A stretch of DNA of 64,000 nucleotides, from the NCBI GenBank assembly GCA_039096225.1, contig JBBPEB010000003.1:496001-560000 (forward strand), in the 5' to 3' direction. Below are positions 1-64,000 of the stretch, piece after piece; position 1 is the stretch's first letter; every line of letters begins with the position of its first letter. The notes below the pieces were generated by a model. It did not search any database. It worked only from the letters and a program-made list of their open reading frames with translations, and was not told the DNA's origin. The stretch comes from Blastocystis sp. Blastoise (Eukaryota; Protista; Bigyra: Opalinata). The translations under genes were made by a program, and so were the position numbers.

Positions 1-2251
1 ACATCTATAAATACATTACCTTCTGTCCATACTATGAATAATACTATATCATCATTAGATAATGGATCGAATAATAATAATAATAATAATACTATAAATA
101 CAAATAATTATATGTATGATAATTCATTTCCTCCTGCTTCAAATCCTATGATAAATAATACTATAAACTCAACACCTCTTAATAATACTGTACAAACCAT
201 GAATAATAATTCGTTATCTCTATCATGTATATTATTATTATTTATTGCTATTTATTCTTTTTGTTAAATGTTATTAGTTATTATTTATTATTGTTTATTT
301 TATTCAATATATTATAATATAAATATAAATATATATATAATAAATAATATTTATGTATAGATGATGGTACAATGGATTCTATGACTGATTTGAAAGATTC
401 ATCAAGTATACTACTATAATATAAGATAATATTATTATTATATTATAATAATATTATTATTATATTATAATAATATTATTATAATATATATAGATACAAA
501 GAGGGTTCATGAAGATGAAGACAGTAAAGATTCGAAACGAATAAAGCGCCTTGAGAAAAACAGAGAAATTGCAAAGAATTGTAGAAAGAGAAAGAAGGAA
601 AAGATTATTGCCTTAGAAGAAGAAGTATATACAAGTTATTATTTATTCTATATATATATATATATAATTTCTTTGAATTATTTTTCATTTAACAAGTATT
701 TATAATATATAAGAATAATAATGATTAGATTATAATAATATCTATAATACTATTATATAGATACAACAATTACGTCAAGCTAATGATGATATGAAACGAC
801 AAATGTTTAATAATGGTCAAAATACAGATAAAGAAAGAGTACAATCTGCATATGTTTCAAAACTTCGAGAACTTCTATTAGCACGTGCTTCGGATGAAGA
901 AGTACAAAAAGAAATAGATGCATATTATGATAATTGGAAGAAGAATAATGAAGATCGTTTTAATAACTCAAAATTCCATTTAGAACAATTAAAAATGTTA
1001 TTATTACCTACTCAAGTATATATATATATATATATATTATATATAATAAATACAGTTCCAAAATCAGTATATATAAGTTGTACTATATTGAAGAACAGAG
1101 CTGTAAAATTAATATTATCACTACACATTTATATATATATATATTATATATATATATATATAAATAATAATACTAGCCCTTCGGGGGTTGGACGGAGGAG
1201 TCCAGATCTAGGGAGGTAGAGAACTAGGGAACTCGGGAATGGAATACTATTCCATGAAATCCTTATACTCATATATTTATAAATTATTCTAAAAGAAATA
1301 ATAATTTATTATTGTTTTTTAAAATTATATATATATAGGTAACAAAAATGTGTGTGTGGTCGTTACAACAGGATGATGAGTTTTATGATGAGAAATTAAA
1401 TGATATTAAATATGGAGGATCTATATGGACTTTATTATGTAATTCTATTGATGTATATATATATATGTATATTATTATTATTATTATTATTATTTATGTT
1501 AACTTTAATAGTCATATAATAATAATAAGAATAAGAATAATATAATAATAATAATATATAGATGACAAATGAACAAAAATTAAAGATTTTATCTCTTCGA
1601 AATGAGACTAATGAGGGCTGTCAAAATATGGATAAAATCATTGATATTATAGAAATGTTACAAGAAAAAGTATATATATATATATATATACTTTTTTTAA
1701 TATATTTTTATTATTTTTATATAAATTAATAGAATATGATTATTACGTTACTATTCTATATATTATTAATAAATATTACTATATATATTTTATAGATATC
1801 GGAGAATATGAGTATTTCTAGACAACAATTAGAAGGCATTATGAAGGTATTAAGTCCAAGACAACAAGCGAAATTCTTACTTTGGTGTGAAGATAATAAA
1901 AATAAAAATCAACTTTTATCTATTTTATTCTCTATTTTACATAAAACACAAGATACTGAAGTATATATAAAAATATTCTTCTTATTATGATGATTATTAT
2001 AAAAGTTTAACTATTATTATCACTATTATTATAACTATTATGATAACTTTATTATAACTATTATTATCACTATTAATATCACTATTATTATCACTATTAT
2101 TATCACTATTAATATCACTATTATTATCACTATTAATATCACTATTATTATAACTATTATTATAACTATTATTATCACTATTATTATCACTATTATTATA
2201 AATACTATATAGGAAGTAGATACAGATTCTTCTGATGATAATAATGCTTAA
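1..2251 (+). CDS. bZIP transcription factor, 5'-partial, 8 exons in window
   Basis: Exon 494-624 encodes KRIKRLEKNREIAKNCRKRKKEKIIALEEE (basic region), continuing into a zipper in exon 761-1015. Later exons carry LSPRQQAKFLLWCE. GT-AG joins keep frame to TAA at 2249-2251. Confidence 0.85.
1051..1111 (+). ncRNA. candidate intronic H/ACA-like hairpin
   Basis: Lower stem TACAGTTC/GAGCTGTA, internal loop CAAAAT/AAGAACA, upper stem CAGTATA/TATATTG, then an ANANNA box (AAATTA) 15 nt from the top of the loop. Confidence 0.35.
1171..1265 (+). ncRNA. GC-rich structured island in bZIP intron 1016-1338, candidate ncRNA or cis-element
   Basis: Sharp GC rise inside an AT-only intron. Hairpins CCC-TTCG-GGG, TGGAC/GTCCA, TCTAG/CTAGG and ATGGAA/TTCCAT. 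G-U pairs favour the + strand. Confidence 0.4.
2007..2200. repeat. 12-bp minisatellite (ACTATTATTATC variants) in last bZIP intron
   Basis: Visible tandem array; it explains the spurious NNSD-repeat ORF 1997..2260. Confidence 0.85.
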
Positions 2252-2610
2252 TTTATTCATGTTTCTTGTTTATCTACAATGAAATATATTTGCTCTTTCC
2301 TATTTTATTGTTGTATTATACTTAATCTTTTCCATTTTTAGAATGGTATCAATTTATAAACAGTTTTTTTATTACTAGAATTTTTTGTATGATGTTTTGC
2401 TTTTATTAAACATCAATATATTTCAAAATTATGACTCTTGTTACTAGTAATATTAGCGTATATTAATAAATAAAATGAAATTTTTTTATATAAAATGAAT
2501 TCAAATAAAGAAAATTAAAAATAAAAAAAAGAACAATTTTTTTTCGTCGACTTTTTTTATTTCTATTTTTTTTTATCATAGAAATATTATTTTGCTTTTC
2601 CAGACGTACT

Positions 2611-3931
2611 ATGACAAACAAAAACACAAATATATCGAGTATTCTTGGATGGACATTGGGAATTAGTTTAGGATTATTTGCAATAAAGAAATATAGAGAT
2701 TATAAAAAGTTGCAGAACAAGATTCAAAATGTTTATGGCATACCTATTATTGTTGTTTACTCTGGCGAAGAGGCTGAGGATGCATTGAGAAAGTACAAAG
2801 TTAACGAAGAAAGATATATTGGCCTTGACTTAGAATGGTCGAAGAGATACCCTATTTCTTTGTGTCAAATATGTACAAGCAGTATATGTATAATTATTGC
2901 TAATGTTATGAATATTCCAAACATACCTGAGACATTAAAGACTATTTTATTGGATTCAAAAATTATCAAAGGAGGTGTAGGAATTGATGGTGATTGTCGA
3001 CATATTTATTCATTTTGGGGTATATCTGTGGAAAGTGTTGTTGATTTAAGGTAGTTTATATATTGTATCATTTTCTATTTTTGTTTTTCTTGTATACTTT
3101 AAATAAATTTATGGTTATATACTCTATATAGAGTATTAGCTTCAAATTCGGGTCATTCCAATCCAAAATGTTCGTTAAAATATCTATCTCAATTATATAT
3201 ACCTGTAAATATTGATAAAGATGAGAAGATTCAACGAGGAAACTGGGAAACTACTCCACTTTCAGAAGAACAAATCATGTATATATATATATATATAATG
3301 TTTAGTAATTATTTTTTTATTGATTTTTATTATTATTATAGGTATGCTGCAGAAGATGCTTATTGTTCTTTACAACTGTTACATGCTCTCTATCGATTGT
3401 AAGATATATAAGAAGAATAATAGTTATTATACTAGTTTTTATTCTATATATGTAATTGATTTTATGAATCTATATGTATGTATATATATAGTTCAAAATC
3501 AAAAATACCTGAATATGAATATCTATCTCAATTTAAAAATAAATTTATTTTCAAATCAACCAATAATTCAAATAAATCACCTTCAAATTCATCATCAGAT
3601 CCCTCAGTGCGTCAGTTGAAACGAAATCCTTTTACTTCTCGTCGTGAACCACTTTATGAAAATTGCCAAGTTCATATCCTTATATATATATATATATATT
3701 ATAATAATTATAATTATTATTTAAATATATTTCTTAATATATATACTTGCACCTGATGGTGAAATGTTATTTCTCGCTCCTCGAAAAAAGGTATTCTGGT
3801 ACCTTAATCGTAATCTAGCTAGTATATATAATAATAATATAGAAGAATATTTCTAATCATTATATATATATATATAGAGAAGATAAATGATGATCCATTA
3901 ACTATTCAATTGAAATTTGAACCTCATGGTA

Positions 3932-3990
<59 letters not shown>

Positions 3991-4065
3991 AAGAGGTCAT
4001 GCAGGCCAAACATTTTATTTAACGTCACACGATAATCGATGTGTTGTTTGTGGCAAAGAAGAGAC

Positions 4066-4149
<84 letters not shown>

Positions 4150-4712
4150 TTCATATTTATTTATTTATTTCATTTATTTATAAATAAATGAAAAACATAC
4201 GTATTTTATTTTATTAATTTAAAATATTAATAATCTATTTATAGATATGTGCGTCATTCTATTGTTCCTCACCGTTATCGTACGTTCCTTCCCGTTACAT
4301 TCAAATCACATGCTTCTCATGATATTGTTCTTCTATGTGTATATATATATATTATTTTTATATACATCTTCTTTTCTAATTGTACATATATATATATATA
4401 GTTAGATTGTAATATGAAATGTTGTACTAGTGATGATATTTTTAGTAAACAAATTGAAAAAGAAATGGGTGTAGAAGATATCAAAGTATATATATAATGA
4501 TTATGATTATTATGATTATATATATATGTTATTATTATTATTATTATTATATATATATATAGCCCAAAACATATGTTGACCATGAATTATATCAAGTTAT
4601 ACGTGCAGCTAATGCCTTATTAAAATCAAATAAAAAGAAATGCTCTATTCCTCAAGAAAGAAAGGACCATCTTACTGATATTGTGAAACACTATTTACTT
4701 GATGTACTTAAA

Positions 4713-4776
<64 letters not shown>

Positions 4777-5580
4777 CTTTATATATATAGTGAACTCTGA
4801 TGAAGTTACTTTATCTGATGAACAATTATTATTTGGTATATAAACATATATATATATAATGTTATATATATATAGTAACTAAGTTAGAAGTATCTATAAA
4901 ATTAGATCGTGATGAGAGTAAAGAAAAGAAAGTTATTGATATACTTATGAATACATCTGATCCTTTCGAATCATTATCTGAATTTGTATTTAAATGGAGA
5001 CGTCATTTTGTAGATATATCCTTATATATATATATTAGTAGTATATATTATTAAAAAAACTATATATATATATGTTCTTAATATATATACATTATGCATC
5101 CTCAGTATTTATCTTCTAATTGGAGTATATATACACCTCTTCGTTCTCTTGATTTCGATATGTCCCGTGGGGAATATAGTTGTGAAACAAAACGTAGAGA
5201 ATTAGAAGAAGAACAAAAAGAATCGTTTGTTAAAATGACTCCCGAAGAGATTAAACGCCAATTAAGAGCTATAGGAAAAGAAGACAATAGTGATACTAAT
5301 AATAACATTAATAATAATAATAAGATAAATAATAATAAGATTAATAATAATAATGAATTCAATGAGGAATCTAGTAATGAGTCTGTTTTATCTGGTATAT
5401 AATATGATAAAATAAATTATATATTTATACATATATATTAACTAATTATTAACTAATTATTATATAGATATAGGAAGTGATGTTGAGAATGAAATTATGA
5501 AAGATATGAATAGAATGAATAATAATGAATTCTATGATTCTGAAGATTATGATGAAGATAAAGAGATCAGTAATGAATAA
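2611..5580 (+). CDS. EXD2: EXD2-like 3'-5' exonuclease (N-terminal TM anchor, DEDDy domain, C-terminal HNH-like region), about 14 exons
   Basis: IGLDLEW (Exo I), [27 protein letters not shown] (Exo III), [34 protein letters not shown] and [14 protein letters not shown]. Two of the joins need AT-AC introns. Confidence 0.9.
3674..3746 (+). other. U12-type (minor spliceosome) AT-AC intron, 73 nt
   Basis: 5' ATATCCTT, branch-like TTCTTAAT close to the 3' AC. Removal gives [13 protein letters not shown] in frame. Confidence 0.9.
5016..5090 (+). other. U12-type AT-AC intron, 75 nt
   Basis: 5' ATATCCTT, TTCTTAAT branch-like site, 3' AC. Removal gives [14 protein letters not shown] in frame. Confidence 0.9.
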
Positions 5581-6011
5581 ATTATATATATATAAAGTGC
5601 TTTTCTAATAAAATATTTTTTTTTAGATTTTTTACAAACTCATTTTTACAACTCCTTTTTTAAAAAACTTATTTCTTTTTCTTGTGCTATACAATTAATG
5701 TTTTCTTTTCATATTTGTAAATAAATAATAAAGTCATCTATAATTGTGTTTCTTTATATACTAATAATTGATACTAGTGGAATCAAAATATTATAAACTA
5801 TTCATACACTAACAAAACATTTCAATAAATACTTAAAAAGAGAAATTATATAGAAGATAATGATATAGTAATAAGGAATAGATAATAAGAACAGAAAAGA
5901 AAAAAAAAAAGAAAAATTACTGTTAGTATAAATAACTAAAGAAAACAAGAATACAAAGAACAATATGTGTTAAAAAAGAAACAAAGTGTATTGTGTAATA
6001 CATGAAAACAG

Positions 6012-6043
<32 letters not shown>

Positions 6044-6967
6044 CGAATACAATTCATAATGAAAATTGAAATAAGAAAACGAATGTAGAATAAATAAAAA
6101 TATAAACTATTTAGTATATAATACAAGAAAGAAGTAGAAATTTATATAGAAACGAACTAAGATGAAATTATATATAATTTTATGTAGAATATATAACTAA
6201 GAAAATTTCTTACAACAAAAATATATATATATATATTTATATTTATTTATATATATACTTTGATCTATATAGAAAGGAGTTAAAAACATCATAACTACTG
6301 TGATGATACTCATATAGATATGTAAAAAAAGTACTATATAAATAAAAATAAAAATAAACATATACATATATATATTAAGAGTAATATTACATAAAAGCAA
6401 TTAGATAATGGATATTATTGATTAAATAAATAATGATTATAAAAATATATAATGAAATTATTAAAAAAAAACAAATATATATAATAATTGTAAAATAAAT
6501 TGCAATTACATATAAATATATGATATAATTAAAAGAAAACTGAATAAATAGAAAACAAGTGTGTAGATATATATATATATATAAACAACAAAGAGATTCA
6601 TAAAATAAATAGATATATAAACTGATGTATAATCGAGTGAATGCAACAAAAATATATATAGAAAGAGCAATTAAAAACAATTTTTAAATATATATAAATA
6701 TATATATATATTTAAAAATAAAATAATTATTAATTAAAAAAAAAAAACAAAAGTTTGTATATTATATATTATATATAGAGAAGACTATTAGGTGTATACA
6801 AAAAAAAATTGTATTATGTTATACTTATATTAATTCTATTGATGACAAAAAATAATTGAGTATACATTAATTAAAAAACAAAATGTAGAGAAAATATATA
6901 TATAAAAGAAATGTATAAAATAAATATTATATTGAATAAAATAAAAAAAGCCATTTATATTCTTATC

Positions 6968-9131
<2,164 letters not shown>

Positions 9132-9844
9132 ATTTTTCCTATAAAAAGAAATAATTAATTACGCAATATAATATGCTATATACGATGAATGTATAAGAAT
9201 CTTTATTAAGGAAGAGACAAATAACAATTTAGTATCTGACACATTCTCTTTCTTGTTTGGTTTTATTGAATTCCACGGTTTTATTAGATTCTTCAGTATA
9301 CTTTATATATTTCCATGAATAATATAAAAATGTGTTTTCAATTTTTTATTTCATTCATTTTAGTTATTGTTTGCATTTAATTTTCACTTGTATAACGTTA
9401 ATTCTACTGATTTCTATTAAAACCATCTAAATACAAATGAACAGTGAAAATGGATTAGTATTTTTTTTTATTATTTTCTTGTTAGTTTTCTTTTTAGTAT
9501 TATAATAAAAAATAATAATTGTATCAACATAATGATTTCATTTTGATATATTATCATTCTTCATTATCTGAAAAAATATAGAAAAAAAAATAAATTCACT
9601 ATTTTCATTCACTAATACGTATCTCATTGTTAAAATTTAATCATGATACATATTAAATAAAAAAAATATATTATAACTATAATAAATGATTGAAAAACAA
9701 AAAGAATTAGGTAAAACACACGAAAAAGAAAATAAAAATAGGCAAAAAACAGTTAAAAATGGAAAATAAATACCAATATAAACTCTATATTATTTTAAAA
9801 AACTAACACAAAGCCATTACAATTGAAAATTCATATATATAGCC

Positions 9845-10390
9845 TTAATGATTCACATGAATTGAATGTTTTTCTAGTATTTCCAATATTTCATGAACCA
9901 TTGAATTTCGATTTTCATACGTGATTGTGACAAGATTCACATTACTCATTTTTTTGATTGTGTCGCCAAAACGATGATGATTCTCTAAGATAGTTCCAAA
10001 AACGATAGCATCACTTTTAAATAAGTTCATTATAGAAGATTTATATTCGTTACTAAGCATTTCCATCTTTCCTATCTCATCAACGACAACGAGAGGACAC
10101 TTTTCACGTAATGCAATATTTATTTCATTAACAATTGTTTTATTTATGTTTTCAATAGACACACCATAGGAGCCTACTTTTGGATAATTCTCTGATACAA
10201 ATTGCGTGGATGATAATATGGATTGTTGTCCTGAAAAGGTGGTGATGCTGAATCCAGATCGTCTACCATTCTCACGTATCTCTCCTGTATAGAATCCTCT
10301 ATAAGGATCTTGAATTCTTTTGCAAACCTCCTGAATAATAGTAGATTTACCTACTCCTGGCTTTCCTGTAAGTAATAAAACATATCCCAT
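9845..10390 (-). CDS. NTPCR: nucleoside triphosphatase NTPCR/THEP1 (NTPase_1 family)
   Basis: LLTGKPGVGKST (Walker A), GFYTGEIRENGRRSGF, PKVGSYGV, VVDEIGKMEM. Coding region has no intron. Confidence 0.92.
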   Translation of the reverse strand: MGYVLLLTGKPGVGKSTIIQEVCKRIQDPYRGFYTGEIRENGRRSGFSITTFSGQQSILSSTQFVSENYPKVGSYGVSIENINKTIVNEINIALREKCPLVVVDEIGKMEMLSNEYKSSIMNLFKSDAIVFGTILENHHRFGDTIKKMSNVNLVTITYENRNSMVHEILEILEKHSIHVNH

Positions 10391-10699
10391 TATCTATATA
10401 TTGCTCATTTAAAACTAAAAAAATCAAATAATTCATTGAACATACTGTATAAATGAATAAGAAGAAAGAACATATCAAATGGAGCTAGCTTTTAGAGAAT
10501 AAGAATCCTTTATAGATGCCGCAAGAATATTAGAATTCCCGTGATCTATATCGGTGAATAGTGGGAATACAATAAGTATGTTTACACTGTATTTTTTTAT
10601 ATTTTTTTTTACTAAACATAATCAATATCTTTTGTTTTATTGAAATGTAAGTTTTCTTCTTGATTAATATATTATTTAGATATTATAGATATTATAAAA

Positions 10700-11617
10700 A
10701 TGTCTCAAAAAGAATTATTTGTTGTAGATAGTGACGATGATGACGATTGGGGTGAAGGTATTTTTTTTTATTTATATAGATGAATATTATACGATCTATA
10801 TGCTATTGTACATTAGAATTCAAAGTGATTCCTAATGTTCCTGTTCCTCCAATTCCTATTTCTATGGAAAAAGAGGTACCTAATGTCAATTTACCTCCTG
10901 AAAAACCAGTAAGTCCTACTCCAGAAAAGAAATCAAATGTATGTTAGTTTAGACTATTGTTTTAAACAGTTTTAGAGTTCATTTTATATATATATGTTTT
11001 TAAAAATTAATATATATTTTGAATATATAGATTTTTGAAAAGTATTTAGATGATTCTGAAGAAATACCTGAAGATAATCAAGAAACAAAACAAGCATTGG
11101 AAGAATTAGCTGCTACAATTGAATCAGATTCTACGTTAAGTAGGTTAGTTTTTGCTGTTGTTGTTTATTTATTTATTATGGCTTTGTTTGTTTTATTTTG
11201 TTGCTTTATTTTTTTGTTTTATATATATTATTTATATATATTTATATATAATTTATATGAATTGAATTTCTTCAAACGATATAAAATCGAATATATATAT
11301 ATAGATAAAGATTTTTCATATCCTATAGAGGATCCAATGTCTATAGAGCCAAAAGAGATAGTGAAAACACTTCAAGAGTCTCTTCAATCTCCAGTGAACT
11401 CTCAACCTAAAAACTCACAAGAAAATGAATCTATTCCCATTGTGTATATATATATAGATATATATAAATTATTCTTAAGAGAATAATGAATATGTTTTAC
11501 TTAATTATTTTTTAAATATACTTATAGAAAACGAGAAATTCCTGAGTTGAAAGAAGATATTGAGTTTTCTTTAAAGAAAGAAGTTCTTTTAGAACATCCA
11601 GGTATTTTGTATAGTTT

Positions 11618-11650
<33 letters not shown>

Positions 11651-14600
11651 TGTTGATTATATTCGACGATGTGTTATGAAGACCATGACAATTCCCACGG
11701 ATATTCGTAAAGAAATTTGGTGTTTATTATTAAATGTATAGATAACATATACAATTTTTTTTTAAATATAAATATATAATAATATATATATATATATATA
11801 TATATAGGTAGATATGTCAATGGTGAATGATATGAAGGCAAAATCTACTTGGAATATAGAGATTAATGATTATACACAATATATTCATTATTATATAAAA
11901 GAAAAAGTGAATCAAATTTCTATGGATAATCGTGATTCTGTTACTGAATATTTACAATGGATTACTGATGGATATTTAACCATTACACAATCAGATTTCT
12001 CTCCTTATGTTCTTAATCTTGCTTTACTTCTTCATTCTTATTCATTTCCCCGTGAAACTGCTTTATGTTGCATCTTAAGATTATATGCTAATACCTATAT
12101 AGATGGTAAACATAGTTGTATTTATAGTAATACTGATGGATATAATGCTTTAGATATGCATCAAATGTTTAAATTATTATTAAAATATCATAGTCCTACT
12201 TTATATCATTATTTAAATACTGTCTCTTCCTCATGGTATAATCCTACTTATAAATTTAATGATTATAAAGTATTTAGTTATTATTATTTTGTTGTTTATT
12301 ATAATTATTATATATATTAATATTTATATATTATTATATATTAGTATATTATTATTATATATTAGTATATTATTTTACTTATTATAATTATTATATATTA
12401 ATATATTATTATTATATATTTAGCCTCCAGAGATTCCTCAAGAAGTACCTACTACAACTGGTATATAATAATAAAAACATAATAATAATAAACATAATAA
12501 TGATAACATCTAATAATAAACATAATAATGATAACATCTAATAATATATAATAAATATAATAATAATAAACATAATAATACTTTATATATATAGAAGGTC
12601 CTATAACGCTTCTACAGACTCCTCCTTCTCCTGCTATTCCTCTTCCTGAACTACCTAAATATACTAATGGATTTATTAATACTGATTATTTATATAGAGG
12701 ATATTTATATACTAATTTAGATATAGATGGTTGTGATCGTGAAGTGAATATATATTTATATGATTATATGATTATTGAAGGTAATTGCACTCTTTATTTA
12801 TTTATATATTTGGCTATGCTTCTTGAAAATGAAGATAAATTAGTATATATTAATAAAGAAAATATGGAAATATATCTCAATAATATATATACAAATTATA
12901 AATCAATGGATACTTTTTCACATATCTTATCTTATGCTGTATCTCTTCGTTCTCTTACTCCTGCTACCAGTATTCCCGCGATTCTTTCTCTTTATTCTCA
13001 ATCATCATGCTTAATTCCCAGAAAAGTCGAAGGAAATTATGAAATTTGGAATAAAAGAATGACACTTTTCTATTTTTATTTTAATACATCAAAAATATCA
13101 CGTGTTTCTTCACTTCTTAAACAATGGAATGGTCAAGAGCACGTGTTTGAACAATCTGTTCTTAAAACATATCATGTGTCACGTGTACTTTCACGTGATA
13201 TATACTATATTGATAATGATATGGCTAATGGAAATATTTCTCAATGTATAAGTTTATGTATAAGTCCCGTTGAAATTGTTGAGAAAGTTATTTATAAGAA
13301 AGATAATCGTGATATAGATCATCATTATTTCCTTATTGATCTTCGTGAGGATATAGGTATTCAAAATGGTTATATAGGTATATATATATATATATGTTTT
13401 TGTTTTGCTGTTATTTATTGATCTATATATATATATTAATATATTAAATATTAATTCTATATTATTTATATATATATCTATATATTTATCTATATATATA
13501 TTTATATAGCGAATAGTTTTCAAATAGAACCACAAGTATGGAAGAAACCACTTCAATTAGAAGGATATATGAATACATTAAATACTGTTAAAAATGAAAG
13601 TCATATTGTGTTAGTCCCGTGGGGATGTCCAACAAAAGAAAGAAGAGATGAAGAAAATGAACTTATCTCTTTAGTATACCAGTATGTTATTTATATATTT
13701 TCATTTATTTACATATTTTAATTTATTTAAAAATAATAATATTATTATATTATTATTATTATTATTATATGTAGAAATTTATTTTCGGTTGGTTTTACAT
13801 ATGTGTCTATATGTAAAGATGGTTATTATGGTATTCATGAATATATACGAAAACATAAAGATATTGATTATATATTAGATCATAAGAAGGAGACTTGTCA
13901 AGGTATATTCATAATATATTATAATATTTATTTATGTTCATTATTATATATAAATATATATATATATATATAGTTTGTGCATTTTATAAATATGATGATA
14001 TGCTTAATTTAGCTAAAGAAAAAACAGAACAATTTATTTCTAGTGCTTCTAATACTGTTAGTTCTCTTTCCTCTACTATAAAGAAGCAGTTGCCGACAGA
14101 AGAAGCCACTAAACAAGGACTTAAAACTGTGGGTAAAAAAGCGGGAAATTTATTTACTTCTGCTTATTCTTGGGGATTAAAGCAAAAAGATACTTGGATT
14201 AAAGAAAAAGGTATGCTTTTTTTTTTGTTGTTTCTTTTTATTTTATAATTTATATTATGTTTTTAAATTTTATTTTATTATTATTTTTAGAGAATCGTGA
14301 AAAACAACGAAAGAATAGTAATGTATCTACTCAATCTATAGGTATATATTTTTATAATAGAAATTATTATTATTATTATATTATTTATATTCTTCTTCTT
14401 ATATTATTTATATTCTTCTTCTTATATTATTTAAATTCTTCTTCTTATACTATTTATATTCTTCTTCTTATATTATTTATATTCTTCTTCTTATATTATT
14501 TATTATATTAAACTATTTATATATAGATTCAGCTGTAACAACAACTTCTACTCATTCTACAAATTTTGTTATTGAAGAAGAAGAAGATGATGAAACTGAT

Positions 14601-15135
14601 TTAACACCTGCTCATTTACTCTATTTATCTCTTGTTGAAGGATCCAAATTCTTGAAATCTGGAGATAGTATTGAAACAAAGAAATATACAGATAATGATG
14701 GTATGCTATTTAAAGTTGAAAATGTAACTGCTTTATTTACGAATCTTGAAGAAAATACTATATACTATTATATGCTTTTTGGTGGTCGTTTATTATTATT
14801 GCATTCCGATCCTAATGTATTAGGAAAAGCTATTGTCGTCAATAACTGGCCAGCTGTTCATGTATTTATTTATTATTTTATATATATATATATATATATG
14901 TTTTAATCTATTTATATTTTAATCTATTTATATTTAATAATATTTTTATATAAATATTTTTTTTTTCTAGGTAAAACGTTTGACTTTTATGAAGAATGAT
15001 AAAAATACATTAACTCTTTATATTCTGATTGAAGGTAAGAGTGAAACTGAAATACTTAGAGGAAAGTTTGACGATACAGAACCTTTCGTTACTAAATTAC
15101 AAGTCATTATACAAGAAGAAGAAAAGAGATCTTAA
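10700..15135 (+). CDS. TBC1D23: TBC1D23-like protein (TBC domain, rhodanese-like domain, C-terminal PH-like domain)
   Basis: IPTDIRKEIWCLLL, FKLLLKYHSPTLYHYL, FLIDLR...GYI, FSVGFTYVSICKDGY, and a C-terminal beta-rich domain. Multi-exon GT-AG. Confidence 0.7.
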
Positions 15136-15706
15136 ATTATTTAATTTCACTATCCTTAGCTTATTATGATTTTTTATAAATAATATATTTTTGAATTATG
15201 AAGTTTTTTTATACTTTTAATTCAAATTATTTCATTTTTGTCTCCTTATTTACTTTTTTTTTAATATTATTTATGTATTTAAATAGAAATTGGTATAATT
15301 GATACTTGAAACTCATGATTCGTTATAAATAATGACTATTTTACTGTTTTCAAATAAAGAGGAAAAAAGCCACATTCAGATTCTTTCAGGTTTTTTTTTT
15401 TATAAAAACAAAAATCAAGTTAATAATAAGGATACATAAAACAAGAAATGACTGTTAAATAGTACACTAGAATTCGATAAAAGGTACCTAAAAAAAGAAT
15501 TAGGGGGCATATATAGTTATTGAAAAATAGAAAGTTTCCCCTTGTTTTTTTTATATTCTGTAATCAAAAAGTTGATATGAAAGAATCGCGGGAATCCTTG
15601 GATTGTCAGTGATTTTTTGTGAATCTCTATTCTACGACAAGAAACATTAGGTTATTTCTAAATACTATTGATATTTTCTTTCTAATTTTCCAATCTAAGA
15701 AATAAA

Positions 15707-16959
15707 ATGAAGAGTGCTGTATCTAAGACTTCTATGCTTCTTAAGCGTTGCATAAATGTCAATACTACAAGAGCATTATCTGGTTGTACTGCTGCTCCTC
15801 TTTACAAACATCAAAGCAATATGTCTATTGAAGAATTATTTAAGATTGATTCTTTAGATAAAGCTGATATGACTGTATTTATAAACAAATAATTATTTTT
15901 TTGTATTGAATCTTTTATTTTTTTTATTATTATTATTTAAATATTAATTTTTATATCATATCATTTATATGATAGATCTTCCCTCGTGAAAGACAAGGAC
16001 GTGATTGTGCTTTCAACTGGTCTCTTGCTGCTGATTACATTACTGTTTGGAATAATGCTTATAGAAATCCTTCTCTTAATGTATTACGTCAAAGTATTGA
16101 TGGAACTTTAGATGAAAACAAAAATGTTGTTTGTCAAAGAAATTATGCTAATAATTCTGAAGTTTCTTCTGCTATTGGTCGTTTTGATGATTTCCTTGGT
16201 GAAGTATATAAATTAATATATATATTAAAATAAATATTTATCATTATTTGATGTATATTTATGTTATTTGATGTATATTTATGTTATTTAGATTCCATAT
16301 ATATATATATATATATTTTAAATTATAAGTATATATAAATAGGTAAAAGATTATTTATCAGAAGTTCCTGATTTATTTGTTGAAGATGCTGGTGTTGGTT
16401 CTGCTCTTGATTCTCAATTAAAAGTAAGAATGATTACTAATGATTCTGCTACTGCTTATGCTTTCAAATCTATGTTTGTATATATATTTAGAGTTATTAT
16501 ATTCTATGATTATATTCATTATTATTATATTCTATGATTATATTTATTATTATTATATTCTATGATTATTATTCTATTATATATTATGTTTTATAGGAAA
16601 CATTACCTCTTCGTGAACCAATTGAATCTCGTAATCTTTCTATTTATATTGCTCGTGGATTAGATTGTGAACAACCTCTTTCTGTTATTGGTCAAGATGA
16701 TATTAATAAAACTATATCTATTGCTGTTGCTGGTGAAGTCTCTATTGAACATATTTTAGCTGATATAGCTAAAGCCGTTGATGGTATATATAATGTACCT
16801 GTAGCTGCTGATGCTCCTAAACCTACTATATCCAAATGCATTTTACCTTGTAGTTGTGTATATCTTAATAATGAACCTACTCTTATCTTTGGATTATGTG
16901 ATGAATGTACTTCTAAAGCTTTTGAAAATGGAAAACTGTATTTATTTATTTATTTTAGT

Positions 16960-16998
<39 letters not shown>

Positions 16999-17383
16999 TT
17001 TTATTAATTTTATATTTATATTTATTATTATAAGAAAACTATATATATATATATATTATAGTTATGGTTCTAAGAATATTGTTTTATCAAATGATCATAT
17101 ATCAAAATTATGGGGTGGTGCTATGATTCAATCTAATAATACTAAGAAGTCTATCAAACTTAATGATTTTGCATATAATCATCTTAAAACTGCTAATGCT
17201 GAAATCATTCCTAAACAAGTTCTTATTGTCTCTGATAACAATAAATATGTTAGTGAAGATGAATTTAAGAATTATTTAAAGGATAATCATTTCTCTGAAG
17301 ATATGACTGCTTTCATTACAAACACTCTTAAGAATGCTAAGATTGAAACAGTTACTCCTGAAAACTTAAAATCTCAACTTTAA
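15707..17383 (+). CDS. mitochondrion/MRO-targeted PEPCK(ATP)-like protein, probably non-catalytic
   Basis: Basic, Ser-rich N-terminal presequence. FPRERQGRDCAFNWSLA and VKDYLSEVPDLFVEDAGVGS...KVRMITN resemble the PEPCK N-terminal domain. No GLSGTGKT motif seen. Confidence 0.65.
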
Positions 17384-17691
17384 ATTTATATAACGACTAT
17401 TCTCTCAATTTCTTTTCTTTTTCGAATATTTTATTATCATTTTTTTTTTTAATTTTAATTATTTGCTACGTAATATAATATATCTTAAATACTTTTTTTT
17501 TGAAAACAGACATTTTAGTTATATTTAACAAATAATTTTACTACGTATTTTTAAAAACAATCAAATATTAAATAATTCCTATAACAAATAACATTTTTTT
17601 TTTGTTAAAAAAACTAGAAATAATTTATTTTATAAATCTATCTATTTACCAACTTTATTTTTTTTTTTTTAAATATAGATAAAACTAGAAT

Positions 17692-18217
17692 ATGGATAAT
17701 GAACAATTATATGCTATCACTCCCATCACTCATTGCATGCACGATGCTAAATGTGTTGTTCCAAATTGTTATTATAAATTGAAATCGATTTTTTCGACAA
17801 AAAATAATTGCCATTGTTGTAAATGTTACAAAACTGAGAATCTATGGATATGTTGTGGTTGTTTACAATTATTTTGTGGTCGTGATCAAAACCGACATAT
17901 GATAATACATGCTCAACTGACAGATCACACAATATGTTGTAGTGTAGAAGATCTCTCTTTCTGGTGTTTTGGTGAAACAGATGATTGTGTCGGTTGCGAC
18001 TATTATATCGATGAAGTATGATTTTTTTAAATATATATACATATATATATCAATATTTTAATACTCTATATTATACTATTTAATTAATATAGTTCACAAA
18101 TCCACATATTAATGAAATATATAGATATTTAATTGATGTATGCTATTTTTATTATTATTAATTCTATAATTCTATATATAGATACGTGAAAGTTTAGAAA
18201 ACGAAACAAAGGAATAA
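17692..18217 (+). CDS. small stand-alone zf-UBP (ubiquitin-binding zinc finger) protein, 3 exons
   Basis: C..C...ENLWICCGCLQLFCGRDQNRHMIIH...HTICCSVEDLSFWCF...CDYYI. TAA at 18215-18217. Confidence 0.85.
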
Positions 18218-18303
18218 TCAATTCTATTTATATAGAGACAAAACAAAATAAATAACATTTTTATATAAAAATATTTATTGTTTATATAATTAATAAATAA
18301 TTT

Positions 18304-18895
18304 TTATATATCATCATGATCTATAATGATAATATTTTTTGATGTATCTTTTGTAGGTACTTTATTTTGTTCTTGAACTTCTTCTTGTTGACTTTTAACG
18401 AATTCTTCTATATTTACAGCAGGTTTCATTTTAATAGACTCAATCTTTGCCTTCATTAATTCTTTTTCATCTGTAATTTCTGACTGTTCTTTTTGTTGCT
18501 TAGCTAATCGTTTCTTTTCCTTCTTTCTTCTTCGAAGATCAGCATTCTTTTTAGTTTTTGCTTCACATTCTTCCTTATTTTTTCGTATACGTTCTTCAAA
18601 TTCTCTTTGTTTCTCATCTTTTTCTTCCTCTTTCTTCATACTCTCTAAACGATCTAATTCAACATATTTTGCACGACGATAAATATCAAATGAAGAACTA
18701 TTCGCACCAGCTACACTACTGAAACGATTCTTCACTTTTTCTACTGCAAAGGCTGTTTTCAATTTTTCTTCATTTGTTTGTGGTGCTTGAGTTTGATTAC
18801 CTGTTGGAATAAATCTGGAACGATCACTTACTACATAAAACTTATTTACTATAATCTATTAATATTCACTTACTTGGATAATCAGGTCTTGACAT
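18304..18895 (-). CDS. PRKRIP1: PRKR-interacting protein 1 homologue (DUF1168, spliceosome-associated)
   Basis: SSVAGANSSSFDIYRRAKYVELDRL followed by a charged helix (EEC...KTKKNADLRRRKK). One short intron near the 5' end. Confidence 0.8.
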
Positions 18896-19154
18896 TGGTA
18901 AAGTTATTTAATATTTAATAAATAATTCAAATAATCACAAATTTCTCACTTGGATTCTGTCAGAAAAACTATTTTTCAGTGATTTTTTTTTTACTTTTTA
19001 AATATTTAAATATCTTTGCTTCTTATTGAATTAACAAGATGATTTATATTTGCAATCCAATTTAAGTGTATAAAGAAGCAACAAAATGATTAAAAAGTAA
19101 AGAATTATTAATTATAAAAAAGAAAATAAAATCTGTGAGAAATAGAATGAATCT

Positions 19155-22100
19155 TTAAAATCTTCCTTCAATATCTGCTTCTGTTTGTCTTTCAAAATAG
19201 GTAACTAATTCACAATGAGTTGTATAAGGGAATAAATCAATAGGCTTTGATTTTATAGGTTTAAAGGGTGTTCCTGGATATGTACGAGTTGGAGGTATAC
19301 AAAGATCACCTATAGAGAATATATATATATATAGACAATGTATATATAGAATTTAGTTCATAGTATTGTTAATAATAAGAGAGAAATCGTTTTTTTAAAA
19401 TAAGAATAAGAGTATTAATCAATATATATATATACATAAGTTATCAATGAATGTTCCAGTAGGATTACACGAAATATATATAATGGAATGAACTAAAGGA
19501 GAACGACGAAGAGCACTAGATATATATATGTTATATTAATCTAAGTATATATATAGAAAAAAATTAAAAAATAAAAGAAATATAAAATAGTTATATAAAC
19601 CATAATATATATATTTATATAGAAACAATAAAAAAAATTTAAAAAAATAAATAGATTTATATATATAACTATAATATATACGTAATAACATCTCTATGGA
19701 GACCACCACGAGGAGGATCAACAATAGCTATTATATTATCATAATCTATATATATATATATATAATAAAGATATAATGTTAAATAATAAAAAATATATAT
19801 ACTACTAATATCAGGTCGTTTAAGTAAATTGCTTAAAACTTTTTCAGCTGGAGATGCAATCCATTCAGTAGTTTCTTCAGCATGATTTTCACGTGCATTT
19901 TCACGTGCATCTAATACAGCAGATTCACAGATTTCAATACCAATGACCTATAATAAACATATATATATAATAATAATAATAATAATAGTTATAAATTCTA
20001 TACTAATAATGGTCTTTATATAAATAATAAATCTATATATATATATATATATACTTTATCTACTTTATCTGCTAGACATAATCCGATAGTACCTGTACCA
20101 CAACAAACATCCAATAATAACGTTTTTCCTTCAGGAATACACCAATCACCTACTAAATTATACATTGCTTCTGCAGCTTTCGAATTTACCTATATTTATT
20201 ATATTATTTATTTGTTATATTATTATTTATTATATTATTTATTATATTATTAATTTAGTTATATTTACTATTAATTATTAATTAATTATTTATTATTTAT
20301 ATTTACACTAAAAATCTTTAATATTATTATTTATAATAAGAATTATATACTTGGAAAAAGGCATCAGGTGAAATATGGAAGAATTTTCCACATAATTGTT
20401 CTGTTAAATATAAATCCCCGTAAATATGTTGAGGTTTTTCATCAGGTCTTGGAGCAGAAACACTGGAAAAACTATAAATATATACAAATATATAAAAGAG
20501 AAGAATTATATATAAAAATAGTCTTAATACTATAATAATATAGAAAACAATATAATACTATATATATACTCTTGATAATATAAACTAGTGACTTTATAAG
20601 TATGATTCTCTTTATTACTTTCCGTAATAATATGATTCTTAATCTCATCTAATTCTGTCTGAATAAGCATAGCATCTTGATCTTTACTCTTATACTTTAT
20701 AGATAATAATAAAGTATTTGTATATTTCGATTCTCGAATTAATATACTTCTCCAAAAACCGGTTGCTGATACTAAATCATATCTATATAGAATTATATAT
20801 ATATAATAATAATAAATATATAATAAATATATAAATAATAATTTATATATATATATATATATATATAGTATACACGGGTAATTTAGAATTAGTAATAAAA
20901 TCATCAATATAATGTAATAAAGAAAGAATAGGAGCTGATATAAAAGGAACTTCACTATATATATATATATATATTATATATAATTATTTCGAATATATAT
21001 ATATATATATATACTAAGGAGATTCAACAGTAATATTTCCTTCTTTATATAAGCCAACTCTAAATCCAACACATCGTTTATTTTCTTTATTCATACCTAC
21101 AGTAAATTCAAGTTTATTTCTATATCCTTGTAAAGATGGAGATGGAAGTATAGACTCAAGAGGACATATTAAACTACTTGTAGGACGTAAAAAAGAGGGA
21201 AATAATTGTAAATATTCACCACCCCAATCTCTTCCATCTTTTGATACTATTTATATATATTATTTAATATATATATATATATGTTTATAATATTATTTAA
21301 TATATATATACCATTCATTCCTTCTTCTTCATTATTATTGTCTTCTTCTAATTTTTGTTTTATTTCTTTTTCTTTTTCTCTTTCTTCTTCTTCTTTCTTT
21401 TTGATTTCTTCTTCTTCTTTCTTTAACATTTCTTCTACATTAACACTTGGATCTACATGAACAAATTTACATTTATCACCATATTTACAACTTCCAGTTT
21501 CATGATATTCATGACATATACGTTTTGGCTTTATATGTACTTTTGGTACTTTTGGTACTTTAGGACCTTCTAATCTATATATATATATATTGATTATAAT
21601 AATAATAATAATAATTATTATTATTATTATTATTATTATATAAAATTATTTCATATAAGTAATTTAAATATATATATATATACTTAGCTTGTTCTTCTTT
21701 TAAAGGTATAGATAATCCTAATACTTTATCATATTTCTTTCTTAATCGTCTACAACTCTTTGTTAATACAGTAGCCATATCTTTCTCTTTAAAAGAAAGT
21801 TGCTCTTCATAAGGCTTATTCGCCCAAGGAGCTGTTGCTTCTATAACATTATGACTCTCTATAACTATATATATATATATTGTTATATATATAGTATAAT
21901 AAAACAATTTTTTTTAACATAAACAAATATACATTCTTCTTCATCATTATTTATATTATTATTATTTTCTACTTCTTTTTCTGAACACAATTTCTTTGCT
22001 ATTGTTTTTTCTTCTTCTACAGATTGATATTTTCTTTTATTTGTCTTTGGTTGAAGAGGATTTGCCTATAGATTATATATATATATATACATCATCTATA

Positions 22101-22441
22101 CAAGAATCAATAAATCTAAAACATATTTCATATAAATATAGATATCATACTTCTCCAACAATAAGTTTCTTTCCTTTATATTCTAATGTTTCAATAACTT
22201 TACGAGCAGCTTCCTTTTCTTCAAGATTCTCAAAAATTACAAATCCAAACATCTTATCCTTAGTCTTTTGTACATTCTTATATTTAACATTATTTTGATC
22301 CAAAAATGTCATAATCTCTTGTTTCTTAACCCATTTACCGATGTTCGATAAGCATAACTTCATAGAATCAGTTTCTTGAAAACGATCAGCAATACGTTCT
22401 TGAGTTGTTTGCTCATGATTATCATTAACTTCTGTTTCCAT
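19155..22441 (-). CDS. TRMT2A: tRNA (uracil-5-)-methyltransferase (RRM, CCCH zinc finger, SAM domain)
   Basis: N-terminal RRM, APWANKPYEEQL, GYRNKLEFTVG, FHISPDAFFQVN, LLDVCCGTGTIG, AIVDPPRGGLH, IYISCNP, PIDLFPYTTHCEL. Confidence 0.93.
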
Positions 22442-22886
22442 AGTTATATGTAAATATTTTATTGATTAATAATAAAAAATAAATCTAAAAGAAACAATTC
22501 TTTAAAAAAAAATCTCATTTAACTATTTTTGAATGGCCTCTGTAAATGTTTATATTAACATGGGAAATACAAAAAAATTAAAATTTGTCTTAAAAAAAAC
22601 ATTATTCTCATTTCTTAACTCACCTATTCACTTTTGAACAAAATAATATAGTAAGATAAGTTAATAGTAAGAAGATCAATACGAAAAATAGAAAAACAAA
22701 CATGGAAAAACAAATAAAATGAATGATAATATAAAATATTATTATAAAATATTTAAAACAAAGAATCATATGTATGTATATAAACCTGATTTTAATAAAA
22801 TACATCATAATATTCAATAAAAATTATAAAATGGTTAAAAGTAATGATAAGAATATTAAAAATATATAAGTATACAAGAAATATGC

Positions 22887-23416
22887 TTAATTCTTTAAAG
22901 AATTAATTTTTTGTAATACTTGTTCAGCAATTTCTGCAGAACTAAAGCGAATAAGAGCCTTAATAAGATTTCCATTTAGCATAGAAGTAAACATAATACC
23001 AGTTTTATGAGATAAAGTAGCTTCAAATTGAGGACTAATACGATTTGTAATAACAACACGACCTCCTGGAATAACAAAACTAATAATATAAACAGGTTGA
23101 TCCCTATAGATAATAATAGAATAGAAATATAATGATTATTATATTCTAATGATTATTTAATTCTATTCTTTTAATAATTTATTATTCTATTTACAATGAT
23201 AATAATTATAAATAAATAGTATTATATATACTTAAAATGTTCAATCTTAAGCCATCCTCTTCCTTGAGGGTCCCATGAAGCAGAAGGACCTTTAGTGTTT
23301 AATATAAATAACTTACCACTAAAATCACAGTCAGAAATAACATTATCAGCACTCTTTGGACATTGACTCTTATTTTCATCACAAGTTAATTGACTATCGG
23401 CATTAGAAGATGATGG

Positions 23417-23458
<42 letters not shown>

Positions 23459-24493
23459 AGTGTTATTTGAAGCTATAGGATTGACAGCAGGTGTGAATAC
23501 GGAAGATTTAGTTGAACCAAAAGGATTTGTAGAAACAGTAGTCGTAGTAGTAGAGACAGAAACTATTATTATTATTATTAATATATATATATATATATTG
23601 ATATAGTAATAAAAATTAAAAATATATATAATATAAATAAAATAAATAATTATAAAATATAAATGACTAATTAATAATAAAAACAAATAGATACTATTTT
23701 TACCAAATTGGAAAGGGGATATTGATTTTGTAGAATTATTGGTATCATTAGGAGTAAAAGTAGTTTTCATAGTATTATTAACAGTAGTAGATTTATTAGT
23801 ATCATTAAGAGAAGGGAAATCTTGAAGAGGATAATTGGAGAGAGAATGAGGAGGACTAAATTTATATACAGAAGGAATAGTATTATCAAAATGAATAGTA
23901 TCTAATGATTCCTTAGGAAGAAGAGGAGCAGGTAAAGGATCAAATGTATATGAAGTAGTAGTAGGTAAAGAAAAAGGAGATTTTGAAGAAGTATTATTGG
24001 TATTCATCGGCTTAAAAATAGAAGAAGATGAAGTAGGTTGAACAATAGTATTACTAGTGATACTAGAAGGAACAGTAATAGTATTATTAATACTAGAAGC
24101 AGTCATTGGAGTCCATGTCGATGAAGGTAATGTAGTTTTAGATAAATTAGTATTAACAGTTGAATCCTTATTAAAATTATTTGAAGCAAATATAGAATCG
24201 GCATGATTTATAGCAATATTATTATTATTATTGTTAGTAGTAGTAGTATTAGAAGTATTATTCAAAGTAGGTAAAGTATTCATAGTTGCTATAGTAGAAT
24301 TAAAAGAAGCAGGCTTAAAAGAAGAAGTTGAAGATGTAGATGGTAATTTAAACTGATTTGTTTCAGGTGTTATAACTCTGTATAGTTTTATAAATATAAA
24401 AGTATGAATTATTAATTATAAAAACATATATATATATATAGAATTGATTATTTAAACATAATAATAAATATAGAATATGTATATATATATATA

Positions 24494-24527
<34 letters not shown>

Positions 24528-26311
24528 TTCATCTATAATATATACGGAGTAAAATCAAGTGTTGGAGTACTTTGTAAAGAAGATACATGAGTGGGAAATG
24601 TATTGAGTGGCTTAGTATCTTGATTTAGTGATTTAGCTGTATCTAAAGAAGTATATATATTTGATTTAGTAGAATTAAGAGTAGAAAATCCATTATTATT
24701 ATTATTTGTAGTAGTAGTAGTATTTTTATTTGTATTAAACATACTATTAGTAGTAGAAGGAGGAGGGAGAGTAAGAGTAGGAAGAGCAGTATTAGGAAGA
24801 GTAGCAGTAGTAGTAGTAGTAGCTGTAGTAGTAGGAAGAGTAGATGGAACACTACTAGTAGCAGGAAGCGAATTAAATGAAGTAGTAGTAGATGGAACAG
24901 TTGTAGGAAGAGTATTTAATGTAACTTTAGGAATAGTATTTCCACTATTTGTAGAAGTATTAGGAATAGATGTAGTTGTAGGAAGAGTATTCAATGTATT
25001 AGTAGAAGGTGTATTTAATGTATTAGTAGAATGATTATTTAAAGTATCTGAAGAATCACGATACATACGTTTAGATGAATAATTCTCATTATTTTGAGTA
25101 GAAGGGAAAGAAATCAAACTCTTAATAATATCTTTTTCAGTACCATTCGTTTTCTTTTCAACAGCTTCATAAGGATGCTCTTTTATTCTTTGAACATAAT
25201 TATCTATTTTTTCAGATAAATTTTGATTCGTAGTAGACTTAATAGCATCAGAAGAAGTAGCTGGAACAATCTTATTCTTTTCTTCAGCTAATTTTCGTTC
25301 ATATTCAATTAATGCTGGTGATACTGCAGTAACATTTGTATTCCCATAATGAGCTCTCTTTGAAGTACTAGACTTATGATGATGATGACTTAATGAAGGT
25401 TTGTTCATATTATTAGAAGTAGATGAAGTAGTAGCATTATTATCATTCATAGCGGAAAACATTTGTAATTGTTGTCTATAGACTTCTTCTTGTTGAATAG
25501 CATTTAATAATTGAGGTGTAGCTGGATTCACAGAAGGAAAGAAGGAAGGAACAGTATAAGCATTATAATAAGGTATACTCGATTGTATAGAAGAAGGTCT
25601 TGGTAAAGAATCCTTTCTATTCAAACGAACTGTCTCATCTATTATTTTCTGACGATCTTTCATTTCATTAGAAGTCAAAGGTGTCAATTTATAACCATAT
25701 ACTAAATTTGTTAAATATATATACTCCTATAAATACATAATTCATAGGTGTAAAATACTTTTTATACTAATCAAAATATAATTAAATAATACATTCATTA
25801 TTTATATTCTCATAATATATATATATAAATACCATCGAAGTTTTTCTCCAATCAGAATAAGGATTTAATATAGACTCTGAATTAACCCATTCTTTGAATT
25901 GCTGATTTAAAATTGATATGCAACTATAGAATAGTTGAAATTGATATTGAACATAATAATTAATCATACCGTAATTGCTCAGGTGTCAAAGGGTAGTCTT
26001 TTTTCTCAGGATGAGGTAACGCTATAATTAAATTAGAGATAGATAATAAATTATAACGCAGATATACTTTTAGGAACATTTCCAACTTCAACATCTTTGT
26101 TAGAAGGAACAGTACCACGTTCAGCATTATTATGAAAACCAAAATAAGAGCTTCTGTGGTTTTCATTATCGCTTGTGTTCGTGCTATTTGTTGGGTATCC
26201 AATGATACGTTTTACCATATCAACAAGAGACTGGCCAAATGATTGATTCTGAGAATCACTATCATTGTTCAAGGAACTAGTCTCATCGAAAGCGTGAGTG
26301 CGTTTTGACAT
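22887..26311 (-). CDS. NUP50: Nup50-like nucleoporin (Nup50-type helical motif, S/T-rich linker with sparse FG, C-terminal Ran-binding/PH-like domain)
   Basis: LNQQFKEWVNSESILNPYSDW, several FG/F motifs, then KLFILN...WDPQGRGWLKI...LIRFSSAEIAEQV. Confidence 0.6.
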
Positions 26312-26732
26312 TTCTATAAACTTAAGCAACTGTCAGAAACCTATAGCAATTGCTAGAATAAACTGATGACTTTTTGAAAACACTCCCTTTGATAAAAACT
26401 TCTGTGGAGAATTAAGTTATTTTCAACATGTGCTGAAAATTGTTTTCGTTTGTTTCTATTTTTATTTATATTCAACAAAAATCATTCCTTTGAAACGAAA
26501 TTCATATTTATGCATATTGGAGATGTAAATAATAAATGATTAATAAAAGTGTGTGAAGTTTAGAAATAGAGATATATATGATAATGTGTAAAATAGATAT
26601 AAAATGATACTTTTGATGTGTATAATAAATATATATGATTTGATTTTATATAGGATATAGTTTAGAATATAATATAAATTGAAAATAGCAATTAATGAAG
26701 TGTTATCCATAAAAAAAAAATAAAAATAAGAA

Positions 26733-29371
26733 TTATTGTATGATTTTAGAGATAGAGAATAATGGATAGATCCATAGAAGATGAATGAGAGTGGCGATTT
26801 GGAAAAAGAATATAGATTTGAGAATATATGAATAAGAAGAAGAATGAATATTGTTATTGATATCATTTAATATATTTTTATCTTTATTCCAAATTATTTC
26901 TCCATTAGAATTAATTGGTATTTCACAACTATATTAGAATAAATAAATAAATAAATAATAATATCATTTAAAATATATATAAATACATGAATAGATTTCC
27001 AGATAATTGTTTATAGAAGAAACATTTGAATGATTCGATATAGAAATATCTTGATATATTGATAATTAACCAAATAAGAAGAGACATCGAATATAATAAT
27101 ATATAGGAATGAAGAAACCATTCACTTTTACATGTTGTTTCTTTAGATATACTATATATAATAAATATATATAATAAATATATATATATATATACGTATA
27201 TAAAGGATGTTTATTAGGTCCTTCACATTGAAGATTACAAGAAGGAATTTTAGAACAATTATATATATTATTAGTATCAAGAGATAGAGATGATGATGAA
27301 GATGAAGATAAAATAAAAGAAGAAGAAGAAGAAGAAATATTTCTCATATAATTACAAAATGAAATATCATTTCTATTAAAAATATATATTTAATTATTAT
27401 TATATAATATATAATATACTCACATAAGATATTTATATTTGTACAATTAGTAAGAGATTCAATTAAATGCTTATCATAAGATAACCAATATATATATTCA
27501 TCATATATTTCTATTATTATTATTATTATTATTATAAAATAAAATATATACGAATATCTTTAATATGTTGTTCTTCTGTTAAAGATTCCCAATAATCACA
27601 ATATTGTTTTTGAGTCTTCTTATAATATGTTAAACCCTATAGAATAATAATAATAATAATATAAATAAAAATACAGATTGTTCTGCTAATGTTCCTTTTA
27701 TAGTTGCATAATTATAACTGAAAGAATAAACATTACGACTTATTGAATCACCTTCTACTGTATTATATACACAACCATTCAAGAAATCATTCAAAAATGG
27801 AATATATAACATTATTAAACCAAATAATATCAATATACTATCATTTATTAAATATTATAATATTTTAAATATATTTATATACATAATAATGAATATTAAT
27901 AAAATAGGAATTGAATAAGGAATTAATAACATTAAGATCTTTGTTAATATAGTATTATTACAATCATTCATCTTATTTAAAATATTTTCATTATATAAAG
28001 ATATTACTTTTATATTTACATTTCCTTTTATTAAAATCTTATTTATTATCTAAAATATATATATATATATATATATATTATTAAAATACTTGAATTATCT
28101 TTATTATTCTATATATTATATCTATATAGCAAGCTAATGATATTATAGAATCTATATTTGATAAAATATCTGAAATATTAAAACTAAGACCTATTTATAT
28201 ATATTATTATTATTATTATTATTATTATACTATTTATATATACCTTCATAATCTTCAGTATCCCATTTTGTTATTATTGTTTCTAATAATGTATTATATA
28301 CACTATTAAATGTAGATTGTATTGTATTTCCAAATTTTATACTATATTTATATATAATAATTAATTAATTAATAATATATTAAAATATACGTTGATGTTT
28401 GAATAGTATTTGAAATATTTTGCATTGTATTCCAAGTATTTTCTATATATTGTTTCGATTCTTCTTGAAATTCTTCAAATATTGTATTATTCAAATTAGG
28501 AGGAGAATAATCATCAAAGAAATCGATTATAGAAGAAAAAGAAGAACTATATTCATAAAGAAATAATCTTGTTTTCTCTTCAAATTCATTTATCCTATTA
28601 ATATATATTTCTTGTGTTTCTTCTAATATAGGTATTAAACTTGAATATATTATTGATAATTCTATATATATATATATATATAATTATTATTATATATAAA
28701 ATACCAGGTAATTGTATTTGTGGAAATATAGGAATCGAAAGAGAAGGTAAAGAAAGAGAAGGAAGTGGACCTAAATCAATACCTGCATTCAATAAATCTT
28801 CATGAAATCGATCAATTGTATTATATAAGGATTGAATATTATCTATTAAAGATATTATTTTTATTTTATAACTATCTATTCTATCTTCTAAAAGACTATA
28901 TATATATTTTTATTATTATTATTATATTCATAATAATAATAATATATATATATATACTTATAAGTTAAAGATGCATCTTCCCATTGATTTCTAATAGATT
29001 CTTTTATATTATATAATATACTATATAATCCATTATTATTAGAACACTTCTCATTTATAGTTATACATTCACTTATTTCAGTTATATTTAATACTATATA
29101 TATATTATATTAATATATATTCTATATACATTTTATAGAATTATATAATTGATTAAAATGATCTTCTAATAAATTTATAAAAGTTGAATTTATTGAATAT
29201 AATTGGTTTTGTTTCATTGTAAAATATATAGAATCATATTCTATTCTATATATATATATAATTTATAAAAAAAGAAATAATTCTTTTAAAATAAATAAAT
29301 ACCTTTTATTCATAGATTCAATCATCTTTTTAAATAATATTTCATTCTGAGAAACATATTCAACTGTTATC

Positions 29372-29405
<34 letters not shown>

Positions 29406-29752
29406 TTTTCAATTACATTATAAGTAGAACTCATTATTATAGAAGAAGGATCAATTAAATATTTTAATTCATTAATATCATTAATATTACATTTTGAATT
29501 TATATCATAAGGATATCCTTCTTTATTTAATGTTATATATTTTGATATATATTCTTTTATTATTTCTATTCTATATTATAATAATAATAATAATTATTAT
29601 TATTATTATTATTATATATATATATACGTTTTATTATAATATTGTACTTGAATATCTAAATCTTTCAATAAAGAATTATTTCTTTCAAATATTTCATTTA
29701 CACGATTTGATTCTTCAATAGCTTCTTTATGCATTGTATCATTACATCTCTT

Positions 29753-29784
<32 letters not shown>

Positions 29785-30139
29785 TATATATAAATACTCG
29801 TATTGAAGTCTTTATACAAGCTTCAAAAGAATCACTTTGCTTCTTTGTATTCTCTATTAAAAACTATATATTCTATTCTATTCTATTCTATTCTATTCTA
29901 TATACTTGTATTGAATCCATTACATCTATTATATTTGGTTTTTTAATACTTATTTCACATATTTTTCGACACATAGATAAAGTACTACATAACATCAATA
30001 TACATGATAATATCACTAATAAAATCTTCCATATATATTCTTCATTCTTCTTATTATCTTTTGATGAAATTTCTAAAGGAAACACAACACAATTACCAAC
30101 TTGACTAATGTCATCAAACATTCTACTCATTGTATTCAT
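26733..30139 (-). CDS. uncharacterised multi-pass membrane protein with large Cys-containing loops, many short exons
   Basis: Hydrophobic segments near the N-terminus, middle and C-terminus. Exons are flanked by GT/AG. Not every junction was verified and no family was recognised. Confidence 0.55.
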
Positions 30140-30707
30140 TCATTAAATTAATATATATCTATTATTAAACATATAGAAATATATATTCATTCATTATATA
30201 TTATATATTTATAAAAAAGAAGAAGAAGAAAAATGAAAACGTGACACAAAAAATATTTTTTTGTATTTTTTTATATTTTCTCTTGTTTTCTATAAACATT
30301 TATAAATAATCAAAAAATTTATTTATTTATTTATTTTCTTTCTTACTAACTATTCTTTTTTTTTTAATTTTATATTTATTCATTTTTATTTACATTATAT
30401 ATCATTTTATTCATTTATTCTATTCTTTATACTTTTTTATAATATAAAATATTTTTAAAAATAAATTATTTTATTTATATTCATTTTACATTTTTAATTC
30501 ACATGAAATCAAATATAGAATACAAATCATCAACAAAAATCATTTCATCTCATTTATAATCCAACAAATAATCAATCATTTAAGAAAAGAAAACTATTTT
30601 CTTGAGAGTTATTTTCATCTTTCATTCTTATTTTAAAATGAATTCTATTATTTAAAGAAAAATATTCTTATACATCTTAAATATCATATATATATCAATC
30701 TATTAAC

Positions 30708-32160
30708 ATGATTATAAGTTATAAACCTACTATTATTTCTTCATCGAAACAAATTAATTCGAATTATTTATCAAAAGAAACTCCTATGAAACGTATATAT
30801 AATGAAACAAATAATAATAATATATATATATCAAAAAAATCAAATTTATCAGAATCATCAGTTTCTTCTTCTAGTTCTTCTAGTTCTTCTAGTTCTTTTA
30901 GTTCTTCTTTAGTGTTTAATAATAATGAAATAATGAATATAAAATTAGAATCTTCATTATATATTTCTTCTTTACCTTATAAATATTTATATTGTAAAGA
31001 GTGTAAAAAATATATTTTAAATTCAAAAATAATAAATAATAATTATTATGAATCAATTGAAGAACATATATGTAATAAAAAACATTATCAATATAATTAT
31101 AAATTAAATAATTATTTTATTGATATTAATTGTTGTCATTGTTTAGATAATAATATTCTTCATTTATCTTCTATATATATTAATAATATTCAATATATAT
31201 GTTGTTCTCAATGTATTTATAATTATTTTATTAGAAATTCTATATATTTAAATAATATAAATCAATTAATTAATAAAAGTATGTTTATTATTATTTTTAT
31301 TATTATTATTTTTATTATTTATATAGATATAATTGATAAAATAAATGAATCATCTATATTATATTTATATGATTCTGATTTTAGTGAATCTTCTTCTTCT
31401 TCTTCTTCTAATCAATCTGAATCTTTTGATTCTTATTCTTTTGAATCTAAATCATCATTAGATTCTAATGAATATAGTTATAATGATTCAATTGATTTAA
31501 GTGAATCTATTAATTCTTCTTTATCTTCTAATATTTTTGATTTAAGTGAATCTATTAATTCTTCTTCTTCTTCTTCTAATCAATCTGTATCTAGATCTGA
31601 ATCATTTTCTTCTTCATCTTCATCTTCTTCATCTTCATCATCTTCATCTTCATCATCTTCTTCATCTTCATCTTCATCTTCTTCATATAATAATAATAAT
31701 AATGTTAATAATGTTAATAATAATGTGTTTAATAATAATATTAATAATAATGCTAATAATAATAATATTAATAATAATATTAATAATAATAATGTTAATA
31801 ATGTTAATAATAATGTGTTTAATAATAATAATAATAATAATATATATTTTCCTTTGCTTCTAAATAATATAAATAATTCATTATCTCCTTTATCTTCTTC
31901 TCCTTCTCTTCTTTCTCCTATACAATCAAATCATTTATTATCTTCATCACAATCATCCTCATTACCTCCTTCTCTTCCTCCTCCTTCTTTTTCATCATCT
32001 TCATCATCATCTTCTTCTTCTTCATCATCTTCTTCTTCTTCATCATCATCTCCTTCTTTTTCATCTTCTTCTCCTTCTTTTCCTTCTTCTCCTTCATCAT
32101 CTTCATCTTATTTATCACTTTCTCCTCCTCCTATTTCTCCTCCTCTTTCTCCTTCTTCAT

Positions 32161-32256
<96 letters not shown>

Positions 32257-33054
32257 TCTCAGATAATAATAATAATATTAATAATAATAATAATAATAAT
32301 ATCTCAGATAATAATAATAATATCTCAGATAATAATAATATATCATTATTTTCATTTCAACAAAACGAATTATTTTCAATAAATCATTCATTACAATCAA
32401 ATATTTCTTCTTCAATAAATCCTATTCTTCCTTTATATATTGATAAACAATATATAAAACGATTATGGAGTCAAACATTATTAGATCCATTTTGTAATAA
32501 TAATAATAAAGAACAATATATATTAAAAAATCAATGTATTTCTATTTCAAAAGAAACTACTTATATATATCATCTTAATTGTACATCTATTATTTCTAAT
32601 AAATTTAAAATAGGAGATTTATCATATATAGAATTAAATAATAATAAATGTAAAGTAATGGTATATGCAATAGGAGATAATTATATTGAATTTGAAGGTG
32701 ATTGTACATTTATTTCATTTCTTAAACCATTAAATGGATCAAAATGTATATATATATATATATATTAATTAATTTATTAAATAAAATTATATTATTATTA
32801 TATAGTAGGAAGAATAGAATATGAAAAAATAAATAATATAACAATTATATTACAAAAATCAAATTATATATTAAATTTATATATTGATTCAATTCATAAA
32901 TTTGAAGATTTTAATAATTTTCAAAAGAATCCATTTTTATATTATTTTTCTTCTCTTTCTTCTCTTCCTTCTATTTCTTATGATTTTATTCCAGAAAGAT
33001 TTATAACAAAATGGGGATATCCTAATACTATAAATAATTCTAATCAAATTAATA

Positions 33055-33102
<48 letters not shown>

Positions 33103-34138
33103 ATAATTATTATAATTATATAGAATATTTTTATTGATAATATGTTAAAGAAAACAATATCAATTCATAAAGTAGATTATTCTTATCAAAATGGTATATA
33201 ATAATAATAATAAAATAATAATAATAAACATATTTTTTTTTATAGATTGTTTAATAACATTAATAGAAAAATTATCAATATTAAAAAGTGATTCTAAAAT
33301 ATTAATTTGTTTTAATAGTAATAATATGTGTAATAAATTTACTATACAATGTAATAATAAGAATATTCCTGTAATTCGATATATATCCTATACAAAAAGA
33401 AATTCAGAACAATATATTATGAATAAAGATTTAAATCAATATATGTCTCATTCATTAGCATTTAATTCACTTCTTCAAGATATTTTTGTATATATATATA
33501 TAATAATAATAATAATATTTAATAATAATATATTTATATAGAAAAAATCCAATATAACAATAGAAAATGTAGAATATTATATAGATAATATATGTAATTT
33601 ATATAATTTAAATAATTATAAAAAAGATTTATTACAATTATTAAATTATTATTTTAAAGAAGAATCTTCTTTATGTTCTGAATATATAAATATACATTCT
33701 TCATCAATATTTTCTTTATTATGTAATCCTATATTTCATTTAAATAAAGAAGATATTAATCGAATTGTATATATTGATAAAGATTCAAATCATTTATTTA
33801 CTTATTTATATATACTTATTGAAAAATATAAAAATTATTTACTTTCAAATTATTCAGATAAATATATAAAGAAAGAAAGAGAAATATTAAATAATAATTC
33901 TATTCTATGTACTACATTTTATGGTTCTTCTAGTTTACCTGATAATTCAAAATATGATATTGTAATTCTATATGATGTTCAATATTGCTATGAAATAGAA
34001 ACTACATTACCTATTCATTATAATTGTAAACAATTATTTGTTTTTTATTGTGATGATATATTTACAAAAAGAATATGTAAAGTACCTTTTGAAGATACTT
34101 TAGCATATCGATTAATAAATAGTATTGGAAATATATAA
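30708..34138 (+). CDS. highly divergent UPF1-like protein (CH zinc domain and first helicase lobe only, catalytic motifs lost)
   Basis: CKECKKY...EEHICNKKH...CCHCLDNNILHL...CCSQC matches the UPF1 CH spacing. KILICFNSNNMCNKF...IPVIRY, ILCTTF and YDIVILYDVQYCYEIETTLPI...KQLFVF align with SF1B motifs Ia, Ib, II and III. Long poly-S and poly-N tracts. Confidence 0.6.
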
Positions 34139-34202
34139 ATATATAAATTTATTTATTTATTTATTATTAATTTGTTTTGTTAAATATATTATTAAATATA
34201 TA

Positions 34203-34233
<31 letters not shown>

Positions 34234-34296
34234 TAAATAGATATTTGAATAGATGGATGATAATGAGTGAGATAGAAATAGAATAAGCTGTTAGAT

Positions 34297-34368
34297 GGCC
34301 TGCTGGTCTAGTGGTATGATTCTCGCTTAGGGTGCGAGAGGTCCCGGGTTCGATTCCCGGGTAGGCCC
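34297..34368 (+). tRNA. tRNA-Pro(AGG)
   Basis: Acceptor stem GGCCTGC/GTAGGCC, D arm TGGTCTAGTGG, anticodon arm CTCGC-TTAGGGT-GCGAG, T arm CCGGG-TTCGATT-CCCGG, downstream T run. Confidence 0.97.
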
Positions 34369-34532
34369 ATATTTTTATTTATTATATTTCTATTCATTAT
34401 TATTATTTTAATTCAATTTATATATATATATATAAACTAAATTCTTTTCTTTTTTTTTATTATTAAATAATATTAAAAATAATTAAAATAAATAAAAATT
34501 TATATATATATATATTTTTGTTTTTCTCTTTT

Positions 34533-49903
<15,371 letters not shown>

Positions 49904-50908
49904 TTCCGTCTATAACAATTCTTCTTTTTCTTTTCTCTTTAACAAAATCAAAATAAATTAAATTGAATTTTTTTATTTTTTTACATTTTTTTAACTATTT
50001 CAAGCTTATACTGAAAACGCTTGAATCAATTCTTATTATTAATTCTTTTGCCTTTTTTCTAGAAAAAATTTTGTCTCCGTTATTTTATTATAATTATATC
50101 ATTTTTCCTTGACTATTTTTGACTATTTCTGGCAATATTTCTTGATTTCTTGTTTCTAGTCAACCTATTCATTTGCATAATCATGGAATGTTTATCGAAA
50201 TGAAGTCAATTTTTATTTTTTCACTACACAAATCTATTCACCTATTTTCATAATGATTGGTAGGTGTGTCTTCCTTTCTTTAGGCATTACCATTTATTAT
50301 TATACTTAATATTGCGTAATTATTATTGCGTTTGAGATTAATTATTTGATGTCTGAGGTATATCTATAGATCTATTAAGTTTATTGACCACTATACTGTG
50401 TATATGAGATTCCTTTATTCTTGTATACATATCATGTTGGCCTAAATATATATACTTGATTATATATTTGGTCTTGTTTGCCTATAGCAAGATCAATAAA
50501 GAAAGTAGATTAATTATATTTTTCTTTTTATAGGTAATGAAGCAAATTGTCTAATTAAATGTAAGTGAAAGTATATTTATAAATATTTATATAATATATA
50601 TCTTTTGATTGTAAATGTGTGCGTATTGAAATGATGTTTTTTCTCTTATCTACCCTGAAAGCGTATGTGTAGAAAGCATTTCTATTACTGATCAATAAGC
50701 ACAAATATAATGTTATTTGTATATTTATTTTTTATTTAGTTTCATTAAATTAAAATATATTTTATTAGTGTAGTTTAGTTAGTATAATATACATTTTTTT
50801 AAGACAAATTTTGCATAATAAGAAAACAGCATATATAAACAACAATTTTGAGTACGATAATAATAGAATAGCCTTTATGAAAATATAGCGAAAATAACTG
50901 AGAGCTAA

Positions 50909-52403
50909 TTAATTTGTTTTCTCTTTTTTGGTTACTTGGTCTTCATTGGTGTAGCAAAGGCAAAAGAGGGAAATGATATAATATACAAGAAGAATAACAT
51001 CTAAAGAAAAAGAAGTCAATATTAGTGAATATTGTTTAAGATAATATTAAGATATATAGTAATAGATACTGCATAATGTCTGCATGGTGCTAGAGAGAGC
51101 TTTGACAGGATATATAGAATATGCAAAATTATTGTAAATATGGAAGATAATTACAATATATAATGATTTATTCTTATAGAAATGAAGACAATAAACACAT
51201 CCCACAATAAAACTGAAAACACACTATATAAAATAATAATACATAGATATATTATTGCACAATATTATTGAACAGAATATGATTATAAAGAATATAAATA
51301 ATAGAAATAGAAATTTATAGAAATAGAAATATATAGAAATAGAAATATATACAAATATGATTATGAAGAAATATAAATATAAAGAAATATAAATATATAA
51401 AAATATTATTATATATATATACTTGATAAATTGTATCAGTATAAGGAATAGAGACATTAAAAAGATTTAAAAGATGATAAAGAGCAAAGAAAAGACAACA
51501 AAGAATTGTATTGAAATATCTTTTATTGATTCTATATAATAAATAAATAAATATTGAATTTGATTTATTTTAAAATTATGAAAAAATATGGAAAATAAAG
51601 AAAATATAATACCTAAAGTCTAATTGAGATAAGATCAAACCTCTGAATATAAATTCTTCACAAATAGGAGATATAATGGCAATATTCATAAAATATGAAA
51701 TATCTTTTCCAAAAGACTATACAGAATAATATTATTATTTGAATAATTATTTTGAATTGTATTAAATATATTATATACAGCTAAAGATAATTTATTAAAG
51801 TGAAAAGCAAAAGTAGGACCATTTGAGAAAATCAAACGAATAATTAAAAATAAACATTGAAGATAAAAGAAGGATACTAAATAATGAAATCTAGCGTTAA
51901 TTTCATACATTACACTATATATAGTATAAGGATAGAAATACAAATCTATTTTTGAAAAGAAGTTAGGAATATACTTATCATAAAATTGTTTAACATTCAT
52001 ATGATAAAAAGAAAGAACAATAAGAAGAGTTAAATATGCAGGAATAATCTTCTTAAGAGGTTCTAAAATAAGAATAATAATATTACTTCCAAAAGACTAT
52101 AGAAATTAAGTATTATATTCGTAGAATTATTCACTGTTAGTACATACTGTTTCAGAGCCAAATGCCGTGATAAAAAGGTCTTCCACATAACTAATTCCAA
52201 ATTTCGTTATGAGAAACAAAACAATATATATCAAAAAGGTTACATAAGCTTCTATAATTCCAGCGATGTAAGATTTTACTGTATTTGATGAAGAAGACTC
52301 TTAATAAATAGATTAGTGATCAAGAATGCTTTAAAATACCCTTCTTAATATGTATGAGACCACAGTTATCACTGCAGTTTTTAAATCCTAGCTTTCCTGG
52401 CAT
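50909..52403 (-). CDS. CPBP/Abi-family intramembrane glutamic endopeptidase (type II CAAX protease-like), about 7 exons
   Basis: Hand-spliced: MPGKLGF...SPICEEFIFRG (EExxxR), LFFALYH (FxxxH), IIFHIYNN (HxxxN), C-terminal KEKTN stop (KxKxx). All joins are GT-AG and in frame. Confidence 0.85.
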
Positions 52404-53382
52404 TCAAGTAGTTAATAAAAGTATAAACTTTTGAATTTTAATGTCTCGAAGAAAAAACATAAAAAAATGATGCAGTTGCGTTTTGTTTACATGACGTAAT
52501 CATTCAATGGAAGATGACATCAGCAATTGCGCAATAACCAATAATTTAACGTTTACTATTTGTAGAATTCTATTGAACAACATAATTTAAATAGGTATTT
52601 TTTTAAAATATATATCTTTTTTTATTCTTATATATTTGAAAACGTTGTCAAGTCATATGTAAAAATGAATGGCAGATAAATAGGTGAACAAACATATATA
52701 ACAAAGCGACATTGAGAAAATTATTGAAAAAATCTCAAATGGGCATACTATTAAACATTCTGACGCTTTAGGGAAAATGATTAAATGAAGAATTGATGTT
52801 ATCAATCATATGTTATAATTAAAAAAGATTTCATAACATATTGCTTCTTCTGCAGAAATCATAATTTTGAAACATTTATATTAATTGTCAATACATCTAT
52901 AGTCTGAATAAATACGCTTAAGATATCTATGGACTCCCCAAAACAATAATTATCAAAAAGATTATCCTTAAATTGTCTCTTTCTTGTTTTCAATGCCATC
53001 AACATTATAGGATATACACTACCACTACGATTTCATATGTAAATAACAAATTATCTCATTTTTCAAAATATAATAATACAATTGGGGCTTGAAAATACAT
53101 GTTTTAATACATACAGGAATGATTATTGATTCGATCTAATTAGTAATAATTTCAAAATAGCATTAAACTCACTCAAAAAATGACCTAGTAAAAAGATAAA
53201 AATAATTTTTTTTTTCAAAATAATAATGATAATAAATGTTCTTAAAGTATATTTTTAATTTTTATCATAAAGATATAAAAATATCAAAATAGAATGAATT
53301 ATATATATTTTCAAATATATTTTATTTGTTGATCTGTGTATCTGGTCCTATTTCCATTTTTTTTCAGTTGAAAACGGTCAAA

Positions 53383-54187
53383 ATGAGTTGTTGTAAGAAT
53401 TGTTGTAAAGATAAATACTTGGTGTATAACATCATATTATTATTCTTCTCCTTCGATTGTATTAGTGGATGTATAAAGCTAATTGATGATACTAGTGATT
53501 TCTCAAATGCTATTCTTGTTCCTATACGTGGATATTTATCTTTACTTTTAGAATATAGTTTTGATGTCTTTATTACAAGTATTATTGGATGCACTTTAAG
53601 ACAATACTATTGGTTCAATGTTATCTATTCTTATATGATCCTTTTCGTTATGTTTCTCTCTTGCTTTGCAATGTTAATGTGTTTTGCTATGATTATATCA
53701 TTTAAATCTGTATATAATGATATATATATATTATTCTTTCTTATTTGACTTTTCTTTTATATGATTCTATAGTTTATAAATTATAAATAATATTATATAT
53801 ATAAAGGAGTCAGGAAGTGGTACTGCAGAATTCAGTGTATTGTTCACTGGAATAAAGAAAATATTCACTACAAATCCTTCAAATTGGATTCTTATTCAGG
53901 ATAATTTTGAATGTTGTGGTTTTGGAGATTTAAATGAATTAAAGACAGGTGCAAATTGTAAAGATACTTCACATTTACTGAAGAATTGTATTACTGTTAT
54001 TCCAAATTCTTTAAGTATTATATTTGGATTTGCAATTTTTTTCTTTGCTATTATCTTGTTATTCTCTTTATTAGCAAATTCATACAGTACAAAGTTCTTA
54101 TGTTTCTGTAATAAGAAGAAGAGAGAACAATTTGCTGATAAACAAATGTCTCAAAGACTTATTGATATTCATAGTAGTAACGAATAA
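53383..54187 (+). CDS. tetraspanin family protein, 2 exons
   Basis: Three N-terminal hydrophobic segments, IQDNFECCGF (CCG motif), two further Cys and a fourth TM segment. An intron ending at 53806 joins in frame. Confidence 0.85.
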
Positions 54188-54871
54188 AACTACTCTTTGT
54201 TCTAATGTTTGTTCTTTGTTGAATAATCATTTCAATCGTTGTTTTGTTTTTGTTATTATTTTGAGATACTCTAAAGGCTAAATATGTCATTAATATAATT
54301 AAAAAGTAAGAATAAAACAGATGAATTACTAAAAAGGGATAAATAGATTTAATTTATTACTTGATTCATGATAAATTACCTATGTAGTTTTTTGATATAA
54401 TGACTCTTGTTGTTTAACATAACGAGCATCAATATAAACATATGAATGAGAAAAAGGAGTTTAAATATTATATACTACTTTATTATAAGATATGCCTATC
54501 ATCTTATTATGATTATTTCCATATAATTAGATATTTAATCTGCTTTAAGGACAATGTAAATGAACATCAAGGTTATAAAAATAATATTTGAGAGACAATT
54601 AAAGCATCAATATTATGTATTAAACTGTTTTAATGATATTGATCATAATAATATATAATCAAACATAATGTATATATATTAAATAGCAATTCAAAAACTT
54701 AAGAACATTTCCAGCAATCATGTTTTTGCTCAAGCAAAATGCTAAGCAATATTTCTTTTGAAATAAGTGTTAATAATTTTTATGAAAAAATAATTATTAC
54801 TCTATAAAAACACTTTTATTCCTTATTATTTACAAAAATAATTCTTTTAACTCTATTCACTTACTTTTCTT

Positions 54872-55748
54872 ATGCCTAGAGACAGAAGTATATCTAGATC
54901 ACGTTCTCGATCTAGACGTAGATCAAGAGATCGTTATGAGCGAAGAGTTAGTAGAAATTCAGATTATCGTGATGGAGGTGATCGTTATTCTTCACGAAGA
55001 AGAAGTGATTCAAGAGATAAGTATGATTTTTATTATTGATTAATGTTTATAATTGATAGACGTCGTAGTTCTTCTCGTAATTCAAGAAGATATCGTGATA
55101 ATGAAGAATATCGTCGTCGTTCAAGATCCAGAAGTTCTTCGTATCGTCGTTCTGAAACGTACATATATATTGTTTGCTTTTTTTAGTTTTTAATATCAAT
55201 AAATGATATACTATATAAACTTATTTCTTTAGTAAAACAGATTCTAGATCAAATGAAAAGTAATTTATATGTTTATAATATATTATAATAGTTCTATAGA
55301 GATTTTTATACAAGAAAAGTTGAAAAAAAAGAAATCCCAAAGAAAGCAGTGAATCCAACAACTGGTATATGTTTTATATATGATATTTTTTAATTTATAT
55401 ATGATATTTATATTTATTTAAATATGATATTTATATTTATTTCTATATGATATTTATATTTATATTTTTTTAGAAACAATATTTATTTATTTATATACAT
55501 AATATTTAGAAGATGGTGAATTAGATATAGCTGCTATTATGGGATTTGGTTCTTTTACAAGTACTAAAGTATTCTTCTATATATGTATTATTTTTAAGAT
55601 ACAATTATTGTTTATATATATATAGGGTAAGCCTGTAGAGACAAATAAGACAACTGCCGCTAAAGGAGCTTGTCGTTGTATTAAACAAAGAGATTTCAGT
55701 AGAGTTCTTAATAAGAAAGCTCCTCTTAATACGAATGTATTCAAGTAA
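54872..55748 (+). CDS. SNRNP27: U4/U6.U5 tri-snRNP 27 kDa protein
   Basis: RS-rich N-terminus, then IMGFGSFTSTK-GKPVETN...KQRDFSRVLNKK (DUF1777). TAA at 55746-55748. Confidence 0.88.
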
Positions 55749-57465
55749 AGTCAATAATTATGTTATCTGTCAATTATATATGTGGTGTTCATTATAAATT
55801 GGTTTTTGTTATATATATATTGTTAATAATGAACATTATGTCATGAAATATGATTTATGATGATTTTTCACTATTTATTTATAAATAAAAATGAATATAT
55901 ACCTGAATTAAGATAAACTAAAAACCTCGATTAGAAGAACAAAGAAAGAGCATTATATTTTTATAAAGCATTTTTTCGCTTTTATCAAATCAAAGCATCA
56001 TATCATATTAAAGTATTCAACATATATAATTTCTGAATTCATTATTAAAGTACTACACAAAAAAAAACATCATTAATACCCAAAAACATAAAATAATTAC
56101 ACATGATGTTCAAAACAAAAGATTATTAAATAAAATCTTTCACTAGGCATATTAAAATTTAGTTTTTTCTACAATGATACGTGTACCAATATATCAATTC
56201 CACATTCACAAGATACTTAAAACACATGTTAAAAGTAACATAGTAAAATGTTATACACATTCACTAACCACACTATCAGGTTTACAAAATATAATTTTTA
56301 TAGTTCTTAATAAACACTCAAGTTAATCATTTGCTAAAAAAATGTTTTTATTAAAATTTTTATAAAGATTTTTTTTGTTTTTAATTTTATCTTTTATACA
56401 TGAAATTCATCGTTTTATTAAATGCCAGCATTACATAATATACCTATTTAGTTATTTAAATAAAAAAAAAATAAAAAATAGTGTCATTATTCTTTTATCA
56501 TGATGATAATTATCTATTTTTATTATTTTTTACGTAAAATAAGGATAATTCATTGCCAATAATCTTATTAGTTCCTAAAATTTTGACGTTATATTATTAT
56601 ACCATTTTCAAAACACGTTTTAACACGAATATTACATCATGTAACCATTGTCTCTGTCATTTCTGGATTGACAATAGCAAATTTTCCTTGATTAATCATA
56701 TCTCATTTAATAATTCTCACATCAATATACTTGAAAACAAGAGAATATATATATAAACAATATCTATTGTATATTTGATAATTTAAGACAATAATTTAGA
56801 ATCGTAGAGTATTCTAATTGTAGCATATTATCATTATCTTCTCAAAACTAGCCTTCAAAACTCATATTCTTGCACAACATAAAGCTGTTTTACATAAAAC
56901 AATGCTTATTATAATATAATAAACTAGATTTGTCAGTCCAGTTTTTTTTAAAGTAGTTATAGACTAAGCCCTTTTGATATATTATTACTCTCTATACTCA
57001 GGGAGAATAAGCTCCTAAAAGTATAAGTCGTCAAAATTCAAAAGCACAAAAAAATAATAAAAAACTTTTTTAAATATGTCTTTATTGATACTCAAAATGT
57101 ATAGATTGAATGCCTCAACCAGTTAGAAACTTATGCTGCTATAATGACTCCAGAAAAAATAAAATGAAAAAATATATGTATATCTCATACATCATGTAGG
57201 ATATAAAAATACATATCTAGATGCCATTATAAGTTGAACTTATTCTTTTCATACTTAAATAATCCTTTAATAATGGCATCAAACTTAGTCATAGATCTCA
57301 ACAAAAATTCCAGAATTTCTATTCGGGGTAGGAATGACAATCTTTAATCTCATTTGTTGACACAACAAATAGTAACAACAAAAATATCGTTTTCTATTGA
57401 AGGACATAGCAGTCAATAGATCTGACCAATGAATTGTCAGAGTTATTTTTATTATTCCTTTGTTG

Positions 57466-58430
57466 CAGGGTGTGCCAAAACTGCGCTTTAAGCGCAAAGT
57501 GCGCTTTTCGATGTTGTTTTTGCGCTTAAATCTTTTATTTCATTTTTCTTTTAATTTTTATAAATCTACATAGAATAAAACGTTTAATAATTTTTAGAGG
57601 ATCGAGATAAGCTCAATAATGATGTTTTTGACATTTTACACGAGGTTTGTGTTTGTTGATGTAATTTGATTTGTTGTTGAATAAATAATAACCTTACACA
57701 TATTATAATTAGAGAGCAAATTGAATTTTTTAGCATTTTTAGAATGTTAATCATGTAGTTATAATGATTGATTGTCTTTAAGTATTTAACAATTAGGAAA
57801 AAAGCGTGATTATGTGTAGATCTTAATAATATAGTAGTAGTAGAATCATAATAGCAATACATGCTTCAAATTTTTACAAAACTTTGAATTCTTTTAAATT
57901 GGCTAAATACTGATTATTAGTGGTCAAAAAATTTTCAAACTCAGCTCATCAAGACGCATTAATTTACACACTTTTCATGAAAAAAAGACCGGGTGACATA
58001 AAAAAGTAATTCATTCATTGACTATTATACTATGACATGACAGTTTTTAACTTAAAACATATTATTTTGATATATAATGTATAAATGTTTTGAAATAAGT
58101 CATCTAAGAAGATTTTTGTGACACATGTTGTGACAGATACATGACTTAAAAGTTCATAAGTCATCAAATAACAACAAGTATGATTCCTATATTTGACTAT
58201 TTGTGTTAATTTGGGTGACAAATAAAAATTATTTTGTGACAAAAGTCAATTGCTTAAGATATTCTTTTGTATATTATTTTAAAGACTTTTATTTATGTTT
58301 ATAATGAAAAATAATGTCAATAAATACTAAAAAATATTATAAAAAATAATAATGTAATTAAAAAGTTTTTATTTTTATAAAATATCATGAAGTAGTCTTG
58401 TAGGGACTGTACAGATACATCCTGACAAGT
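57466..58430. mobile_element. possible end or relic of a non-autonomous DNA transposon
   Basis: CAGGGTGTGCCAAAA (TIR-like start) followed by four GCGC motifs within 45 bp and a dense TGAC array. No partner TIR, TSD or transposase found in the window. Confidence 0.3.
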
Positions 58431-58731
58431 AATAAAAATTAAATAAACGAAAAGCATATTAAAATATTATTTTTCAAAAATCAAACAAAAAACAATACAA
58501 TGAACAAAAGCTGGATTTGAAAAAACAATACGTCCAACAAAATGATTTTTAATAGCCTTATAAAATGGTTTTAAAATGTATTTTATATGTAGAATAAGTC
58601 ACACAACACATTTATAATATTTATATTATAAAATATATTGTTTTTATGTTTAAAAATAAAAAAATAAAAAAACGGTTAGTAGTCACTAGCTTTGCAATTA
58701 TTATATGACTTGATGAAAAATATTATAAGGG

Positions 58732-58802
58732 AGTTGTTTGGTCAAATGGTCAGTGCGTATAAAATTTTTACATAGTGGACGGATCGAATCTTACGAGGAA
58801 CT
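58732..58802 (+). pseudogene. degenerate tRNA-like element, copy A
   Basis: A-box-like TGGTCAAATGG, B-box-like GGATCGAATC, partial acceptor stem AGTT/AACT, then T7. Confidence 0.5.
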
Positions 58803-59095
58803 ATTTTTTTAAACTTTTTCTTTTGACTGCTATTTACAATGATTTTATTTAAAATCAACTTTGTTTCATTTTTATTATCTGTAAACATTATTTACATCAT
58901 TGATATCTGCTTTTTAGTTTAGAATCAACATATCAACAAACTTTTTTTTTCAAAAAATAGTAATTATTGTTTAAAAACAATTCTAAGTATTTCTAGAATG
59001 TTATAAATGTAATAAAAGAGCATAAATATAATATTTGAAGATATCAAATAATTTTAAACTTATTATATAGAACACATGAAAAAATAAAATTGAGA

Positions 59096-59167
59096 AATCG
59101 GTTGGTATAGTTGACCAGCGCTGTAGCTATTATGGTAATTGTCGCTGGATCGAATCTCGCAAGAGGC
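59096..59167 (+). pseudogene. degenerate tRNA-like element, copy B
   Basis: A-box-like TGGTATAGTTGA, B-box-like GGATCGAATC, then T5. Collinear with copy A. Confidence 0.5.
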
Positions 59168-59239
59168 ATTTTTATTTTTATTTCTTGGAAAAACATCTTT
59201 TTATGAAACTTGTTCTTTTATATATTTATTTTGATTATC

Positions 59240-64000
<4,761 letters not shown>

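Follow-up and report, generated by a model that had tools for sequence, protein, structure and literature searches.

The window analysed here, a 64,000-nucleotide stretch of the Blastocystis sp. Blastoise genome with ~16-27% GC, carries on its plus strand an EXD2-like gene of 14 exons and 649 codons (2611-5580). The genome as a whole comprises 33.34 Mb in 34 contigs at about 21% GC; for a Blastocystis isolate from a Russian tortoise, Lind et al. (2025) gave 33 scaffolds, 33.3 Mb, and 23.1% GC (PMC12129017, Table 1). Exons were delineated from the reading frames and checked against the deposited protein, the codon count is the sum of their lengths, and all similarity searches were run exon by exon. 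The exons lie, from E1 to E14, at 2611-3050, 3132-3278, 3342-3398, 3492-3673, 3747-3821, 3878-3928, 3990-4065, 4245-4338, 4402-4485, 4563-4703, 4790-4835, 4876-5015, 5091-5394, and 5468-5580. Ten of the introns between them are GT-AG and two, introns 4 and 12, are AT-AC, while intron 10 (putative ends 4704 and 4789, plus strand) lacks a canonical solution: enumeration of its boundaries gave none with GT-AG, GC-AG, or AT-AC ends that preserves the conserved exon 10, and many non-canonical ones. Elsewhere in the window, a third AT-AC intron, re-derived here, interrupts a TRRAP-like gene on the minus strand (37930-37804).

The gene can be assigned to EXD2 from both ends of its product. Specifically, PF01612, the DEDDy 3'-5' exonuclease domain that is N-terminal in the EXD2 of animals, amoebozoans, and green algae, was matched on exons 1-2, and the N-terminal part also matched the exonuclease domains of human EXD2 (6k17) and WRN. 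The C-terminal exons align with named EXD2 proteins, with which they share a CVVCG...H...H domain and a WRxHF...MxPxFL tail, and a profile of the C-terminal domain gives the public protein 154.6 bits. The arrangement that marks an EXD2 orthologue, a DEDDy domain followed by the EXD2-specific C-terminal domain, is present, and the homology runs over the whole length. When exon 1 was searched against 1.84 billion representatives, it returned the gene's own protein (P0001) and a set of EXD2-like proteins. Those named by their sources as exonuclease 3'-5' domain-containing protein 2 come from Anneissia, Periplaneta, Bactrocera, Penaeus, Uranotaenia, Armadillidium, and Planoprotostelium, and further orthologues are transcriptome proteins from Arcella, Amoeba, Gefionella, and Physarum. 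The Blastocystis protein departs from these other EXD2 proteins in sequence (~30% identity) and in an Asn-rich low-complexity insert near its C-terminus. No EXD2 orthologue was found in other Blastocystis or stramenopiles by the exhaustive representative search with exon 1, a public-protein word search, and the naming of 30 cluster representatives, and exon 13, used in a word search over the range 55-177 aa, matched no protein, transcript-derived or otherwise.

Introns 4 (3674-3746; 73 nt, phase 1, 5% GC) and 12 (5016-5090; 75 nt, phase 0, 11% GC), both on the plus strand, lie exactly where the first-pass annotation had placed them, with the shared ends that it had described. Each starts with ATATCCTTATATATATATAT, that is, ATATCCTT(AT)6, and ends with TTCTTAATATATATAC; the first 20 and last 16 bases are identical between the two, and the exact 3' 16-mer has only these two occurrences in the window. 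The 5' splice-site motif ATATCCTT, at 3674-3681 in intron 4 and 5016-5023 in intron 12, conforms in both cases to [A/G]TATCCTT from the first intron base. The branch-site motif TTCTTAAT occupies 3731-3738 and 5075-5082, with presumed branch adenosines at 3737 and 5081, each 9 nt before the last intron base. In both introns it is followed by ATATATAC and stands 8 nt before the terminal AC, within the range of ~8-20 nt from the 3' site by which U12-type introns are defined, and there is no polypyrimidine tract. The termini are AT and AC, at junctions fixed by the frame together with orthologue alignment. Taken alone, ATATCCTT has 10 occurrences in this AT-rich window against 9.7 expected by chance, and the 5' motif is therefore no evidence on its own; what stands above chance is its combination with a branch-like motif 8 nt before AC and with an exact restoration of frame and peptide. 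Retention of intron 4 would shift the frame because of its 73 nt, and retention of intron 12 keeps the length in frame (75 nt) but brings two in-frame stops.

For the junctions, orthologue proteins were mapped onto the window, and each exon peptide was separately mapped onto the orthologues. Exon 4 ends in ...PLYENCQV and the opening base of a Leu codon, and exon 5 opens with the remainder of that codon followed by APDGEML...; the flanking motifs, PLYxNC on one side and APDG...KKxxWYL on the other, are kept in orthologues. In eight of these (P0143, P0071, P0098, P0007, P0025, P0030, P0142, and P0004), the residues that match the last complete codon of exon 4 and the first complete one of exon 5 have exactly one residue between them, corresponding to the split Leu codon, C before the intron and TT after it. 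At the other junction, exon 12 ends in ...FKWRRHFVD, with WRxHF conserved, and exon 13 starts with IMHPQYL..., with MxPxFLxxxWS conserved. Here, ...WRRHFVD and IMHPQYL map to consecutive residues in at least two orthologues, P0139 (Arcella) and P0143 (Anneissia), and the motif WRxHFxxxMxPxFL is unbroken in Anneissia, Volvox, Penaeus, Periplaneta, and Planoprotostelium. The exon peptides abut without a gap in named orthologues, and the earlier proposal that removal of each intron restores a conserved EXD2 peptide is borne out.

Beyond the introns themselves, the genome was found to encode the RNAs that such introns would need. U6atac (63.8 bits) and U11 (62.9 bits) were recovered at full length above the Rfam cut-off, and U12, also full length, scored 46.8 bits (E 6e-7), under the Rfam gathering score of 53, with its AUGAGUAAGGAAA intact. 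At the default threshold, U4atac gave no match in the genome; at a relaxed threshold, a full-length candidate appeared with 29.7 bits (E 0.045), well below the gathering threshold. We accept this candidate as U4atac, given that its nt 2-13 (UCGUCCUUAUCG) form a perfect 12-nt complement of U6atac nt 37-48 (stem II), its AUGCUGAC pairs with U6atac GUUAGCAU (stem I, 8 bp), and it also has an AUGA...UGA kink-turn loop and an Sm site. The two strands of stem II both depart from the Rfam consensus and hence covary, which indicates that the minor snRNA genes are under selection. Genes for U11, U12, and U6atac, along with a covarying U4atac candidate, are what the first-pass proposal of an active minor spliceosome in this organism had predicted. 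As for proteins, a SNRNP25-type Ubiquitin_4 domain was found in a 235-aa ORF (43.4 bits), and one exon matched the C-terminus of PDCD7 at 25.3 bits, just under the cut-off. The best zf-U11-48K match was rejected as the 48K subunit, being actually TRM13; a second CHHC exon was also seen. The one conspicuous departure among the RNAs is the 5'-splice-site box of U6atac, which reads AGCCGAGAGA instead of AAAGGAGAGA, is three positions off the Rfam consensus, and is predicted to weaken the canonical pairing with CCUU.

Removal of the two introns is taken to follow the established U12 pathway. The U11 5' end, AUAAAGGG, would pair with UCCUU within the 5' site ATATCCTT, and introns starting with ATATCCTTTA, which are common genome-wide, would pair with U11 further than the ATATCCTTAT of these two. 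The U12 box GUAAGGA would in turn pair with TTCTTAAT through U·A, U·G, C·G, U·A, U·A, and A·U, then a bulged A, then U·G, where the second A of the motif would be the bulged branch point. Given that the U12 branch-site box is unchanged, TTCTTAAT would need two G·U wobbles; the predicted duplex is the classic one formed by TCCTTAAC, in which C-to-T changes in the intron turn two C·G pairs into U·G. The 3' site would then be the AC that lies 9 nt beyond the branch A.

This branch motif is not peculiar to the EXD2 gene. When the genome was scanned for ATATCCTT...TYYTTAAY...AC, with the reversed pattern as a control, gaps of 30-60 gave 163 matches vs 25 in the control and gaps of 61-90 gave 128 vs 30, for about 290 matches vs 55 controls overall. 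The commonest variant genome-wide is TTCTTAAT itself, which accounts for 59 of the 163 matches at gaps of 30-60, and C-ending motifs make up only 10 of them (control 6). The AT-shifted branch consensus that had been suggested from the two introns alone is therefore real and general. A T-rich motif of this kind is what AT mutation pressure would be expected to produce at wobble-tolerant positions, with U12 showing no compensating change.

On the strength of these motifs, the restored junctions, and the minor snRNA genes, introns 4 and 12 are very probably genuine U12-type AT-AC introns of a Blastocystis EXD2 orthologue, as the first-pass annotation had held; that the minor spliceosome actually removes them is what we infer from the same signals. 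Two other accounts of how the transcript is spliced have to be weighed against this. The introns could be real and yet be spliced out by the major spliceosome, or by the process, whatever it is, that acts on the genome's other odd-ended introns, given that intron 10 of the same gene is odd-ended and without a canonical solution and that the U6atac 5'-splice-site box is divergent. Intron 10, however, has none of the U12 signals, whereas introns 4 and 12 bear all of them: they start with ATATCCTT, end in AC, and have a branch motif complementary to U12 at 9 nt from their 3' end. In combination, these signals show a five- to six-fold enrichment genome-wide. All four minor snRNAs, moreover, have genes here, and the U4atac/U6atac covariation indicates selection, so that removal by other means appears very unlikely. 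The second account is that of the public gene model, KAK8814210.1, which is P0001 and comprises 584 aa compared with the 649 codons of our exon-by-exon model. It uses GT-AG introns at 3670-3790 and 4986-5105 in place of the AT-AC introns, and at 4603-4790 in place of intron 10. If it were right, the mRNA would use these GT-AG junctions and the ATATCCTT motifs would be incidental, which the chance frequency of that motif in the window would allow; the annotation pipeline, further, used RNA-seq hints (PMC12129017). Yet the model lacks 65 conserved residues, 16 and 15 of them around the two AT-AC introns, where they include the best-conserved motifs flanking the junctions, and 34 from exon 10. 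The extra pieces that it cuts have 30-41% GC (41% for the part of exon 5 taken as intron), as do exons (24-41%), and not the 5-17% of the gene's true introns. That all three non-GT-AG introns were replaced in the same way is the signature of a GT-AG-only predictor rather than of biology, and we regard it as highly improbable that the annotated junctions are the ones used. Judged by conservation and base composition, the public gene model is wrong at three introns, which is the main practical result of this study. An earlier warning that finders limited to GT-AG introns would truncate the gene was right in spirit, although the damage in KAK8814210.1 takes the form of internal deletions, made by false in-frame GT-AG introns, and not of truncation.

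The near-identical ends of introns 4 and 12 raise the further question of whether they arose recently by copying, one from the other or from a mobile "introner", or were homogenised, the last being a possibility that the first-pass annotation had raised. Identity over 20 bases at the start and 16 at the end would fit such an origin, as would the lack of introns at matching positions in those orthologue loci where the site could be compared. The same ends recur, however, in unrelated introns: contigs C8 and C19 have the exact 3' 16-mer in at least three further U12 introns, and starts of the form ATATCCTT(AT)n are seen again on C13, C18, C28, and C32. Nor are the TA runs particular to this class, given that 4 of the 10 GT-AG introns of the same gene start with GT(AT)4 and 6 of the 10 have a TA run directly before AG. 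Inside the introns, similarity between introns 4 and 12 is 0.49, which equals that between intron 4 and GT-AG intron 6, a pure (TA)n; the interior sequence common beyond signals and low complexity that would characterize an introner-like or homogenised family is absent. For this comparison, the gene's other introns are the valid control, and a mononucleotide-shuffle test of interior similarity was rejected because shuffling destroys the TA repeats. Since the extended ends recur in unrelated U12 introns and (TA)n in GT-AG introns, the likeness amounts to consensus plus microsatellite, TA runs being a low-complexity feature of most introns in this genome. By this evidence the near-identical ends are not a sign of copying or shared origin, and recent duplication or homogenisation is largely refuted and, in our estimate, extremely improbable.

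What can be said of the age of the two introns comes from the genomic loci of six orthologues, in which exons were mapped and intron positions compared. The intron 12 position is uninterrupted in Anneissia, Penaeus, Periplaneta, Volvox, and Planoprotostelium, as is the intron 4 position in Anneissia, Periplaneta, and Tegillarca; a search of the Penaeus locus did not recover the motifs that flank junction 4. Intron positions are not common to this gene and other EXD2 genes, except that a GT-AG intron of Volvox carteri, in phase 0, lies 2 nt downstream of the intron 4 position. Absence elsewhere, which had been proposed as support for lineage-specific gain, is seen at the sites compared; it would fit a gain within the Blastocystis lineage, although the comparison does not separate this from loss elsewhere. 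Outside Physarum, the gain of new minor introns is regarded as extremely rare. A more far-reaching scenario, in which both introns are fresh gains of the Blastocystis lineage and are processed by a drifted minor spliceosome, with T-ending wobble branch motifs, a U6atac without canonical 5'-site pairing, and a choice of 5' site made mainly by U11, may be entertained but is rather unlikely.

Minor introns are well known in this genus. Blastocystis ST1 was reported to hold 346 U12-type introns in 319 genes, and both ST1 and ST7 to encode all four minor snRNAs and all seven minor-specific proteins (Gentekaki et al. 2017, PMC5608401); a later study counted 253 U12 introns in ST1, of which 77% were AT-AC and 49% phase 0, and described rapid minor-intron turnover between Blastocystis subtypes (Larue & Roy 2023, PMC10639083). 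The introns described here resemble those of ST1 and ST7 in genus, in their U12 AT-AC class, in being short, in that phase 0 is not avoided (intron 12), and in the presence of minor snRNAs. Further, as the numbers for ST1 imply, some genes there also hold more than one minor intron, and the view that such introns are rare, and mostly one to a gene, does not hold for Blastocystis. The differences are those of a genome in the tortoise clade, which has about 21% GC, unlike the human isolates with 39-55%. Minor introns of this genome are 55-130 nt long and (TA)n-filled, compared with about 40 nt in ST1 and ST7, and their branch motif, unlike that of ST1 and ST7, is nearly always T-ending (TTCTTAAT, TCTTTAAT, or TCCTTAAT). 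Compared with the canonical U12 introns of metazoans and plants (ATATCCTT...TCCTTAAC...AC), the 5' motif is identical, as are the U12 box GUAAGGA, the AT-AC termini, the short distance from branch to 3' site, and the lack of a polypyrimidine tract; the two C-to-T branch changes that produce G·U wobbles, and the U6atac 5'-site box, set them apart.

Hence, two minor introns in one gene are to be expected for Blastocystis, and the importance of the finding is modest, its value lying mostly in annotation. That the genus has hundreds of minor introns is already known, and what is new are the errors in KAK8814210.1. The paper on the tortoise genomes (PMC12129017) makes no mention of minor introns. 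Replacement by false GT-AG introns probably extends to the roughly 200-300 genes of the tortoise assemblies that have minor introns, and such mis-annotation would bias comparisons of orthology and gene content. Of more interest for follow-up would be the divergent U6atac box, if relatives prove to have it too. Our results document a minor spliceosome for a deeply divergent, AT-rich tortoise clade, and they suggest that AT pressure reshapes the branch motif only where its positions can wobble-pair with an unchanged U12.

The public protein model of the EXD2 gene in the window, KAK8814210.1 (584 aa, window 2611-5580), is mis-modelled. It contains three false in-frame GT-AG introns, at 3670-3790, 4603-4790 and 4986-5105, which delete 16, 34 and 15 conserved residues, respectively, or 65 altogether. 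Within the second of these lies EXD2 intron 10 (window ~4704-4789), for which no GT-AG, GC-AG or AT-AC solution retains the conserved exon 10. It could be bounded by GT..TA (86 nt; interchangeable with TA..AG), AT..AG or GT..AC, and U12 signals are absent from it. Further, the EXD2-like gene of Volvox carteri has a GT-AG intron (L009:3926-4259; phase 0), located between ...ENCRLL and APDG, whose position is 2 nt from that of the AT-AC intron 4 of Blastocystis. This proximity reflects either coincidence at a favoured site or the relic of an old intron.

Beyond EXD2, the window contains a third AT-AC U12-type intron, on the minus strand at 37804-37930 (127 nt, phase 2; ATATCCTTTAT...TCTTTAATATAATTTAC), in a TRRAP/FAT-domain-like gene, where its removal joins ...CWKLNLW(D) in frame to YVRTLLYLPE. 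Genome-wide, many matches to the U12 pattern (5' motif, branch-like motif and terminal AC) are near-identical copies in multi-copy genes or repeats (for example, G000:C13:1011307, C17:779114, C20:1054483 and C23:350157), including a 91-nt ATATCCTTCATTTATGG... stretch present at at least 14 loci. Raw pattern counts therefore exceed the number of independent minor introns.

The U4atac candidate of the Blastoise genome (L006:1501-1635, equivalent to G000:C8:151033-151167, minus strand; a tRNA gene lies ~440 nt from it, at L006:2078-2149) scores only 29.7 bits against Rfam, such that gathering thresholds would miss it. The U6atac gene (L002:1501-1617, equivalent to G000:C21:544821-544937, minus strand) looks functional, because its stem II covaries with this U4atac candidate. 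The U6atac box, AAAGGAGAGA in the Rfam consensus, is the partner of CCUU in U12-type 5' splice sites. In the Blastoise genome, the same place reads AGCCGAGAGA, and despite this change, the introns have retained ATATCCTT.
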